A stretch of 64,000 nucleotides of DNA, taken from assembly GCA_963701855.1 (NCBI GenBank), contig CAVPBK010000005.1, forward strand, positions 96,001 to 160,000. Reading direction: 5' to 3'. The DNA is from Nitrospirota bacterium. GTDB lineage: Bacteria; Nitrospirota; Nitrospiria; Nitrospirales; Nitrospiraceae. Each line of letters starts with the position of its first letter. Positions within the stretch are counted from its first letter, which is position 1. The translations under genes and the position numbers were made by a program. This document shows positions 1 to 64,000 of this stretch, piece after piece. Under the pieces are notes generated by a model. The model had not been told where the DNA came from. It searched no databases and worked only from the letters and a program-made list of their open reading frames with translations.

Positions 1-252
1 ACTGCGGTTGATCACCGCCGATTGAAACCGCCCCGGTTTGGTTGGTTGCATCAACCCCATATAGGTCGCCACGATACAGGCCACTACGGTTACGAGCATC
101 AGGCTGCGACTGCGCACTGTGGCAACCAACAGAATCGGCACCACAAAACCGTACGCGCCAACAACATTCGCCGGGGCGGCCATTTCAAGCACGACGATCG
201 CCAGGAACACCGCCCCTGCGATCGCCAGCACAATGCGATTTTGTTTCAACAT
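1..252 (-). CDS. Membrane protein, N-terminal part only (runs off the window edge); possibly the sensor region of a signalling protein
   Basis: Not in the ORF track. ATG at 252 opens MLKQNRIVLAIAGAVFLAIVVLEMAAPANVVGAYGFVVPILLVATVRSRSLMLVTVVACIVATYMGL..., with about 3 hydrophobic segments and no stop before base 1. Confidence 0.65.
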   Translation of the reverse strand, partial: MLKQNRIVLAIAGAVFLAIVVLEMAAPANVVGAYGFVVPILLVATVRSRSLMLVTVVACIVATYMGLMQPTKPGRFQSAVINRS

Positions 253-334
253 GGGAGTGGGAGATACGTAAATTGCCGATGAACCATGGTCCAATCCCTA
301 GCAGGTTGAGAAAAACCGCATTGTGATATAGTTG

Positions 335-459
335 CCGGATGCTCAAAAAGGCCGTCCAGCAAGGCCGCAGGCGAGTCGAAACCGGAGGCGTACCCTCAGG
401 GGTACGTTGAGGATTTCGATGAGCCGAGAACGAAGCAGGCGGACTTTTTCAGCATCCGG
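335..459. repeat. ~125-bp structured intergenic repeat (MITE/REP-like), family 1
   Basis: Terminal inverted repeat CCGGATGCTCAAAAAG...CTTTTTCAGCATCCGG and an internal GCGTAC..GTACGT hairpin; related copy at 55185-55308. Confidence 0.8.
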
Positions 460-469
460 ACAGAGGGTC

Positions 470-2695
470 TTACCCTAGCGGACGGGTGGAACGCAAGGCA
501 GCCCCAAGCTGCCGCAGACGTTCATCACCCAACATCTCATCCACACGAACCGCATACTTCCTGGTCCAGTTCGGATGGGTATCGACCGTTCCGGGAAGAT
601 TGGTTTGCGAAAGTTCGTCCAAGCCGTCTTCGAGATTTGCCAGGACGAGACAGGACGGTGTGCGGGCCAGGTAGAGATGGATCGCTCGGCAGAGTTCAGT
701 CGTCATGGCGGGAGCGGTGGCTGGGTCCTCCGTTACGCCAGGTGGCAGAAGGTTTTCCCGTTGAAGCGCACAGAGGATGTGTGACTTGTCGCGCCGACGC
801 TCTTCCCAGGCGCGCCAGCGCGTTTCGTCATCTGGAAAGGCGCCCAATTCCGCCCGTACGAGTAGATCCTCGCCGGACCAAAATCCGGTGAGCGTCGGCA
901 AGTCGTGCGTCGTGGCTACAGCCAGGGATTGTGCGGGATAGTCGCCGGGCGGCTTCATGGCGCCGTCTGCGCCGCGCTCGAAGTAGAACACACGATACGA
1001 CAGTACTCTCGCCTTCGCCAACTGTTCTCTGACCCAATCGGGGACCGTGCCGAGGTCTTCTCCAATGACTAGGGTTTTGGATCGAACGCTTTCCAATGCC
1101 ACGATCGCCAACAAATCTTCAAAGGGGTACTGCACATAGGTGCCTTCGGATGCAGGCCTCCCGCGCGGGATCCAGAAGAGCCGGCAGAACGCCATCACAT
1201 GGTCCAATCGAATGGCTCCGCCGGATCGAAAGTTGTTGTGAAATAGCTGGATCATCAGCTCATAGCCACTGGCGCGTAGCGCGTGAGGATTGATCGGAGG
1301 TAAGCCCCAATTCTGTCCCGCTGGCGCAAATGCGTCAGGCGGGGCGCCGCAGTCGGCTCCGAACGCCAACACCGATTGATAGATCCAGGCTTCAGCCCCA
1401 TTCCGATCGGCGCCGAGAGCCAGGTCATGATAGAGCCCGATCGGCATTGGCAGATGCTCCGCTGTACGTCGGACCTCGTTCAGCTGTTCGCTCGCCACCC
1501 ACTGAAGGTATTGAAAGAAGCGAATGCGTGTCCGGTGGCGTTTCGCATACTCACGAACCGGTTGGCCAGGCGTCAACAATTGCTTGGGCCAATCGTGCCA
1601 AGAGACCGGCGAGGATTGAATCAGTCGGCGTTCTTCTTCCAACGTCTGGAAGGTGGCATACAACTCAAGCGGTGTGCCCTCAGCCTGGATAAACCGCTCC
1701 AAGAACAAGCCGCGAGCTGTGCGGGGTTGGAGATTTGGCTCCTCTCCGCTGTAGGCATCTATGAGGAATTGTTGGTAGGCCAGATCGAGCATGGTGCGCT
1801 TGACGGTTGCAATGGCACCGTAGTCTACCCGCCGACTTTCTCGCAACGCCTGAAGCTTGGTTTGAAACTCGGGAGCATGGAACTGTTGCTGCGCCTTCTC
1901 CGATCCATAAAACTCCGGCAGCCGCTCGAGATCGATATAGAGTTCATTGAGGTATAGTCGGCTGTCCGGCGCATAGGGACTAATGTGATAAGGTAGAGTA
2001 TTTCGCAGTGCGTGCAACGGATTGAGCCCGATGAATCCGGCGCCGAGCTCTTTCCCAGCCCACTCCACAATATGACCGAGATCGGTGAAATCGCCGCACC
2101 CCCAGTTACGGTCGGAGGACAACGAATAGAGTTGCAAGGCCAGTCCCCACAGCCGCTGGTTCCCCTCAAGCGACGGCGGAACATAGCACTGGCGTGGAGC
2201 CACAATGACACGCATCGTTCCCACGTTTCCCCCGACCAAGCCTTCGGCCCGCATCATCAATTTGTAGTACCCGAGCGAGAGACCATTCGGAGCCGGTATT
2301 TCGATACGCACATGCCGTTGACCTTTGAGAAAACGGACCTCCATGGCGGAAAGCCCAGGCCCTGCCTGTCCTTCTTGCACCATGGTGTTCGCTTCATCGA
2401 AGATCTGCCACGCCACTACGACGGACCCTTCTCTTCCGTCCTCGATCGCGAGATAACAGGAGACAGAAGGTCCCGTTTCATTGTCACGCAGGATCTGCAC
2501 TGCGCTGCAGGGGTGTTGCCACGGTGCCTCATCCCAATCTTGCAGCGCTTGTGTCAGCGATTCGGTCGAATCGACCGAAAAGCCCATGGCAGTCAGTATG
2601 GCGCGCCGGGTGTCATCGGAGGTGAGGTGAAAATTACCGGCTATATCGTAATAGTCAGTCGCGATACCGGCACGTTCGGCGAGTTTGGCAAGAAG
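470..2695 (-). CDS. malQ: 4-alpha-glucanotransferase (amylomaltase, GH77)
   Basis: WGLALQLYSL, GDFTDL, SPY, YHDLALG, GAPPDAF..GQNWGLP, RLDH, GEDLG, THDLPT and NLPGT motifs. The frame stays open and MalQ-like upstream of ATG 2587 (LLAKLAERAGIATDYYDIAG), so the start is uncertain. Confidence 0.93.
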   Translation of the reverse strand, partial: LLAKLAERAGIATDYYDIAGNFHLTSDDTRRAILTAMGFSVDSTESLTQALQDWDEAPWQHPCSAVQILRDNETGPSVSCYLAIEDGREGSVVVAWQIFDEANTMVQEGQAGPGLSAMEVRFLKGQRHVRIEIPAPNGLSLGYYKLMMRAEGLVGGNVGTMRVIVAPRQCYVPPSLEGNQRLWGLALQLYSLSSDRNWGCGDFTDLGHIVEWAGKELGAGFIGLNPLHALRNTLPYHISPYAPDSRLYLNELYIDLERLPEFYGSEKAQQQFHAPEFQTKLQALRESRRVDYGAIATVKRTMLDLAYQQFLIDAYSGEEPNLQPRTARGLFLERFIQAEGTPLELYATFQTLEEERRLIQSSPVSWHDWPKQLLTPGQPVREYAKRHRTRIRFFQYLQWVASEQLNEVRRTAEHLPMPIGLYHDLALGADRNGAEAWIYQSVLAFGADCGAPPDAFAPAGQNWGLPPINPHALRASGYELMIQLFHNNFRSGGAIRLDHVMAFCRLFWIPRGRPASEGTYVQYPFEDLLAIVALESVRSKTLVIGEDLGTVPDWVREQLAKARVLSYRVFYFERGADGAMKPPGDYPAQSLAVATTHDLPTLTGFWSGEDLLVRAELGAFPDDETRWRAWEERRRDKSHILCALQRENLLPPGVTEDPATAPAMTTELCRAIHLYLARTPSCLVLANLEDGLDELSQTNLPGTVDTHPNWTRKYAVRVDEMLGDERLRQLGAALRSTRPLG

Positions 2696-2961
2696 GGTCC
2701 GTCTGGTCTTGCATGTAGGGGAGTCTGCGTGAAGACCTCAGGCATGTCAAGCTATCTCATTGTTCTTGAAAGCAAATTTGTGCAATTGTGTCTCCTGTCT
2801 GGCGGACTCAATTACGTTCGACTCGGTACCATTTCTCACGTTCCGTCCGCAGGAGTTCATTCTGTCGTGGTAACGGAAGTGACTCCGGAAATTTGAATAA
2901 ACCGATATGTGATGGATCTGCTGCTCTTGATAGTTTTCCTGATCGATGAAAGTGCGCAGAA

Positions 2962-3033
2962 GATGGCAAAGAGAACGAGACGAACTCACTCGGCGGTGTT
3001 TAAAGCCAATGTGGCGTTGGTTGTGATGGCTGG
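2962..3033 (+). mobile_element. IS3-family transposase OrfA N-terminal remnant
   Basis: MAKRTRRTHSAVFKANVAL resembles the IS3 OrfA start (RR.HS..FKAKVAL); similarity is lost after about 24 codons. Confidence 0.6.
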
Positions 3034-3150
3034 GATTATGTTGCATCCGAAGCGCTGGCTGGTGGCTCGATTCGTGGATTGTCCTCCCAGGGCATAGCGC
3101 ATACCCGAGACGTGATCGCCTCATAACGCCATCTCGTCGCTTCGGTGAGT
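3034..3150 (-). mobile_element. IS630-family transposase remnant
   Basis: Minus strand reads HRSDEMAL*GDHVSGMRYALGGQSTNRATSQRFGCNII, similar to the IS630 DDE segment WGDEMGLRSDH..GRSY..RGQTP....GQRFGCNMI; contains an in-frame stop. Confidence 0.55.
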
Positions 3151-3481
3151 CTGGAGGTCGTGCTACACCGTCACGAGCGACACCTAGACGTTTCAAGAAA
3201 GTTCGGCGAGTCCACGACCGAGAATCTGGGTGCTTCGAGAAGCCACTCTGGAAGAAGGTTGCTATAGCCTGTCAGAATAATGAGGCTTGCATTAAAGACA
3301 CCGAAGAGCAGTCAACTCCGTCCATTGGTTTTATCGAGCCACAGTATAAAAGTTATTGAGGTTTATTGACTCCCCCCATTTCATTTTGTTAGCCTCAAAC
3401 CCCACCGCCGCGTGACTGTCGATAGAAAAGACGAGAAAAGTCAGGCAGTATCCTTGGCATTCAATCCCGAAAGGAGTTCCA

Positions 3482-5347
3482 ATGGCTAGCTCAACCGCCT
3501 CGCCCGAATTGCTTACTGAACTGCAGAATAAGGCGACACAGCTTCGGATCGAGAGCGTTCGCGCGACGAGTGAAGCCGGAAGCGGGCACCCCTCTAGCTG
3601 CTGCTCTGCTGCGGACATTGTCGCGGCCCTTTTCTTCTCAGTCATGCGATACGATCCCACAAATCCGAAGGCGTACAATAGCGATCGGTTCGTGCTGTCA
3701 AAAGGCCATGCTGCCCCCTTGCTCTATGCCGCTTGGGCTGAAGCTGGTCTCTTTCCCAAGAGTGAACTGCTCAAACTCCGAACGCTGACGTCCGATCTCG
3801 AAGGCCACCCGACGCCTCGCTTATCATTTGTCGATATGGCAACGGGTTCGTTGGGGCAAGGACTTCCGGTTGGTATTGGAATCGCCCTCAATGCAAAATT
3901 CATCGACAAACTGGATCACCGTACCTACGTCTTGATGGGCGACGGAGAGTCCGTCGAGGGATCCGTATGGGAAGCGGCCGAAGTCGCGCGCCATCACGAA
4001 CTGGATAATCTCTGCGCCATTGTGGATGTCAATCGACTCGGTCAAAGCGATCCCACCATGCTGCAACACGACATGGAGGGCTATCGTTCCCGATGGGCTG
4101 GCTTTGGCTGGCAAGCGCTGGTGGTTGACGGGCACGACCTTTCAGCTTTGCTCGCAGCCTTTGATGCCGCCGCATGCACCAAAGGCAAACCGACGGTGCT
4201 TCTCGCCAAAACATTTAAGGGCAAGGGCATTTCCTTCATGGAGAACCATCCTAGCTGGCATGGGAAGCCGGTCGCCAAAGGTGAGGAAACTCAGAAGGCG
4301 ATCGATGAGTTGACCAATCAGTTGAAGCCGAGCAGGACCGCCATAGCATTGAAGAAGCCAGCGGCGCCGGTTCAAGGGCCGTCGTCAATCAGCCCTCTCC
4401 CACCTTCGCCCTACAAAGTAGGCGACGCTGCCGCTACGCGTGAAGCGTTCGGCAATGCATTTGAAGCACTGGGCGCGGTCAATTCACTAGTCGTGGGACT
4501 GGATGCCGATGTAAAGAATTCGACCTATACCGATAAATTCGGCAAGAAGTTTCCCAATCGATTCTTTGAAAATTTCATCGCGGAGCAAAACATGCTCGGG
4601 GCTGCAGCCGGTTTAGCCGCCTGCGGGAAAATTCCGTTTGTCGCCACGTTTGCGGCATTTTATACGCGAGCCTACGACTTCATTCGCATGGCTGCCATCA
4701 GCGGCTCGAACATCAAACTCGTCGGCACACACGTCGGCGTGAGCATCGGAGAAGACGGTCCCTCGCAAATGGGATTGGAAGATATTGCGATGATGGCTGC
4801 ACAACCGGGCGTGACCGTGTTGTATCCGTCCGATGCGACCTGTATGTATCGGCTCGTTGAAAAGGCTGCTACGCACAAAGGGATGGTCTACATTCGGGCT
4901 GGTCGCCCAAAATCTCCGGTCCTATACGGACCAGATGAAGCCTTCCAGATCGGCGGATCGAAGGTCATTCGCCAAAGCGCGTCAGATGTCCTTACGATTG
5001 TTGCGGCCGGCGTCACGCTCTTCGAGGCCTTGAAGGCGTACGACACATTGAAAGGCGCGGGCCTCTCCGTGCGGATCGTCGATCTTTATAGTATTGTTCC
5101 CATTGATCGCATCACATTGCTGGACAGTGCCAGAGCCACTCAGGGGCGCATCCTCACCGTTGAGGATCATTATGCGCACGGCGGTCTCGGAGATGCAGTG
5201 CTCAGCGCGGTCGGACCAGAAGGCATTAAAGTGCATAAGCTTGCCGTTCGCACGATCCCACACAGCGGAAAACCGGACGAGCTTGTCGATCACTTTGGCA
5301 TCGGAGCACGATCGATTGTGGAAGCAGCTAAACAAATCACAAAGTAA
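3482..5347 (+). CDS. tkt: Transketolase
   Basis: SGHP, DRFVLSKGHA, LEGHP, TGSLGQG, ThDP motif GDGE..EG...N, IAEQNM, GEDGPSQ; RBS AAGGAG. Confidence 0.96.
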   Translation: MASSTASPELLTELQNKATQLRIESVRATSEAGSGHPSSCCSAADIVAALFFSVMRYDPTNPKAYNSDRFVLSKGHAAPLLYAAWAEAGLFPKSELLKLRTLTSDLEGHPTPRLSFVDMATGSLGQGLPVGIGIALNAKFIDKLDHRTYVLMGDGESVEGSVWEAAEVARHHELDNLCAIVDVNRLGQSDPTMLQHDMEGYRSRWAGFGWQALVVDGHDLSALLAAFDAAACTKGKPTVLLAKTFKGKGISFMENHPSWHGKPVAKGEETQKAIDELTNQLKPSRTAIALKKPAAPVQGPSSISPLPPSPYKVGDAAATREAFGNAFEALGAVNSLVVGLDADVKNSTYTDKFGKKFPNRFFENFIAEQNMLGAAAGLAACGKIPFVATFAAFYTRAYDFIRMAAISGSNIKLVGTHVGVSIGEDGPSQMGLEDIAMMAAQPGVTVLYPSDATCMYRLVEKAATHKGMVYIRAGRPKSPVLYGPDEAFQIGGSKVIRQSASDVLTIVAAGVTLFEALKAYDTLKGAGLSVRIVDLYSIVPIDRITLLDSARATQGRILTVEDHYAHGGLGDAVLSAVGPEGIKVHKLAVRTIPHSGKPDELVDHFGIGARSIVEAAKQITK

Positions 5348-5539
5348 GCCCGCCCGCGCCAGCCTTCCTCATGAGTTGGTGCGGTATTTCTTTTCTGAAC
5401 ATTCTGAGAGGACCGGTGCGCCAACGTCTGCTTCAGGAACTGACAGAAGCCCGCTATGGCAGTGACTGTTCGTGGAGAAACATCAGTCCGGCGATGATTT
5501 CGCATGGCGTGCGAAACTGGTTGGATTTCAATTGCCCAC

Positions 5540-6004
5540 TCATGGTGCGTTTATTCCAGTATGGGGGGCCAGGTCTGCCGTGATGCAGGACTGCATAATT
5601 TCAGCGCGGCATTGCCATGACGTGGCCGCCGTATTGAGATGGTGAACCAGTTCTTCCGGCACGATTATGCCAACGGTGATATCCACCAAGACGTGATCGG
5701 GTATGCGATGAAAATGCGCGGCGTTCACACCCTGAAGGGTGAGCAACGCCCTGCTTAGCTCGTTCTCATGGGTGTAGCAGCCAGGTCCTATCAGCACGAC
5801 GGGAACTCTCTCCATGGCAGCGTGGCTGGCTGCGGCTGGCTGAAATACGGCAAGACCCACGGTGAGCGCCATCGCAAGCATCAGACGGTTGTGTCTAAGC
5901 GTGGCCTTGCCGTCTGCATGAGGCTGTGGGCAGGTTGCGGCTACGCTCTTCGCGAAGGGCGTCTGCGTCCGGTTTGCGTATCCGCGATGAGCTGTTCGCG
6001 TCAT
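5540..6004 (-). CDS. Exported protein with a heavy-metal-associated (HMA)-like domain
   Basis: Signal-like hydrophobic stretch ending ASHA, then GPGCYTHE...L..LQGV pattern and a C-terminal C-x6-C. Start uncertain (track gives 6157). Confidence 0.5.
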   Translation of the reverse strand: MTRTAHRGYANRTQTPFAKSVAATCPQPHADGKATLRHNRLMLAMALTVGLAVFQPAAASHAAMERVPVVLIGPGCYTHENELSRALLTLQGVNAAHFHRIPDHVLVDITVGIIVPEELVHHLNTAATSWQCRAEIMQSCITADLAPHTGINAP

Positions 6005-6196
6005 CGGAATACCTGTCTGCAGGGAGGCGATCTGAAGCCCTTGGGTAGGTTCATCGATTTGTCTTAAGATCTCATGGTAGACGGTGATGCGAGTTGTCGG
6101 ACCATGCGAATCTCCGGTTCGGCTGGGTTGCAGTGTTCCTCTCTTGAACGCGTTCACGGGCAGGCGGCGAGGATCTCACCGCCTGCCCGTCGCCCT

Positions 6197-6643
6197 TTAC
6201 GGTACTTCGACGATGTCCTTCTTCATAGGACCCAGCACAGCAAGGAGTTCGTTCTTTTCCCTGGCTGGCACGTTGAACGTATCCAATGCCTTGACGAGGT
6301 CTTCAACCAGGGCATTGAAGGCAGCCGTCGTGATTTTCATGCCGGCATGCGTTGTTTTCATGTCTTTCCCATCATAGGTGCAGGGGCCTCCGCTGGCTTG
6401 GCAGACCTGGTCGACCAGCTGCTTCTTCAGGTGCGGCAGATCGGCATGGGCAAAATACCCGTTGATGCGGGTGTCTTGGCCCACGATGCTGACGAACTTG
6501 CCGACGACGGCCGTGATAGGGCCGGTTCCGCCGAGCCGTTCATATAGTGAGGGCAACGGAGCATCGGCTGCCCACACCGGCGATGAGATCAACAGCAAGG
6601 AGACGGTCAGCATAGTCTTGATGGCGCAAGAAAGTTGTTTCAT
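6197..6643 (-). CDS. Group 1 truncated haemoglobin with N-terminal signal peptide
   Basis: SLYERLGG, SGGPCTYDGKDMKTTH (proximal His) and F.ALV..L motifs; signal MKQLS...VWA; RBS AAGGAG before ATG 6643. Confidence 0.9.
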   Translation of the reverse strand: MKQLSCAIKTMLTVSLLLISSPVWAADAPLPSLYERLGGTGPITAVVGKFVSIVGQDTRINGYFAHADLPHLKKQLVDQVCQASGGPCTYDGKDMKTTHAGMKITTAAFNALVEDLVKALDTFNVPAREKNELLAVLGPMKKDIVEVP

Positions 6644-6715
6644 GAAAGGCGCTCCTTTTTGAGAGGTAATTGAGGGCTTCCTTCGAGTGCACAGCTCTAT
6701 CATATTTCAGGTCGT

Positions 6716-7663
6716 TTAGGGCTTCCAGGGCGTCAGTGGCATCAGCGGAGCATCCTTGGCTACCGGTGTAATCGTCAGCGCGGCAATGGCTCCACGAAGG
6801 GCTCCAGTGAGCGAATGCGTCACAATCGGATAGACCCCGGGTGATTCGGAGACCAAGTCGAATGTGGCGGCGCTTCCGGGTCCTACGACATAGGTTTGTA
6901 CCCCTGTGAGTTTGTTGGCAGGGTTCCCGCTCTCGTAGACGTTGTCCCAAATCTCGCCGATCGGGTGGAGCGAGGAAAACTCGTTGGGGCCCGCGTTCAC
7001 AAAATAGATCCGGACCCGCTCATTCGGTTTCGCCTCTAGCGCTTCCGCGCCGATGAAGAAGGGATGATACTTGAAGATCCCTCCGTTGAAGACCGTATAG
7101 TCGAACTTCCGAGCGAACATGGCCTCGACATCGTCGGGGTTCTTCCAGAGCTCAGATTGGACCAACAAAAACTCCCGGTCCGCTTTCGGCCAGACCTTCG
7201 GATCCTTGGGATCGACGATAATCGCGCCGAACATGCCGCGCGCGACGTGCTGAATCATGGGTGCTGCGCCGCAATGATAGAAAAACACGCCGGGCTTCTT
7301 CGCCACAAAGGTGAAGGAAATGGTTTCTCCCGGATTGATGGCCCGGTAGTTCTTCAGGAAATCGATTTCCGCCGCATGGAAGTCCATGGCGTGTGGAAAA
7401 ACATTGGTCTTGGGATTCTCCAGCGTGAAGTTGACAGTGTCACCTTCCGTGACCCGCACGGCCGGCCCCGGCATCTGGCCGTTGAACGTCCAGGCCTTAT
7501 ATTTCGTTCCCGTTCCTTCAATCACGATTTCCGTTTCGAGCGCCGTCATCTTGACGTCATGGGTCTTCGCGGATGCCTCGGAGGGCAATCCCATCAATCC
7601 GGCAATCGCAAGGGCCGTGGCCCCTGCGATGGCCATGAGTTGAGGTGATCGTCTTTTCATCAT
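6716..7663 (-). CDS. nirK: Copper-containing nitrite reductase, Nitrospira type, all ligands intact
   Basis: HAMDFH, YHC-x7-H-x4-M, SSLHPIGE and VTHSL give the full T1/T2 Cu set plus catalytic Asp and His; signal peptide; GAGGAG RBS. Confidence 0.92.
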   Translation of the reverse strand: MMKRRSPQLMAIAGATALAIAGLMGLPSEASAKTHDVKMTALETEIVIEGTGTKYKAWTFNGQMPGPAVRVTEGDTVNFTLENPKTNVFPHAMDFHAAEIDFLKNYRAINPGETISFTFVAKKPGVFFYHCGAAPMIQHVARGMFGAIIVDPKDPKVWPKADREFLLVQSELWKNPDDVEAMFARKFDYTVFNGGIFKYHPFFIGAEALEAKPNERVRIYFVNAGPNEFSSLHPIGEIWDNVYESGNPANKLTGVQTYVVGPGSAATFDLVSESPGVYPIVTHSLTGALRGAIAALTITPVAKDAPLMPLTPWKP

Positions 7664-7891
7664 GGTTGGACTCCTCTCTGAAATGGTTGGGCGAACTTCT
7701 CCGGGCAAATGTGCAACTGGTCTTTTCTTATGTGAAGGGTCTCACTGGCACTTCGTCTGTATGTGAGGAAAAGAATAACAGAGCAAAATTGTCTAGTGTA
7801 TATCGTAGCGTTCGGTTAAGAATCAAGCCCTTTGTTAGTCCCAAATGAGCCTGTGACCCAAAACCCGAAAAGTAGGCCAGGGGGAGCTTGA

Positions 7892-9047
7892 GGAAATGCC
7901 CCGCGACGTGGTCTTCTTAACTCAGAAGGAGGACCCGACGAGGGCACGACGACGAGGGTATATCGAAGAGCAGCTCCTGGCGGCCGTGCGACACGCGGAG
8001 GGCGGGACGACCGTAGTCGAGGGCTGTCGAGAGGTGGGGATCAGTGAGCAGACGTTCTCCCGCTGGAAACGAACGTACGTAGGGCTGGGGCTGAGCGAAC
8101 TCCGCGAGCTCCGGCAACGCCGAGAAGAGACCACGAAACTGAAGCGGCTGGCGGCCGATCTCTCACTTGATCGGCATAGGTTGCAGGAGATGGTGCGAAA
8201 AGAGCGGTACGGCCTCGGGACCGGCTGGCGCTGGCCCGCTGGGCGCACACGACCTACCAGGTCAGTGAGCGCCGACTCACGGTCGTGTTGCGGCGGGAGG
8301 GGGGCACGTGAATGCGAAACGGATCTATCGGCTGTATACGGACGAAGGGCTGACGGTGCGGACGAAACACCGCACGAAGGCCGCAGGCCGAGCCCGTGTG
8401 CCGCAGGCCCGAGCCACGGCGCCGAACGAGCGGTGGAGCATGGGTTTTATGAGCGAGCGTGTGGCGAATGGCCGCTGGGTTCGGATTCTGACCGTCGTGG
8501 ACCAGTTTACACGGGAGTGTCTGTGCTTGGTGGCGGATCAGTCGCTCACCGGAGAGACGGTGGCGGAGGCGGTAGAGCCGGTGGTGATGCACCGGGGCGC
8601 ACCGCGTGCGCTCACCGTGGACAACGGCAGCGAATTTTCCAGCCGCGTCATGGATGCCTGGGCCTACCGGCATGGGATCCCGCTGGATTTTATTCGACCG
8701 GGGAAGCCGGTGGCGAATGGCTTCATCGAGAGTGTCAATGGGCGGCTCCGTGATGAGGGTCTGAATGTGGACGTGTTCTTCACGCTGGACGAGGTGCAGG
8801 AGAAATTGGCGCGATGGCGGACGGACGATAACCTCCTACGCCCGCACAGTGCGTTTCAGGATCAGGCGCCAGTCTCTTTTGCGGCGAAGTGGTTCGCCGC
8901 CCGGCCGACGGCTCCGGCCTCTTCCGAATTGCTGGAGCCACTCACGTGAGCGATGCGAGCGTTGTAACGCTGCATGGGCGGCTCACACCGATCACGCGCA
9001 GGCCAATTCCTCAGGGCTCGATCGGTCTACATTCGCGGGGCGGGTCA
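7892..9047 (+). mobile_element. IS3-family element, degenerate (OrfA ~7960-8210, OrfB ~8308-8949)
   Basis: OrfA CREVGISEQTF.RWK..Y.G...LRELRQ; OrfB RWSMGF (first catalytic Asp replaced by Gly), TVDNGSEF, PGKP..NGFIES.NGRLRDE. Imperfect IRs share GCCCCGCGA; right end ...GCGGGGCGGGTCA. Confidence 0.88.
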
Positions 9048-9736
9048 GAAAGCCACAACATCGATTTTCATGCGGTCACTGGACCGGGTGGTGGAGCAGC
9101 AAGCCTCAATACCGACCAGGGGAGGAAAGTGAGTTACGATTTAAGGCCCTCAATGCTGGCCTCCATTTCTATCACTGTGCCACCGCATCGCCATCCATTC
9201 CTGAACACATTGCGAATGGAATGTATGGCGGGATCTTAGTTGAGCCGGTTGGCGGGCTTCCCAAGGTAGACAAAGGGTTTTATGTCGTGCAGAGCGAGTT
9301 TTACACCAAGCCTGGCAAGAAGGGCGAGACCTTGGAATTTTCGTTCGAAAATGGGTTAACGGAGCACCCGTTACATGTGGTGTTTAACGGCATGGCGGGT
9401 TCGCTTATCAAGAATCTTCTGATGGCCAAGGTGGGCGACACCATTCGAATGTATTATATCAACGCAGGACCCAATCTGACCGAAAATTGGCACGTCATCG
9501 GCGAGATATTTGACAGGGCGTACCCCAAGGGTTCCTTGATTATGCCTCCATTGCAGAACGTCCAAACCACTGTCGTGCCGGCTGGTGGCTCTTCCATGGC
9601 AGAGTTTAAGATCGAGGTGCCTGGAACCTATATCAATGTGGACCACGCAATCTTCCGCATCGCAAAAGGCGCCGTTGGCCTGATAAAGGTGGAAGGTGCG
9701 GAGTAATCGGACATCTACAAGAACCTCCTGAAGTAA
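9048..9736 (+). pseudogene. nirK: Truncated AniA/NirK-type copper nitrite reductase
   Basis: Begins at the IS right end with ESHNIDFHA; frameshift near 9120; then YHCATASPSIPEHIANGM, WHVIGE, VDHAIFR; probable premature TAA at 9704; 5' third missing. Confidence 0.88.
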
Positions 9737-9746
9737 TCGGAGGAGA

Positions 9747-9781
9747 TTACACCGCTGTGACCTCAAAACACAGCGGTGTAA
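9747..9781. terminator. 13-bp perfect hairpin after the nirK pseudogene
   Basis: TTACACCGCTGTG-9 nt-CACAGCGGTGTAA. Confidence 0.55.
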
Positions 9782-10031
9782 ATCTGTAGCGGTCAGGCAT
9801 CATGGTTTGATGAATGTGACGCAGTAACCTAGTCTAGGGGAGGGAGAGGCATTGCTTCTCCCTCTTTTTATTCGAAAGGGTGAGTTAATGGGGTGATCGC
9901 AGAGCATCTGGTTCACAGCATATCGACGTCACGAAGTTCCCGGTAAGATCGCTGTCAGCCCATCTCCAGTTGCGTGTGGATCATCTTGCGTGTGGGTCAT
10001 CGTCCGTTCTGCAAGACTCAACTGCATGTAG

Positions 10032-10259
10032 ATGTTTCCCATGCAACATTTTCCCTCAAAAATGTTGCACTTGGAGTTAGTACTCAAGACCATTTTTACG
10101 TCAGGAAAACCTCACGGAACTGGATTGGGGATGGCTATCTGCAAGAACATCATCGAGGGCCATCATGGAGATATCCATCTGACAAGCGAAGTCGGAACAG
10201 GCACCACCGTGAATATTTGGCTGCCGTTATCCCAAGATAGCCAGCTGGTGAAAGGCTAG
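10032..10259 (+). pseudogene. Histidine kinase HATPase C-terminal remnant
   Basis: FTSGKPHGTGLGMAICKNIIEGHHGDIHLTSEVGTGTTVNIWLP (G2 box); upstream part degraded. Confidence 0.75.
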
Positions 10260-10262
10260 CCC

Positions 10263-10868
10263 CTGCAGGCATCATCTTTGTGGTTGACGAAGAGCAGGCG
10301 ACCCGCTCTGCCATTACCAAACGGCTGACTCGGCAAGGCCACCATGTGGTGGTTGGGCATGAAACCGGTGAAGCGTTGCTGGAGGGGCTTCAATACAACC
10401 TTCCTGACCTTGTGTTGCTCGATGTGAAAATTCCATTTCTTCAACGGTCTGAAGCACATGCTTTAACGCATCTAGCTGGCTCAGGAGTTCAACAAACCAA
10501 TTTCTGATATTGCTCCAGCAGCGCGTGCGATACTGGAGCGATACCAATATCCCGGAAACGTTCGTGAGCTTTAGAATATTCTCGAACGGGCTTTGATATT
10601 TTGCCAGGGACGGACGCTTAAGCTCACTTGTTTGCCAAGTGAATTGTGTGAGATCTCACCGCATGTGGCAGTGGCCTCAGAAACTGTGACAGATTCGGTG
10701 GTCCGGATCGATATGAAGCTCGGACAATAGACCCTCGCTGACATTGAGCGGATGATCATCGCTGAAGTCTTGCGGCTGACGAGCTACAATAAGACGTTGG
10801 CTGCCAAGCAGCTAGGTCTCACTCGTTTTTCGCTCGATCGACGGTTAAAGAAGGTTGCAGACTGATGA
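10263..10868 (+). pseudogene. NtrC-family sigma54 response regulator remnant with the AAA+ core deleted
   Basis: Receiver fragment (VVDEE...PDLVLLDVKIP), then PGNVREL*NILERA at ~10550 and a Fis-type HTH YNKTLAAKQLGLTRFSLDRRLKK; stops and frameshifts present. Confidence 0.78.
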
Positions 10869-11120
10869 GGCGAACTTTTTCACTTGGCTGCCGAGTTTCT
10901 GGTTTGTCCTTGTAGGGAGATATCGACGAGGGTCGCCGCTTGATTGCTCAGATCCACAACTCTTCCGGTGTTATTTTCTGATCGTGGGTTCATTCCAGCG
11001 ACTGCCTATCCGTGAAGACGGCGCTCGAGAGAACGAGCGGGAGAATGTCATGCACTTCGTGCCTGACAGGCGTGTTGCGCCGTCTTCGAGATGTCCATAT
11101 AAGCATTCTTCTCGTTCCAT

Positions 11121-11166
11121 AAAAAAGCCGATCCGCCGGCCCGTCTCACGACGGCGGCGGATCGGC
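11121..11166 (-). terminator. Rho-independent terminator of amoCAB
   Basis: Minus strand GCCGATCCGCCG...CGGCGGATCGGC followed by TTTTTT, about 24 bp after the amoB stop. Confidence 0.85.
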
Positions 11167-11189
11167 GTCACGCTTACGTGACTAAACCC

Positions 11190-12455
11190 TTAGCTTGCTG
11201 AGGCCCTCGTGAAGACCGGGATGATGTTACCAGCAATACTGTTGATGTGGCGATTGCCGGATTCGTCCCAAGCCATGATGAGACCTCCGAAGCGCTGATC
11301 AGGATCGTGGACCAGGTCCATAAGTCTCTGTATTTCCCAGAGCGAGTCTCTCGAGTCGAGCTTGACCTCTTTGCTTTCGCCCGGGTTGATTGGTGACTCA
11401 TCCTCGATATGCAAGCCGTCTGTTGCCATAATCTCCGCTGGGTAGTCCGGGTCCATGTTGTTGGCTACGCCAACCTTGTTGAGGAACCGGATACCTGCTG
11501 TTGTGAACTCTCCAATCCTGAGTGGCTGTTCACCGCTGTTGGTCACCTGCAGGGTCATGCGCAGGGCGCGACCAGGAACATCGTAATCTGCGGCGAGCAC
11601 CTTTACCGTAAGATCCGACTTCAAATGAGTCGCCTTGATCTTTGGTTCACCCGCCTGGAGCGGGATGGTATACGGATACTGACTGTCCGTAACGAAGAAA
11701 CCAATGGCAATCAAAACAAAGACCACTCCTAGCATCCCAAAGGCCACTACGCGATCAACTGGATCGTTCAACAGTGCGTCTCCACCCTCTTGGGCCAACA
11801 CACGCGCACGAATGAGGAACATTGGTCTGATCATGAACCAGCCGATCCAGGCAAATCCAAGCCCACCCCATAACAAATGCCAGAAGAGCCCGGCCGCTAG
11901 GCCTGCGGTTTCTGTATCGATGGTTCCTCCAACCAACAGCTTTGCTGGGTTGGTGAAATCTTTATAATTGCCTGTGATATCCATCCAGCCTCCAGGTCCG
12001 GCGATAGGCCCGGCCCCATTGACTGCCAACATCGGGTGGATGTGGTGGTGGCCAGGTAACCGGCCCCTCAGTTTAATCACGTATTCGTAGTCCCCACCGA
12101 TCTCCACCGGGCCCGAGGTGAACATCGGAACCCCGTTCACTTTCGAGCTGAGACGTGTGAACACCGAACTTGGGCTCCCCACGTTGATGAACGTACGATT
12201 GGGCTTGACGACGGCCCGAGGCCAGTCTTCCGATATGTGCAACTTCCCCGACAACATCGCTTCATCGTTGACGGCGGTTTTCGACGGATTCCACCTTGTG
12301 TCGTACCATTGAGCGGTACGCATCCGCAGGAACGGTTCCTGAGAGCGCTCCCCGTGGGCGGCAGCGGGTGAGGCATTGAACACCAGGGTGAGCCCCAGCG
12401 TCGCCATCCCGAGGGAGCCAATCACGCACAATTTGAATATGTTTTTAGCGTTCAT
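11190..12455 (-). CDS. amoB: Ammonia monooxygenase subunit B
   Basis: Signal peptide then HGERSQEPFLRMRT; HIHP CuB motif; YDVPGRALR; GEFTTAGIRFLN. Confidence 0.98.
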   Translation of the reverse strand: MNAKNIFKLCVIGSLGMATLGLTLVFNASPAAAHGERSQEPFLRMRTAQWYDTRWNPSKTAVNDEAMLSGKLHISEDWPRAVVKPNRTFINVGSPSSVFTRLSSKVNGVPMFTSGPVEIGGDYEYVIKLRGRLPGHHHIHPMLAVNGAGPIAGPGGWMDITGNYKDFTNPAKLLVGGTIDTETAGLAAGLFWHLLWGGLGFAWIGWFMIRPMFLIRARVLAQEGGDALLNDPVDRVVAFGMLGVVFVLIAIGFFVTDSQYPYTIPLQAGEPKIKATHLKSDLTVKVLAADYDVPGRALRMTLQVTNSGEQPLRIGEFTTAGIRFLNKVGVANNMDPDYPAEIMATDGLHIEDESPINPGESKEVKLDSRDSLWEIQRLMDLVHDPDQRFGGLIMAWDESGNRHINSIAGNIIPVFTRASAS

Positions 12456-13345
12456 GATTTCCCTTCCGCTAATGTAGCTCCGCCCGACAATCTAGGTGCA
12501 ACTCCATCCGGCGTACCATGTCTCGCTGCATACTCATCTGTACCGACGATCATGATGTCGTTCTTCCGTGACATAACGCCACGTCTACCCTTAACCCAAA
12601 AGAATGCTTGCCCGACAAAGTGCCCCACTTGCCACCAAATGGTGAACATCAACATGGAGATGAAGGCCGAGAAGAACGCGGAAATCCAGACGGTGTGGCC
12701 GCCAAACGTACGCAGCGATCCCACCTCGATGATCCGGATATATTCAGGTGTCCCCGTACGGACATAGGTGAATCCCATGTAGTCTGCCAGAGATAGCAGC
12801 TGACCATCCACCACCATCGGTTGATGGCTGTACCCGAATAGGGCATAGTTTGTCGGATTAAACATCATCGCGAACGCCCATACCCCGAATATCGCTGTGA
12901 GCATCCAACTCCGAGTCAGCAACAGGGTACAGTCGAGGATCAGCGCACTGGAGACCATGGTGGCCGGCATGACGAAGTTTGCCGGAAAGTTGGCCCACCA
13001 GTACCAGGCAAACAGAACCGTGATCCATTTCCCGACAAGGAGCCCCGTGATGCTCAACGTGGCACCAAACGGTTGCCGATAGAATGTCCAGAAGTAGTAC
13101 ATGATCGCTCCGGGATACATGACCTCTACAATTGGTGTGACCGTCACCCAAAACTGCCGGTCCTTCCAATCGATCCAGAAATCCCAGTCTCCTGCAAGCA
13201 GGTCGAAGTGCATATGAAAGGTTGCGAACACCCCTAAATACGCAATCGGAAGAAAATACACCGCGTCTATCATTCTTGACAGCTTGACGCCTTCCGGCGG
13301 AAGCTTGCTGGCTTTGATAATCTCAGCGGTTCTAAACAGTGCCAT
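12452..13345 (-). CDS. amoA: Ammonia monooxygenase subunit A, comammox clade-B type
   Basis: FHMH..LLAGDWDFWIDWKDRQ, YVRTGTPEYIR, GSLRTFGGH; YFWTFY and HTVWI clade-B signatures. Confidence 0.98.
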   Translation of the reverse strand: MALFRTAEIIKASKLPPEGVKLSRMIDAVYFLPIAYLGVFATFHMHFDLLAGDWDFWIDWKDRQFWVTVTPIVEVMYPGAIMYYFWTFYRQPFGATLSITGLLVGKWITVLFAWYWWANFPANFVMPATMVSSALILDCTLLLTRSWMLTAIFGVWAFAMMFNPTNYALFGYSHQPMVVDGQLLSLADYMGFTYVRTGTPEYIRIIEVGSLRTFGGHTVWISAFFSAFISMLMFTIWWQVGHFVGQAFFWVKGRRGVMSRKNDIMIVGTDEYAARHGTPDGVAPRLSGGATLAEGKS

Positions 13346-13466
13346 TTGTCCCCTCCTCGCTCGTTCTGAACATCTGTTCCCTCCCTAAATTTCCAACTGG
13401 CTGGGCGGCCCCGCTCTTTCCGGCATCCGGAGTACGGGGCCAGCCCGCCAAAGTCGACGGCACGAC

Positions 13467-14264
13467 TTAGTACGGGATCACGTGCAAGCAGTCCTTGCTC
13501 TCGTTGTTCCAGACCACATCGCACAGGTTCGACATGCGCGCGACGATCTGCGCCGCGACGCCGCCCGTGCCCCCGAACAATCCGCACCAGCCCAGAGTCA
13601 CAAAGCCCCAGTGCAATGGCGCCGCAAAGAGTTCATCGACGAACCAGAACGCATGCCCCCACTCATTGAGGCCCACGTTGGGAAGAATCATCATCGGCCC
13701 CACGATCGCCCCCACCAAGGGGAACGACACCGCCTTGCTGAACTGCGGCAGCCGGGTCATGGCATACAGATAGCTCGCCACGCCACAGGTGATGTACAAC
13801 GGGAAGGTGAAGTAGAAGGCAATGATATGGCTGGCCGTGAAGCTGGTGTCGCGGATGATCACCTGGTGCCACGACGCATCCTGCTCCAAAGTGTACGAAC
13901 CCGCCCAGTACACGCCGAACACGTATACCGCAAGCCACATCATCCAATAGAAGTACCGCTTGAGCTCGGTCTTGGGATCCACGTTGGCAATGTTGCGATC
14001 CCGGGTACTCCATATCCACCCAAGGGTGGAGGCCGAGAAGATGATGTTGGAAATCACGTTAAAGCGCCACAGCCCCATCCAGACATTTTCGAACTCCGGC
14101 GTCATGGAGTCCAAGCCGTGGGAATACCCAAAGACGCGCTGAAAGACGACCTCGGCCCCTACCGCCGCCAACATCGTAAACCAGCCGATCTTGAGGGGCC
14201 GGGAATCGTACCAGAGCGACATGTCGTAGCCCCGATCCGCCCCTCCCCATGTTGTACTAGCCAT
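13467..14264 (-). CDS. amoC: Ammonia monooxygenase subunit C
   Basis: [17 protein letters not shown] and [33 protein letters not shown]. Confidence 0.98.
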
Positions 14265-14453
14265 ACACTGACCTCCTTGTTAAGTGATTGAGACCCACCG
14301 CTTACTTCCAGAGAAAAATTCTCCGGCGAAACATTGATACTGGTTGCTGCCGTTAGATCTGCGTGGCGGGAGATTAGCGGATACAGTTTCTTGATGTCAA
14401 GTAGAATATCCAAGGTGGAAGCCTTGTCTCGCCTGCAAAATGCGTGCAACGAT

Positions 14454-15455
14454 CTATGCACTTAACTCCAGTTTATCGCCTACTATTTATGAGGTGGCTG
14501 CAGTCAGCCTCGAGTAGGGGATAGGCTCAATCGCGACGGTTTGTGCGACAAGTTTGTAGAACAGTTTCCAGCGGTATCTCGACGTTCGACGATTGAACCG
14601 AAATGTGAATTCGTCGAGATAGGAGTCCAGTTGCTCACGGGACAATGCACCTTTATGGGTACCCATTAACCAACGTTTCAATAAGGAAGACACCTGGTGC
14701 ACGCGGGGTAGCAAAGCCGACGTTATTTTGCCGCTGGTGTTGATCAGACGCGGTTGGTGCTTGAAGCCTTCCTGCTTCAAGCCCGCATAGGCCTTCCATC
14801 CATCTGTAACGACCACGGAACCAGGCTCGACAGCGTATTTCACGAAGGCGACGAGCGAGCTCGGAGAGGCAGAGGGAATCCGTCGCAGGCAGATGCGTCC
14901 AATCCCCTTCCCGTCGACCTGTGCCGCGATCGCCACCAGGGCCTTGCTTCCCATGTGCCGACGGCTTCGTCCAGCCTCGACGCCCACCACATATGTTTCG
15001 TCCACTTCAATCTGGCCTCCCAGGCTGTCCCAGCCAGGCCGCACTACTGCGCGTCGCAGTTTCTGCAGCCACAACCACGCCGTCCTGTAACTGCCAAAGC
15101 CCAGTAGGCGCTGTAGCCCCAAGGCGCTGAGCCTATGTTTCTGATCGGTCATCCACCACATGGCTCGGAACCAGTCCTGCAGAGGAAGGCGGGTTCGATG
15201 AAAGATCGTTCCAGCCGTTACTGAGGCTTGGTATCCACACCGGCGGCACATCAAAAGGCATCGTGTGGTTGTCCAACTGCCGCTGGTCATGCATTGGGGG
15301 CAACAGAACCCGGTCGGCCACCGCAGCCTGGCCAGATAGGCACGGCAGGCACCTTCTGTAGCGAAGCGCTGTTCGAACTCGGAAAGGGTTCGCATATAGT
15401 CCTCCACGGTATAACTCCAGCACGTCTGGCGCGAACTGGAGTTAAGTGCATAGCC
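14454..15455 (-). mobile_element. IS1595-family insertion sequence
   Basis: Perfect 20-bp IRs CTATGCACTTAACTCCAGTT (14454-14473 and 15434-15453) enclosing the transposase gene. Confidence 0.92.
14487..15407 (-). CDS. IS1595-family (ISXO2-like) transposase
   Basis: N-terminal Zn ribbon (CPQC, CRRC), TAGTIFH.TRLPL..WF, EVDETY, VTDGW.AY, YLDEF.FRFNRR. Confidence 0.93.
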   Translation of the reverse strand: MEDYMRTLSEFEQRFATEGACRAYLARLRWPTGFCCPQCMTSGSWTTTRCLLMCRRCGYQASVTAGTIFHRTRLPLQDWFRAMWWMTDQKHRLSALGLQRLLGFGSYRTAWLWLQKLRRAVVRPGWDSLGGQIEVDETYVVGVEAGRSRRHMGSKALVAIAAQVDGKGIGRICLRRIPSASPSSLVAFVKYAVEPGSVVVTDGWKAYAGLKQEGFKHQPRLINTSGKITSALLPRVHQVSSLLKRWLMGTHKGALSREQLDSYLDEFTFRFNRRTSRYRWKLFYKLVAQTVAIEPIPYSRLTAATS

Positions 15456-15523
15456 TAATTCGCATGCAAAAAAATATACAAAGTTGTATTAAAAATCAAG
15501 CTTACTGGGAGATCTATGCGCCA

Positions 15524-15539
15524 AGCAATATCCGTGCCG
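15524..15539 (-). promoter_or_regulatory. Candidate sigma54 promoter pointing towards the IS and amoCAB
   Basis: Minus strand CGGCAC-GGATA-TTGCT matches the -24/-12 consensus. Confidence 0.6.
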
Positions 15540-15791
15540 GCTTGGCCATGAACGATCAGTCACGCTTTCTCAATCCTGTGCCCACCGTACCATACTGGAC
15601 GTAACTGACTCATCCGATTGTTCGCGTGTATTCACGAGTGGCGCTGCGAACCACGACTTCAAGGACCACGGTCACATGGGTCTGACACGCTCGGGTTGTC
15701 GGGAGCACAGCCTCCATTCCACTTCCTGATAATGACTGTTGAAAATCTAGCTGCGCAATCCACGCCACACCCCGTTACTTCCACACGAAGC

Positions 15792-17813
15792 TCAGTGCAC
15801 ATGGTCGTCTGGTGGCGGACGGAGTTCCTTTTCCCGATTGAGTTGTTCGATCTGCCGCGTCAGTTCGCCGATGTCTGTCCACCCCGCCCCGTCCGCGTTA
15901 GGAATCCAGCGCGCTCGCAAATAACCGTAACGATCTATGAGGAACTCCATGTGCTTGGGTGATGTTCCCTCACCAGCCAGATCAGGGTTGCTGAGAGTCC
16001 TACGGAATAGAGCATAGCTGCGTGCGATCTCTGGCGCTCCTTGTGTCGCCACTGGAAAAGGCATGTCTGCTGTGATCGTCGCCAGGTCTTCTGGGTTGAG
16101 ATCATTCACTGGTGCCGCCAAAATCACCGTATTGGCGGCGCTTAGTGTGGCATAAGCCAGCCGCAGCTGATCGAGCCTCGCGCGTGACTCCGGCCACGAA
16201 AACAGGACTAGCAGTACCGCTTTCTGCCGACGGAAGTCCTTCAAGGTACCGCTCGTACCGTCATGCGCGGAGTAGGAGAAATTCTGCGGGGCCATGTAGG
16301 GCTGATTGGGAGCGACGTAGGGATTAATGAGGCGAGCTTGATAGCCGCGGGATGTGGCATGGAGAAAGTTCACGACATCCCAACGATCCTCTTCCGAGAG
16401 TTTGTCCGCAAATGCCGGCATGCCGGTACCGGGAATACCATGGGTCAGCCAGTGGAAAAAGTCTCCAGCAGTGTGCTTGGCCGTGTGCGGTTCTGTGAGC
16501 AGATCCACCGGTGGTATAGCGAAGGTCTTGGCCAGAACGCCATTGCCCTTGGCTTGGGGTCCGTGGCAGAGCACGCAATTCGTGGCAAATATGGTCGCAC
16601 CGTTGGCAACGGAAATGGCGTCGAACGGGACCGGTGTCTTGCGGTAGGTTTCCGGAAAAGCTTGAGTGGCAAGGGGAGGCAGCGCCGCAACCAGTGCACA
16701 GAGTGCCAGTAGGGCTGGGATGGCAATGCGCCACTTCGTTTCCCAGAGCTTGGTTCGACCGAGGACAACTGCCCCGCCTGCCAGGGTAAGCAGTGCGATT
16801 CCGACCCCCCCGCCGATCATTACGCCCAACCCGCCCCAAGTGGCGTCGATGGAGAAGCGGAATGGATAGGGCCAGTCCTCAATGACGGCATGTTTCGCCG
16901 GCACGGCGTTGGCTAGCATTGTCGCCACCAATACCAGTACCAACGCGATTACGAATTCGATGGTGACCCACTTTCGAAGTCCCTGTTTGCCGACTGCAGC
17001 CACGTCCGTGTTCTGGTCGAGTGACGGAATCCAGATGCGGCGCGCACACGCGCCGATCACGAGAATCGGCGCGAGCAACGCAAGCTTTGTATTGAGAAAC
17101 CAGCCCCAGCTCGTTGCGACCAATGCGGCGTAGCTCGTGTCCACCATGTCATTCGCAACGATGATGCCGGTGCCCACGACAGCGACCATCACAGGAAGCG
17201 CTATTGCAGAGAATCGCTTCATGGTCTGGATGTCGAACCGATCCACTTCCTCGTGTGATCGTTTCCCGACGGTGGCGAACATTATTGAGAGAATAGCCGG
17301 CAGCCCTCCGAGCCAGACGCTTGCCAGAACAATATGCAGCGCGTAAGGCAGCACCGATATCACGGATAGTTCTCCGGCTGCGGAATGGCTTGCGAGCGAT
17401 CCTGCAGCCAGCGTGAGTGCAGCGACGGTCGCGCACAGCACATACCGCCAGCGTGCCCAAGGTGAGAAGCGAATGTAGAGAGCCATTCCGAGCACGAGCA
17501 GCGCAAGGGCCGCGCGCGCCGTCCAGATGAGTCCTATGCGGGTTTTTTGTAAGAGTTCTAGCCAGGCTCCCGGGTGCCAAGCATTTTCAGCCAAGCCCGT
17601 AGCCTGCGCGGTAGTCGTGGCCAGCAAGCCTAGTAACCCCAGCAGAAGCGTGGCCGAAAGCCACGGTAACGCCCGTTCCAGACGGGCTAGCCATGGGCTG
17701 TCGAGTGCGGTTTTCGCATGCACCGCAATTGCAAGAAAAACGCAACTGCCGATCAGGATCATGTTGGACGCAAGCTGCAGCCAGCGGAGCAGCGCGCCGA
17801 TGACCTCGATCAT
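15792..17813 (-). CDS. copD: CopD-family copper transport protein fused to cytochrome c and a redoxin-like domain
   Basis: Multi-TM CopD region (SLASHSA, LHIVLASVWLGGL), CVLCH heme motif with ...GIPGTGMPAF, C-terminal redoxin-like fold (EFLIDRYGYLRARW). Confidence 0.85.
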   Translation of the reverse strand: MIEVIGALLRWLQLASNMILIGSCVFLAIAVHAKTALDSPWLARLERALPWLSATLLLGLLGLLATTTAQATGLAENAWHPGAWLELLQKTRIGLIWTARAALALLVLGMALYIRFSPWARWRYVLCATVAALTLAAGSLASHSAAGELSVISVLPYALHIVLASVWLGGLPAILSIMFATVGKRSHEEVDRFDIQTMKRFSAIALPVMVAVVGTGIIVANDMVDTSYAALVATSWGWFLNTKLALLAPILVIGACARRIWIPSLDQNTDVAAVGKQGLRKWVTIEFVIALVLVLVATMLANAVPAKHAVIEDWPYPFRFSIDATWGGLGVMIGGGVGIALLTLAGGAVVLGRTKLWETKWRIAIPALLALCALVAALPPLATQAFPETYRKTPVPFDAISVANGATIFATNCVLCHGPQAKGNGVLAKTFAIPPVDLLTEPHTAKHTAGDFFHWLTHGIPGTGMPAFADKLSEEDRWDVVNFLHATSRGYQARLINPYVAPNQPYMAPQNFSYSAHDGTSGTLKDFRRQKAVLLVLFSWPESRARLDQLRLAYATLSAANTVILAAPVNDLNPEDLATITADMPFPVATQGAPEIARSYALFRRTLSNPDLAGEGTSPKHMEFLIDRYGYLRARWIPNADGAGWTDIGELTRQIEQLNREKELRPPPDDHVH

Positions 17814-18214
17814 TTCTTTTGCACTTTGCCCTTTACCGTGAAGTCGAAGGACGACTCCACCACGTGACCGTCTACCGACAGTACTCGAAACTTTACTGAA
17901 TACTTTCCGGGCGTCAACTCCGGCAATGGGAGAACGATGGACTTTGGGTCATCTGGAGTAAGTTGAGGCTTGATCTCGGTAACGGGATGTTTCTCGGCGT
18001 CGAGTACAACAAGCGACGCGTACTCGCCTTCGAGTTCCTCGTTGAACCAGAGTCGCACCTGCGCCGGCGCCTTGGCGAGGACAGCCCGGCGTGGCGGCTC
18101 TGCCTTGACCAGCATTGAATGCGCCAGCGCTGGGGCGGCATGCGCGCCCATCGCCATCAGCATCGCTACTCCTATCATGACGCGCTTGAGTGCATGAACC
18201 GCCCATGATTCCAT
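17810..18214 (-). CDS. copC: Periplasmic copper-binding protein CopC
   Basis: Signal peptide then mature N-terminal His (HSMLVKAEP), FNEELE, RVLSVDGHVV; RBS GGAGAGGGGGAG. Confidence 0.92.
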   Translation of the reverse strand: MESWAVHALKRVMIGVAMLMAMGAHAAPALAHSMLVKAEPPRRAVLAKAPAQVRLWFNEELEGEYASLVVLDAEKHPVTEIKPQLTPDDPKSIVLPLPELTPGKYSVKFRVLSVDGHVVESSFDFTVKGKVQKK

Positions 18215-18308
18215 TGGATCTCCCCCTCTCCTTGACTGCTGCGTTCGAGTAAAGCAGCCGGTCTTTTGCACGCCTCGGTTCGGCGTACTGCTCTCAGTGA
18301 CTGGCTGC

Positions 18309-18896
18309 CTAAGAAGCGGTGCGAACCGACGGCTTGCGACGACTGCGCAGGAAAAAGAATATCGCCGCTCCACCGGCAATCGCTGCAAGCGGGACTATGA
18401 CCATGATGTAGTGCATGAAGTGCGAAACCACTCCCGATTCTCCTACCGAGATCGGGAATCGCGCGATATGTTCCTCCTTGCCGCCAACGGTGACTACACC
18501 GATGAAATTGCCTGGCTGGGTGAAGTTATATTCGAAATTAATGAACCCCCCAGGGTAGACCTTGGCCGGCAGGTGAAGGACCGTGTTGGCCTGAAGATCC
18601 TGTTCCGAACCCGTATCCTTGATGACCCGGACCTCGACGGGCAACGAGCGGAGTTCCCCTTCTATATAATCGAGCACCAACACCGTGCGTCCGATCGACG
18701 GAACATCCCCGCAGAGTTCCCTCGAGGCTGAGGTATCAGGTTGATATTCTGTAAGATGCATGCCGTAGGGTCCGAGCTTGAGTATGCAGAAGTTTTTGTC
18801 CAATTCGTGAAAGTGCTGGGCCTGTGCGGAGAGCGGAGCTCCGATCGCCAATATCAAGAAGCACACGCAAGCAGGTTTGAGAAATTGCAAAGACAT
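18309..18896 (-). CDS. amoD: AmoD/PmoD-family protein, second copy
   Basis: C-x8-MH, YQP..ELCGDVP.IGRTVLVLDY, C-terminal TM anchor; paralog of the adjacent gene. Confidence 0.85.
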   Translation of the reverse strand: MSLQFLKPACVCFLILAIGAPLSAQAQHFHELDKNFCILKLGPYGMHLTEYQPDTSASRELCGDVPSIGRTVLVLDYIEGELRSLPVEVRVIKDTGSEQDLQANTVLHLPAKVYPGGFINFEYNFTQPGNFIGVVTVGGKEEHIARFPISVGESGVVSHFMHYIMVIVPLAAIAGGAAIFFFLRSRRKPSVRTAS

Positions 18897-18989
18897 CGTC
18901 AGTATCCTCATCATTATCATCTTTTAGACAGCTCAATTTTCTCGTTGAACCAGAGTTGCAACTGCTCATTGGACCGGATGGCCGGTCGC

Positions 18990-19568
18990 TTACGAAACGG
19001 TATTGCTCGACGTTGTGCCACGCCCGCGCAGGGCAAAGAAGATCACTCCGATAACGGCAACCCCTGCGAGCGCAATCAAGAAGTAGGTAGGGGGTAACCA
19101 TATTTTTGTTTCCCCTACCGAGAACGGAAATCGCGATACATGTTTATCACCTACGGTGACCAGACCAACGAATTTGCCAGGCTGGTCAAAGTTATATTCG
19201 AAATTAACCGAGCCGGCAGGGTAGACCTTGGGCGGTAGGTGAAGAATCGTGATGGCCTGAAGGTCTTGCTCCGACCCCGTATCCTTGATGATCCGAACCT
19301 CGGTGGGCAACGGGCGCAGTGCATCTTCCATATAATCGAGCACCACGACTGTACGGCCCGTCGCGGGAATGTCCTCACAGAATTCCTTATTGCGGGTGTT
19401 GTCTGGCTGATAGCCGGTAAAGTGCATGTTGTACGGGCCGATCGTGAGTCTGCACATGTCCTCGGCCAGTGCCAATCCTCCGTGAGCCTGGGCCTGTGTG
19501 GAGAATATAACCCCCATCGCCAGCATCAAGAAGCACAAGCCAGCAGATTTCACCAATTGCACAGCCAT
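18990..19568 (-). CDS. amoD: AmoD/PmoD-family protein, first copy
   Basis: HGGLALAEDMCRLTIGPYNMHFTGYQP..EFCEDIP; C-terminal TM; RBS GGGAGG before ATG 19568. Confidence 0.9.
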   Translation of the reverse strand: MAVQLVKSAGLCFLMLAMGVIFSTQAQAHGGLALAEDMCRLTIGPYNMHFTGYQPDNTRNKEFCEDIPATGRTVVVLDYMEDALRPLPTEVRIIKDTGSEQDLQAITILHLPPKVYPAGSVNFEYNFDQPGKFVGLVTVGDKHVSRFPFSVGETKIWLPPTYFLIALAGVAVIGVIFFALRGRGTTSSNTVS

Positions 19569-19621
19569 TGTCAGTATCCTCCCTCTCGAATGTTGAACCA
19601 TGTGCTCGCGGGCCGGAGCGC

Positions 19622-20215
19622 CTAGTTTCCCGTACGGCGGACTGCCCACCAATTCCGCAGCCATTTCGATCGTATGAGTATGTATCCAATGAATGCAACT
19701 ACCAGCACTCCTATCGCCGGTCCTGTCATGGTACGTATAAGCTTCTGGTAGTCGATCATGTGTACCCGCAAGAGATACTGCGGGTGCTTCATGAGATTCT
19801 GCTTCTCCGCCGAAATAGTTACCGTATACAGGCCCTCATCCAATCTGACTTCGCCTCTGAGCACTCCGTCCGGGTGAGTGCTTGGGCGAAAATCTGCCAC
19901 AATCTGATCTTCTGTCGCATTGTTCCCATTGCCCTTCATAATCCGCATACCGATAGGCTCGCTGCGTAACGCCGGGTCCACGAGGTCTACGACTAGGAAG
20001 GTGTCGCCTTCCTTGGGAATGTCTGTGCAGTATTGACCCTTCAGCTCGTATTGAGGCTGGTAGGCGCTGAAATGCACCATGCGCTCACCTACTCGGCGCA
20101 AGCATGGGTCGTCTTCTCCGCTCGTTGTTCCATGTGCAGAAGCGACTCCAGGATGGTCCAGTGCGGCAAGAAGAATGAGCACCATAAGGCCTGCTCTTGT
20201 CACTTGCCTAATCAT
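19622..20215 (-). CDS. amoE: AmoE (orf4-type AmoD/E family) protein
   Basis: HG..EDDPC-x7-MVHFSAYQP..YCTDIP.EGDTFLVVDLVD; C-terminal TM; amoEDD arrangement typical of comammox. Confidence 0.82.
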   Translation of the reverse strand: MIRQVTRAGLMVLILLAALDHPGVASAHGTTSGEDDPCLRRVGERMVHFSAYQPQYELKGQYCTDIPKEGDTFLVVDLVDPALRSEPIGMRIMKGNGNNATEDQIVADFRPSTHPDGVLRGEVRLDEGLYTVTISAEKQNLMKHPQYLLRVHMIDYQKLIRTMTGPAIGVLVVAFIGYILIRSKWLRNWWAVRRTGN

Positions 20216-20910
20216 ATATGCGTGATCCTCCTGTTTGGAACCTCACGGTGCTCCGTTGCTTCGTATAGCGAAGCGGCCTCACCGCATAGTTGCGTATCTA
20301 GCCACATGTCCTATCAAGTACAATCACCATGATGCCACTAACGCAGGGCAAGATTCTAGCCCCCCTCGCAAGGGAAGAGAAAATCTAAAAATGTGTTTCT
20401 GCTGGGCTGGGCCGAGCTCTGGCTATCCGAGTATGGAGCAGGCCTGATTGAGAGGATGTCTCGCATGGCGACAGCTTTCCCACGGGTGTTGGTGAGCAAC
20501 GGTTTCTGCTGTTGCAGATGCGGTTGGACTGGTTGCTTGGGGGGATCTGTCCTGGTTCATTCTCGGTGTGACGTGCTAGAAGAGAGTACACCGAATTGTG
20601 TTCTGGGACCCCCGAGTTCGAGCAGCGAGCTCGGAGATGCGTTCATGCCATATTAACTCCAAACCATCTTTGACTTGCCAGTGTCAGATGGGCGACAATT
20701 ATTACTGACGTGAGTGCATTCTCTTTCATGAGGCCTCCAATTGCCATATAGCGACATCAATCTTGTGGATGGGTTTGCGTTTCAGCGACAGCTGGATCTC
20801 TGTATGCGACGTCAGGCAGGGTCGAGAAAGTACTCACGAGCAGCACGACCCATGAAGATCCGATGCTGTGGCAATTTTGTTTCTTCGGCCCCAGTAGGAT
20901 TTCCCTGAAT

Positions 20911-21531
20911 ATGTTCCAAACCGTCGCACTGAGCGGCAGTCGCGGAGAACGACAGCTGTTCTCCGGCGTCAGCGTGACGGTCAAGCCAGGAACGCTATTG
21001 GCTGTGACCGGTGAAAACGGCAGTGGGAAGACCAGCTTTCTCCGCATGCTGTGCGGTCTGTTATCTCCTGATGGAGGTACGATCCTTTGGCAGGGGAAAG
21101 ACATCCGCCAACTTAAGGAACTCTATAGCGCCCAGCTTACCTATGTAGGGCATCTCAATGGAATTAAGGACGAACTAACCCCGGTCGAAAACCTCAAAGT
21201 CTCAGCTTCCCTGGCCGGCGATAAAAATTCCGGCGCAGTCGTGCAACAGGCATTGGAGGCCGTCGGTCTTGAACCGCGAGTTCATCGTCTGTCGACGAGG
21301 GTGCTGTCGCAAGGACAAAAACGCCGCGTGGCATTGGCTCGTCTCTGGCTTTCCACACGTCCGTTATGGCTCTTGGATGAGCCGTTCGCTTCACTCGATA
21401 CTGCAGCCACCAATTACTTAACCCAACGCTTGCAAGCGCATCTGAGTCATGGCGGCATGGTGGTCGTCGCTACGCACCAGGATATCGCTCTCCCAAGTGA
21501 TTCCATCCAGCACCTGAGGCTGACTCGATGA
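20911..21531 (+). CDS. ccmA: Heme ABC exporter ATPase
   Basis: GENGSGKT, LSQGQKRRVALARL, WLLDEPF. Confidence 0.95.
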   Translation: MFQTVALSGSRGERQLFSGVSVTVKPGTLLAVTGENGSGKTSFLRMLCGLLSPDGGTILWQGKDIRQLKELYSAQLTYVGHLNGIKDELTPVENLKVSASLAGDKNSGAVVQQALEAVGLEPRVHRLSTRVLSQGQKRRVALARLWLSTRPLWLLDEPFASLDTAATNYLTQRLQAHLSHGGMVVVATHQDIALPSDSIQHLRLTR

Positions 21532-22211
21532 GTCAGCCCAGCATGAGTGCGGCGTTGCGCGGAGTTGTCCGGCGGGATTTTCTGCTGGCCATGCGGCACC
21601 GTTCGGATGTGGCGATGTCGGTTTTCTTCGTCGTCATCGTCGCTAGCCTCTTCCCTTTGGGAGTTGGGCCGGAGCAGGCGGTTTTGAGGGTGATCGCCTC
21701 CGGTGTGCTCTGGGTCACGGCCCTGCTTGCGTGCCTGTTGTCACTGGGGCGTCTGTTTACCGCTGATTATCTCGATGGGGTGCTGGAACAGACGCTTTTG
21801 GTACCTCAGCCTCTGGCTGTCCTGGTCGTTGGCAAGGTATTCGCGCATTGGGTAATCTCCGGTTTGCCAGTCGTTCTGCTCTCGCCTCTCCTCGGTTTGC
21901 AGTTCGGCCTGAGTGGAGACTCGCTGGTGGTGTTGACGTTATCGCTCTTGCTTGGTACGCCGACGTTGAGTATGATTGGAGCCATCGGTGCTGCGCTGAC
22001 TCTTGGATTGCGGGGGAGCGGTTTACTCGTTGCCCTCCTAGTGCTTCCTCTCTTTATTCCGGTACTGATCTTTGGGGCTGGCGCCGTTACGAATAGTTTG
22101 GCCGGAATCGGCAGCGAAGCGAATCTGTCGTTACTTGGAGCCTGTTTCATGCTGTCACTCGTTTTTGCGCCCTGGGCCACGGCTGTTGCATTACGCATTG
22201 CGTTGGAATAA
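21528..22211 (+). CDS. ccmB: Heme exporter permease B
   Basis: LFPLGVGPE, LF..DYLDG.LEQ, LVLPL.IPVLIFG. Confidence 0.96.
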   Translation: MSQPSMSAALRGVVRRDFLLAMRHRSDVAMSVFFVVIVASLFPLGVGPEQAVLRVIASGVLWVTALLACLLSLGRLFTADYLDGVLEQTLLVPQPLAVLVVGKVFAHWVISGLPVVLLSPLLGLQFGLSGDSLVVLTLSLLLGTPTLSMIGAIGAALTLGLRGSGLLVALLVLPLFIPVLIFGAGAVTNSLAGIGSEANLSLLGACFMLSLVFAPWATAVALRIALE

Positions 22212-22223
22212 GACAATTACGAG

Positions 22224-22985
22224 ATGAGCGCCACCGGCATTAACTGGTTCAAGTATTCCTCGCCGCAGGCCTTTCACCCTTTGGCCGGGCGGCTGATTCC
22301 GTGGTTCGCCGCGGCGGCGCTTGGATTGAGCGGTGTCGGCCTATACATGGGGTTTTTCGTGGCACCGACCGACGCGACACAAGGTGATGCGTATCGCATT
22401 ATCTTCGTCCATGTGCCGGCCGCCTGGATGTCCATGTTCCTCTACGTCATGATGGCCGTGTGGGCCGGGATCGGACTGGGATTGAATGCACGCCCGTCGT
22501 TCATGATGGCGCAAGCCATCGCCCCCACCGGGGCGATGTTTACGTTTTTGGCGCTGCTCACCGGGTCGATGTGGGGAAAACCGACCTGGGGGGCCTGGTG
22601 GGTGTGGGATGCCCGGCTGACGTCGGAACTGATTCTGCTGTTTCAATATATTGGGATCATCTTGCTTCGGTCGTCGATTGATGATCTACGCCGTGCTGAT
22701 CGCGCGAGTGCCGTGTTGGCACTGGTAGGAGTGGTCAATGTCCCAATCATCTATTTTTCTGTGCGCTGGTGGAACACGTTGCACCAGGGGGCGTCTGTCA
22801 GCATCACCGCGGCGCCGAGCATGGCCGGGAGCATGGTGACGGCCATGCTCGTGATGACGCTCGCGTTTTGGATGTACAGCTTCGTTGTGACGCTAGCCCG
22901 CATGCGGTGCGTGATTGTCGAGCGGGAGCGACAACCTTCGTGGGGCAAGCCGGCCGCGATCCCAGACGTTGCGGAGGCGCGCTGA
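22224..22985 (+). CDS. ccmC: Heme exporter protein C
   Basis: HVPAAW, WGKPTWGAWWVWDARLT (WWD motif), WWNTLHQ. Confidence 0.97.
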   Translation: MSATGINWFKYSSPQAFHPLAGRLIPWFAAAALGLSGVGLYMGFFVAPTDATQGDAYRIIFVHVPAAWMSMFLYVMMAVWAGIGLGLNARPSFMMAQAIAPTGAMFTFLALLTGSMWGKPTWGAWWVWDARLTSELILLFQYIGIILLRSSIDDLRRADRASAVLALVGVVNVPIIYFSVRWWNTLHQGASVSITAAPSMAGSMVTAMLVMTLAFWMYSFVVTLARMRCVIVERERQPSWGKPAAIPDVAEAR

Positions 22986-23140
22986 TGCAGTGGGGAAGTC
23001 TGGCAGAGTTTGTCGCGATGGGCGGGTACGGTCTCTACGTGTGGGTCTCATTCGGGGCCACGGCCCTGTGTATGGGGGGAGAAGTCCTCGCGGTGTGGCG
23101 GCGGTCTGTCGCCGCAGCGGCGAGTCGTGACGAGTTGTAG
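22985..23140 (+). CDS. ccmD: Heme exporter protein D
   Basis: MQWGSLAEFVAMGGYGLYVWVSFG..., 51 aa, located between ccmC and ccmE. Confidence 0.9.
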   Translation: MQWGSLAEFVAMGGYGLYVWVSFGATALCMGGEVLAVWRRSVAAAASRDEL

Positions 23141-23155
23141 GAGGAAACTGAGACG

Positions 23156-23623
23156 ATGACACCTCGACGGAAACGGTTTGTTCTCATCGGGCTGGGACTG
23201 ATTGCCTTGGCCGTGGCGTCGGCCCTCGTGTTGAATGCGTTCCAAAGCAACCTGGTATTCTTCTATACGCCAACGCAGGCGGCCAATGGGGACGTGCCCC
23301 AGGGGCGCAGCTTCCGTATCGGCGGGATGGTTGAAGCCGGCAGCCTCACCCGCGAAGGCGATGGCCTCACTGTGCATTTTGTTGTGACCGATATGGCGAA
23401 GCGTGTGCCTGTGACGTTCAAAGGGATACTCCCAGATCTCTTCAAGGAAGGGAAGGGAGTAGTAGCCCAGGGTCAACTCGGTGCTAATGGGGCATTTCTG
23501 GCAAGTGAAGTGCTAGCGAAGCATGATGAAAACTATATGCCACCAGAAGCCGCGGATGCGCTCGCCAAGGCCAAGACCGTAGGGGTGCAGAGCAGCGGCA
23601 CCTTGGTCGTCAATCCACGGTAG
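23156..23623 (+). CDS. ccmE: Heme chaperone CcmE
   Basis: [20 protein letters not shown]. Confidence 0.97.
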
Positions 23624-23632
23624 GGAGCCTAC

Positions 23633-25627
23633 ATGATTCCAGAAATTGGTCATTATGCCTTAATTCTCGCGCTCTGCGTGGCGGTGGTGCAGGGGAGCCT
23701 GCCCATCTATGGTGCCGCAGTGGGAAACGCGTCGCTGATGGCTGTCGCGAAGCCAGCGGCGCGCGGGCAATTCCTCCTTGTTCTACTGGCTTTTTGTTGC
23801 CTGGGGTATGCTTTTGCGGAGAAAGACTTCTCCGTACTCTACGTCGCGGCCACGTCAAACTCGCAACTCCCGCTGCATTATCGCCTTGCAGCCATCTGGG
23901 GTGCGCACGAGGGCTCGTTGCTTCTCTGGATGTTCATCCTTAGCATTTGGATGGTCGCCGTCTCATTCTTCTCCACTCATCTGCCCGATGCGATGCGTGC
24001 ACGCATCTTGGGCGTCATGGGCCTCGTCAGTGTGGGATTTCTTTTATTCATGTTGACCGTCTCCAATCCGTTTGAGCGGTTGATTCCGGCGGCTCTCGAT
24101 GGGCGCGACTTGAATCCGCTGCTGCAGGACCCAGGTATGGTAATCCACCCGCCGATGCTTTACATGGGGTACGTGGGGTTCTCCGTGGCGTTTTCTTTTG
24201 CGATCGCCGCGCTCTTGGGGGGCACGCTGGACGCGGCTTGGGCGCGCTGGTCTCGCCCCTGGACCACAGTCGCCTGGTGTTTTATGACCGTGGGGGTTGC
24301 GATGGGCAGCGGCTGGGCCTATTACGAGCTGGGCTGGGGTGGTTGGTGGTTCTGGGATCCGGTTGAAAATGCTTCCTTCATGCCCTGGCTGGCCGGCACT
24401 GCGTTAATGCACTCGCTGGCGGTTACCGATAAACGGGGCGGGTTCAAAGCCTGGAGTGTGTTGCTCGCCATTATGGCGTTCTCGCTCAGTTTGCTCGGAA
24501 CCTTCTTAGTCCGCTCCGGCGTGTTGACTTCAGTGCATGCGTTTGCCACCGACCCTAAGCGTGGCTTATTCATTCTCGTATTCCTGGCCGTGGTGATCGG
24601 CGGCTCGTTAGTCTTGTACGCGTGGCGGGCGCCCCGCGTGGGTTTAGGCGGGAGCTTTGCTCTGATCTCGCGTGAAGGAATGTTGCTGGCGAACAATGTG
24701 TTGTTGGTTGCGGCTTTGGGATCGGTGCTTTTGGGCACGTTGTATCCCTTGTTCTTGGACGCGCTGGATCTCGGAAAAATCTCGGTCGGTCCGCCGTATT
24801 TCGACACCGTCTTTCTTCCTCTGATGACCCCCGCCATCTTTTTGATGGGGGTCGGGCCGCTGGCTCAATGGAAGCAGACGAGCCTGCCGGCGTTGGCCAT
24901 CCGCCTGCGCTGGGCCTTCGGCGTCAGTCTGGCGACCGCTGTGGTGGTGCCGTGGCTCATGGGCCAATGGACGCCGCTGATCAGTCTAGGGCTGTTGCTG
25001 GCCTTCTGGATTCTGGCGACGATCCTGGTGGATTTGCGGGAGCGGCTGCTCCAGGCCGAGGGCGGCGGCAGCATTGGAGGCCGTGTGGCCACGCTGCCCC
25101 GTGCATATTGGGGCATGGTCCTGGCCCACTGTGGTGTGGCCCTGTTCATCGTTGGTGTGACTATGGTGAAGGGCTTCGAAGTGGAGCAGGATGTTCGGAT
25201 GAACGTCGGTGAGACGGCCATGCTTGGCGGCTACACGTTCCGTTTTGACGGGACGCAACAGGTAAATGGCCCGAACTATGTCGCGGCGCGGGGAACGTTT
25301 CATGTGAGCCAGGATGGCCGAGAGGTGACGGTGATGTATCCCGAAAAGCGACGGTACTTCGTGCAGAACCAGACGATGACCGAAGCGGCGATTGCACCGG
25401 GGTTATTGCGCGATCTGTACGTGTCATTGGGCGAGCCGATCGAGGGCGGAGCCTGGAGCGTGCGGCTCTATCACAAGCCCTTTATAGATTGGATCTGGGG
25501 AGGCTGTTTGGTCATGGCTTTGGGTGGCGTTCTGGCCGTCAGTGATCGGCGCTATCGGCTGGCGTGGCGGCGAAAAGAGGCCGCGGTACCGGCTGCGACG
25601 CAGATGGCGCGCACGACCGTCTCATGA
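23633..25627 (+). CDS. ccmF: Cytochrome c heme lyase CcmF
   Basis: LNPLLQDPGMVIHPPMLY, WAYYELGWGGWWFWDPVENASFMPW, RSGVLTSVHAFA. Confidence 0.98.
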   Translation: MIPEIGHYALILALCVAVVQGSLPIYGAAVGNASLMAVAKPAARGQFLLVLLAFCCLGYAFAEKDFSVLYVAATSNSQLPLHYRLAAIWGAHEGSLLLWMFILSIWMVAVSFFSTHLPDAMRARILGVMGLVSVGFLLFMLTVSNPFERLIPAALDGRDLNPLLQDPGMVIHPPMLYMGYVGFSVAFSFAIAALLGGTLDAAWARWSRPWTTVAWCFMTVGVAMGSGWAYYELGWGGWWFWDPVENASFMPWLAGTALMHSLAVTDKRGGFKAWSVLLAIMAFSLSLLGTFLVRSGVLTSVHAFATDPKRGLFILVFLAVVIGGSLVLYAWRAPRVGLGGSFALISREGMLLANNVLLVAALGSVLLGTLYPLFLDALDLGKISVGPPYFDTVFLPLMTPAIFLMGVGPLAQWKQTSLPALAIRLRWAFGVSLATAVVVPWLMGQWTPLISLGLLLAFWILATILVDLRERLLQAEGGGSIGGRVATLPRAYWGMVLAHCGVALFIVGVTMVKGFEVEQDVRMNVGETAMLGGYTFRFDGTQQVNGPNYVAARGTFHVSQDGREVTVMYPEKRRYFVQNQTMTEAAIAPGLLRDLYVSLGEPIEGGAWSVRLYHKPFIDWIWGGCLVMALGGVLAVSDRRYRLAWRRKEAAVPAATQMARTTVS

Positions 25628-26151
25628 ACCGATTTCTCATCCCGTTTGGGCTCTTCGTCGTCGTGGTTGGTTTTCTTGCTGTCGGACTGACGCTCAACCC
25701 GCGTGAATTGCCGTCTCCTTTAGTCGGGAAGGCGGCTCCTGAATTTTCGCTGCCGCAGCTCCACGATCAAGAGAAAACGATTTCGTCAAACGATCTCAAG
25801 GGCAAGGTCTGGCTGCTCAATTTCTGGGCGTCCTGGTGCGGGGGCTGCAAGGACGAGCACCCGGTACTCATCCACCTTGCACAATCCGGAGTGGTGCCTA
25901 TCTATGGCATGGACTATAAGGATCATCGGAGCGAAGCGCTGGCGTGGTTGAAGGAGTGGGGCAATCCCTATTCGGTCGTCGCGGTGGATGAGCCGGGGCG
26001 CGTCGGCATTAATTATGGAGTCTACGGGGTGCCGGAAACCTACGTGATCGATAAAGCCGGCGTCATCCGCTACAAGCAGATCGGCCCGCTTCGCGAGGAC
26101 ATCTTGGAGAAAAAGATTTTGCCTCTAGTCAGGGAGTTGCAAAACCAGTGA
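25624..26151 (+). CDS. ccmG: Thiol:disulfide interchange protein CcmG/DsbE
   Basis: LNFWASWCGGC..EHP, GVYGVPETY; ATG overlaps the ccmF stop. Confidence 0.95.
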   Translation: MNRFLIPFGLFVVVVGFLAVGLTLNPRELPSPLVGKAAPEFSLPQLHDQEKTISSNDLKGKVWLLNFWASWCGGCKDEHPVLIHLAQSGVVPIYGMDYKDHRSEALAWLKEWGNPYSVVAVDEPGRVGINYGVYGVPETYVIDKAGVIRYKQIGPLREDILEKKILPLVRELQNQ

Positions 26152-26609
26152 GCTGGCTGTGGTTGCTCATGCTGCTACTCCCAAGTTTCGCGACGGCGTA
26201 TGAGGCTCAGCCGCTCGCTGTGAACCCGCAGGCGGAGGCGCGATTGAAAGCTCTTGCCGTCGAGCTGCGCTGTCTGGTCTGTCAGAACCAAACCTTGGCC
26301 GACTCAAACGCGCCCCTGGCTGAAGACTTGCGCAGAGAAGTGCGTGAGATGATCGCAAAAGATATGAGCGACAAGGAGATTATCGATTTTCTCGTCACTC
26401 GATACGGAGATTTTGTCTTATACCGACCGCCCTGGAAGCTCACGACTACGTTGCTCTGGCTGGGGCCGTTTCTCTTATTGGGAGTTGGCGCAACGGGATT
26501 AGTGTTTGCGCTACGCAGGAGACAGAAAAAGGTTACCGACGTGACATTGTCTGAAGCTGAGCATAACCGTGTCGCAAAACTGCTTTCCGAAGGAGTTCAT
26601 CGCCCTTGA
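26148..26609 (+). CDS. ccmH: Cytochrome c biogenesis protein CcmH
   Basis: LRCLVCQNQ.LADSNA.LA.DLR, RYGDFVLYRPP. Confidence 0.96.
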   Translation: MSWLWLLMLLLPSFATAYEAQPLAVNPQAEARLKALAVELRCLVCQNQTLADSNAPLAEDLRREVREMIAKDMSDKEIIDFLVTRYGDFVLYRPPWKLTTTLLWLGPFLLLGVGATGLVFALRRRQKKVTDVTLSEAEHNRVAKLLSEGVHRP

Positions 26610-28270
26610 CCATCATATTCTGGCTGATCGCATCGAGCATGACCCTTCTCATCCTCGGTCTCCTGCTGTGGCCACTGCTGAAACGCACAGTCGCCGTAAC
26701 GGGAGAGCAGGAAAAGACGTTGTCTATTTTCCGGCAGCAGTTTGCAGAATTGGGGCAAGATCGCGCCAACGGTGTGCTCACCGACGAATTGTATGAGCAG
26801 GCGCGACGTGAGCTTGAACGCCGTTTGCTGGAGGAAACAGGCACCACAGAGACGACGCCAAAAATGGCACGTCGACAGGTGAGTAGCAGGCCTGTGGCTC
26901 TTGCTCTTGCCATCATCGTTCCGACTGCCAGCGGGTTGCTCTACTGGCAACTTGGAAATCCCCTCGCCATGACGGAGCCAACCGCGGCTTCTTTGTCTGC
27001 GCAAGGGGGGCCAGAAGGTGCGAGTCCATTTTCTGACGGACTTGGCCCACTGATCGAGCGACTCAAGCAGAAAATGCAGCAGAATCCGAATGATGGCGAG
27101 GGATGGGCATTGCTCGCACGTTCGTACATGGGAATGGGGCGTTACGCCGAAGCCGCACTGGCATATGAGAATGCCACAAAACTAATTCCTGATGATGCCC
27201 AGTTACTCGCCGATTATGCCGATGCCATGGGAGTCCTCCATGGCCGTAAGTTGGAGGGAAAGCCTGAGGTCTTGATTCAACAGGCGCTGAAGATCGATCC
27301 ACGCAATGTGAAGGCACTGATGCTGGCAGGGACTGTGGCGTTCAACCGAAAAAACTTTGCTCGTGCAGCGAAGGACTGGGAGCAAGCTCGTGCCAACCTT
27401 CCTGCGGACGTAGATCCGGAGATGACACAGCAACTGACAGCCGCTATCGAAGAGGCCCGAAGCCAACTCGGTGGTGGCCAAAGCATGATGTCTGGGCTTA
27501 CGGAACCTGCGGCGCCAGCTCAGCCAGCCGGGCAGCCGCGCGTAATCAAGGGCACGGTGGCGATGGCGCCAAGCTTGGCTGGCAAGGGATCACCGACGGA
27601 TACATTGTTTGTGTTTGCACGCGAAATGAATGGACCACCCATGCCGGTGTCGATCGTGCGGGCGTCGAGAAAAGATTTGCCCTTCACGTTTCAGCTTGAT
27701 GACTCAACCAGCCCGATGCCCTCCAGAAAACTTTCCAGCGCAGGCCCTGTAGTGATTGTCGCTCGTCTCTCGAAGTCTGGCCAGGCCATGCCTCAGAGTG
27801 GAGATCTAGAGGGGACGAGTCAGCCGATACAATCAGGGGGGGAGGGGATCGCAGTTGTCATCGATCATGAGAGAATGGATAAAGAATCGGCAGCGCCGGC
27901 TCCGCTAGCCAGCCAGACGGGACAACCGCGTGCGATCAGAGGTACGGTGACTGTGGCGCCGAGCTTAGCCGGCAAAGCATCCGCGACAGACACATTGTTT
28001 GTCTTTGCCCGCGAGATGAATGGGCCACCGATGCCGGTGGCGATCGTGCGGGCGTCGAGAAAAGATTTGCCCTTCACGTTTCAGCTTGATGACTCAACCA
28101 GCCCGATGCCCTCCAGAAAACTTTCCAGCGCAGGCCCTGTAGTGATTGTCGCTCGTCTCTCGAAGTCTGGCCAGGCCATGCCTCAGAGTGGAGATCTAGA
28201 GGGGACGAGTCAGCCAATACAATCAGGGGTTGATGGGATCACCGTCGTCATCGATCGTGAAAGACCGTAA
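26606..28270 (+). CDS. ccmI: CcmI/CycH with TPR region and a duplicated C-terminal periplasmic domain
   Basis: Two N-terminal TMs, TPR region (GWALLARSY), two copies of DTLFVFARE..GPPMPV...ARLSKSGQAMPQSGDLEG. Confidence 0.93.
   Translation: MTIIFWLIASSMTLLILGLLLWPLLKRTVAVTGEQEKTLSIFRQQFAELGQDRANGVLTDELYEQARRELERRLLEETGTTETTPKMARRQVSSRPVALALAIIVPTASGLLYWQLGNPLAMTEPTAASLSAQGGPEGASPFSDGLGPLIERLKQKMQQNPNDGEGWALLARSYMGMGRYAEAALAYENATKLIPDDAQLLADYADAMGVLHGRKLEGKPEVLIQQALKIDPRNVKALMLAGTVAFNRKNFARAAKDWEQARANLPADVDPEMTQQLTAAIEEARSQLGGGQSMMSGLTEPAAPAQPAGQPRVIKGTVAMAPSLAGKGSPTDTLFVFAREMNGPPMPVSIVRASRKDLPFTFQLDDSTSPMPSRKLSSAGPVVIVARLSKSGQAMPQSGDLEGTSQPIQSGGEGIAVVIDHERMDKESAAPAPLASQTGQPRAIRGTVTVAPSLAGKASATDTLFVFAREMNGPPMPVAIVRASRKDLPFTFQLDDSTSPMPSRKLSSAGPVVIVARLSKSGQAMPQSGDLEGTSQPIQSGVDGITVVIDRERP
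27651..28229 (+). repeat. Near-identical 189-bp direct repeat inside ccmI (27651-27839 and 28041-28229; period 390 bp)
   Basis: Direct comparison shows one mismatch (CAGCCGATAC vs CAGCCAATAC). Confidence 0.9.
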
Positions 28271-28503
28271 CGCCGAGAAGTCCACGGGCTGCTCTCTTCC
28301 ATTGCCTCGCATGCTGCACTCCTGCCGCTGATCCGTCACGTATCGTTAGGGCGCTCTGTTTATTGCAGTAAACCGCCAGATTTATTGCACAAGCCCACTT
28401 GACATATTCCGATGTATGCTGAGATATATATGTGCGCTGTTCGCTAATCGATAAGTTTGCTCAGGAGCGTAGTGATGTGTTTTTACAAACGGGGAGTACG
28501 CAC

Positions 28504-28959
28504 ATGGTCAACAAGTTTTGGCTGAGGTGTAGTCTGCTGGTCTGCGGCGTGCTGCTTATTTCAATGGGAACTGGATATGCGGAACCGGCAGCGCCGGCCA
28601 AATCGTCAGGACAGTCGCTTGCGATCAGCGGCAAGGTCAGTATTGCGCCGAGCCTTGCCGGCAAGGGGTCCGCAACGGACACGTTATTTGTGTTTGCCCG
28701 TGAGACGAATGGCCCACCGATGCCGGTGGCGATCATGCGGGCGACGAAGAAAGACTTGCCCTTTACGTTTCGGCTCGATGACTCGAACAGCATGATGCCG
28801 TCCAGAACACTCTCCGACGTCGCAATGGTGGTGATTGTGGCTCGTCTGTCGAAGTCCGGCCAGGCTATGCCGCAAAGTGGAGACTTAGAGGGGATGAGTC
28901 AACCAGTGAAGCCTGGAGTAGATGGGGTCACCGTCGTCATCGATCGCGAAAGACCGTAG
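28504..28959 (+). CDS. Stand-alone exported CcmI C-terminal-domain protein with a HaoA-like signal peptide
   Basis: MVNKFWLRCSLLVCG.. followed by a third copy of the CcmI C-terminal domain ending VVIDRERP; RBS GGGGAG. Confidence 0.85.
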   Translation: MVNKFWLRCSLLVCGVLLISMGTGYAEPAAPAKSSGQSLAISGKVSIAPSLAGKGSATDTLFVFARETNGPPMPVAIMRATKKDLPFTFRLDDSNSMMPSRTLSDVAMVVIVARLSKSGQAMPQSGDLEGMSQPVKPGVDGVTVVIDRERP

Positions 28960-29037
28960 TCTCAAGAATCAAGGGAGCTCTCCCTCATTACTACTATAAC
29001 GCGTGATAGTTTGCCTCTGACCATACACGAATACTAA

Positions 29038-29053
29038 TGGCACTAGACTTGCT
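29038..29053 (+). promoter_or_regulatory. Candidate sigma54 promoter of haoAB-cycAB
   Basis: TGGCAC-TAGAC-TTGCT, exact -24/-12 consensus, about 210 bp upstream of haoA. Confidence 0.7.
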
Positions 29054-29100
29054 CGGTTCAGAATATATGAGACTTTTTTATACCAAACGCACTTAATATA

Positions 29101-29129
29101 TTGACATCGAATATATGCTGCGATATATA
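29101..29129 (+). promoter_or_regulatory. Candidate sigma70 promoter of haoA
   Basis: TTGACA-17 nt-TATATA. Confidence 0.55.
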
Positions 29130-29259
29130 TGCGCGGCACGCTAATTAATGACCGCTAATATCAACAATAGTAGATGCGAATACCGTCACATACACACGTA
29201 CGATCATTAGAGTGGCTTGATTTATAAATAGGGCAATTATCATCTGTGGGAGGGTTAAG

Positions 29260-30969
29260 ATGACCAATAAATTCTGGTTGAGATGTGGCCTGGTAGTTTG
29301 CGGGGCGTTGCTTACGGCAACAGCTCAGGCAGACTTCCCCAGCGTCCCCAAGGAAACCTACGAGGCGCTGAACCTTGATCGGTCCGCCAGCCCCAAGCAA
29401 TTGCATGAGGCGTTGACGAAGCGCTTCGTGGATCCAGGCAGAGGCGCGGGGAAAGGGCAGTACGGCCAGTATTGGGAGCCGATCCCAATGAGCAAGTATT
29501 TCGATCCAATGTCGTTCTACAAGCCCCCGACATCGGTCAAGGAAATCGCGACACGCGAGCAGTGCGTGAAATGCCACACCGATGAGTCGCCGGGGTGGGT
29601 GGAACTTTGGAAAAAGAGTGCTCACGCCAATCTTGACAAGATTCGCAAGCTTACCCCAAAAGACGACACTTTCTACAAGAAGGCGAAGTTAGAGGACGTG
29701 GAAAATAACCTTCGCTCGATTGGCAAGCTCGGACCAACAGAGAACTTGAAGGAAGTCGGCTGCATCGATTGCCACGTTGACATCAACACGAAGAAGAAGG
29801 CCGATCACCGGGTCGACCTGAAGATGCCCACTTCCGATGTGTGCGGCAACTGCCATCTACAAGAATATGCCGAGCGCGAGTCCGAGCGCGACACGATCTT
29901 ATGGCCGAAAAACCAGTGGCCGAGGGGCCGCCCGTCGCACGCGCTGGATTACAGGGCCAACGTCGAGACGGATATCTACGCCGGAATGTCGCAGCGCGAG
30001 ATCGCTGATGGCTGCACAATGTGCCACACCAACCAGAACAAGTGCGATAATTGCCATACCAGGCACGAATTCTCGGTGGCCAACTCCCGCAAGCCTGAAG
30101 CCTGCGGCACCTGTCACAGCGGCGCCGATCACAACAACTGGGAAGCCTACAACGGGTCGCAGCATGGGCTGGGGTACCAGGCCTCTAAAAATCAATGGAA
30201 TTGGAATGTACAGCTCAAGGATGCAGTTGCCAAGGGCGGGCAGCGCTTCCCTACCTGCCAGAGCTGTCATATGGAGTATCAGGGCAAATTCACCCACAAC
30301 ACGGTGCGTAAGGTTCGCTGGGCGAACTATCCCTTCGTGCCTGGCATTAGAGAACCTGTATTTGGCGAATGGGGCCAGAAGCGCCTGGATGCGTGGGTCA
30401 AGACCTGCACAACGTGCCACTCCGAGAGCTTCGCGCGCGCATGGTTGGAGTTTATGGACAACGGCACCTCTGAGGGACTCGATAAATACGATGAGGCGCA
30501 CAACGTAGTCCGTAAGCAGTATGACGCTAGACTCCTCACCGGTCAGAGGAACAACCGGCCTGCTCCTCCAGCGCCGGCTAAGGCCCAGTTCGACCAGTTT
30601 TGGCAGATCTACTGGTCGAAGGGCAACAGCCCTACAGCGATCGAGCTCAAGCTCTTCGAAATGGCTGAGGACCATCTGGTGCAACTGCACGTCAGTCTCG
30701 CGCACCAATATCCAGGGTTCACCTATACTGTCGGCTGGGCAGCGATGAACCGGGCTTATGTCGAAATCATGGACGAGGACACCAAGCTTAAGGAAAAGCT
30801 GATGCTGATGGAACGGGTGGCCAAACTCGAGCAGAGCAAGACCAGTAGCCTGCTGGATTTCGATAGCACGGACGGGAAGCTTACGCTCGGCAGCGTGGGC
30901 GGCGGATTGTTGCTGACCGGCACCCTCGCGCTCGCCGGATGGAGCAGACGCAAGAAGAACCAGCGGTGA
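29260..30969 (+). CDS. haoA: Hydroxylamine oxidoreductase (dehydrogenase)
   Basis: Eight CxxCH motifs, DHNNWE catalytic pair, [13 protein letters not shown] cross-link Tyr region, C-terminal TM. Confidence 0.98.
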
Positions 30970-32015
30970 CAACTGGCGCAGCGCAAACGATGGAAGCAGC
31001 GCTGACGCGATCAAGTAGTAGAGTCCTCCCGTCGCTAGGAATAGTCCTAGTGGCGGGAGGACTTCTTATGCTTGGTTGGTTTGCATTTATGTGGCTCAGT
31101 CCAGGCCCAGCGCCGTATCACTACCGCATGGTGGAAGAGGGCGGTATTGATAAGTTCAGCAAGCTCGGACTAGATGCTTGGCCTGACCTTGGCATCAGCA
31201 AGCAAGAGATTCGAGTAGAGGGTGTGGACGAACCGGTAGCTGTAGCCTATCTTGCCCGCCGCGGAAATTCAAAACCCGTTATGCTCGCTTGGGAAAATTA
31301 CATCGGCGATCCATTGGTTTTCGTCGACAGTAAGCTCTCCGAGCTGACCCTGTTGGCACCAGCGATTGCTAAGCATGTGCCGAAAGGCGCTGCCATTCTT
31401 GCCTGGTGGGACACCTCGCGTCAGATTCAGCTCTTGACTGGGTTAGAGACGGTGTTCACCTCTCATCTCAGTGGACCTATTATCACGCCGTCGCTCTGGC
31501 GACCGCGAATCGAGGCGATCGAGAAATACGAACGCGAGTTCTGGGGCTCTACGGTAAGTGCAGAAGAGAGGGGGAAATTCCAACGCTTTGCTGACGCCCT
31601 GTCGGCAGAGTCGACAGAAGGTGCAGCGATGCTGCGTGAACTGACTGGCGGGCGCGAAGCCTATGTCGTGGTTCACGTCTCGGACCTCTACAAACTCGGG
31701 CAGATGCGCCCCGATCGCATCGGTGTCGCCTACAAGGACTTCCCCTTGAAGGGTGGGGATGTGCATGGTCTAAGCGCGATGGTGAAGCGTTGGCAAATGG
31801 ACAACAACTACACTTCCCAAACGGTGTATGGACTCTCGGAGAGTTTAGTGCGCGCCTACTTCCTCACCGATGCGAAGAGCGATAATACGCTGCTCGCACA
31901 GATGCTGCCCATGACGACCTCGAAGCCTCTCGAATTCAAAGCCCTCCAGTTGGTCCATAAACAGGGAGGCTATTGGGTGTATAAGATTCTGTCTGCGCAG
32001 CCATCGAATATCTGA
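30966..32015 (+). CDS. haoB: Hydroxylamine oxidation protein HaoB
   Basis: N-terminal [11 protein letters not shown] motif, position between haoA and cycA; start uncertain. Confidence 0.92.
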
Positions 32016-32140
32016 TTCTTTGAGTGGCCGAAGTGGAAGGACCGGTATTGAAAAACTTGTACACTCTCGATAGAGTAACGCACAGTCGATTTTTCAAGCA
32101 CGACCACGCATAGTTTTCTAGATAGAAAGGAGACACACCA

Positions 32141-32860
32141 GTGAAACATCTCATGACACTCACACTTGCCGCTACGGCGTTGTTTGCTGTCTTAGTCGGA
32201 ACCGCTGCCGCCGAAACTTCATTTGAGGGACGGAAGAAATGTAGTAATTGTCACAAGAGTGAGGCCGATTCATGGCTCAAGACCGCCCATGCCAAAGCGG
32301 TCGACTCGCTCAAAGCCGACAGGAATAAGGAAAAGAATGCAGCCATGGTCAAGGCAAAGCTTGACCCTAAAAAGGACTTTAGCAAGGACAAGGATTGCAT
32401 CGGCTGCCATGTGACTGGATTCGGGGTAGAAGGTGGGTATGAAATTTCGGAGCCGGACAAGTTCTTGATCGGTGTAGGTTGTGAATCCTGCCATGGGGCC
32501 GGTCCAGATTACCGCAAGATTCACCGTAAGGCAGGCGAGGCCTTTGAAAAGTCGAAAAAGGTCACGCCGCGCGAGTCCCTCGCGGAAGCCGGACAAGAGT
32601 TTGAGTTCATTGAGAAGTGCAGCTCGTGCCACCTGAACTACGAGGGCTCTGGGTGGAAAGGGACTAAGAAACCCTACACGCCTTTCACCCCCACTGTAGA
32701 CAAGAAGTATACGTTCGACTTTGAGAAGATGGTGCGGAACAACAAGGCCATGCATGAACACTTTAAGCTAGCGGGCACGTTTGAAGGTCCGCCTACCCCA
32801 AAGTTCCATGAAGAGTTCCAAAAAGATGCCAAGCCGGCTGAAATCGGTAAGGAGGAGTAA
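32141..32860 (+). CDS. cycA: Tetraheme cytochrome c554
   Basis: FEGRKKCSNCH, CIGCH, CESCHG, CSSCH, MHEHFKL. Confidence 0.96.
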   Translation: MKHLMTLTLAATALFAVLVGTAAAETSFEGRKKCSNCHKSEADSWLKTAHAKAVDSLKADRNKEKNAAMVKAKLDPKKDFSKDKDCIGCHVTGFGVEGGYEISEPDKFLIGVGCESCHGAGPDYRKIHRKAGEAFEKSKKVTPRESLAEAGQEFEFIEKCSSCHLNYEGSGWKGTKKPYTPFTPTVDKKYTFDFEKMVRNNKAMHEHFKLAGTFEGPPTPKFHEEFQKDAKPAEIGKEE

Positions 32861-33447
32861 TGGCAGAGTGGGGTAGAGTTTCGATCGGTGCCCTGATTCT
32901 TGGCGCAGCGATTGGCGTCGGAACTATTGCGGTGGTATTCGGAGGTGAAGCGGCCATATCCAGGACCGAGTTCTGCGTGAGCTGCCACTCCGAGACCTAC
33001 CCGTATGAGGAACTGAAGAAGTCCTCGCATTGGGGCGCGCTCGGTTCAGACCCTGGCTGTAAAAACTGCCATGTCCCGCAGGGTTTCCAGAACTTCCATC
33101 TGGCGTTGTGGACACATATCGTGGATGGACTGCCGTTCCTGATAGAAGAGTTCACCGTTGATTACTCGACGATCGAAAAGTTCAATGAGCGGCGGCCGGA
33201 GGCAGCCTACAGGGCACGGATGAAGCTGAAGGGGTGGGACAGCATGACCTGCCGGGCCTGCCACAGTAATCCAAAGCCGCCAGGTGCATCCGCCAAAGCT
33301 GCGCATAAGAAGATGGAGACGGAGGGTGCAACCTGCATCGATTGCCACCAGAATCTTGTGCATAAAAAAGTCCCAGAGACGGATCTCAATGCCAGTCTGG
33401 CTCAAGGCAAGATGGTGTTGAAGGAAGAGAAGAAAGAGAAAGACTGA
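32860..33447 (+). CDS. cycB: Membrane tetraheme cytochrome cm552 (NapC/NirT family)
   Basis: N-terminal TM plus four CxxCH motifs. Confidence 0.95.
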   Translation: MAEWGRVSIGALILGAAIGVGTIAVVFGGEAAISRTEFCVSCHSETYPYEELKKSSHWGALGSDPGCKNCHVPQGFQNFHLALWTHIVDGLPFLIEEFTVDYSTIEKFNERRPEAAYRARMKLKGWDSMTCRACHSNPKPPGASAKAAHKKMETEGATCIDCHQNLVHKKVPETDLNASLAQGKMVLKEEKKEKD

Positions 33448-33828
33448 TCCACGGAGTTCTCTTCTCGAATTGTTATCCGACTTTGTCATTCTTGGCGGGA
33501 AGCTGCATACAACGGCAGTTCTCCCGCCAATCTCTTATTTGCCAACAATCCAGTAACTTCTGTAATGCATGTGGCTCGTTCTTGATCGTCTGATCGTGAA
33601 GGGGTATCCTTGCTTGCGTAAAACCACCGTAGCCGAGTGACTCGTGGTTTTGACTGATCCCTGCTGAGTTGACGTGAGGTCGGCTACAGGTTAGATTTCG
33701 ACCACAGGAGAATCCGCAGCCTATCCCGTGGCATCAGACGTACTCTATGATGGGCCCTGTTTCCTATCGCGTATTCAAGTGCTCAACAATTGAGCGTAAG
33801 TAACAGATTCATGAGAGGTTGAAATTCG

Positions 33829-34743
33829 ATGAGGTCGAGTTTGCTACGCCATTTCCCTGAGATTGATGCCGCCTATACGCATAGGAAAAGGGACTACACC
33901 ATAGCGGCGGTCACGTTTGCTTCTGTTGCGATCTGTATGGCGTTTGAAGTAAGCGGGAGTGTGTGGAAACAATATGCCCTAGGGTGTATCGCGTTGGTAT
34001 GTCTGATTGGGTTCTTGCGGGGTGAGACGAGAGAAGTACGATTGCAGGTTGCAGTGGCAGTCGCGTTTACGACAATCGGTGAATATGTGGCGTCTGTCTG
34101 TATGGGTGGCTACACCTATCGCTTCGACAATGTGCCGGCCTATGTGCCACTCGGTCACGGAATGGTGTATTTAACTTCCATTGCGTTGGCGCGTTCCGGG
34201 CTGTTTATTAAATATGCAAGAGTAATTACCACAACAGTGATTGTGATGTGCGGAGCATGGTCGATTTGGGGGATCAGCGGGATCCCAGAACAGGGTGATG
34301 TAGGAGGGGCGGTGCTCTTCTCTGTGTTTTTGATCTGTCTGTTTAGAGGTCGCTCGCCATTGGTGTACCTCGCGGCATTCTTTATTACAACTTGGCTGGA
34401 GATACTCGGCACAGCAGCTGGGGCCTGGAAATGGGCCTTGGTAGACCCTGTGTTTGGTTTGGCCCAGGGAAACCCTCCAAGTGGGGTTGCTGTCTGGTAT
34501 TGCCTTGTTGATGCGGTGGCCCTCACTGGAGGGCCTCTATTATCGCGCGGCCTGGAGAATGCCAGCGGATGGCTTACATCTAAGGGCTATTATCCTGAAC
34601 GAGTGGGGAGACTGTCAGATCTTCTAGGTTTCCGAGGTCATGTACGTGAGGATATTCAAACGCAGATACACCGCACCTCGCAGGCCATCAGTACATCGTT
34701 AAAGAACCCCGATCTTGCCGTCGAGCCTCTCGACAAAACCTAA
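33829..34743 (+). CDS. Conserved polytopic membrane protein of unknown function
   Basis: About 7-8 TMs; repeated E...Y.Y/W.W...NVP/NPP pattern (YTYRFDNVPAYVPLGHG; WKWA...GNPPSG). Confidence 0.8.
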   Translation: MRSSLLRHFPEIDAAYTHRKRDYTIAAVTFASVAICMAFEVSGSVWKQYALGCIALVCLIGFLRGETREVRLQVAVAVAFTTIGEYVASVCMGGYTYRFDNVPAYVPLGHGMVYLTSIALARSGLFIKYARVITTTVIVMCGAWSIWGISGIPEQGDVGGAVLFSVFLICLFRGRSPLVYLAAFFITTWLEILGTAAGAWKWALVDPVFGLAQGNPPSGVAVWYCLVDAVALTGGPLLSRGLENASGWLTSKGYYPERVGRLSDLLGFRGHVREDIQTQIHRTSQAISTSLKNPDLAVEPLDKT

Positions 34744-35014
34744 TTCCACGCCACACCTGGACGAGGCTCATCCCAATTCTCCAACCACAGGACTACATCG
34801 TGATGGCGCTCAAGAGTGCAGGCCGACACCCTCCGTTTGCCCATATTCCCGCCCTGCTCACCAGGGCTCAACCCAGTCAAGCACCGCTGGGGTGACCTGC
34901 GCGAGAAACCCCTTCACAAAATGATTTTCAGTAGCGATGCCCGTAACGGGCCAGGAGTAGAAAGTGTTCAGCCGTCAGCGTGAAGCTAATCTATGAATCA
35001 CCGTGGAACGAGCA

Positions 35015-35034
35015 GGGGGGGCGTACGCCCCCCC
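35015..35034. terminator. GC hairpin between convergent genes
   Basis: GGGGGGGCG-TA-CGCCCCCCC. Confidence 0.45.
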
Positions 35035-35069
35035 TTAATCACCCAATGACCTAAGACTCACTTCTGAGT

Positions 35070-35585
35070 CTACTTCGCGTCATCGCGCACACACCAGACA
35101 TAGTTCGTGTTGGTCTTAAAATCGTTGCCTACGAGGCCATAGTCGAAGTTTACGTCCCACGCGCTCATCGTATAGTCTTCATGCTCCGTCGACGTCCAAT
35201 AGCCAAAAAACTCGATGTTGGAAAATGGATGGCCAGGCGGGAGGGCAGGGGGAGGATATATCGTGTGATCCGCCAGGGTCGCCAACTCTTTGACTGCGGG
35301 CAAGCGCCAGCCCTTTTTGCCACCGACGGTCTTTTTCGCACAGATACCGGCGGCATTTTTCCAAACCGTCCTCGCTCTCGTCGGTATTGTCTCCCATACC
35401 AGCCCCGTCTCATTATCCAGCACCCCCTCATTATTCATGGCCTCTAGCACGACAAACCGCGCGCTCTGCGACTCAGCTGCTTCAGCAGGGGTGGCTCCTG
35501 AGCCGAAACCAGCCAGCGCCAGGCATACAACAGCCAGCCCCACAGCCCCGATGCGGCTCACCCATTTGGTTCTACTGCTTTTCAT
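35070..35585 (-). CDS. Exported Lcl C-terminal / DUF1566 domain protein
   Basis: Signal peptide, VLDNETGLVWE, WKNA..C, GWRLP..EL, YWTST, WCVR. Confidence 0.88.
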   Translation of the reverse strand: MKSSRTKWVSRIGAVGLAVVCLALAGFGSGATPAEAAESQSARFVVLEAMNNEGVLDNETGLVWETIPTRARTVWKNAAGICAKKTVGGKKGWRLPAVKELATLADHTIYPPPALPPGHPFSNIEFFGYWTSTEHEDYTMSAWDVNFDYGLVGNDFKTNTNYVWCVRDDAK

Positions 35586-35704
35586 GTCGACCCTCCCCGT
35601 CTAATGTTACTCTGGTGCGACCCTTACGGCAGTGATGCCATGAGCACTACTGCTATTGAGGCCGCTGTGTCTTGCCATCATCCCAATCATTTCCCTGCAG
35701 GTTA

Positions 35705-36709
35705 CTACAGCCCTTTGAAAAGGCTAGGATTGGTTGGACCATCTATCTTGAGCAGGCCGAGGGCGCCTTTTTCGGTGCGGAAGATCGAATGGTCAACCGA
35801 AACAAACGTGCCGGGCATTTCGCCTTTAAATTCTCCTATGGTCGCTTCACCTGGCGGCACCAGGGTGCTTTGGATACTCTCATATGGCGCTTTTGCCACG
35901 TTACCTCCTGGCCACACCCGATCTAACATCTCGCCGATGACGTGCCACGAAGAATCAAAGTTGACTCCTGCATTGCCAAAGAACCATCGATCGGTCTCTC
36001 CCACTTTAGATCGTAGCGGAACTTTGACCAGCGCGGTCATATGGCCGTTATGCACTATATAAGAAGCATCCGCATCTGTCACCTTTTGATTCGAAAAAAC
36101 CAGGGTATCATTCTTCTTGCCATCCTTCATGTAAAATTCGCTCTGCATGACATAGAATTCTTTTTCGACAGGCTTCAGCCCACCAACCGGCTCAACTAAG
36201 ATCAAGCCGTACATGCCACTCAAAAGGTGTTGTATGTTGGCTGGCGCTGCAGTGGAGGACTGATAGACAAAGAGACCTTGGTTGGTGGCCTTAAATGTTA
36301 TCTGAGCTTCCTTCCCGGGCTCCGCATTGACCAGGGCGGCTCCGCCACTGGCCTTATTGAAGTCAAGATTGTGACTCTGCTTGCTGTCCTTCTTGTTCTT
36401 CAAATGGACTTCAACCGTATCGCCCACCATGACGCGGATCATGGGCCCTGGCACCATTCCATTAACACCCCAGAACTCATAATTGTTATCGTCGCTAATC
36501 GGACCGACCCACTCGGACGCTTCCAGGTTGACCACGACGGTGGCGGGCTGGGTTCGTGTGATGGGAGGGGGAACATTGGGTGCCTTCGTCAGTTGGGCTT
36601 GGATGGTTTCCGCCGACACCACGCCTGCATTGATGGCAAGACAGGGAGCCATGACCAATGCGCTGATCAATCCGGCATGACGCACGCTACGCAAAAAACT
36701 CTTGGACAT
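35705..36709 (-). CDS. NirK-family paralog 'B': domain-1 Cu ligands lost, domain-2 ligands intact
   Basis: HNLDFN (T2 His to Asn), YQSS (T2 His to Gln, T1 Cys to Ser); WHVIGE and VDHSIFR retained. Confidence 0.9.
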   Translation of the reverse strand: MSKSFLRSVRHAGLISALVMAPCLAINAGVVSAETIQAQLTKAPNVPPPITRTQPATVVVNLEASEWVGPISDDNNYEFWGVNGMVPGPMIRVMVGDTVEVHLKNKKDSKQSHNLDFNKASGGAALVNAEPGKEAQITFKATNQGLFVYQSSTAAPANIQHLLSGMYGLILVEPVGGLKPVEKEFYVMQSEFYMKDGKKNDTLVFSNQKVTDADASYIVHNGHMTALVKVPLRSKVGETDRWFFGNAGVNFDSSWHVIGEMLDRVWPGGNVAKAPYESIQSTLVPPGEATIGEFKGEMPGTFVSVDHSIFRTEKGALGLLKIDGPTNPSLFKGL

Positions 36710-36822
36710 GACGCCTCCTTTAATTTTGGATTAACTCTGTGCGGCCATCATCCTGATCACCTGCCTGCAGAGTACTTAAGGCCTTTGTAGATGGCCTAGC
36801 TGGCGGATTCTCTAGACTACCT

Positions 36823-37800
36823 TCAGTCTACCTTCAGCAGGCCAAGGGCGCCTTTGTCCTTTCGATCCTTCACTGGGTCAACGATAGTATAGGTGCCCGC
36901 CTTGACTTTAAACTCTACCATGACAGCGCCACCTGTAGGAATCCTGGTAACCTTGACATTCTCCGCCGGAGGTGAGGTCAAAGAACCCTCGGTGTACACC
37001 CTGTCCATCGTCTGTTCGAGGATCTGCAAAGACGAGACAAAGTTGGGTCCTGAGTTGGTTAAGAAAATCCGAACTGTGTCTCCGGCCTTGGCTCGAAGAG
37101 GATTTTTGACCAGCGAGCTCGCATTGCCGTTATATACAACATGGGAGGGGCGCTCGTCCAACCCATTTTCGTACGAAAACTCCAAGGTCTCGCCCTTGCC
37201 GCCCTCTTTCGAGTAAAACTCGCTTTCCATGATCTGGAATTCTTTTTCGACAGGCTTCAGCCCACCGACTGGCTCAACTATGATCGTGCCGTACATGCCA
37301 TTCGAAATGTGCTCGGGAATGGATGGCGATGCGGTGGCGCAGTGATACAAAAAGACGCCAGGAATGATCATCTTAAACTTTCCCCCGCTCTCCTGCCCTG
37401 GCTCGCTATTGAGCAGGCTAGCCCCGCCGCCTGGTCCCGTGATCGCATGGAAGTCAATATTATGAGATTCCTTGCTGTCCTTATGGTTCTTCAAACGGAT
37501 TTCAACCGTATCGCCCACCATGACGCGGATCATGGGCCCTGGCACGTTTTTATTAAAACCCCAAAACTCATAGTTGTTATCGTCGCTAAGCGGACCGACC
37601 CACTCGTTCGATTCCAGGTTGACCACGACGGTGGCGGGCTGGGTTCGTGTGATGGGAGGAGGAACATTGGGTGCGATCGCCAGTTGGGCTTTGATGGTCT
37701 CCGCCGACACCACGCCTGCGTTGATGGCAAGACACGGAGCCATGACCAATGCGCTGATCAATCCGGCATGACGCACATTACGCGAAAAACTTTTGGACAT
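36823..37800 (-). CDS. NirK-family paralog 'A': domain-1 Cu ligands intact, domain-2 ligands lost
   Basis: HNIDFH and YHCATASPSIPEHISNGM retained; SSLQILE (catalytic His to Gln) and VDPVK (T2 His to Pro). Confidence 0.9.
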   Translation of the reverse strand: MSKSFSRNVRHAGLISALVMAPCLAINAGVVSAETIKAQLAIAPNVPPPITRTQPATVVVNLESNEWVGPLSDDNNYEFWGFNKNVPGPMIRVMVGDTVEIRLKNHKDSKESHNIDFHAITGPGGGASLLNSEPGQESGGKFKMIIPGVFLYHCATASPSIPEHISNGMYGTIIVEPVGGLKPVEKEFQIMESEFYSKEGGKGETLEFSYENGLDERPSHVVYNGNASSLVKNPLRAKAGDTVRIFLTNSGPNFVSSLQILEQTMDRVYTEGSLTSPPAENVKVTRIPTGGAVMVEFKVKAGTYTIVDPVKDRKDKGALGLLKVD

Positions 37801-37908
37801 GACGCCTCCTTTGATTTTGGACTGCCCTGACGGTTTCTTCTCTCATACGACGTGGGACGAACCGAATGGTTTCAGCCCCGGTTCAGGGCATTGTCATTAC
37901 CCGCCTGC

Positions 37909-38370
37909 TTAAGGTTTGTAACATGAGTGGTCGTGCGGCTTGCCCCCGTTCGAGAACTGGTTCTCAAACGCCATCACATGCCAGATCTGCTCCTCCGACA
38001 GCATGCTCTTCCAGGCTTTCATCTTCGTCTTCGGGATACCTTCCGAAATTCGCCAGTACCAGAAGCTGTCGGACCAACGGCAGATATTTTTAGGATCACG
38101 CATATCCCGCGCACCCTTTTTTACGGGTTGACCATCCTTACCATGGCAGCTGCCACAGTTGACCTGCGGATTAGCCTCGCCGCTGTAAATCAGCGCTCCA
38201 TCTTCGATAGCCTTAGGATCCGTCCACCCTCCAGCCGGCATTTTTTTGTCTGCATACTCGGCTGGAACCGGGGGCAAAGGGGGTTCATCTTCAGCGAAGG
38301 CCATGCCCCCTGACAGAATCAGAGCGCTCCCCAGCATCATGATCGACATACCGAAATACCTTCCCGTCAT
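37909..38370 (-). CDS. Periplasmic monoheme class I cytochrome c
   Basis: Signal peptide, CGSCHG, EGIPKTKMKAW axial Met; RBS GGAGG. Confidence 0.9.
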   Translation of the reverse strand: MTGRYFGMSIMMLGSALILSGGMAFAEDEPPLPPVPAEYADKKMPAGGWTDPKAIEDGALIYSGEANPQVNCGSCHGKDGQPVKKGARDMRDPKNICRWSDSFWYWRISEGIPKTKMKAWKSMLSEEQIWHVMAFENQFSNGGKPHDHSCYKP

Positions 38371-38717
38371 TCCCGCCTCCTATTTCTTTAAATGGTGAGT
38401 CTGGTCAATCGACGAGGTCCTGCCTCATGGGGTACATTCAGTAGTGCTCCCCTTTGGGCCACCACATTGGAGATAATCCAGTCCTGCCACACCAACGGCA
38501 GCAGGGACCGTCTAGGCACAACCACAGGCCGGGAAAGTTGTCTACCATGGCGCCCTTCTCTCGATCTGTGGCGGCAATTTAATATACAAATTACCTAGTG
38601 TCAAGAGGTCGTATAGCGCTGTCAACCCAATTTTTCTGTGGGTCATCACTACGGCCTGTATGACATGTCGCATCGCGTATCGGGTCGTCATATCCATGGC
38701 GATCATTTGATGGCTCC

Positions 38718-40367
38718 TTAGTGTCGCAACAGTCCTTTGAGCAGGTCTTGGCCCTGTTGCGTTAAGTCTTCCGGTTTCGTCGTCCCTTTCAGCAGCCCAT
38801 CAACCGCTTCCTCAACTTTCTTCTGCACCTGTTCCTGAACTTTCCCGGTTAGGCCCTTCATATCTAATCCATACGATGGCGCCTGTGTTGTTCCGGTAAT
38901 CACCAGCGGGAGACTTATGCGACCTTCTTTCATCGAGAGCTTGGCGACAGGCGATGAACGTGCAATCTTCTGACTTATGTCCTGCGACAGGTTGAGGTTT
39001 ATGGTGAGGTTCAGCGTCTGATCGAATCCGATGGTGCCGCCTCCTGTGGCCCGAAAGTCGTGGCTATCCATCAAGAGCCGTTGGACATGGACGGTCCCTT
39101 GCTTAACGGCGAGATCGGTCTCGATCGTGGAAAAAACCGTTGCCTTGGCGTTATCGAGTGAGAGACCCGCAACGTTGAGAATGGAGATAGCCTCCTGAAG
39201 CAAATTCACACCTTCGATCTTGCCGTCTGTCACCGCTACGTGCCCCGTGCCTTCCAGAGATTTTGTGAGGTCCGGCATAGACAATCCACGGCCTTGCGCG
39301 TTGAAGTCGGCTTCTGCCGTTCCACTGATCGACACCTGGGTAGTTGCCAGAGCGTTGAGCGCCGGAAAGAGTTGTATCCCTTGAATTGTCATTTTGCCAG
39401 TGAACGGTTGTGTATCGGGGCCGGATGTGACTTTTCCTTGTGCTGTCACCTGTCCATCGAAGAGCTGGAAAGAGAGGTTCTGTAACAGCACGTCTTGGCC
39501 TTGTACTTCAGCTGAAATCTGGAGATTTTTCACATCGACGGGTCTCTGGAACGGAAAGATGATCGGCAGATTGGCTGTATTGATGACCGGTGCACTGATA
39601 TTCAGGCTGGCATTTTGCCAGGCCGTTTTCCCGGTGATGATGAAGTCAGTTTTTCCCAATGCGAGCTGGAGATTGATTGCATCAATGTCTGTGGATTCTT
39701 TCAAAGGGCCAAATGTGCCGTTGAGCCTCGCCGGCAGGTTCAACGGTTGGATGAGCATCCCAATGTGGAGGCTCGGGGATTGGCCGAGCCTCACCGATTG
39801 AAGGAGTATCTCCATATCCTGCAAGACATACTCGGTCGGCTTGGCAACTGACAGATCACTATAGATGAGTTTCCCGCCCGCAATGGAGACTCGATCCACG
39901 GCCAGCAGTGCCAGGATTTTGAGCGGGCCTTCGGTCGATGGTACGGGTGCCCGTGAAGGAGTTTTAGGCAGTTCAACGCCTGTACGGCCGACGGTCGAGA
40001 CATTCAGAACGCCGTTCTTGTTCTTGATAACCGTGATGACAGGATTACGGAGTGTGATGTCTTCGACTTCTACCTTGCCGGTGAGCAACGGCAAGAGTTT
40101 GACCCCCACATCCAGCGACGTGAGAGAGGTAAAGGGGCTTGAGCCAAAGGCTGGATCGTCCAGTACGGCAACCCCGGCCACCCTGGCGCCGATCCGCGGC
40201 CAGATAGTCAGGCGGATGTCTTGCACCTGAACCTTGCGGTTGAGTGCGTCCTCGATGAGCGGCTTGTATTGGTCTTTATACTTGTTGAGGTCGATCAGGA
40301 AGGGAAGCGCCAGGATGCCTCCTAGCACCAGGGCGACGACAATAAGTAGACCTATGACAATTTTCAT
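38718..40367 (-). CDS. AsmA-family protein
   Basis: N-terminal anchor, DLNKYK..I..ALNRKV, LLPLL.GKVEV, DGKIEGVNL. Confidence 0.85.
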   Translation of the reverse strand: MKIVIGLLIVVALVLGGILALPFLIDLNKYKDQYKPLIEDALNRKVQVQDIRLTIWPRIGARVAGVAVLDDPAFGSSPFTSLTSLDVGVKLLPLLTGKVEVEDITLRNPVITVIKNKNGVLNVSTVGRTGVELPKTPSRAPVPSTEGPLKILALLAVDRVSIAGGKLIYSDLSVAKPTEYVLQDMEILLQSVRLGQSPSLHIGMLIQPLNLPARLNGTFGPLKESTDIDAINLQLALGKTDFIITGKTAWQNASLNISAPVINTANLPIIFPFQRPVDVKNLQISAEVQGQDVLLQNLSFQLFDGQVTAQGKVTSGPDTQPFTGKMTIQGIQLFPALNALATTQVSISGTAEADFNAQGRGLSMPDLTKSLEGTGHVAVTDGKIEGVNLLQEAISILNVAGLSLDNAKATVFSTIETDLAVKQGTVHVQRLLMDSHDFRATGGGTIGFDQTLNLTINLNLSQDISQKIARSSPVAKLSMKEGRISLPLVITGTTQAPSYGLDMKGLTGKVQEQVQKKVEEAVDGLLKGTTKPEDLTQQGQDLLKGLLRH

Positions 40368-40668
40368 CAGCGTATCTCTGTACAAACTTCTTCCAGTATA
40401 GGAAAGGGTCAGACCACGGTCAATGTGAGTTAGTTAGTTCCTGGAAACCTAATGGAGACAGAATATGCTCTCACTCCACGTGCGACACTTCAGACCCAAT
40501 TTGGCTACGGTGGTGCAGGTGAAGCTAGAACTCAAGGGTTGAAAGGATCTGTACGAATAGATTGACCGTAACACTATTCGGTCACATCATCGGGGTGTTA
40601 TCCAGGTGTTGCCCGATGATGCAGATAGTGAGCATTACGAGGGCATGGGAGGGGCTTGGTCGATCGGT

Positions 40669-41085
40669 CTAGATGGAAGCAGGAGGCGTGACGGTCGATA
40701 CTTCATCTGAGCAGGCGCTTTCTATACCGTTATAGGCACTGACCGTAAAGTAGTAGACGGTATTAGGATCAAGATCTGTGACCGTGGCAGACACGGCTGT
40801 GGCCATGTCTGTTGGGGGTGCAACGTGTTTGGAACTTTCGTATGTGCAGCTACCTGGTTGACCTGGTGATTGACGGCCGTAATGGACAAAATAGGCAGTG
40901 ATTGAAGTATCTTTAACCGGACTCCATGCGAGAGACGCAGTGGCTCCTACCGGTGCCGCTGATGGTGCGCTGCCGGTCTCTCCTCCTCCCCCTCCGCCGC
41001 ATCCGGTCAGTAGAAGGGGCATTATCATAAGAAGACCCGCAACGATGGCGGACAGGCGTGGTGGTATATAAGCGGTTTCTGTCAT
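40669..41085 (-). CDS. Lipoprotein with a fibronectin type III domain
   Basis: Lipobox LTGC, poly-Gly linker, LAW..., YYFTVSAYN..ES. Confidence 0.8.
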   Translation of the reverse strand: MTETAYIPPRLSAIVAGLLMIMPLLLTGCGGGGGGETGSAPSAAPVGATASLAWSPVKDTSITAYFVHYGRQSPGQPGSCTYESSKHVAPPTDMATAVSATVTDLDPNTVYYFTVSAYNGIESACSDEVSTVTPPASI

Positions 41086-41226
41086 TCTAGCTAGTCCGAG
41101 GGAAGGATTGTTTCTTGGTCAAACCGCTCATGTGCTGCTCTAGGGGGCGGGCATGGTTGTCCTGATTTAGGTTCGGTCAACTTCGTGCGTGATACTGGGC
41201 AAGAAGATGAGTGTGATTAAACCATC

Positions 41227-41242
41227 AGCAAAGCGTGTGCCA
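41227..41242 (-). promoter_or_regulatory. Candidate sigma54 promoter of the FN3 lipoprotein gene
   Basis: Minus strand TGGCAC-ACGCT-TTGCT. Confidence 0.65.
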
Positions 41243-41334
41243 TGGCGCGACATTTTAAACGATTGATTTATTGATATAATTTTACGATGGCGTAGTTGAT
41301 TGAAAATGTTGGAGTTGTAGAGCCTGAAGGGGAG

Positions 41335-42407
41335 ACCGTACAGATTCTGTCCGGCTCGGAGAGCGTCGCTCCATCCCGTTCTCCGCTTATTTATCCAGCT
41401 ATGACTCTCTCCAAGTTGGGAGAGGGCTCGATATCAAACGACTCAAGGAGTTGGCGCACGAGCACAGCAATCTGAAACGCCTCTATGCCGACATGGCGTT
41501 GGAGAATGCGGCGCTGAAGAATGTCCTCGCACAAAAGATCTACGGCTTGTTGAGCGGCAGGAGATGGTGATCCACCTGGCCACGCAAGGCGGCCTTTCGT
41601 TCAGCAGGCCTGTCAGGCTGTGGGACTCAGCCGGGCCCACCTACTATCGTCCCCTGGTGGATTGGGCATGCCGTGATGCGGCGGTGATAGAGGTACTGAC
41701 CACGTTGGGTACCACGAAACCCCGCCGGGGGTTTTGGAAATACGTGGACCAGTTGTGGCTTACCGGGTATCGCTGGAACCATAAGCGCTTGTGGCGGGTG
41801 TACTGCCGACTCCGACTCGATCTGCCGCGACGAACCAAGAAGCGGCTGCCGGTATGGCCAGTTGCACCCGATGGCCCTGATCCCACAGCCCAATGTCGTG
41901 TGGGTACTCGACTACATGGGTGAGACGTTGTAGGGCGGGCGGCGGTTCCGGACCTTGAATATTCTGAATGACGGGGTGCGAGAAGCCTTGGCGATCGAAG
42001 TGGACACGTCGTTGCCCGCCGAACGCGTGATTCTGGTGCTGGAGCTCGTAACAGCCTGGCGGGGCAACCGCAGGCCCTTCGGCGCGACAACGGCCAAGAA
42101 TTCCTCGCCGATCGTGTTGCAATCTGGTGTGCGGATCGTGGGATCGCGCTCCGGTGTATTCAGTCGGGCAAGCCCAATCAGAATGCCTTCATTGAAGGGT
42201 TCAATCGGACGGGGCGACATGCGGTGCTCGATGCGTATGTCTTCGAGTCTCTCGATCAGGTGTGAGACATCAGTGCGCAGTGGATGCAGGAGTACAATGA
42301 GGAGCGCCCCCATGACACCTTGGAGCGGGTGCCACTGTCCCTGTTCAGCGCCTGACAAACCGCCGGAAGTTCTTCTTTGAAACTATCTTCTTGACGGAGA
42401 AGCTTAC
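41335..42407 (+). mobile_element. IS3-family element, heavily degenerate
   Basis: OrfA remnant KRLKEL..LKRLYADMALEN; OrfB fragments WNHKRLWRVY, WVLDYM, REALAIEVDTSLPA, QNAFIEGFN, YNEERPH across frameshifts; right end ...TTGACGGAGAAGCTTAC. Left end approximate. Confidence 0.82.
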
Positions 42408-43227
42408 GAAATGCCTCGGCTACATCGCGTACGTGGTGTCGGTCGATGAGGGCCGACAGGGTTCTCGATCCAGACCGTTTCATTGGGGACAATGATTTCG
42501 TAAGGACGGTGGTTTTTGATATGTGGGAGCAACTCGTTTTCGTAGGTGACGATCACGTCTCCCACTCCGCGCTCGAAAGTCGTGACCGATTCGCGCCCCC
42601 TCTTGTCCATCACCTTCACGTTTTTCTGGATGTGCTTCAACAACCCTACGGCAACGGCTTCTGCCGATTCGGCACTCGGTTTCTTTCCGGCACCTGCCTG
42701 CTGCTCGGCAAGTTTCAGCCCAGCTCCATAGATCGTGAGATCGCGACCGCATCCCACATCGCTCCGCCCGGCGTCTTGGGATTTGGATAGAGGACTTCTA
42801 TGCCGGGTCTGGCGAGATCCTCCCGGACCTTGATCCCCTTCGGATTTCCCTTCCGCACCCCGAGTGCGACGACTGAGGCGGAGATCATCCCTTTGTGCGG
42901 TCCTGTCCGCCAGTCATGAGAAATCAATCCCGCCTTGGCGATCTGGTCGAGATCACCCTCCAGTGAGAGCGCTGCCACGTCGGCGTCGAACCCTCCGATG
43001 ATCGCCCTAGCCTGGGCACCAGATGCTCCGTACGAACTTCGGATACGAACGTCTTGTCCCGTCCGTTGTTTCCAGCTCCGCTGGAACGCAGGTATGATCG
43101 TGCGTTCGTAGGCTTCCTTTGGCATGCTATAGACCGCCAGCACCAACTCCTTGGTCTCTCCGGCTATGACGGAACTGGAGAATGCTACTCACGCTAGCAA
43201 GACAGGAAATAGGATTGAGACAAACAT
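42408..43227 (-). pseudogene. sbp: Sulfate ABC transporter substrate-binding protein pseudogene
   Basis: SYGASGAQARAI..GFDADV, VRKGNPKGI, PNPKT.GGA.W, GDV..TYENE; in-frame TGA in the signal region, frameshift at ~42750, 3' end cut by the IS. Confidence 0.85.
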
Positions 43228-43262
43228 AATGACTTTTCTCCGATCGGACGATGACAGCAAGG

Positions 43263-43706
43263 TTAATTCACACGCTTCGCCGGCTTTGCCATGGCAAACT
43301 GGCTCAGCGTGTAATGATCCAGAATATCGGCGATGGCATTGCGAACTTCACCCATCGCATCTTGCAACGGACAGTACGGCTTCGTTGCATAGGGGCAGTC
43401 GCTACACTTTTGATAGGCGGTTTTGCTCACACAGGAAATAGGCGCGAGTGGCCCATCCAAGATGCGGATCACTTGGCCCAAGGTGATTTCGTCGGGCGAC
43501 TTGATCAGCGTATAGCCGCCCTTCACTCCGCGACGACTTGAGAGGAGGCCGGCTCGTTTCAGTGCCAGGAGGATCTGCTCAAGAAATTCAACTGGAATAT
43601 GTTGGCGCGTCGCAATCTGGTGGCGCTGTAGCGTCAGCTTACCATGGGCAAGGGCGAGCTCAAGCAGTGCGCGGAGTCCGTACTCGCTCTTTTTTGAAAG
43701 CTTCAC
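43263..43706 (-). CDS. Rrf2-family transcriptional regulator (Cys-containing)
   Basis: SEYGLRALLELA, FLEQIL..LKRAGL..S.RG.KGGY, four Cys in the C-terminal loop; upstream of sbp. Confidence 0.93.
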   Translation of the reverse strand: MKLSKKSEYGLRALLELALAHGKLTLQRHQIATRQHIPVEFLEQILLALKRAGLLSSRRGVKGGYTLIKSPDEITLGQVIRILDGPLAPISCVSKTAYQKCSDCPYATKPYCPLQDAMGEVRNAIADILDHYTLSQFAMAKPAKRVN

Positions 43707-43982
43707 AGAGGGGCAGGCCTAATTATGAGTGAGTTAGTTAAGATGTAGAACAATAGGGTACCGCGCTACTCCCGTCAAGTGTCGATCTGAAAAAATGAGC
43801 GGAATAATTCAAGATCTCCAATCCATGGTGCTCATCAATTTCATAGAGACAATGTGCTGCAACTTGTTGATCCTAGAGGGGTTGTGCCTTGACAGGCTCT
43901 GCAAATTCCTGTTAGCTTCTCTGCTCATTTCAACGCGCCTAGCGTAAGAGTTCAGGCTTCTATCACAACGACTGGACTGTTC

Positions 43983-44924
43983 GTGACCTTCCAGGATCTC
44001 ATTCTCACATTGCATCAGTACTGGGCCGAGCAAGGCTGCGTCCTACACCAACCCTATGATTTGGAAATGGGGGCAGGCACCTTTCATCCAGCCACATTTC
44101 TCAGGTCCCTTGGCCCGGAGCCCTGGCGGGCCGCCTATCCCCAACCATGTCGGCGTCCCACGGATGGACGATACGGAGAGAACCCCAATCGCATGCAGCA
44201 CTACTATCAGTATCAGGTTGTGTTGAAGCCGGCGCCGGACAACATTCAAGCATTGTATTTGGAGAGTCTGGCTCAATTGGGGATTAACCCGAAGCAGCAC
44301 GACATCCGGTTTATTCAAGACGATTGGGAATCACCTACGTTGGGCGCTTGGGGTCTGGGCTGGGAGGTGCGCCTTGATGGAATGGAGATTACCCAGTTCA
44401 CCTACTTCCAAGAAATCGGCGGGATCGAACTGAATCCCATTACCGTCGAAATCACCTATGGGACTGAACGCATCGCGATGTATCTGCAGCAGGTAAATAA
44501 CGTCTTCGACCTCGCTTGGAACGATTCCGTCACGTATGGCGATATCCATCATGAAACCGAAGTGCAATTCTCCACCTACAATTTTGAAGAGGGCGATGTG
44601 GCGATGCTCATGGCCACGTTTCAATCGTTCGAGGGAGAATGCAAGAGGCTGTTGGCGAATCGCGACAAACGGTTGACGCTCCCGGCCTACGAATTCTGTA
44701 TAAAATCATCGCACCTCTTCAATCTGCTCGATGCCAGGGGGGCGATCAGCGTGGCGGAGCGCACCGGCTATATCGCCAGGGTTCGAGCGCTTGCGCGCCA
44801 ATGTGCCGAACGCTACATCGAGGAGCGGGCGGCGATGGGGCATCCACTGCTCAATCGCGGGATGGGGCGTGATGGAGCGAAAACATCACGTATTCGTTCC
44901 AAGGCTGTGGCCCGCCGCTCATAA
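43983..44924 (+). CDS. glyQ: Glycine-tRNA ligase alpha subunit
   Basis: [41 protein letters not shown]. Confidence 0.98.
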
Positions 44925-44941
44925 GAACCGCAGAAGGATTC

Positions 44942-47131
44942 ATGCCAAAGAATCAGAAACCTCGCCGTACTGCTCCTCCTGCGAAGAAGGGGAATCGCCC
45001 GTCTTCAGTGACCGTTGCCGAGTTGTTGCTGGAGATCGGCGTCGAAGAACTTCCCTACCAGTTCATCGCTCCTGCCATGGCTGCTTTCAAAGATTCGACT
45101 GAGCAGCTGTTGAAAGACCAATGTCTTGCATTTCAATCAGCCCGTACGTTGGGAACTCCACGGCGGTTGACCCTGGTGGTTGAGGGCCTTGCGACGCAGC
45201 AAACCTCCATGGTCAAGGAAGCGATGGGACCTTCGAAGGCGGTGGCGTTTGATCAAGCCGGCCAGCCGACCAAAGCAGCGATAGGATTTGCCACAGGACA
45301 AGGAGTCTCTGTTCAAGAGCTACAGATTCGCCGGACTTCAAAGGGAGAATATCTTTTTGCGGTGAAGCAGGAACAGGGTCGGCCCGCCAACGTGGTCCTG
45401 AAAGAACTCCTTCCGCAGTTGGTCGCGAAACTATCTTTTCCGAAAGCGATGAAGTGGAATAGCACAGGTGCCCGGTTTGCGCGACCGGTGCGGTGGCTGG
45501 TGGCCTTGTATGGAGGGGCTACATTGCCGATCGAAGTAGCGGGGATTACTGCCGGGAATAAGACCGAAGGTCATCGCGTGTTAGGGAGCGCCAAGGGACT
45601 TGTGATTCGAGATGCCGAGTCCTATCTGAAGGGGCTTGAACGTCAAGGGGTCATTCCCGATCCGGAGCGCCGCCGTCGTATGATCGAAGAACAGATCGCG
45701 GCATTGTGTAAGAAGACCGGCTTCATGTTGAATCTGGACGGAGACTTATTGGATCAGGCGGTCTATACGACCGAATGCCCCAACGCCATTATCGGATCTT
45801 TCAAGCCAGCTTATCTGGAGGTGCCGCAAGAGATTTTGATCACCTCCATGAAAGAGCATCAAGGATTCTTTTCTTTGCGGCACAAAGAGACCGGGAAGCT
45901 CGTGCCCCATTTCATTGCGGTGGCGAATAATCGAGCCAAAGATATGGGATTGATTCGTGAAGGCAACGAGCGCGTCTTAGCGGCGCGTCTGGCCGATGCC
46001 AAGTTTTTCTTTGACGAAGATCGGAAGGTCAAGCTCGGGAAACGTGTGACAAAACTTTCCGGGGTCACGTTCCACCAGAAACTCGGGACCATGGAGAAGA
46101 AGCAGCAACGGGTCAGGAGGCTGGCTGGCTTTATTGCCGCGAGTGTGCGACCTAAGGACGACGAATTGAAACAGGCTTGCGAGCGGGCTGCGGATCTCTG
46201 CAAGGCAGACTTGCTCACTGGTGTGGTTGGAGAATTTCCAGAACTGCAGGGCATCATGGGGGGCGAGTACGCGAAATATGACGGTGAGTCTGAGGCGGTC
46301 AGTCAAGCCATCAGAGAGCAATATCTTCCTCGATCGATTGAAGGTGAGTTGCCCAAGACTATCGCGGGTCAAGTGCTGTCGTTGGCCGACCGGCTGGATT
46401 CGGTCGCGGCTTTCTTTTATGTGGGCCTCGTACCAACCGGTTCGGAGGACCCCTTTGCGTTGCGCAGGAATGCCACGGCCATTGTCCGGATTATTTTGGA
46501 GGGACACCTCCAAATGAATCTTGCGAAATATATCGATAACGCGATCAACAATATTCACGATGATGGATTCAAGGGAACTCAGGGCTTTGAGCTACAAGGT
46601 CGTCGACAAGTCACGGAATTCATTTTTGAGCGTGTTCGACATTACGCCAGGATCGTTCATGCCTTGCGGGACGATGTCATTGAGGCGGTGCTTAAGCAAG
46701 CGCACGACAAGGCGCTGGATCTCGTGGATCTCGTGCAGAGAATGAAGGCACTGGAATCCGTGACGACGAAGCCTGAATTCGATCCTCTGATCGTCGGGTT
46801 CAAGCGGGCGCACAGGCTCGTTGAGAAAGAACAGTGGGATCGCAAACCGGTCGATAGGGCGCGGTTCGAGCATCCCACGGAGTCGGCACTCTGCCAAGCC
46901 ACGGTGGATGAGCGGGAGAAGATGACATCTGCGATGAACCGCGGGGAGTATGGCCAAGCCCTGGATGCACTGGTCCGTCTGAAGCCTGCCATTGATGCGT
47001 TCTTCACAGCGGTCATGGTGAATGCGGAGGATCAGGCCGTCCGAAGCAACCGTTTGTCATTGCTTAAGGAAGTGGACGACTTCTTCAACTCATTCGCGGA
47101 CTTTTCGCAGATTGTGGTACAAGGGAGTTAG
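44942..47131 (+). CDS. glyS: Glycine-tRNA ligase beta subunit
   Basis: LLLEIGVEELP, TPRRL, EFPELQGIMG, GSEDPFALRR. Confidence 0.97.
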   Translation: MPKNQKPRRTAPPAKKGNRPSSVTVAELLLEIGVEELPYQFIAPAMAAFKDSTEQLLKDQCLAFQSARTLGTPRRLTLVVEGLATQQTSMVKEAMGPSKAVAFDQAGQPTKAAIGFATGQGVSVQELQIRRTSKGEYLFAVKQEQGRPANVVLKELLPQLVAKLSFPKAMKWNSTGARFARPVRWLVALYGGATLPIEVAGITAGNKTEGHRVLGSAKGLVIRDAESYLKGLERQGVIPDPERRRRMIEEQIAALCKKTGFMLNLDGDLLDQAVYTTECPNAIIGSFKPAYLEVPQEILITSMKEHQGFFSLRHKETGKLVPHFIAVANNRAKDMGLIREGNERVLAARLADAKFFFDEDRKVKLGKRVTKLSGVTFHQKLGTMEKKQQRVRRLAGFIAASVRPKDDELKQACERAADLCKADLLTGVVGEFPELQGIMGGEYAKYDGESEAVSQAIREQYLPRSIEGELPKTIAGQVLSLADRLDSVAAFFYVGLVPTGSEDPFALRRNATAIVRIILEGHLQMNLAKYIDNAINNIHDDGFKGTQGFELQGRRQVTEFIFERVRHYARIVHALRDDVIEAVLKQAHDKALDLVDLVQRMKALESVTTKPEFDPLIVGFKRAHRLVEKEQWDRKPVDRARFEHPTESALCQATVDEREKMTSAMNRGEYGQALDALVRLKPAIDAFFTAVMVNAEDQAVRSNRLSLLKEVDDFFNSFADFSQIVVQGS

Positions 47132-47146
47132 ACAGGATATGTAACC

Positions 47147-47665
47147 ATGGCACAACATCCTCCCATGGATGCCGCGATCACAGTGACCGGTGATGTTGAG
47201 TCACGCCAGGCGCTGGTTCGGCGATTCGCCAGGGTGGTGTCTCTCGCCATGATTATTCTCTGCAATACGATCGTGTTGGTTGGGTTATGGGCCAGTGGGA
47301 TTAATCTCGATGAACTGGTAGCGACCCCCGATGTGTTCAACTCCAAACAGGATATTTGTCTGCGGCTCGGCTGGCAGCCCGTTACGGGAGCGGTGGACCC
47401 GGTGCCTCTCTGCTCGGAATGGATCCATCTGTCCGATCCGTCCGGCAAGACTCATCAGTTGCAACGGGACACCAAGTTTCGGCAAGGACAGGACGGGCAG
47501 TATTATGTAGATCGGCCAGGGCACGCCGATTATCGGTTACTTATATTGGTGCTGGTTGTCATGGCAGTCATTGCGTTCGGGCTGGTGGCGAAATGGTATC
47601 TGGTCGGCTGGTATCGGCTGCGTCTCGAATCCGCCTCCGGCCATGGGGCGTCGCTTGTCCATTGA
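47147..47665 (+). CDS. Hypothetical two-TM membrane protein
   Basis: Two hydrophobic segments around a loop with 2 Cys; fills the gap between glyS and ppdK on the same strand. Confidence 0.7.
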   Translation: MAQHPPMDAAITVTGDVESRQALVRRFARVVSLAMIILCNTIVLVGLWASGINLDELVATPDVFNSKQDICLRLGWQPVTGAVDPVPLCSEWIHLSDPSGKTHQLQRDTKFRQGQDGQYYVDRPGHADYRLLILVLVVMAVIAFGLVAKWYLVGWYRLRLESASGHGASLVH

Positions 47666-47699
47666 ATTGAACTGAAGTCAACGCGAAGGAGAGGGCAGC

Positions 47700-50534
47700 G
47701 TGGCAAAGAAATATGTGTACTACTTCGGTGACGGCGTGGCCGAAGGGACGTCCAACATGAAAGAACTTCTTGGCGGGAAGGGTGCCGGACTTGCCGAAAT
47801 GACGAATCTCGGCATCTCCGTTCCGCCCGGCTTCACGATCTCCACCGAGGCCTGCGTTGAATATTACAAGAACGGGAAAGAGTATCCTCCCGGCATGTGG
47901 GACGCGGCGTTGAAATCGCTCAAGCAGGTCGAGCGGTCAATGGGCATGGGGTTCGGCGATCCTGAGCGGCCGCTGCTGGTTTCCGTCCGATCCGGCGCCC
48001 GGGCCTCGATGCCTGGCATGATGGACACGGTGTTGAACGTCGGTCTGACGACCAAGACGGTTGAAGGGCTGGCGGTAAAAACACGCAACGATCGGTTTGC
48101 CCAGGACAGCTATCGTCGCTTTGTGTCCATGTACGGCAGTATCGTCATGGGCGTACCCCGCGAACATTTCGAAGCGATCCTCAAGCACAAGAAGGCCGAG
48201 GTGGGTGTTGCGCACGAAACCCATCTCGATGCGCGGCATCTCCGGGAATTGGTCTCCAGCTTTAAGGCGCTCATCAAGGAAGAGACGAAGAAAGAGTTCC
48301 CCGATGAGCCGCTTGAACAGCTTCGATTGGCCGTCAACGCCGTCTTTTCATCCTGGTTCGGGGCGCGAGCCGTCACCTATCGGCGTCTCTATGGGATTCC
48401 CGACTCGTGGGGCACGGCCATTAATGTGGTGGCAATGGTATTCGGCAATATGGGGGAGACAAGTGGTACTGGTGTGGCCTTCACGCGTAATCCTGCAACT
48501 GGCGACAAACACTTTTTCGGCGAGTGCTTGATGAATGCCCAAGGCGAGGATGTCGTAGCCGGCATTAGGACCCCGCTTCCGGTCAATGCGCTGGCCAAGA
48601 ATGTGCCGGAGGCTTACAAGGAACTGGAGCACACCTACAAGAAGCTCGAAAAACATTACCGGGATATGCTCGATTTGGAATTTACGATCCAAGAGGGCAA
48701 ACTCTACATGTTGCAAACCCGAGTCGGCAAACGGACCGGAATTGCCGCCGTCAAGATTGCGGTCGATATGGTCAGAGAGGGTCTTATTTCGAACCGGGAG
48801 GCGGTGCAGCGGATCGGACCGGAGCAGTTGTCGCAATATCTTTATCCGATTTTCGATACGAAAGAAGAGGCAAAATCTAATCCGCTGGGCAAGGGCCTCC
48901 CAGCCGGTCCTGGCGCTGCAGCTGGGAAGATCGCTCTCACTCCTGATCGGGCCGTGACGATGAAGACGGCTGGTACTCGTGTGGTGTTGGTCAGACAGGA
49001 AACCAGCCCAGACGACATTCATGGGATGAACGCCGCAGCAGGATTTTTGACGGCACGGGGCGGAATGACATCCCATGCTGCGGTGGTCGCACGGCAAATG
49101 GGCAAGGTCTGCGTAGCCGGCTGCGAAGCGGTGGAAGTACTGGACGGCCAGTCCGTTCGCATCGGGGCCAAAGTGTTCCGCGAGGGGGATTATCTTTCGA
49201 TCAACGGTTCGACCGGCAATGTGTACGAAGGGGACCTGCCCGTCGTTGAATCTGAAATCATTCAAGTCATCCAGGGCAAGTTGGATGCGAAGAAGTCAGA
49301 TAAGTATCAGCGCTTCGCGATGATTCTGTCATGGGCCGACCGTGTACGGAAGCTGCGCGTCCGCGCCAATGCGGATGTGCCGGATCAGGCGAAAATCGCG
49401 CGTGGTTTCGGTGCGGAAGGGATTGGGCTCTGTCGGACGGAGCATATGTTCTTCGCCGAGGATCGCATTCCGATCATGCAGAAGATGATCTTGGCGCGGA
49501 CCAAAGAGGAGCGAGAAAAGTTTCTCGATCAGCTTCTGCCGCTGCAAAGGCAGGATTTCATCGGGCTCTATCGCGAGATGGCGGGCTATCCAGTCACTAT
49601 TCGTCTGCTTGATCCGCCGTTGCACGAATTTCTGCCAAAGCGTGAAGACCTGATGGTGGAGATTGCGCAGTTGGAGCTGACCGGGCGCGATGGAGCCAGG
49701 CTGGAAGAAAAGCGCCGCTTGCTGGCCCGTGTCGAGGAACTCCACGAATTCAATCCCATGCTCGGGTTGCGCGGGTGTCGACTCGGGATTACGATGCCGG
49801 AGATTACCCGCATGCAGGCGCGGGCTATTATGGAAGCCGCGTGTGAGCTGGCCAAGGAAGGGAAGAAGATCGTCCCCGAGATCATGATCCCGCTGGTGGG
49901 GATGGTCTCGGAAATGAAGGCGCAGAAAGATTTGATTCGCGAGGCGGCGCAGGAGACGATGAAGCGGTACAACGTGAAGCTCTCCTATCTTGTGGGCACC
50001 ATGATCGAGCTGCCGCGTGCCGCAGTGACGGCCGATCGCATTGCGACAGAGGCGGAGTTCTTTTCATTTGGGACGAACGACCTCACCCAGACCACATTCG
50101 GTTTTTCCCGTGACGATGCGGCAAAGTTCATCGATTTTTATCGAACGGCGAACATTCTTGAGTCCGACCCGTTTGCTGTGCTCGATCGAGAGGGAGTGGG
50201 GGCCTTGATGAGGCAGGCCATTGCCGGAGGCCGGAAGACACGTCCTGGGATTAAACTCGGCATCTGCGGTGAGCATGGCGGCGATCCCAGTTCCGTGGAG
50301 TTCTGTCATGAGCTCGGATTGGACTACGTGAGCTGCTCACCGTATCGCGTTCCCATTGCAAGGCTTGCCGCAGCCCACGGGGCTTTGGCTGAAGCCGAAT
50401 CGAGCGGTTCACGCCTTACGCGCAAGGTGTCAGGGTCTCGTGCGAAGGCGAAGAAGGCAACGATGAAGACTACGAAGACGAAGTCGGCTCAGCGGCCTCG
50501 CAGCCGATCGCGCATCACGCGCAAGACACGGTGA
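47700..50534 (+). CDS. ppdK: Pyruvate, phosphate dikinase
   Basis: LLGGKGAGLAEM, SVRSGARASMPGMMDT, GGMTSHAAVVAR, SFGTNDLTQ, GICGEHGG. Confidence 0.98.
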   Translation: MAKKYVYYFGDGVAEGTSNMKELLGGKGAGLAEMTNLGISVPPGFTISTEACVEYYKNGKEYPPGMWDAALKSLKQVERSMGMGFGDPERPLLVSVRSGARASMPGMMDTVLNVGLTTKTVEGLAVKTRNDRFAQDSYRRFVSMYGSIVMGVPREHFEAILKHKKAEVGVAHETHLDARHLRELVSSFKALIKEETKKEFPDEPLEQLRLAVNAVFSSWFGARAVTYRRLYGIPDSWGTAINVVAMVFGNMGETSGTGVAFTRNPATGDKHFFGECLMNAQGEDVVAGIRTPLPVNALAKNVPEAYKELEHTYKKLEKHYRDMLDLEFTIQEGKLYMLQTRVGKRTGIAAVKIAVDMVREGLISNREAVQRIGPEQLSQYLYPIFDTKEEAKSNPLGKGLPAGPGAAAGKIALTPDRAVTMKTAGTRVVLVRQETSPDDIHGMNAAAGFLTARGGMTSHAAVVARQMGKVCVAGCEAVEVLDGQSVRIGAKVFREGDYLSINGSTGNVYEGDLPVVESEIIQVIQGKLDAKKSDKYQRFAMILSWADRVRKLRVRANADVPDQAKIARGFGAEGIGLCRTEHMFFAEDRIPIMQKMILARTKEEREKFLDQLLPLQRQDFIGLYREMAGYPVTIRLLDPPLHEFLPKREDLMVEIAQLELTGRDGARLEEKRRLLARVEELHEFNPMLGLRGCRLGITMPEITRMQARAIMEAACELAKEGKKIVPEIMIPLVGMVSEMKAQKDLIREAAQETMKRYNVKLSYLVGTMIELPRAAVTADRIATEAEFFSFGTNDLTQTTFGFSRDDAAKFIDFYRTANILESDPFAVLDREGVGALMRQAIAGGRKTRPGIKLGICGEHGGDPSSVEFCHELGLDYVSCSPYRVPIARLAAAHGALAEAESSGSRLTRKVSGSRAKAKKATMKTTKTKSAQRPRSRSRITRKTR

Positions 50535-51649
50535 CCGTCGCCACACCGCACTGCCACTTCATGGCCCTGGCACTCCGTCTCGCGGCGAAGGGCCGGGGCA
50601 GGACCAGCCCGAATCCCATGGTCGGTGCCCTCGTGGTCAAGAACGGCCGCATCGTGGGCCGCGGATACCATCACGGTCCAGGGCAACCTCACGCAGAAAT
50701 TCTTGCGCTCAAGCAAGCAGGGCCACGCGCTCGTGGCGCAACGCTTTACGTTACGCTCGAACCCTGTTGCCACCTCCTCAAACGAACCCCCCCTTGCGTC
50801 CCGGCAGTGGTTCAATCCGGTGTACAACAAGTGGTGGTGGCGATGACTGACCCCAATCCCATGGTCAAAGGCCGAGGGATTGTTGCCTTACGTCGAGCTG
50901 GGATCACGGTGACAACGGGTATCGTCCAAGAGGAAGCGGCGCAGTTGAATCGTGTCTATCTCCATTGGGTGAGGATTGGTCGTCCCTATGTGATCTTGAA
51001 GGCCGGGATGACGTTGGATGGGAAAGTGGCGACAGCAAAGGGGGAGTCTCGATGGATTACTGGTCCGCGTGCGCGGCAAGATGCGCACCGGCTCCGGAGT
51101 CAGGTGGATGCGGTGGTCGTTGGGGTGGGTACCGTCATTCACGATAATCCTACGCTGACGGCGCGACTGTCCGATCGCCCACTTAAGCTGGCGCCTCGGC
51201 AACCATTGCGTGTCGTGCTTGATAGCCGACTTAGGACTCCACCCACTGCGACGGTCTGTGCCAAGCAGGACCAAGCGAAGACGTTGATCGTGACCACAAG
51301 CCGTGCATCTCGGTCACGGCGCCGCCCATTTGAACGGGCAGGGGTGGAGGTCCGGTCCCTCTCGGCAAAGAACGGGCATGTCTCGCTTTCGGCGCTGATG
51401 ACGATGCTGGGCAAGCGCGGGATTACGTCCGTGCTCATCGAGGGAGGCAGCACCGTCAATGCCGCAGCATTACGCGAGAAACTGGTCAATCACGTCGTGC
51501 TCTATCTTGCGCCGACTCTTATGGGAGGGCAGGACGCCAAGGCAATGATCGGCGATCGCAGCCCGAAGCGCTTGGACCAAGCGCTGCCATTACGTCATGT
51601 CACGGTCCGCCGCATCGGGAAAGATTTTGTTGTGGAAGGAGATGTGTGA
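50531..51649 (+). CDS. ribD: Riboflavin biosynthesis bifunctional deaminase/reductase
   Basis: PNPMVGA, HAE, TLEPCCH..RTPPC, LIEGG. Confidence 0.96.
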   Translation: MTVATPHCHFMALALRLAAKGRGRTSPNPMVGALVVKNGRIVGRGYHHGPGQPHAEILALKQAGPRARGATLYVTLEPCCHLLKRTPPCVPAVVQSGVQQVVVAMTDPNPMVKGRGIVALRRAGITVTTGIVQEEAAQLNRVYLHWVRIGRPYVILKAGMTLDGKVATAKGESRWITGPRARQDAHRLRSQVDAVVVGVGTVIHDNPTLTARLSDRPLKLAPRQPLRVVLDSRLRTPPTATVCAKQDQAKTLIVTTSRASRSRRRPFERAGVEVRSLSAKNGHVSLSALMTMLGKRGITSVLIEGGSTVNAAALREKLVNHVVLYLAPTLMGGQDAKAMIGDRSPKRLDQALPLRHVTVRRIGKDFVVEGDV

Positions 51650-52935
51650 CGCGCTGGCTGCTCTCAGGCGTCCTGGTTGTAATCTTTGCGGGTTTCGCCG
51701 ACCGCGAAGTGAATGCGGCTAGTGCAGCTCCCTCTGCTGAGATGAAGACACAGGTCTTCCGCTACCTGGACAGTACGGATACAGACGAAGCAGCCCGCAT
51801 CCTTCAAGCAATTCTCTCCGATCCAAATGCCACAATTGACCAGACAATAGGGATCATTCAAACCGGGCGGGACTATGCCCCTCAGCCGACCGGGACCATT
51901 CACGACGAACGAATCGATGTGCAGGGGCGTGCCTATAACCTGGCGCTTTCCGTTCCCCCGACCTATCACCCGGCGAAGAACTACGGTCTGGTCGTGTGTC
52001 TGCATGGCGCGGGATTTACCGGTGAGGCCTACCTGGAACGCTGGCAGGTTCGATTGGGGGATGACTATGTTTTGGCTTGTCCAACTACTCCGATGGGCGC
52101 CTGGTTTACGAGAGACGCGGAGGAACTGGTGCTGGCGACGATTCGTTCCGTGCAACGGCGCTACCACATCGATCCTGACCGGATCTTTCTTACCGGCATG
52201 TCCAACGGCGGGATCGGCGCCTGGGTGATCGGTATGCACGATGCGCCCCTGTTCGCCGGCATTGCCCCCATGGCGAGCGGCCTCGATAATGTGCTGCTGC
52301 CGTTTCTGGCTAACTTGCGCTCCACGCCGATCTACATCATTCACGGAGCCAAGGATCAGGTGATGCCGGTGGAACTCAGCCGCACGATAACGAAAGAATT
52401 GACCAGGCTGGGCTATCCCTTTGTCTATCGAGAACATGATCGTGAGCATCCCATGGCAGGCGGGCATTATTTTCCCAGGGAAGAATTGCCTGAGCTGGTG
52501 GCCTGGCTTAACGCCCAACGGCGCAATCCTTTGCCAACGAGCGTGACGGTAGTGCGTGAGGCGAGTCATTTTCAACCGTTTGGATGGGTGCGCATCGACG
52601 CGACCGATCTCATTGCCGCGTTTTCCGAAGATCTAGTCAGCAAGCGAGACGATCTGATCAAGCGGCGGCAATATGCGAGGCTGGATGCCTCCATTGTGGC
52701 GCCGAATCGCATTGAAGTCCTGGTCGAGCGAGTCCAACGATATAGCCTCTTCCTGAACGAACAGCTTGTCGATCCTACCAAACCGCTCGTCGTGCTCACC
52801 AATGGGCAGGTGTCCTTCGAAGGTTCCGTGACTCCGTCGCTTGAGACCTTGCTGAGACAGGCGCACCTGCGCCAAGATTCAGGACAACTCTTTCCCATAC
52901 ATCTCGCCATCCAGGTTCGAAAGCAGCCGTCATGA
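51646..52935 (+). CDS. Exported alpha/beta-hydrolase (esterase/peptidase-like)
   Basis: Signal peptide, LHGAG, nucleophile GMSNGG, HGAKD, GGH. Confidence 0.8.
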   Translation: MTRWLLSGVLVVIFAGFADREVNAASAAPSAEMKTQVFRYLDSTDTDEAARILQAILSDPNATIDQTIGIIQTGRDYAPQPTGTIHDERIDVQGRAYNLALSVPPTYHPAKNYGLVVCLHGAGFTGEAYLERWQVRLGDDYVLACPTTPMGAWFTRDAEELVLATIRSVQRRYHIDPDRIFLTGMSNGGIGAWVIGMHDAPLFAGIAPMASGLDNVLLPFLANLRSTPIYIIHGAKDQVMPVELSRTITKELTRLGYPFVYREHDREHPMAGGHYFPREELPELVAWLNAQRRNPLPTSVTVVREASHFQPFGWVRIDATDLIAAFSEDLVSKRDDLIKRRQYARLDASIVAPNRIEVLVERVQRYSLFLNEQLVDPTKPLVVLTNGQVSFEGSVTPSLETLLRQAHLRQDSGQLFPIHLAIQVRKQPS

Positions 52936-53747
52936 TCTCCGGGTGGTTGTGCGCGCGGAGGGCCGGCCTGCTGGCAATGCTCGTCGTGATCGGGCTGAGT
53001 ACGACCATCTATTCAGGCTTGGCCAATTCGGAGACCTGCTCCTTACCGTCCGAGCATGCAGGGATGGCCTTTCCGATTGAACAGGTCGATCAAGACTGGG
53101 CTTGTCGACTGTATCCGATTGTCGACAACTACACCACGATCAGCAAGGTCGGCCCAATCCGAAGCGGTTTACCAGAATCGCTATACCATCAACTACTGGA
53201 TCGTCCACCTCTGGCAGCGGCCTTGATCAATCGCCTGGAACTTGGTTTGTATAAATCGGAGGCGAGAGGCCCAGGTCGGTTCTGGGGGAACGATGGTGAG
53301 GGGACTGGGGGGATCGTGCAGCTCATCTACCAGGACCGCAACTCTCGAATTTATTATCTCGAAGGATCACACGACGGCCGGTTCCTTCCGCACATCACTG
53401 GCAAGGCGGTCGTGTTTCTGAGGATGAATCCGGTGAAAGACACCGACGGGATGGAAGCGATGGACAGCACCATGGTCTCCTATGCAAGGTTGGACAATCG
53501 CATCCTTTCCGGAGTGGTCACCTTGCTGCGCCCGTTTATCGGGGGGACTATTAAAAGGAAGTTGAGTAAAGGAGCGGAGACCGTCAATCAATTGAGTCTC
53601 CTCATGCGGCAACACCCCGACCGTGTACTATTTGAAGTCATGAACCCGCCTGCCTTCCCGGACGATGAGGTGGCCTTTGTGAAGCAGGCGTTGGAGAGTC
53701 TTTCTCATTCCAGCGATCTGACCCCATCCAGGACACCGTCACCATGA
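52932..53747 (+). CDS. Hypothetical exported protein
   Basis: 271-aa ORF with ATGA overlaps on both sides and a signal-like N-terminus. Confidence 0.75.
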   Translation: MISGWLCARRAGLLAMLVVIGLSTTIYSGLANSETCSLPSEHAGMAFPIEQVDQDWACRLYPIVDNYTTISKVGPIRSGLPESLYHQLLDRPPLAAALINRLELGLYKSEARGPGRFWGNDGEGTGGIVQLIYQDRNSRIYYLEGSHDGRFLPHITGKAVVFLRMNPVKDTDGMEAMDSTMVSYARLDNRILSGVVTLLRPFIGGTIKRKLSKGAETVNQLSLLMRQHPDRVLFEVMNPPAFPDDEVAFVKQALESLSHSSDLTPSRTPSP

Positions 53748-54910
53748 CGACGTCGCGCAGCTTTACGTTGCTCTGCACAGTCGGCGTGTTCTGCTTTATC
53801 AGCTACAACATGGTGCGGATGCCGGTGTTGGCGCTGTTCGCTGAATCTCTGGGGGCCAGTCCTGAGCGCATCGGGTTCATCGTGTCGGTGTCCACTCTGA
53901 CCGGGGTTTTCCTCAAGTTACCGTCCGGCGCACTGTCTGACATCTACGGTCGGCGGTTTCTGCTGCGGATCGGCGTGGTGGCGTTCGGGCTGCCTCCGTT
54001 TCTCTACCCCTGGGTGACAGATCTCGATGCACTGACCGCCTTACGCTTTTTCCACGGACTTGCCACCGCCATCTTTGCGCCAAGTGCATTGGCAACTGTG
54101 GCCGATCTCTATCGAGAACGGCGGGGCGCCGCGCTTGGCACCTACACGGCCTCGACCCAATCCGGCGCATTGCTCGGGCCGTTTATCGGTGGCTACCTGA
54201 TCTATGTGTCGGGGTTCTCCTCTGCCTTTGTCACGGCCGGCATTTTTGGCTGCATCGCCATTGCTATTTTCTATAGCCTGCACCTCACACCGCCTCCCCC
54301 GCGTATTCAAGAGAAGGGGATGGCCCCGTTGTTGGCCGAGATGTGGAAGGGCTTCAGGGTGGTTGCCAAGAATCGCAAGGTTCTCATTACTAGTTCGACC
54401 GATGCCGCTAAGATGATCGCGAACGGGGCCCTGATGGCATTCCTTCCGCTCTATGGTGTCTCGGCAGGGTTGAATCCTGGAGAAGTCGGGCTGCTCTTTA
54501 CGGTCCAGGCTCTCACGTCGCTCATCTCCAAACCGATTATGGGCCGGGTGTCCGACAGCATAGGCCGTCAGCCGCTCATCGTCATCGGCCTCGTAATCTG
54601 CGCAGCGACGTTCGTCTGTATCCCACAGGTGTCGGTATTCTGGCTGTTATTGCTACTCTCGGCGGGCTTCGGATTCGGCGAAGCCGTCGTCTCCTCTTCG
54701 TCGTCCGCACTGGTCGCAGACAGTTCCGAGTTCAAGGGGCTTGGGGCTGGGATGGGTATGCAAGGGACAATCGGAGACATTGGCCATGCGAGTGGGCCGC
54801 TCCTGGCGGGGATTCTCATCTCGCACCTGAATTATGCCAACGCCTTTGCCATCATCGCAGGCCTGCAACTGCTCGCGGCGGCGGTGTTCTGGATGACGAT
54901 GAGAAGATGA
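53744..54910 (+). CDS. MFS transporter
   Basis: About 12 TMs; motif A twice (GALSDIYGRR, GRVSDSIGRQ). Confidence 0.93.
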   Translation: MTTSRSFTLLCTVGVFCFISYNMVRMPVLALFAESLGASPERIGFIVSVSTLTGVFLKLPSGALSDIYGRRFLLRIGVVAFGLPPFLYPWVTDLDALTALRFFHGLATAIFAPSALATVADLYRERRGAALGTYTASTQSGALLGPFIGGYLIYVSGFSSAFVTAGIFGCIAIAIFYSLHLTPPPPRIQEKGMAPLLAEMWKGFRVVAKNRKVLITSSTDAAKMIANGALMAFLPLYGVSAGLNPGEVGLLFTVQALTSLISKPIMGRVSDSIGRQPLIVIGLVICAATFVCIPQVSVFWLLLLLSAGFGFGEAVVSSSSSALVADSSEFKGLGAGMGMQGTIGDIGHASGPLLAGILISHLNYANAFAIIAGLQLLAAAVFWMTMRR

Positions 54911-55041
54911 CTCACGCGACACGGGCAAGACTGGCGGGGGAAGCTCGACGGGTAGAGACAGCACTCACATGCCCCTCGCTGCTCTACCATTTCGCGACGG
55001 ACCGTCATGAATAATGTGGACTAGTTCTATATAATGGGCCG

Positions 55042-55164
55042 ATGCTGAAGGTGATCGCGACAGAGAATATTGTTATTGGCACGTTGGCCGGCATCGGTGT
55101 GGTCGTGCTGGTTGTGATGGTTGTCTATGTAGTTCGGCTAATATTCAGCCAGAAAGGGGAATAG
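55042..55164 (+). CDS. 40-aa single-pass membrane peptide
   Basis: MLKVIATENIVIGTLAGIGVVVLVVMVVYVVRLIFSQKGE*; TATAAT ends about 6 nt upstream of the ATG. Confidence 0.55.
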   Translation: MLKVIATENIVIGTLAGIGVVVLVVMVVYVVRLIFSQKGE

Positions 55165-55184
55165 GTTCCGTGCTTGAGCTTCTC

Positions 55185-55308
55185 CAGGATATTCAAAAAG
55201 GCCTCCGGCAAGGCCGCAGCGAGCGGCTAGCCGAGGCGTACTGTCGTTAAGTACGTCGAGGCTGGGCGAGAAGCGAGAACGAAGCTGGGGGCCTTTTTCA
55301 ATATCCTG
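55185..55308. repeat. ~125-bp structured intergenic repeat, family 1, second copy
   Basis: CAGGATATTCAAAAAG...CTTTTTCAATATCCTG; shares CAAGGCCGCAG, GAGGCGTAC and CGAGAACGAAGC with 335-459. Confidence 0.8.
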
Positions 55309-55310
55309 CT

Positions 55311-55967
55311 ATGTTTACAGGCATCGTCGAAGAACTAGGCGCCATCATCTCGATCGACAAGACTCTCGCAGGGACGAGGGTGACGATTCTGGCCTCAGCC
55401 ATGACGGGCGACCTCAAAGTTGGGGACAGCGTCAGCGTCAACGGCACCTGCCTGACCGTGGTGAACAAGAGTGAGCATAATTTTTCCGTGGAGGTTTCTC
55501 CCGAAACGCTGTCCGTGACCACCCTCGGGCAACTCACTGCCGGCACACCGCTGAATCTTGAGCGGGCGATGAAGCTCAACGAACGGCTCGGTGGGCATCT
55601 CGTGGCTGGTCATGTGGACGGCATTGGCACGGTTCGTAATCGCCAACAAGATGGGAATGCCATCCTGTTCACGATAGAAGCCCCGCCGGAGATTCTGCGC
55701 CACTGCATTGTGAAAGGGTCCGTCACCGTTGACGGCATCAGCCTGACGATCAACCAGGTGACAGATCGTGGGTTCTCCGTTTCGATTATTCCGCACACTG
55801 CGAAGGTTACCACCCTGGGCCTCAAACAAGTCGGTGATCTGGTCAATCTCGAATCGGACTTGATCGGGAAATACGTCGAACGCTTGCTGCAGGAACGGGG
55901 ACAACTTCCTGCCAAGCCTACCCCCGTTATTGATAAAGACTTCCTCCAAAAGCGCGGCCTCCTTTAA
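55311..55967 (+). CDS. ribE: Riboflavin synthase (alpha chain)
   Basis: MFTGIVEE, GDSVSVNGTCLT, LGGHLVAGHVD, DGISLT, IIPHT. Confidence 0.97.
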   Translation: MFTGIVEELGAIISIDKTLAGTRVTILASAMTGDLKVGDSVSVNGTCLTVVNKSEHNFSVEVSPETLSVTTLGQLTAGTPLNLERAMKLNERLGGHLVAGHVDGIGTVRNRQQDGNAILFTIEAPPEILRHCIVKGSVTVDGISLTINQVTDRGFSVSIIPHTAKVTTLGLKQVGDLVNLESDLIGKYVERLLQERGQLPAKPTPVIDKDFLQKRGLL

Positions 55968-55968
55968 T

Positions 55969-56166
55969 AGGATGCTGAAAAGGGGGGCGGGTAGCCTGGT
56001 CGTCCTCCTGCTCGCGGAACGCGCACGATCAGAATGTGCTCGTTCGACGCGCGCAATCGAGGATCGATCAGGCCACCCGTGAGGAGAGAGCAAGCGAGCT
56101 TGGAAGGACTATTTAGAAGGATGAGGGTTGCTCGAAGCGCGCAGTTGGGATCATCCCAGCCATCCC
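55969..56166. repeat. Intergenic repeat, family 2 (related to 58802-58967)
   Basis: Shared blocks TGCTCGCG.AACGCGC..TCAGAA and AAGCGAGCTTGG.AGGA; begins with AGGATGCTGAAAA like family 1 ends. Confidence 0.55.
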
Positions 56167-56187
56167 TTAAAAATAAAAAGGTTCAGG

Positions 56188-56928
56188 ATGGCACAGAAGG
56201 CCGCGAGATCTTCTAAACGTCTCACCGTGGATCGGCTGCTCTCGAAGCTCGGCATTGCTTCGCGTGGGACAAGCCAGGAGTGGATCAGTGCAGGGCGAGT
56301 CCGCGTCAATGGTCGAGTCGTGCGTGATCCGGCCACATGGGTCTTGTGGCCGAAAGATGCTGTCTTGATCGATGACCAACCGATTCAAGACTCGGTCAAA
56401 CGATTCTTCCTCTTTCATAAACCCAAAGGGGTCATCACGACGCATAGTGACGAACAGGGCCGTAAGACGATCTTTGATGTGCTGCCGCCGGACATGGGAT
56501 ACATGCATGCCGTCGGGAGACTCGATCAGGCGACCAGTGGGCTCCTTCTGCTCACCAACGATTCAGCACTGTCGAGCTATCTCACTGATCCGGCCCATAA
56601 AGTGATGAGGATCTACCTCGTTTCCGTGCGAGGAGAATTCACTGAGGCCCAAGCCACAGAAGCCACAGCCGGAGTGCTCGATGGTGGCGAGCGCCTCCAG
56701 TGTCACAGCGTGAAGATTCAAAAGAGTTCCGGACGCGAATCACATCTGGAAGTGGTCCTGACCCAGGGAAAAAACCGTGAAATCAGAAGACTGTTCAAGA
56801 CATTGGGGCATGAAGTGACCAGACTCAGGCGCATTCAATACGGTCCCTTCAAACTGGAAGAACTTCCGTCCGGCGCATGGCGCGAAATCCCGATTGAGGA
56901 CGTGAGGAAGATGTTTCGACTGTCCTAA
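56188..56928 (+). CDS. rRNA pseudouridine synthase, RsuA/RluB family
   Basis: S4 domain, HKPKGVIT, VGRLDQATSGLLLLTND, GKNREIRR. Confidence 0.93.
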   Translation: MAQKAARSSKRLTVDRLLSKLGIASRGTSQEWISAGRVRVNGRVVRDPATWVLWPKDAVLIDDQPIQDSVKRFFLFHKPKGVITTHSDEQGRKTIFDVLPPDMGYMHAVGRLDQATSGLLLLTNDSALSSYLTDPAHKVMRIYLVSVRGEFTEAQATEATAGVLDGGERLQCHSVKIQKSSGRESHLEVVLTQGKNREIRRLFKTLGHEVTRLRRIQYGPFKLEELPSGAWREIPIEDVRKMFRLS

Positions 56929-57149
56929 CTCGCCGCTTGTATCTCGTTCGAAGAGTAGAGCCCATGCGTATGGCCGATAGCAAGTGCAGGAGAAGCAGGA
57001 CTTTCTTCGTCAGTGCTATCAGCCTTTGCCATTCGCGATCAGCTTCTGCCGGGAAAATCTAGAAAACAAAATTTTACTCGTTGCTCAAACTCTGATATAC
57101 CAGACACACATCGATTAACATTTTGACATCGAAGGGGGGTGGAGTTCTC

Positions 57150-57209
57150 ATGGCAGCGAAGAAAGCAGCAGCGAAGAAGCCCGCAAAGAAGGCGGCGAAG
57201 AAGAAGTAG
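57150..57209 (+). CDS. 19-aa Lys/Ala-rich histone-H1-like micropeptide
   Basis: MAAKKAAAKKPAKKAAKKK*; RBS-like GGGGGTGGAG 5 nt upstream; 14-bp hairpin immediately downstream. Confidence 0.7.
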   Translation: MAAKKAAAKKPAKKAAKKK

Positions 57210-57219
57210 TCGTCGCATT

Positions 57220-57251
57220 GTGAGGAGGCGACGGCCACGTCGCCTCCTCAC
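57220..57251 (+). terminator. Hairpin terminator after the micropeptide ORF
   Basis: GTGAGGAGGCGACG-GCCA-CGTCGCCTCCTCAC followed by a pyrimidine tract. Confidence 0.7.
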
Positions 57252-57953
57252 CTTCCCTCTTCCTCGATTTCCATCTGATCAGAACCGCATCTCACTCACG
57301 GCCGACCAATCGGGGTATTCCCCCAAAGAATTTCCTGCAGGCTCGATTGCCCGATACAAAATACGTCACATGGTAGAGGGTATATTTCTAGACCAGATCT
57401 TCATCGGTATGGGAATGAGAGTGTGTCCGGATGTAATCGGAGTAGAAGAGGCTCAGCGAGCTAAGATTACCAAAACAGGAAATCAGAGAGGTAAAAAAAT
57501 GGGGAGGTGATGGCCACATCACCTCCCCGACTTCCTCTGCGCAGGGGAGAGCCCATAGCGTGAGGAAAGCAGCGCACAAATCTTATCATGAACATTCCCG
57601 CGAAAGGAGAACTAATATTCTCATGTAGTCAACGACTTATGGGTATATCCTATCGGAGCGCTTGACGATGAAAGAAAGCAAATAGAACCGCGCAACTCAA
57701 ACCATGGGATGTTGGTGGTCGGATGACGGGAGTATTTCTTGTCTCCAGCTGTTCGTGGTGGAAAGTGTGCGAGAGGACTAGCTTGGAAGAAAGACTGCGA
57801 GTCCTCAGACTTGTCGCCGGCATTTTTATCTGGCATCAATAAAGATCACAGACCAGGTCGGTAAGGTTCTTGGTGAGCATTCTCACGAATCTGGGTGCCA
57901 TAGGGGAACACTGGTAGGGCGTGCTGCTATTGTTTTACCCCAAGGGATGCGGA

Positions 57954-58724
57954 ATGAGTGTGTATTGGAAATGGGTTCTTCAATCAGTCCCAAGTTTGGT
58001 GTGCGGGTTGCTGATGTTGCTATCGACAGTAACCCCTCGGCAAGCCCGTTCCAACGTAGAAGCCTGGTTCATCTATTTCGGTATTGAGGATGTCCCGCCA
58101 TGGCTGGCGAATAAGTCCATAGATACATGGATATATTGGCTGGCGTTTGTGGGCTTCTGTGCATGGGCTATTCACTTATATGCGCGAAGAAATATAAGGA
58201 ATGGCAAACTGTCCATTATCCTTCGTGAAGGAGAACCCTGGGTGCAGGTGAATGCAGGCGTAGATCAGCCGCAGGCAGCGCACATCAATGGATCGCGGTA
58301 CACCTATCGTATCGCATTGGTCAACAGCGATGATTCGACCATTAGGAATGTAGAAGTGAAACTGACTTCCCTGGAGAAGCAGCCGCAGAATTCCCATGCC
58401 ATTGGCAGTCACCTTAAACTAAGAAATGACCGGGCTGGGGCAACGAACTGTAACGTGTATCCCACCAAAGATCCGGAATGTATGGATGGCCTGTTCGTTG
58501 ATGTATTCAGTTTCTTCCTAGGCCCAGAAGGATATTCATCCCTCAGTGTCACGTCGTTGCCGGAGGATAGTAATCGCCGGATTCCAGTCGATACATATGA
58601 TGTGAAAATCATTGCGACAAGTGAAAGTGGAGAAATGGCCATCGCGGACATGGCGTTCATTCCCCGTGCTGATCAAATTCCAGAGTTCAGATTACTCAAA
58701 ACGCAATCATTCCCTGGACGATGA
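57954..58724 (+). CDS. Hypothetical membrane-anchored protein
   Basis: 256-aa ORF with two N-terminal TMs and a beta-rich soluble domain; lower GC than its neighbours by eye. Confidence 0.65.
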   Translation: MSVYWKWVLQSVPSLVCGLLMLLSTVTPRQARSNVEAWFIYFGIEDVPPWLANKSIDTWIYWLAFVGFCAWAIHLYARRNIRNGKLSIILREGEPWVQVNAGVDQPQAAHINGSRYTYRIALVNSDDSTIRNVEVKLTSLEKQPQNSHAIGSHLKLRNDRAGATNCNVYPTKDPECMDGLFVDVFSFFLGPEGYSSLSVTSLPEDSNRRIPVDTYDVKIIATSESGEMAIADMAFIPRADQIPEFRLLKTQSFPGR

Positions 58725-58801
58725 CTGGCAATGACCTTCAGATTCAGAAAATGTGAAGGAACAGGCCCGTGTTTATTGCTTACAGGGCGCGCACAATGAA
58801 A

Positions 58802-58967
58802 TGGATGGGAAGGGCACCCCATTGGTCCTGTGTTCCCGGAACAGAGAAGGGGATGGCGCCTGTTGATCTCCTGTGCTCGCGCAACGCGCGGCCTCAGAAA
58901 GAAAGAGGGGAGCGGCCCGGTGCCCTTCTAAGAGAGGGAAAGTAAGCGAGCTTGGGAGGATCAATTC
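58802..58967. repeat. Intergenic repeat, family 2
   Basis: GAAGGGCACC...GGTGCCCTTC internal inverted repeat; blocks shared with 55969-56166. Confidence 0.55.
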
Positions 58968-59014
58968 AGGCCTGTAGGATAGACTCCTGGTACATTTCCC
59001 ATATCTTCTCAGAA

Positions 59015-62000
59015 TCACCAGGATGATCGATAGAGACTCGCTCCTCGGTCTCCATAGGTTTCGTAGAAGTGTTCGAACACGGCGGAGCATTTCTGCTGGT
59101 AGAGGTCAGGGGAGTACGCGCGCGGGAGTCCCTGATCCAGCACCTCTTCGATGGCCAGTTTCACTTGCGAGCGCGCACTTGCCTTTTGTCGCCATTCGAG
59201 CACCAGGAGCTGCTTGAGTTTCTCCAGCAACTCTTTCGCCACCTTCTTCACCTCGGCACGCTCTTCCTGGCCCAGTTCCGGTGCAGGCCTGGTCAGAATG
59301 TCGAACACCACCAGCTCTTCTTCGGACAGACGTTCCCGTACATGGCGCTGTTGCTCATCGTTGAGGGTGCGGCTGAGGGCCAGGAGTTCGGCGAAGAGGT
59401 CCTCGATGTTCCGGCTGCCTGCGTTGTAGGACTCGATGAGCTCCTCAAACTTCGTGAGGTAGTCGGCACGAGTCCGGTTGAGGCGAATCAGCTTGTCGAG
59501 GTGGGAACGGATGGCAGCCTTCAGTTGCTCAAGGTCGATATTCTTGGTCTTCGACTTCCCAAAGCGCTTCGCGAGCGCTTCAAAATCAATCTTCGTCAGG
59601 TCGATGATGCCATGACCTTTCTTGCCCTCAGCGATGTGAAAGCCATCGGCGGCCACGGAGGCATCAAGAATCTTGTTCAGGTCGGTCATCACGGTGGAGA
59701 TGTCCGCCGGACCCTCACCCGTACGCTCTCGAATCGTCTCGGCAATCGTCGTGAGGCAAGCGACGCGTGAGGAAAACTCCAGGACAGCCGGATCTGGCTT
59801 CACGGCTTGAAAGAGCGTCCGGACCCATCGCTCCTGGGCGAGGAAGTCTTTGCGGAGCGGGTCCGGGGAAATCAGGCATTCAACGGCATCGACAATCTTC
59901 GTCAGTCGCTCCAGACTCCCGACCGATCGTCCGTTCGACCTCTTCGAGGCTGACGCCATGCTGACGACAGAACGATACGGCATCTGTTATCGCCTGCCGC
60001 AGGGTCTCCACCAACTGCTGTTTGTTGCGCACAGGATGCGCACCGCTCTGACCGACGGCATAGATGGCCAACGCTTGCTCCAGTGAAGCAAAGACGTTGG
60101 CATAATCCACAATCAACCCGCTGTGCTTGCCAGGGAAGACGCGGTTCGCCCGCGCGATCGTCTGCATCAAGGTGTGGTTCCGCATCGGCTTATCGAGATA
60201 CACCGTCGAACAGCTCGGCGCGTCAAACCCAGTCAGCCACATCGCGCAGACGAAGACCAGGCGCAACGGATCTGTCGGGTCCTTGAACTTCTCGTCGAGC
60301 GACTCGTCGTTCATCCGCTTACGGTGCGGGGCGATGTCGAGCCCTAGCCGTTTCATCTGGTCGATCTCGTTCTGGCCTGGCGACACGATCAAGGCCATGT
60401 CCGTGGTCTGAATCACATCCAGCCGCTCACGGAGTTCCCTGATGCGGTCCGGGTCGGACTTCGCCCCATAGGTCGTAAGCTTCGCCAACTCCTTCTCCAC
60501 CCGCACCCGTTCAGCCTGCCAGTGCGTCCGCACCTTGTCGTGCATGCGGAGCGCCGTGGCCTTATCGATGGAGATCACCATGGCCTTGCCTTGGAAGCCA
60601 CGTCCCAGGAAGTGCTGCACGATATCCTTTGCGACCGTCTCCAGCCGGTCGTCGCGGGTGATGAGCTGGTATTGCCGACCCAGCTCACGCTCTAACCTGG
60701 TCTCTTGCTCCTCATCCAGCTCAGCGGCTTCGATCAGGTTGTAAATATCTTCGTTGAGGTTCGGATTCTCCAGCCGCAGTTCAGGGGTACGGTTTTCGTA
60801 AAAGAGCGGCACTGTGGCACCGTCCTCGACGGACTGTTGGAAGTCATAGATGGAGACATAGTCGCCGAAGACCTCGCGCGTCCGTTCCTCGCCGACAATG
60901 AGCGGCGTACCCGTGAAGGCCAGGAAAAGCGCCCGAGGCAGCGCGGTCCGCATGTTCAGCGCCAGAGTGTCGTATTGGCTCCGGTGTGATTCGTCGGTGA
61001 GCACGATCACGTCGGGCCGGTCGCAGAGCAACTCAGGAGTCTGGAACTTGTGGATCAAGGTGAAGACATACCGGTGGTTCTCGCCGAGCAATTGCCTCAA
61101 CTGCGCGCCACTCTGTGCGTGGCACAGGTCGCTCTCCGCCTCGCTCACCGCGCCACAGGCCTTGAACGTCTTCGCAATCTGGTCATCCAGCTCTACCCGG
61201 TCCGTCACCACGACGAAGGTCCAGTTACCTGGGATCTTTCGTAGGATCTTCTGCGCAAAGAAGACCATCGCCAGACTCTTGCCAGAACCCTGGGTCTGCC
61301 AAAACACGCCGGCGCGCCCATGGCCCTGCTTCCGGGCAGCCAACGTAGCCGCAATGGCATTGTTCACGCCGAGAAACTGGTGGTTCTGTCCCAGCACTTT
61401 GACGAGCCCAGCCTTGTGCTCGGAGAAGAGCGTGAAGTTTTCGAGAAGATCGAGCAGGCGCGAAGGTTCACACGTTCCGCGCAACATCACTTCCAGAGAG
61501 ACTCGCCGCGGTTCATCTTCACGTTCGATCCGCTTCCACTCAAAGAACCGCTCCCAATCAGCCGTGAGAGAACCCACACGGCTCTCCGTGCCATTAGAGG
61601 CGATCATCAGCCCGTTGAACCAGAAGAGTTGAGGAATGTCGGACTTGTAGCAAGTGAGGTTGTCGTCGAACGCTTGCTGCGCCGGAACGCCCGGCTTCTT
61701 CAGCTCAATCACGACGATGGGTAGGCCGTTCACGAACCCGACGAGGTCAGGCCGACGGGTGTAGAGCGATCCCGTCACGCTGAACTGACTCACCAGCAGG
61801 AAGTCGTTTGCAGCAGGATTCTCCCAATCAATGACCCGAACGCGCTCGGTCTTCTGCCCGCCACCCTTGGGATCCGGAACGGAAACAGGAATCCCGTCTT
61901 TCAGAAACCCATACACCTCGCGATTCGCCGCCGCGAGACTCATCACCGAACGGTCGCGGATCAGTTGATCAATGGCTGTTGAGAGGGCTTCCGGAGGCAA

Positions 62001-62193
62001 TGAAGGGTTGAGGTGATTCAGGGCAGCGCGAAGGCGCAAGACCAAGACTAATTCAGCTTTTGTTTCGCGCCCTAGTGTGCCATGAGGTCCAACAACCTCT
62101 TCCATGGCCGAGACAGTATGCCACCCGAGTTCGGCAAGCAGTGTAGATCGCGGGCTGTTCGACAAGCTGGTCTTCAGAGTATGCGTGTGCCAT
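59015..62193 (-). pseudogene. hsdR: Type I restriction endonuclease subunit R, split by two frameshifts (pseudogene or sequence error)
   Basis: Start MAHAYSEDQLVEQPA at 62193; RRPDLVGFVNGLP..IELK nuclease motif, QTQGSGKS, TDESHRSQY, FTGTP, MWLTGFD, QTIARANR; shifts near 62145 and 59910. Confidence 0.9.
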
Positions 62194-62197
62194 GCGG

Positions 62198-62970
62198 CTA
62201 GGAACGTAGCGGGAGGAACTCGTCACCACTCATCGGTTCATATCCGGCAGTGAAGCGGCCTTCAAGCGCGACGAGAACACGTTGGTTGTGCGGAGCAGGA
62301 GGAGGATTCAGCTGGACGACATGAGCGGTCACGTTGCTCGGGCCACCTGCAATAGCCTTCAACACGTCAGGAATGAGATAACGAGGCGCCCAACCCAACA
62401 TGAAGTAATCATTCAAAGTCTCAAGCTGGACTGCCACGCCGGTTGCGGGGTTATTAAACTCCACCGCCACTTGCAGCGGTTCGCCGGGCCGGAGCACATT
62501 CAATCGCTCTTGTGATGGCGCATTCACATGACTGCCAGCCGTGTAAAAAGAACCGGCAAGAAAAACCGCCGTCACGACGGGCCAGAATTTTCGGAAACAC
62601 CTCTAAGTTGTCGGTCTGCCGCCCGCCTCCGCTGATCGCCAAAATCTCAAAGGGGTCCGCGTGCTCAGGAGACAAATCGAGTCGCTGGAGATATTCGGCA
62701 TAATCCTCCCGTTTCGTCGCTAATAAGCCGATTCTGAAACAGCGGGAACAGTTCTGCTGATTCATACAAGGCATCGAACTTCGGAAAGGCATCGAGGGGC
62801 TGGAAACCTACCTTGTCCCTGGCCTGCAACACACCACGGGTGTAGACAAACCGATAATGGGAATCTTCAGGTTCAACATCCAAACGGCCGATTGGAAACC
62901 ATGCACGGGTGCCGTCCACGCGATCACCGCGAAGCCGTTTGTCTTGCCAGGCTAAGAATAAGGTTTTCAT
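62198..62970 (-). pseudogene. HIRAN-domain protein partnered with the HipA-like kinase, split by two frameshifts
   Basis: Three consecutive ORF pieces join: LFLAWQD..WFPIGRL..LFPLFQNR / REDY.EYL..LAISGG.RQTDNLEVFP..RFFLHG / L.PGEPL....NNP...AV..LGWAPRYL. Confidence 0.78.
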
Positions 62971-63896
62971 GACAGAATGTCTTTGACTCGCCGGTAGGTC
63001 ACTCGAAGCAATGCCTTCGCAAAATCACGCTGAGTCTGCACGATCGTCTCAGCCGGTACCCGGTCAACTGTAGCACAAAGGGCCTCTTCATTGACATTTT
63101 CCACGTTCGGCAACCAGGGCACAAAATAATCCGGCCATTTTCTGGCGACAATCTCAAGCAGTTTCAGAGGATTGGCTCCATGAGAATCGTCAACTCGAAG
63201 ATAAATACCTCCCTGACACCGGCTTCTCGCTGCGTACCATTCTGGCCGCCTTGGTTCAGACAGCCAGGTTGCCAATTTCTCCGGTGGCTCATTCCGCCCT
63301 AGTGAAGAAGCGTGGTCAAACGTGGGCGCCATGTCATGAGAGACCCGTCCATCTTGGTGCATGAGCCGAACGATGGCCCAATTCTCATGGTGTCGGTCCG
63401 TATTCAGAATGGTGGCATCCAGCACAAGATAGCCTGCCATCTGTCGGAAGGCCGCTGCCTGCTCCGCCGGATCAGAAAACACATGCGAGATCGCAGCCAG
63501 AATATTTTCGACCGTGTGATCGCTCTGGCGAAACTGCTTGGTCCGGTCGTATCCGAACCCGGCGCCCGCCAGCAAATCATTCCCGTGGATCAACTCTGCA
63601 CCAGGCCTGGCAAGTTCTGGGAACCGTCGGCTGATACAGCCTGGAGATCCCTCAAGTGTGGCGAGTTCCACTCGCGCATGGGGGATATGGAGCAAGCTGG
63701 CGACTTCGGCCGCGACCTTTTCGGCCCAGTGTTCACCAGTCACCTGACCATTACTGAGCCTGGCATACTTGAAGAGCCAGCGTTCGGAATCACCAGCGAC
63801 TTGCACCCACCCCTTGCGTTTACTCCCCATTTCTTCAGGAGCCAACACATCCTCATTTTTGAGAAGAATAATGGGATAGGGATCGCTGTGTGCCAT
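62967..63896 (-). CDS. HipA/CtkA-like kinase (PI3/4-kinase-like fold)
   Basis: MGSKRKGW, WLFK, GEHWAEK, LDA.ILNTDRHHENW, APTFDHASSLG. Confidence 0.88.
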   Translation of the reverse strand: MAHSDPYPIILLKNEDVLAPEEMGSKRKGWVQVAGDSERWLFKYARLSNGQVTGEHWAEKVAAEVASLLHIPHARVELATLEGSPGCISRRFPELARPGAELIHGNDLLAGAGFGYDRTKQFRQSDHTVENILAAISHVFSDPAEQAAAFRQMAGYLVLDATILNTDRHHENWAIVRLMHQDGRVSHDMAPTFDHASSLGRNEPPEKLATWLSEPRRPEWYAARSRCQGGIYLRVDDSHGANPLKLLEIVARKWPDYFVPWLPNVENVNEEALCATVDRVPAETIVQTQRDFAKALLRVTYRRVKDILS

Positions 63897-63897
63897 T

Positions 63898-64000
63898 TCA
63901 GAGTGTGGATTGCAGGAATGGAACTTTATCCACGATCGCCGCTTGAACCTTCTCGCGCAGACACTCCTTCAAGTCTCCTTCCCGTTCAAGGAGGCGAACA
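63898..64000 (-). CDS. 3' end of an unidentified upstream gene (partial)
   Basis: Open frame ...VRLLEREGDLKECLREKVQAAIVDKVPFLQSTL*, stopping 1 nt before the kinase ATG. Confidence 0.5.
   Translation of the reverse strand, partial: VRLLEREGDLKECLREKVQAAIVDKVPFLQSTL

What the first reader, a model, noticed from the sequence alone, without database searches (positions are those of the whole stretch)
35070..38370. Four-gene periplasmic module: cytochrome c - NirK-A - NirK-B - Lcl/DUF1566 protein
Seen: four co-oriented genes with gaps of about 110-120 bp, all encoding signal peptides, ending at a GC hairpin near 35015. Established: monoheme c cytochromes are common electron partners of the CuNiR type-1 site. 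Inference: the cytochrome is the dedicated redox partner of subunit A, the only chain with the T1 Cys. The Lcl-domain protein may be an assembly or scaffold factor for the heteromer.
Basis: partly seen in the sequence, partly recalled or inferred. Interest (0 to 1): 0.7.

Follow-up and report, generated by a model that had tools for sequence, protein, structure and literature searches.

The report
Cytochrome, split nitrite reductase, lectin-fold cluster
Next to its hydroxylamine-oxidation genes, a complete-nitrifying Nitrospira carries a conserved cluster for a small cytochrome c, a copper nitrite reductase split into two complementary half-equipped chains, and a small lectin-fold protein, which is a testable candidate for an unresolved nitric-oxide step of nitrification.

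Summary
Four co-oriented minus-strand genes lie at 38370-35070: cytochrome c, NirK-A, NirK-B and an Lcl_C protein. The gaps are 108, 113 and 119 nt. All four have strong ribosome sites and signal-peptide-like N-termini, and a conserved GC hairpin follows at 35035-35014.

A keeps the type-1 copper ligands plus two type-2 His and the catalytic Asp. B keeps only the two residues that a neighbouring subunit normally supplies. This held in 37 of 37 A and 36 of 36 B orthologues.

Gene order is identical in 38 related loci from two Nitrospiraceae genera. The cluster usually sits beside haoAB-cycAB.

- **Cytochrome:** it also precedes the unsplit sister nirK in 20 of 20 loci, so it is an inherited NirK partner. 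It was not invented for chain A.
- **Lcl_C orthologue:** it occurs only in split-pair genomes (36 genomes; paralogues elsewhere reach at most 51% identity).
- **Transcription of Lcl_C:** in 19 of 33 loci a terminator-like hairpin lies between B and the gene; 16 of these 19 also have a promoter-like site. A single four-gene operon is therefore plausible only for the window's lineage.

A 2017 preprint already mentions nitrite reductase genes next to the HAO cluster. I found no description of the ligand split or the Lcl link. I could obtain no RNA or binding evidence.

The parts
38576..38604 (-). Promoter-like site (TTGACA, 17 nt, TAAATT) about 205 nt upstream of the cytochrome c start
   Evidence: One search scored it 10 of 12. 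CTTGACAC plus the following AT-rich block is kept in 11 of 25 aligned upstream regions, and TTGACA at the same column in 16 of 25. This is a consensus match only. No transcript start was mapped.
37909..38370 (-). Monohaem class I cytochrome c, 153 aa, signal-peptide-like N-terminus, CGSCH haem motif, conserved KTKM (likely axial Met)
   Evidence: Pfam PF13442 at 35.3 bits against a cut-off of 27. Weak PDB matches to CcoP and c-552 cytochromes. NC.SCHGKDG and KTKM are invariant in 52 orthologues from split and unsplit loci. Median dN/dS is 0.23.
36823..37800 (-). NirK-A, 325 aa. It keeps type-1 Cu ligands His113, Cys154, His164 and Met169 (own numbering), type-2 His118 and His153, and catalytic Asp116. 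It lacks the catalytic His (Gln259) and the third type-2 His (Pro309). It is shorter at the C-terminus than B.
   Evidence: Alignments to 6the_A and 2dv6_A. Pattern HDHHCHM+Q+P/A in 37 of 37 orthologues. Clade support 100 in the quick tree. Median dN/dS is 0.26.
35705..36709 (-). NirK-B, 334 aa. It lacks the type-1 Cys (Ser) and both N-domain type-2 His (Asn, Gln). It keeps the catalytic His and the third type-2 His, plus Asp and three of the four type-1 ligands.
   Evidence: Alignments to 6the_A and 2dv6_A. Pattern HD-x-(Q/R)-(S/P)-HM-H-H in 36 of 36 orthologues, with the residue at the His100 position variable: N, Q, S, T, G or H. Clade support 100, with a long stem of 0.47. Median dN/dS is 0.24.
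35070..35585 (-). Small exported Lcl_C (former DUF1566) protein, 171 aa, with two conserved Cys and no collagen-like repeats
   Evidence: Pfam PF07603, E 1.6e-25. 34 orthologues aligned, 69-92% identical. The orthologue class occurs only in split-pair genomes. Median dN/dS is 0.32.
35014..35035 (-). GC hairpin closing the cluster (9 pairs, loop GUAC)
   Evidence: Fold z = -2.89. It is conserved with altered stem letters in 7 relatives printed. It has no U-run and was not flagged by the scan.
29260..33447 (+). Neighbouring haoA, haoB, cycA and cycB (hydroxylamine oxidation module), convergent with the cluster
   Evidence: HaoB TIGR04392 at 361.7 bits against a cut-off of 200. CycA NF043010 at 395.5 bits, just under its cut-off of 400. 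HaoA PF13447, E 1.2e-133. CycB PF03264, E 1.8e-41. A cycB homologue lies on the Lcl side of the cluster in most related loci.
33829..34743 (+). 304-aa membrane protein of no known family, between cycB and the cluster
   Evidence: No Pfam hit. Whole or fragmentary copies lie on both sides of the cluster in many same-genus loci.

Best explanation
The cluster encodes a periplasmic electron-transfer unit of comammox Nitrospira. It was built from an older cytochrome c-nirK gene pair.

**Origin.** The nirK was duplicated in tandem, and the two copies lost complementary halves of the copper sites.

**How the enzyme is built (inferred).** In ordinary CuNiR trimers the catalytic type-2 copper sits between two subunits. 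A catalytic site can therefore form only where the N-terminal domain of A meets the C-terminal domain of B. The enzyme must then be an A/B heteromer with fewer active sites than a homotrimer.

**Electron path (inferred).** The monohaem cytochrome c exchanges electrons with the type-1 copper of A. From there they pass over the Cys-His bridge to the A/B type-2 site.

**Direction of the reaction (open).** Possibilities are nitrite to NO, or NO to nitrite. The second is made attractive by the position beside haoAB-cycAB.

**The Lcl_C protein.** It joined the locus together with the split and stays strictly linked to it. I take it as a functionally linked periplasmic accessory whose role is unknown.

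**Transcription (inferred).** In the window's lineage all four genes are probably one transcript, from the promoter-like site near 38600 to the hairpin near 35025. In many relatives the Lcl_C gene appears to have its own promoter.

**Shown:** gene content, ligand patterns, conservation, linkage and purifying selection.
**Inferred:** heteromer formation, electron path, direction and co-transcription.
For: **Ligand complementarity**
- Read from HMMER alignments to solved CuNiRs.
- It holds in 37 of 37 A, 36 of 36 B and 20 of 20 unsplit sister proteins.
- Among the 120 best database homologues of B, 64 are full-ligand, 19 are A-type, 36 are B-type and 1 is truncated.
- T2Cu is bound by His100, His135 and His306 between adjacent monomers, with catalytic Asp98 and His255 (passages of PMC5571812).

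**Origin**
- A and B each form a clade (support 100). Together they form a clade (support 95) beside the unsplit cytochrome-linked NirK of the same family (quick IQ-TREE).

**Selection**
- All four genes have median dN/dS of 0.23-0.32 (11 species, 55 pairs).

**Cytochrome linkage**
- It lies upstream of A in 37 of 37 loci and upstream of unsplit nirK in 20 of 20 loci.

**Lcl_C linkage**
- It is present downstream of B in 36 of 36 evaluable loci: 34 full length, 1 cut by a contig end, 1 interrupted by N.
- It is absent from 20 of 20 unsplit loci within 4 kb.
- Family-wide, the orthologue class (at least 69% identity) is in 36 of 371 genomes. All of them carry a B gene or its remnant beside it. 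The next best matches are at most 51% identical.

**HAO linkage**
- haoAB-cycAB lies 1.6 kb away.
- HaoB is found in 34 of 41 split-pair genomes, against 133 of 371 family genomes overall.

**Window operon signals**
- Gaps are short.
- No terminator-like site lies in the three intergenic gaps, and no promoter-like site lies in any of them.
- The gaps fold no better than shuffles, with z of 0.45, -1.59 and -0.97.
Against: - No protein-level or RNA-level evidence was obtained.
- A three-membered ring cannot hold A and B 1:1, yet both genes have the same ribosome site. The stoichiometry is unexplained.
- B strictly keeps Asp and three type-1 ligands, and A strictly keeps Gln at the catalytic His position. 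The simple heteromer model does not require either.
- One genome (L019, 90% complete) has intact B and Lcl_C, but no A or cytochrome at the locus and no A elsewhere.
- In 19 of 33 loci the B-Lcl gap is 412-763 nt; a strong hairpin lies just after B in the 5 read (T-run read in 2, L032 and L034), and 16 of the 19 have a TTGACA-type site. This weakens a strict operon link for Lcl_C.
- All loci come from one family, and horizontal transfer of the whole HAO region has been proposed. Linkage could therefore partly reflect co-inheritance.
- Kits et al. argue that NO oxidation by NirK is kinetically unfavourable (passages of PMC6478695).
Confidence: 0.6

Rival explanations
1. The true functional unit is three genes: cytochrome c, NirK-A and NirK-B. 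On this view the Lcl_C gene is an unrelated periplasmic protein. It happens to lie next door and travels with the HAO-region island.
For: - In 19 of 33 loci the B-Lcl gap is 412-763 nt; the 5 read show a terminator-like hairpin just after B, and 16 of the 19 a promoter-like site. One hairpin has a 13-pair stem plus T-run and was scanned in L032. The promoter site is followed by a conserved leader of about 230 nt.
- Lcl_C paralogues are common: 333 of 371 genomes have some match.
- In the window's genome the paralogues sit in unrelated contexts, next to CorA, aconitase, PilZ and squalene synthase genes.
- Lcl_C stays intact in a locus where the cytochrome, A and most of B are deleted (L064 and L119).
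Against: - The orthologue class is found in no genome without the split pair, and in 0 of 20 unsplit loci.
- It kept its position and orientation through the insertion or deletion of the spacer.
- It is under purifying selection, with dN/dS of 0.32.
Confidence: 0.35
2. There is no heteromer. A works as a homotrimer with an altered two-His catalytic site, and B is a copper-poor paralogue with a separate, non-catalytic role such as binding or regulation.
For: - One genome keeps B and Lcl_C without A.
- B has a long stem branch of 0.47.
- B retains residues that the heteromer model does not need.
- 1:1 expression signals do not fit a trimer.
Against: - The two chains retain exactly the complementary halves of one inter-subunit site in every orthologue: 37 of 37 and 36 of 36.
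- B conserves the catalytic His and the third type-2 His, which would have no metal partner in a B homotrimer.
- The positions that the model predicts to be idle are the variable ones: the His100 position in B and the His306 position in A.
Confidence: 0.12
3. The cluster is an ordinary dissimilatory nitrite reductase with its cytochrome donor. It would make NO from nitrite for redox balancing or signalling and would have no special tie to ammonia oxidation.
For: - The closest solved relatives are NO-forming CuNiRs.
- The same cytochrome-nirK pair occurs unsplit in relatives.
- NirK roles in Nitrospira are unsettled (passages of PMC6606698 and PMC6852473).
Against: - Placement beside haoAB-cycAB is conserved.
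- The genome already has a separate full-ligand NirK at 6716-7708.
- A locus that lost most of the cluster also shows only a cycB fragment, and no HaoB was found in that genome, which is 94% complete. This is a single case.
Confidence: 0.3

Closest known systems
Two-domain copper nitrite reductases of the AniA/class II type (best PDB matches 6the_A, 2dv6_A, 1kbv_A)
   Same: Both chains align end to end (E 1e-72 to 1e-83) over two cupredoxin domains. Taken together, A and B hold every type-1, type-2 and catalytic residue.
   Different: Known enzymes are homotrimers of one full-ligand chain. Here the ligands are divided between two paralogues, and neither reaches the NCBIfam cut-off (235 and 239 bits against 296). 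At most one catalytic interface per trimer is possible (inference).
Cytochrome c-linked NirK: the unsplit cytochrome c-nirK pair of related Nitrospiraceae. Also, from recall, three-domain NirKs with a fused C-terminal cytochrome c (PDB entries of 442-468 residues, such as 3ziy and 2zoo) and the Nitrosomonas ncgABC-nirK cluster.
   Same: A class I monohaem cytochrome c is placed with NirK as the presumed partner of the type-1 copper. The identical gene order of cytochrome then nirK occurs in 20 of 20 unsplit loci.
   Different: It is a separate gene, not a fused domain. In 5 split-locus cytochromes (window, L007, L015, L029, L032) two extra Cys occur that the 5 unsplit-locus and 4 same-genus variant cytochromes shown beside them lack; some same-genus lineages have a changed C-terminus (14 sequences shown). 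The identity of the fused entries and the ncg cluster is recalled, not tested here.
Copper nitrite reductase genes next to the HAO cluster in comammox clade B, and in two clade A genomes (Palomo et al., bioRxiv 10.1101/138586)
   Same: Same locus type. Records titled Nitrospira sp. CG24A, CG24B and CG24C are among the loci found.
   Different: The passages I read mention only the presence and position of the genes. They do not mention the ligand split, the cytochrome or the Lcl_C gene. The supplements were not readable, because bioRxiv supplements are closed.
Legionella collagen-like protein Lcl, C-terminal domain (DUF1566; PMC11162425)
   Same: Same Pfam domain. [quoted passage not shown]
   Different: The Nitrospira protein has no collagen-like region and no N-terminal helix. 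It has two conserved Cys, whereas Lcl-CTD is reported to have no disulfide. No sequence match to any PDB chain was found at E up to 1. Trimer formation was not tested.

Membership tests
Copper-containing nitrite reductase (NirK, TIGR02376) | Two cupredoxin domains homologous to solved CuNiRs | tested here: met
   A: 6the_A at E 1.8e-83 over residues 36-324. B: 1e-81 over residues 35-333. Pfam Cu-oxidase_3 in both.
Copper-containing nitrite reductase (NirK, TIGR02376) | Score above the curated family cut-off (296.3 bits) | tested here: not met
   A scores 235.1 bits and B scores 238.6 bits.
Copper-containing nitrite reductase (NirK, TIGR02376) | Type-1 copper ligands His, Cys, His, Met in one chain | tested here: inconclusive
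   Met in A (HCATASPSIPEH...M). Not met in B, where Cys is replaced by Ser in 35 of 36 orthologues and by Pro in 1 of 36.
Copper-containing nitrite reductase (NirK, TIGR02376) | All three type-2 His plus catalytic Asp and His in one chain | tested here: not met
   A has two His and Asp. B has one His, the catalytic His and Asp. The full set exists only in A plus B together.
Copper-containing nitrite reductase (NirK, TIGR02376) | Trimeric assembly with copper at subunit interfaces, and nitrite reduction activity | not testable with these tools
   Needs purification, metal analysis and assays, or a multimer model.
Class I c-type cytochrome | Single CxxCH motif, distal Met and export signal | tested here: met
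   PF13442 at 35.3 bits against a cut-off of 27. CGSCH and KTKM are invariant in 52 orthologues. The Met as axial ligand is inferred.
Lcl_C / DUF1566 domain proteins (PF07603) | Domain match above the gathering score | tested here: met
   90.1 bits against a cut-off of 34.9, covering profile positions 3-117 of 117.
Lcl (Legionella collagen-like adhesin) | Collagen-like repeat region and N-terminal anchoring helix | tested here: not met
   The 171-aa protein consists of a signal peptide plus one domain. It shares only the domain and is not an Lcl orthologue.
Single operon of four genes | Same strand, short gaps, no internal terminator or promoter, one terminal hairpin | tested here: met
   Shown for the window. 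The 5 long-gap relatives read (of 19 of 33 loci with a 412-763 nt gap) show a hairpin after B, and 16 of the 19 a promoter-like site before the Lcl_C gene.
Single operon of four genes | One transcript spanning all junctions | not testable with these tools

The most novel reading that the evidence does not exclude
The cluster encodes an obligate heteromeric copper enzyme with a single catalytic type-2 site per trimer. It is wired to its own cytochrome c and assembled or capped by a trimer-prone lectin-fold protein. It would be the missing NO-to-nitrite oxidoreductase that takes the product of hydroxylamine dehydrogenase in clade B comammox Nitrospira, and in those clade A lineages that received the HAO region.
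Probability: 0.15. Interest if true: 0.9.

Novelty: new variant of a known kind. Interest (0 to 1): 0.66.

Why it matters
Comammox Nitrospira lack nitrosocyanin, and the enzyme that turns NO from hydroxylamine oxidation into nitrite is unknown. NirK is one named candidate (passages of PMC6478695).

This cluster offers a concrete target for that question. It contains a NirK derivative that evolution has rebuilt into two interdependent chains, kept beside haoAB-cycAB, with a ready-made electron partner. It can be cloned and assayed in both directions.

It would also be the first natural copper nitrite reductase in which the inter-subunit active site is split between two gene products. That would allow type-1 and type-2 sites to be manipulated on separate chains.

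The strict linkage of an Lcl_C protein gives a first functional lead for a very widespread domain of unknown role.

Tried and rejected
**RNA evidence**
- The look-up of sequencing runs listed 14 metatranscriptome runs holding 0.18-0.34 of the sampled words.
- Unlaid shares are no evidence of expression or habitat.

**Binding of Lcl_C to A+B**
- Complex prediction with alignments for all three chains scored 0.00 in two runs. The verdict was 'no answer'.
- This counts neither for nor against binding.

**Structure of Lcl_C**
- AlphaFold2 on 30 close orthologues gave mean pLDDT 43.6. That is too poor for a fold search, so none was run.

**Solved structures for Lcl_C**
- The sequence search gave no hit at E up to 1.

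**Rfam scan of three long-gap loci**
- The only hit was a chance miRNA match at E 0.052.

**Contexts of the four Lcl_C paralogues in the window's genome**
- No common theme emerged.

**Lipoprotein reading of Lcl_C**
- Rejected. The Cys in the hydrophobic stretch is replaced by Phe in 4 of 34 orthologues, and an A-x-A site follows.

**In-frame cytochrome-NirK fusion in L006 and L064**
- Rejected. The joined pieces are in different frames (my arithmetic on the coordinates).
- These are deletions or assembly errors.

**Literature searches**
- Searches for a described split or heteromeric NirK, and passages of PMC10999283, PMC6852473, PMC6606698 and PMC12342949, found none.
- The library lacks most subscription journals.

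**Earlier notes of this scan**
- Look-ups by words and by the Lcl_C sequence found nothing.


Full report
**Observation**

The window holds four minus-strand genes at the coordinates given:

| Gene | Coordinates | Length |
|---|---|---|
| Cytochrome c | 37909-38370 | 153 aa |
| NirK-A | 36823-37800 | 325 aa |
| NirK-B | 35705-36709 | 334 aa |
| Lcl_C protein | 35070-35585 | 171 aa |

- The gaps are 108, 113 and 119 nt.
- Each start codon follows a GGAGG-type ribosome site, and each product begins like an exported protein. I read this; no predictor was run.
- Pfam and NCBIfam give PF13442 for the cytochrome, Cu-oxidase domains plus TIGR02376 below cut-off for A and B, and PF07603 (E 1.6e-25) for the last gene.
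- A 9-pair GC hairpin lies at 35035-35014. The surrounding 110 nt fold with z = -2.89. It has no U-run.
- The only promoter-like site on this strand outside coding sequence is at 38604-38576, about 205 nt before the cytochrome gene.
- No terminator-like site lies in the three gaps, and the gaps fold no better than shuffles.

**The two NirK chains**

- A and B are 61% identical. Both align over their whole length to solved copper nitrite reductases, with 6the_A the best match at E 1.8e-83 and 1e-81.
- Against those alignments, A keeps the four type-1 ligands, two type-2 His and the catalytic Asp. It has Gln for the catalytic His and Pro for the third type-2 His.
- B has Ser for the type-1 Cys, and Asn and Gln for the two N-domain type-2 His. 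It keeps the catalytic His and the third type-2 His.
- The type-2 copper is bound by His100, His135 and His306 between adjacent monomers, with Asp98 and His255 as catalytic residues (passages of PMC5571812). That His306 and His255 come from the neighbouring subunit is established knowledge that I recall; I did not read it in those passages.
- The two chains therefore hold complementary halves of one inter-subunit site.
- The pattern is not a quirk of this genome. It holds in 37 of 37 A-type, 36 of 36 B-type and 20 of 20 unsplit sister sequences taken from related genomes.
- Among the 120 best database homologues of B, 64 are full-ligand, 19 are A-type, 36 are B-type and 1 is truncated.
- The positions that a heteromer would leave idle are the variable ones: the His100 position in B and the His306 position in A.

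**Where the cluster occurs**

- I confirmed the neighbouring haoA, haoB, cycA and cycB at 29260-33447.
- A search of 371 genomes of the same family, one per species, found full-length B-type genes of at least 84% identity in 36 genomes of two genera.
- Counting fragments and remnants gives 41 genomes.
- I fetched 38 such loci and 20 loci around the unsplit sister nirK.
- The order cytochrome, A, B, Lcl_C is the same in all split loci.
- Of 39 loci including the window, 28 have all four genes full length. Seven are cut by contig ends or an N run.
- Four carry lesions:
  - L006: cytochrome and A truncated.
  - L010: a stop in B and a frameshift in the cytochrome, in an assembly with many frameshifts.
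  - L019: no cytochrome or A.
  - L041: B frameshifted.
- A second set of 45 loci with record titles gave the same picture. It is drawn from the same kind of species collection and is not independent.
- That set includes records titled Nitrospira sp. CG24A, CG24B and CG24C, Ga0074138, ST-bin4, UBA2082 and RBC083.
- HaoB is found in 133 of 371 family genomes and in 34 of the 41 split-pair genomes. A cycB homologue flanks the Lcl_C side in most loci.

**Origin**

- In a quick maximum-likelihood tree (SH-aLRT only, midpoint-rooted with six distant NirKs), A and B are each one clade (support 100).
- Together they are one clade (support 95) next to the unsplit cytochrome-linked NirK. B has the longer stem, 0.47 against 0.17.
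- This fits a single tandem duplication followed by complementary loss.
- Sequences from the second genus nest inside those of the window's genus.
- This agrees with the transfer of the HAO region from clade B to some clade A genomes proposed by Palomo et al. [quoted passage not shown]
- All four genes are under purifying selection. Median dN/dS is 0.23, 0.26, 0.24 and 0.32 over 55 pairs of 11 species.
- Selection is somewhat more relaxed than on the unsplit pair, at 0.13 and 0.14 over 28 pairs.

**The cytochrome**

- A cytochrome gene lies directly upstream of A in 37 of 37 loci that have A.
- It also lies upstream of the unsplit nirK in 20 of 20 loci: 18 full length, 2 partial or divergent.
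- The haem motif and a KTKM segment are invariant in 52 sequences.
- The pairing is thus older than the split.
- The reading 'redox partner of NirK' is well supported by linkage. 'Dedicated to A' follows only because A alone has a type-1 site.
- In 5 split-locus cytochromes (window, L007, L015, L029, L032) two Cys occur that are absent from the 5 unsplit-locus and 4 same-genus variant cytochromes shown beside them (14 sequences shown).
- A paralogue in the same genome (49% identical) sits beside a cytochrome bd-like oxidase gene.

**The Lcl_C protein**

- It is present downstream of B in 36 of 36 evaluable loci and absent from 20 of 20 unsplit loci.
- Family-wide, 333 of 371 genomes have some Lcl_C match.
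- The orthologue class is sharply set apart. It has at least 69% identity and E at most 9.7e-74, and occurs in 36 genomes, all with a B gene or remnant beside it. The next matches are at most 51% identical, with E at least 3.1e-39.
- It therefore arrived with the split and stays with it.
- In 19 of 33 measured loci, however, the B-Lcl gap is 412-763 nt rather than 117-125 nt.
- The long gaps read (5 of the 19) begin with a strong hairpin; a T-run follows it in 2 of the 5 printed (L032, L034). One example has 13 pairs and was scanned in L032.
- They also contain a TTGACA-type site, found in 16 of 19 by pattern, followed by a conserved leader of about 230 nt.
- In those species the gene probably has its own transcript.
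- The window's short gap looks like the long form with the stretch between two GGAGGG motifs missing. I could not settle which form came first.
- Its function is open. [quoted passage not shown] That is a lead, not a test.

**Cases that cut against a simple story**

- One genome (90% complete) has intact B and Lcl_C, but a different gene where A and the cytochrome should be, and no A elsewhere.
- One locus joins cytochrome residues 1-84 to B residues 238-334 out of frame, with Lcl_C intact and only a cycB fragment. No HaoB was found in that genome, which is 94% complete.
- These may be real decay or assembly faults.
- A ring of three cannot be 1:1, yet A and B share the same ribosome site.

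**Direction of the reaction**

- Nothing here decides it.
- The genome has another, divergent NirK with all ligands at 6716-7708. The split enzyme is therefore an extra, HAO-linked system.
- Kits et al. state that the NO-oxidising enzyme of comammox is unknown. They list reversed NirK as a candidate but judge its kinetics unfavourable (passages of PMC6478695).

**Novelty and limits**

- The position of nitrite reductase genes by the HAO cluster is in print.
- I found no description of the ligand split, of a heteromeric CuNiR, or of the Lcl_C link (searches; passages).
- Subscription journals and the preprint's supplements were not available to me.
- Three genomes flagged as unpublished (G058, G062, G011) enter only the family denominators.

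Noticed in passing
window 9036-9727 (+), with ORF 7896-8753 (+): A third NirK copy is reduced to a remnant. The first 106 or so residues are missing next to a transposase-like ORF (HTH_Tnp_1), and there is a frameshift near residue 130. What remains carries the full ligand set (SHNIDFH, YHCATASPSIPEH, WHVIGE, VDHAIF) and the A-like type-1 loop.
   Followed up: partly
window 6716-7708 (-): A divergent 330-aa NirK, 31-34% identical to A and B, has all type-1, type-2 and catalytic residues. Most genomes in the family-wide search have a best match to B of only about E 1e-30, in the range of this gene's own match, so it probably represents the widespread Nitrospira nirK. The split pair is therefore not the genome's only NirK.
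   Followed up: partly
L015-L040 (long-gap loci), between NirK-B and the Lcl_C gene; absent from the window (35586-35704): An insert of 300-650 nt holds a terminator-like hairpin, a conserved TTGACA-N16-18-TATTAA-like site and a conserved leader of about 230 nt. The leader has a second copy of the ribosome-site motif and a CCCTC stretch that could mask the real one. RNAalifold gives 48 pairs, 7 of them with double changes. There is no Rfam family.
   Followed up: partly
window 33829-34743 (+); L008, L009, L011, L014, L025, L026 and others: The 304-aa membrane protein gene of no known family occurs whole or in pieces on both sides of the four-gene cluster in many same-genus loci. This looks as if the cluster had been inserted as a cassette between cycB and the AsmA-like gene.
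   Followed up: no
window 37620-37830 and 36530-36740 (-): The 5' ends of A and B, and the 30 nt before them, are nearly identical in the window: 55 of the first 60 residues, against 61% overall. In the other genus the two signal peptides differ clearly. This suggests recent gene conversion from B to A in the window's lineage.
   Followed up: no
window 38371-38440 (-) and the same place in L044-L063: About 60 nt just upstream of the cytochrome ribosome site are conserved across split and unsplit loci (CCATGAGGCAAGACATCGTCGAGAGACGA..TCACCA, with a short inverted repeat). This could be a regulator site or a leader structure of the cytochrome-nirK unit.
   Followed up: no
L008, L009, L014, L026 (160-164 aa) and L012, L017, L025, L027 (141 aa): A same-genus subgroup has cytochrome variants, 62-74% identical, with a different or shorter C-terminus. 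They lack the two extra Cys. In four loci they overlap the start of A by 11-23 nt.
   Followed up: no
L019 and L089; L064 and L119: Two natural lesions were seen. In one, B and Lcl_C are kept while A and the cytochrome are replaced by a 517-aa gene. In the other, an out-of-frame join of cytochrome residue 84 to B residue 238 leaves Lcl_C intact and cycB reduced to a fragment.
   Followed up: partly
G000:C6:448826-449392 (L076:3914-4480, -): The closest paralogue of the cluster's cytochrome (49% identical) lies next to a cytochrome bd-like oxidase subunit I homologue.
   Followed up: no

Follow-up and report, generated by a model that had tools for sequence, protein, structure and literature searches.

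Tandem NirK paralogs with complementary losses of copper-site residues in comammox Nitrospira: candidate subunits of one copper enzyme

Introduction

Two tandem nirK-type genes of a bacterium from the family Nitrospiraceae raise the question of whether the active site of one copper enzyme can be divided between two gene products. The genes, here called A and B, lie on the minus strand in the order cytochrome c-A-B, beside the hydroxylamine-oxidation genes of a complete-nitrifying Nitrospira. All coordinates refer to the window, the whole stretch of 64,000 nucleotides that was analysed (assembly GCA_963701855.1, contig CAVPBK010000005.1, positions 96,001 to 160,000). In NirK, the type-2 copper site is formed jointly by two neighbouring chains, one of which contributes domain 1 and the other domain 2. 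NirK is among the most thoroughly studied copper enzymes, and to our knowledge it has only been described as homotrimers or as hexamers built from them, with three identical sites at the subunit interfaces. A preliminary description of this DNA had proposed that A and B lost exactly complementary sets of ligands, and that they may form an obligate heteromeric enzyme.

The tandem arrangement itself is already known. Two nirK genes ('duplicate nirK') beside hao, which are the same pair in the same synteny, were described in comammox genomes, and the co-transfer of the pair with the hao cluster between comammox clades was proposed (Palomo et al., 2022, Microbiome 10:204; PMC9714041). The accessible text of that article contains nothing on lost copper ligands or a mixed complex, although its supplement, including Figure S6, may bear on the point. 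NirK was also reported to be present in comammox bacteria with a role unknown (Poghosyan et al., 2019; PMC6852473). A literature search found no printed account of complementary NirK losses. For a heteromeric NirK, it returned only unrelated uses of the words (as in PMC8301774 and PMC1403158), and the preliminary description likewise knew of no such enzyme.

Results

Organization of the locus

Two full-length NirK reading frames were found where the preliminary description had placed them: A (P0001; 36823..37800, minus strand, 325 aa), with the domain-1 half of the site, and B (P0002; 35705..36709, minus strand, 334 aa), with the domain-2 half. The first gene of the operon (37909..38370, minus strand) encodes a class I c-type cytochrome of 153 aa with a CGSCH motif, a signal-like N-terminus and a match to Pfam PF13442, and this cytochrome is likely the redox partner for the type-1 copper of A. 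No terminator-like site was found in the cytochrome c-A spacer (37801..37908, minus strand) or in the 113-bp A-B spacer (36710..36822, minus strand). The ribosome-binding sites previously described are present in both spacers, with AAAGGAGG a few bases before the ATG of A and AAAGGAGG again before the ATG of B. A sigma-70-like promoter match (38576..38604, minus strand; TTGACA, 17-nt spacer, TAAATT; 10/12) lies upstream of the cytochrome gene, and it is a consensus match only, with five promoter-like matches in the region against 2.8 expected. Downstream of B, a protein with an Lcl_C (DUF1566-type) domain and a signal-like N-terminus (35070..35585, minus strand; Pfam PF07603) is possibly encoded by the last gene of the operon; fragments of Lcl_C homologs were seen 3' of B in 6 of 30 loci, where the flanks are short.

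The hydroxylamine-oxidation module (29260..33447, plus strand) includes hao (29260-30969), a haoB-like open reading frame (30939-32015), cycA/c554 (32141-32860) and cycB of the NapC-NirT type (32860-33447). The distance between B and the end of cycB at 33447 is 2.26 kb, which agrees with the 2.3 kb given before. In eight of the nine other pair genomes whose coordinates were compared, the pair and hao share a contig and are about 5-7 kb apart. The signal peptides proposed for both proteins correspond to near-identical hydrophobic signal-like N-termini, as judged by eye only. An AniA-like lipoprotein signal was considered, also by eye, and rejected; the N-terminal Cys is preceded by Pro and does not fit a lipobox. 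A word-sampling search of 35705-38370 yielded 14 metatranscriptome runs containing 23-42% of the sampled words, which are word matches only and not evidence of expression.

Family assignment and ligand residues

A and B are identical at 199 of 326 residues (61%). Both contain Pfam Cu-oxidase_3 and two cupredoxin-type domains homologous to those of solved NirKs. Their best matches are copper nitrite reductases, with PDB 6the_A aligned by HMMER over nearly the full length (E 1.8e-83 for A and 1e-81 for B). The closest solved structures are two-domain NirKs of the AniA/class II type, namely 6the, the NirK cores of 2dv6, 6tfd, 2zoo and 3ziy, and 1kbv (E 1e-72 to 1e-83). They share with A and B the two-cupredoxin fold family, the ligand motifs and the regions in which the A-B interface is predicted, whereas the full residue set is contained in neither the A nor the B chain. 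The TIGR02376 scores of A (235.1 bits) and B (238.6 bits) are both under the curated equivalog cut-off of 296.3 bits.

The residues were read from the HMMER alignments to 6the and are given below in AcNiR/AxNiR numbering with the roles that we take them to have: His95, Cys136, His145 and Met150 for type-1 copper, His100, His135 and His306 for type-2 copper, together with Asp98 and His255. A retains H113-N-I-D116-F-H118, Y-H153-C154, H164 and M169. These comprise the full type-1 ligand set (H113, C154, H164, M169), two type-2 histidines (H118, H153) and the catalytic Asp (D116). At the positions of His255 and His306 it has Q259 (SSLQILEQ) and P309 (VDPVK). In B, the first motif reads H113-N-L-D116-F-N118, with N118 at the His100 position and a deletion of three residues after the DF motif, and Q150-S151 stand at His135-Cys136; W-H256-VIGE and VD-H307-SIF are intact. 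All four type-1 ligands are therefore found in A, while B is without Cys136. The type-2 set is complete in neither chain and only across A and B together; Asp98 is accompanied by Gln at the His255 position in A, and B has both Asp98 and His255. A C-terminal tail of about 10-12 residues is present in B and in the S-type NirKs described below, and absent from A. The alignment bears out the retained and lost ligands that had been listed for each protein, and the two halves are reciprocal. The claim of an exact complement went too far: Asp98 and three type-1 ligands persist in B, and its His100 position varies among orthologs.

Conservation of the pattern in related genomes

Searching 301 species-representative genomes of the same family revealed that the adjacent pair recurs elsewhere with the same substitutions, as had been anticipated. 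B comes next after A at 28 of the 30 loci; the contig ends at the remaining two. The seven domain-1 residues are kept in 30/30 A orthologs, with Gln at His255 in every one and Pro (29) or Ala (1) at His306. Among the 26 full-length B orthologs, none has lost His255, His306, the three type-1 ligands His95, His145 and Met150, or Asp98. His135 is replaced in B by Gln (19) or Arg (7) and Cys136 by Ser (25) or Pro (1), and the His100 position is variable (Gln 10, Gly 7, Thr 6, Asn 1, Ser 1, His 1 in the 26 genome representatives). Metagenome clusters gave a similar picture: Gln in place of His255 and loss of His306 in 19/19 A-type clusters, His135 and Cys136 absent from 36/36 B-type clusters, 21 of which have His at the His100 position, and the nine residues complete in 64 S-type clusters. 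B-type proteins are common in environmental data, with some of the 36 clusters exceeding 200 member sequences. The pattern recurs in every ortholog examined, so it is more than chance. The pair genomes belong to two genera, and the pair occurs there together with an HAO that is 85-98% identical to the HAO of the window.

B is broken in two of the 28 loci (assemblies G290 and G284). We set these copies aside as a sign of dispensability. In G290, hao also has three stops or is split, which points to assembly errors, and an assembly error is possible in G284.

S-type NirK and the probable origin of the pair

A single complete NirK, here called S, was found in 24 related genomes behind the same cytochrome gene. 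All nine residues are present in 24/24 (four of these loci by alignment consensus). A cytochrome c homolog immediately precedes the nirK gene or genes at 27 of the 30 A/B loci and at 18 of 20 S loci. A and B are both absent from the 24 S genomes, just as an intact S is absent from the 30 pair genomes, so that S and the A-B pair are alternative states of one locus. The S-type proteins of related comammox Nitrospira (loci L035-L054 and L063-L066) are 64-68% identical to A and 56-60% to B, and two of their representatives, P0036 and P0097, pass TIGR02376 with 318.6 and 310.6 bits. In the tree, the A sequences and the B sequences form one clade each (SH-aLRT 100), the two clades are sisters (95), and S lies outside as the sister group to A+B. 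A and B are thus sister clades from one duplication. Their stem branches are long (0.37 for B and 0.15 for A), and the branching orders within the two clades are similar by eye only. In five of six sampled loci of the window's genus, the nucleotide identity of A and B is 83-97% over approximately the first 100 codons and falls to about 61-66% in the following segment, which starts just past the His95-His100 motif. We read this high 5' identity as gene conversion.

The window also contains a truncated and frameshifted remnant of an S-type nirK (8889..9706, plus strand), with HNIDFH in one frame and YHC...H...M, WHVIGE and VDH in another. Over 197 aa, the remnant and the S protein of locus L047 are 92% identical. 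An IS3-family transposase encoded in two overlapping frames (HTH_Tnp_1, then rve; 7896..8949, plus strand) abuts the 5' end of the remnant. A third, divergent nirK (P0003; 6716..7708, minus strand) has all nine ligand and catalytic residues intact and also scores under the TIGR02376 cut-off (213.9 bits). Among the NirK-type genes found in this genome it alone has a complete set of ligands, and its presence means that the pair is not required for nitrite reduction there.

Selection on the two genes and on their interface faces

The Nei-Gojobori medians of dN/dS, which like the Fisher figures below are descriptive and not independent tests because sequence pairs within one clade are related, were 0.27 for A (domain 1, 0.21; domain 2, 0.30), 0.22 for B (domain 1, 0.24; domain 2, 0.185) and 0.14 for S (domain 1, 0.147; domain 2, 0.127). 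A and B are under purifying selection. The values are well below 1 in both domains of both genes, and the asymmetry runs in the predicted direction. These data bear on the reading that A and B are decaying duplicates without function. Their dN/dS is higher than that of S, both proteins fall under the TIGR02376 cut-off and B is broken in two loci, which would be expected of decay. Nevertheless, the open reading frames of 30 A and 26 B orthologs are intact over two genera, dN/dS is only 0.22-0.27, and the substitutions are fixed and identical among orthologs. The broken copies come from the assembly in which hao has stops or is split (G290) and from one with a possible error (G284). Decay is close to refuted and can hardly be believed; the preliminary description had considered random decay unlikely to give such clean reciprocity.

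A finer comparison used the interface faces taken from the two-chain model of the same A-B pair (described below). On the face that donates domain 1, the S consensus is matched at 34 of 53 positions in A and 14 of 53 in B (Fisher p 0.0002). On the face that donates domain 2, it is matched at 15 of 44 positions in A and 24 of 44 in B (Fisher p 0.085). A whole-domain test of divergence from S was weak (Fisher p 0.16 for all columns and 0.017 for S-conserved columns), and the test per face is sharper. Pooled pN/pS in A was 0.245 on face 1, 0.547 on face 2 and 0.308 elsewhere, and in B it was 0.464, 0.180 and 0.231 in the same order. For S the values were 0.231, 0.240 and 0.187, which means equal constraint on its two faces. 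The unused face of each paralog is thus relaxed about twofold.

The divergence of the faces that would make the B-to-A contact is also compatible with A and B as separate homo-oligomers with separate functions. A3 could be a type-1-copper electron carrier or an altered two-His (+Asp/Gln) enzyme, and B3 a copper-poor binding or sensor protein, or one with a new His255/His306/Asp98 site. A reduced site is possible in each chain, from His100, His135, Asp98 and Gln in A and from His255, His306, Asp98 and sometimes His100 in B. B conserves three type-1 ligands without the Cys, and long stem branches are expected after a change of function. We regard this explanation as unlikely, though it is the one that deserves most attention among the alternatives. 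Under it there is no reason for the retained residues to make up exactly two halves of a single site, or for each protein to have relaxed the very face that is constrained in its partner. Nor does it account for the constant linkage and co-inheritance of A and B, or for the way in which the pair and a complete S stand in for each other at one locus.

Predicted A-B complex

The complex was predicted in one two-chain job with mature A and B, in three runs that differed by seed only. The ipSAE was 0.95 in 3/3 runs against 0.01 for the best of three controls, a score that may reflect the model's memory of solved NirK trimers, since many NirK homotrimers have been solved and close paralogs pass such tests. 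In the benchmark, 116 of 157 solved complexes attained the ipSAE mark, as did 2 of 215 mismatched pairs. At least 99% of the contacts agree among the runs, and the partner pLDDT is at least 93. The predicted interface involves residues 116 and 118-126 of A and residues 254-256, 306-314 and the tail 329-334 of B. In this model, Asp116 and His118 of A face the opposite His256/His307 face of B, which is the orientation with a complete composite site. The chosen orientation is weak evidence, as the three runs differ only in seed.

An A-B contact, which the model supports, would also suit a non-catalytic B that binds the enzyme A as a stabilizer or activator ('prozyme') and gives no copper ligands. 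There are enzymes that depend on a dead paralog for activation, such as the trypanosomatid deoxyhypusine synthase (PMC3663545). Such a role seems improbable here, more so than separate functions. B keeps exactly the two domain-2 residues for a type-2 site, His256 and His307, in 26/26 orthologs, no part of B is more constrained than its domain-2 face (pN/pS 0.180), and A is without a third type-2 His of its own.

Discussion

We consider it probable that A and B belong together as the two subunits of a single NirK-type copper enzyme in the periplasm, which works only as a mixed complex. The earlier interpretation is in this respect supported, by computation only. All of the suggested checks that can be computed turned out in its favour, and none of the contrary outcomes open to computation appeared. 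A complete S-type nirK behind a c-type cytochrome gene would have been duplicated in tandem once, and the two copies would then have shed complementary parts. A would have retained the domain-1 half, consisting of the type-1 copper, the Cys-His bridge, the type-2 ligands His100 and His135, and Asp98. It would have shed the domain-2 input through the changes His255 to Gln and His306 to Pro and the deletion of the C-terminal tail. B would have retained His255, His306 and the tail. Without Cys136 and His135, B would have no type-1 copper and no wire to the type-2 site. One type-1 copper, three type-2 histidines, Asp98 and His255 would come together only where domain 1 of A meets domain 2 of B. 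This would mean that there is one catalytic centre per A-B contact, and not three per trimer, and that the homotrimers of A or B alone would be inactive. The co-encoded cytochrome c would exchange electrons with the type-1 copper of A, and the reaction is probably the interconversion of nitrite and NO.

We infer that the two proteins assemble physically, as A2B, AB2 or an open AB pair, with the copper content that the composite site implies. A cyclic trimer can never have a 1:1 composition, and a closed heterotrimer needs a contact between domain 1 of B and domain 2 of A, both faces of which are strongly diverged, so several quaternary structures are conceivable. Trypanosomatid deoxyhypusine synthase resembles the pair in its duplicated subunits, its active sites at interfaces and an activity proposed to depend on a complex of two impaired paralogs (PMC3663545). 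It differs in fold, chemistry and domain of life, and it combines one weak and one dead subunit, unlike the reciprocal halves of a metal site in NirK.

A more specific role is doubtful. An asymmetric NirK with a single type-1/type-2 pair, co-transferred with hao, could have evolved for a part in the ammonia oxidation of comammox Nitrospira of clades B and A2, possibly as the long-sought enzyme that converts NO from HAO to nitrite and gives the electrons to the co-encoded cytochrome c. The surfaces of B domain 1 and A domain 2 could have been freed for partner docking, or the trimer could have opened to a 1:1 heterodimer. Any role of A-B in NO/nitrite chemistry or partner docking in this setting is speculation. 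The pair is nevertheless a concrete candidate for the NO-to-nitrite step, as it is located near hao and cycB and is proposed to travel with hao between clades, and B-type proteins are common in the environment.

If the proposed mixed complex is real, it would be the first heteromeric NirK, with its site split over two gene products, and it would offer a ready-made one-site NirK in which to study how electrons move from type-1 to type-2 copper. In evolutionary terms it would be a clean bacterial case of the transition from a homomer to an obligate heteromer by complementary losses. Since A and B both carry the plain label 'nitrite reductase (NO-forming)' at present, gene counts would overestimate the number of independent NirK enzymes.

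Complementary Loss of Copper Ligands

The tandem NirK paralogs A (325 aa, 36823-37800) and B (334 aa, 35705-36709) are 61% identical to each other, and both have 6the_A as their best match among the solved copper nitrite reductases, over the whole length (E 1.8e-83 and 1e-81, respectively). Their scores against the copper nitrite reductase profile TIGR02376 (235.1 and 238.6 bits) lie below the cut-off of 296.3, which is passed by S-type proteins (318.6 and 310.6 bits), S being the single-copy NirK with a complete residue set in related genomes. The residues of A and B were read off alignments to 6the, with type-1, type-2, and catalytic roles as in the NirK literature (AcNiR/AxNiR numbering). 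A has the type-1 ligands H113, C154, H164, and M169, the type-2 histidines H118 and H153, and also Asp116, with Gln259 at the position of the catalytic His255 and Pro309 at that of the type-2 His306. B retains His256 and His307, with Gln150-Ser151 at His135-Cys136 and Asn118 at His100. The preliminary description of complementary losses was right about these residues and needs three corrections: B retains Asp98 and three of the four type-1 ligands, its His100 position differs among orthologs, and A also lacks a C-terminal tail of about 10-12 residues.

With A as the query, a search of 301 same-family genomes gave the 30 loci taken here, each with an A ortholog of at least 80% identity. B lies directly downstream of A in 28 of them; it is broken in two (G290 and G284) and has its full length in the other 26, and the remaining two loci end at the contig end. 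None of the 30 A orthologs has lost any of the seven domain-1 residues, and each has Gln at His255; His306 is replaced by Pro (29) or Ala (1). In B, His255, His306, His95, Asp98, His145, and Met150 are conserved in all 26 orthologs; His135 is replaced by Gln (19) or Arg (7) and Cys136 by Ser (25) or Pro (1), and the His100 position is occupied by Q (10), G (7), T (6), N, S, or H (one each). The substitutions claimed for the window thus recur in adjacent pairs of other genomes. In a large metagenome protein set, 7934 proteins match B at E 1e-40 or better, and among the best 120, Gln occupies the His255 position in each of the 19 A-type clusters, with Pro, Ala, Thr, Ser, or Val at His306. Neither His135 nor Cys136 is present in any of the 36 B-type clusters, of which 21, mostly from one closely related sub-lineage, have His at the His100 position. 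Taken together, the ortholog and metagenome residues identify the Cys-His bridge as the fixed loss in B, and its His100 position is simply unconstrained. A purely structural role of B as an activator is quite improbable, with His255 and His306 kept throughout.

Origin of the Pair and Selection

The single nirK gene S is carried by 24 other genomes of the sample, with 64-68% identity to A, 56-60% to B, and all nine residues present. Of the 20 S loci checked, 18 have a cytochrome c homolog immediately ahead of S, and 27 of the 30 A loci have one immediately ahead of A; because the same cytochrome c gene precedes both, S and A-B represent one orthologous locus. According to the match lists of the 301-genome search with A, neither A nor B occurs in the S genomes (0/24), and no intact S was found in the pair genomes. 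The window contains a 5'-truncated and frameshifted S-type nirK remnant (8889-9706, plus strand), which has 92% identity to the locus L047 S protein and still encodes all ligand motifs; it abuts a plus-strand IS3-family transposase (from 7896) whose two frames, HTH_Tnp_1 followed by rve, overlap, transposase and remnant together covering 7896-9706. Next after the only complete nirK of the window (6716-7708, minus strand) comes a bacterial-like (truncated) globin of 168 aa (PF01152, E 3e-15; region 6197-7708) whose N-terminus is signal-like, and a secreted globin adjoining an NO-forming enzyme may be of interest.

In a maximum-likelihood tree of 88 proteins (quick search, LG+G4, outgroup of eight more distantly related Nitrospira NirKs), A and B are each monophyletic (SH-aLRT 100 each) and group as sisters (95) to the exclusion of S. 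Both clades have long stems (0.37 for B and 0.15 for A), and the branching orders inside the two clades are similar by eye. Together with the shared locus and the exclusive occurrence, the tree is what a single tandem duplication with rapid divergence and subsequent joint inheritance would leave behind. Median dN/dS values (pairwise Nei-Gojobori, pairs with dS 0.15-2), descriptive figures as the pairs are related, were 0.27 for A (domain 1 0.21, domain 2 0.30), 0.22 for B (0.24 and 0.185), and 0.14 for S (0.147 and 0.127). A and B are under purifying selection, somewhat relaxed compared with S, and the looser domain in each is the one whose catalytic residues are gone, in line with the earlier argument against random decay. 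That both genes are simply decaying, as the relaxed constraint might be read, is scarcely credible beside these values.

The first ~100 codons of A and B, together with the ribosome-binding regions, share 83-97% nucleotide identity in five of six sampled loci of the window's genus and 64-81% in the four sampled loci of the other genus. Over the following 30 codons, beginning immediately behind the His95-His100 motif, A-B identity is down to about 61-66%. This pattern suggests gene conversion at the 5' end that stops near the motif, and its apparent exclusion from the diverged stretch that follows looks like a further hint of selection. The 5' parts concerned in the window are 36709-36400 in B and 37800-37490 in A.

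Gene Order and Association With hao

A and B are the second and third of four consecutive minus-strand genes, of which the first encodes a 153-aa c-type cytochrome (37909-38370) and the last, directly downstream of B, an Lcl_C (DUF1566-type) domain protein with a signal-like N-terminus (35070-35585). A promoter-like consensus match lies upstream of the cytochrome c gene, no terminator-like site was found between this gene, A, and B, and the ribosome-binding sites ascribed to both nirK genes are borne out by AAAGGAGG ahead of each. Lcl_C homolog fragments occur downstream of B in six of the 30 pair loci, where the flanks are short. Just upstream of the operon, the plus strand carries ccmABCEFGHI, hao, a haoB-like ORF (30939-32015, without a Pfam match), cycA, and cycB, and the gene content includes amo, hao, and ccm, which would fit a comammox Nitrospira. 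The end of cycB is 2.26 kb from B, which confirms the reported distance of 2.3 kb. Between cycB and the operon lies a 304-aa multi-pass membrane protein (33829-34743, plus strand), also without a Pfam match, whose homologs flank the pair in four other loci. The full-length ccmI/cycH gene has a CycH Ig-like domain (PF23892), and this domain recurs in a separate ORF behind it (175 aa; 28432-28959, plus strand), which may be a partial duplicate of the gene.

Of the 30 pair genomes, which represent two genera of the family, 28 gave an HAO match (85-98% identity to the HAO of the window), as did 19 of the 24 S genomes (full-length matches at 77-85%, one at 70%). HAO was also present, mostly at about 73% identity, in 44 further genomes that had neither S nor the pair with A as the query at E 1e-30. 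Several HAO matches of the second genus (G046, G122, G142, G162, G249, and G261) are full-length, with one in-frame TAG reported, which may reflect a match extending upstream beyond the true start. A and hao share a contig, about 5-7 kb apart, in eight of the nine other pair genomes compared by coordinates (G101, G254, G260, G065, G222, G245, G081, and G241), and are 38 kb apart in G182. The distribution of the pair beside hao agrees with Palomo et al. (2022; PMC9714041), through whom the pair is already known as 'duplicate nirK' and in whose passages on these genes no mention of the lost copper ligands was found. Literature searches for a heteromeric NirK gave nothing relevant.

Predicted Complex and Proposed Mechanism

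Mature A (34-325) and mature B (34-334) were predicted as two chains, the alignment for each consisting of its orthologs and S. The ipSAE was 0.95 in three of three runs and 0.01 in the best of three controls, the mark being one that 116 of 157 solved complexes and 2 of 215 mismatched pairs reach. The runs, which differ by seed only, agree in at least 99% of contacts, with partner pLDDT of at least 93. The predicted interface comprises residues 116 and 118-126 (Asp98 and His100 equivalents), 150-151, and 155 of A, and residues 254-256 and 306-314 (His255 and His306 equivalents) and the tail 329-334 of B, which touches A 142-143. The model, run for this one pair, thus picked the orientation that rebuilds a complete site, the domain-1 half of A facing the domain-2 half of B as the preliminary description had proposed. 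Since the solved structures include many NirK trimers, the score may reflect the predictor's memory of the family, and the prediction is best taken as an interface map, not as proof of binding.

Two faces were defined by the modelled contact residues: face 1 (53 columns) contributes the domain-1 half and face 2 (44 columns) the domain-2 half. The S consensus is matched by A and B, respectively, at 34/53 and 14/53 columns of face 1, 15/44 and 24/44 of face 2, and 158/206 and 140/206 of the rest of the protein; the difference between A and B is significant for face 1 (Fisher p 0.0002) and weaker for face 2 (p 0.085). The pN/pS values for A, B, and S were 0.245, 0.464, and 0.231 on face 1, 0.547, 0.180, and 0.240 on face 2, and 0.308, 0.231, and 0.187 in the rest. 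By these comparisons the degeneration is reciprocal across whole surfaces, beyond the ligands alone, and in both proteins divergence is highest and constraint lowest at the B(face 1)/A(face 2) contact. This cuts both ways, because a closed heterotrimer of any kind needs that contact; A2B, AB2, and even an open AB pair are possible forms of the complex. Separate new functions for A and B, each as a homo-oligomer, are unlikely, when the long stem branches are set beside the joint inheritance and the reciprocal faces.

We hypothesize, as the rather probable reading of the whole, that A and B form a mixed complex with a composite copper site and the cytochrome c as electron partner. On assembly in the periplasm, domain 1 of A would meet domain 2 of B, and the type-1 copper in A would be wired via Cys154-His153 to a type-2 copper at the A-B interface, ligated by His118 and His153 of A and His307 of B, with Asp116 of A and His256 of B as the acid-base pair. 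The other interfaces would be unable to form such a type-1/type-2 unit. The co-encoded cytochrome c would swap electrons with the type-1 copper of A, and the expected chemistry would be nitrite/NO interconversion.
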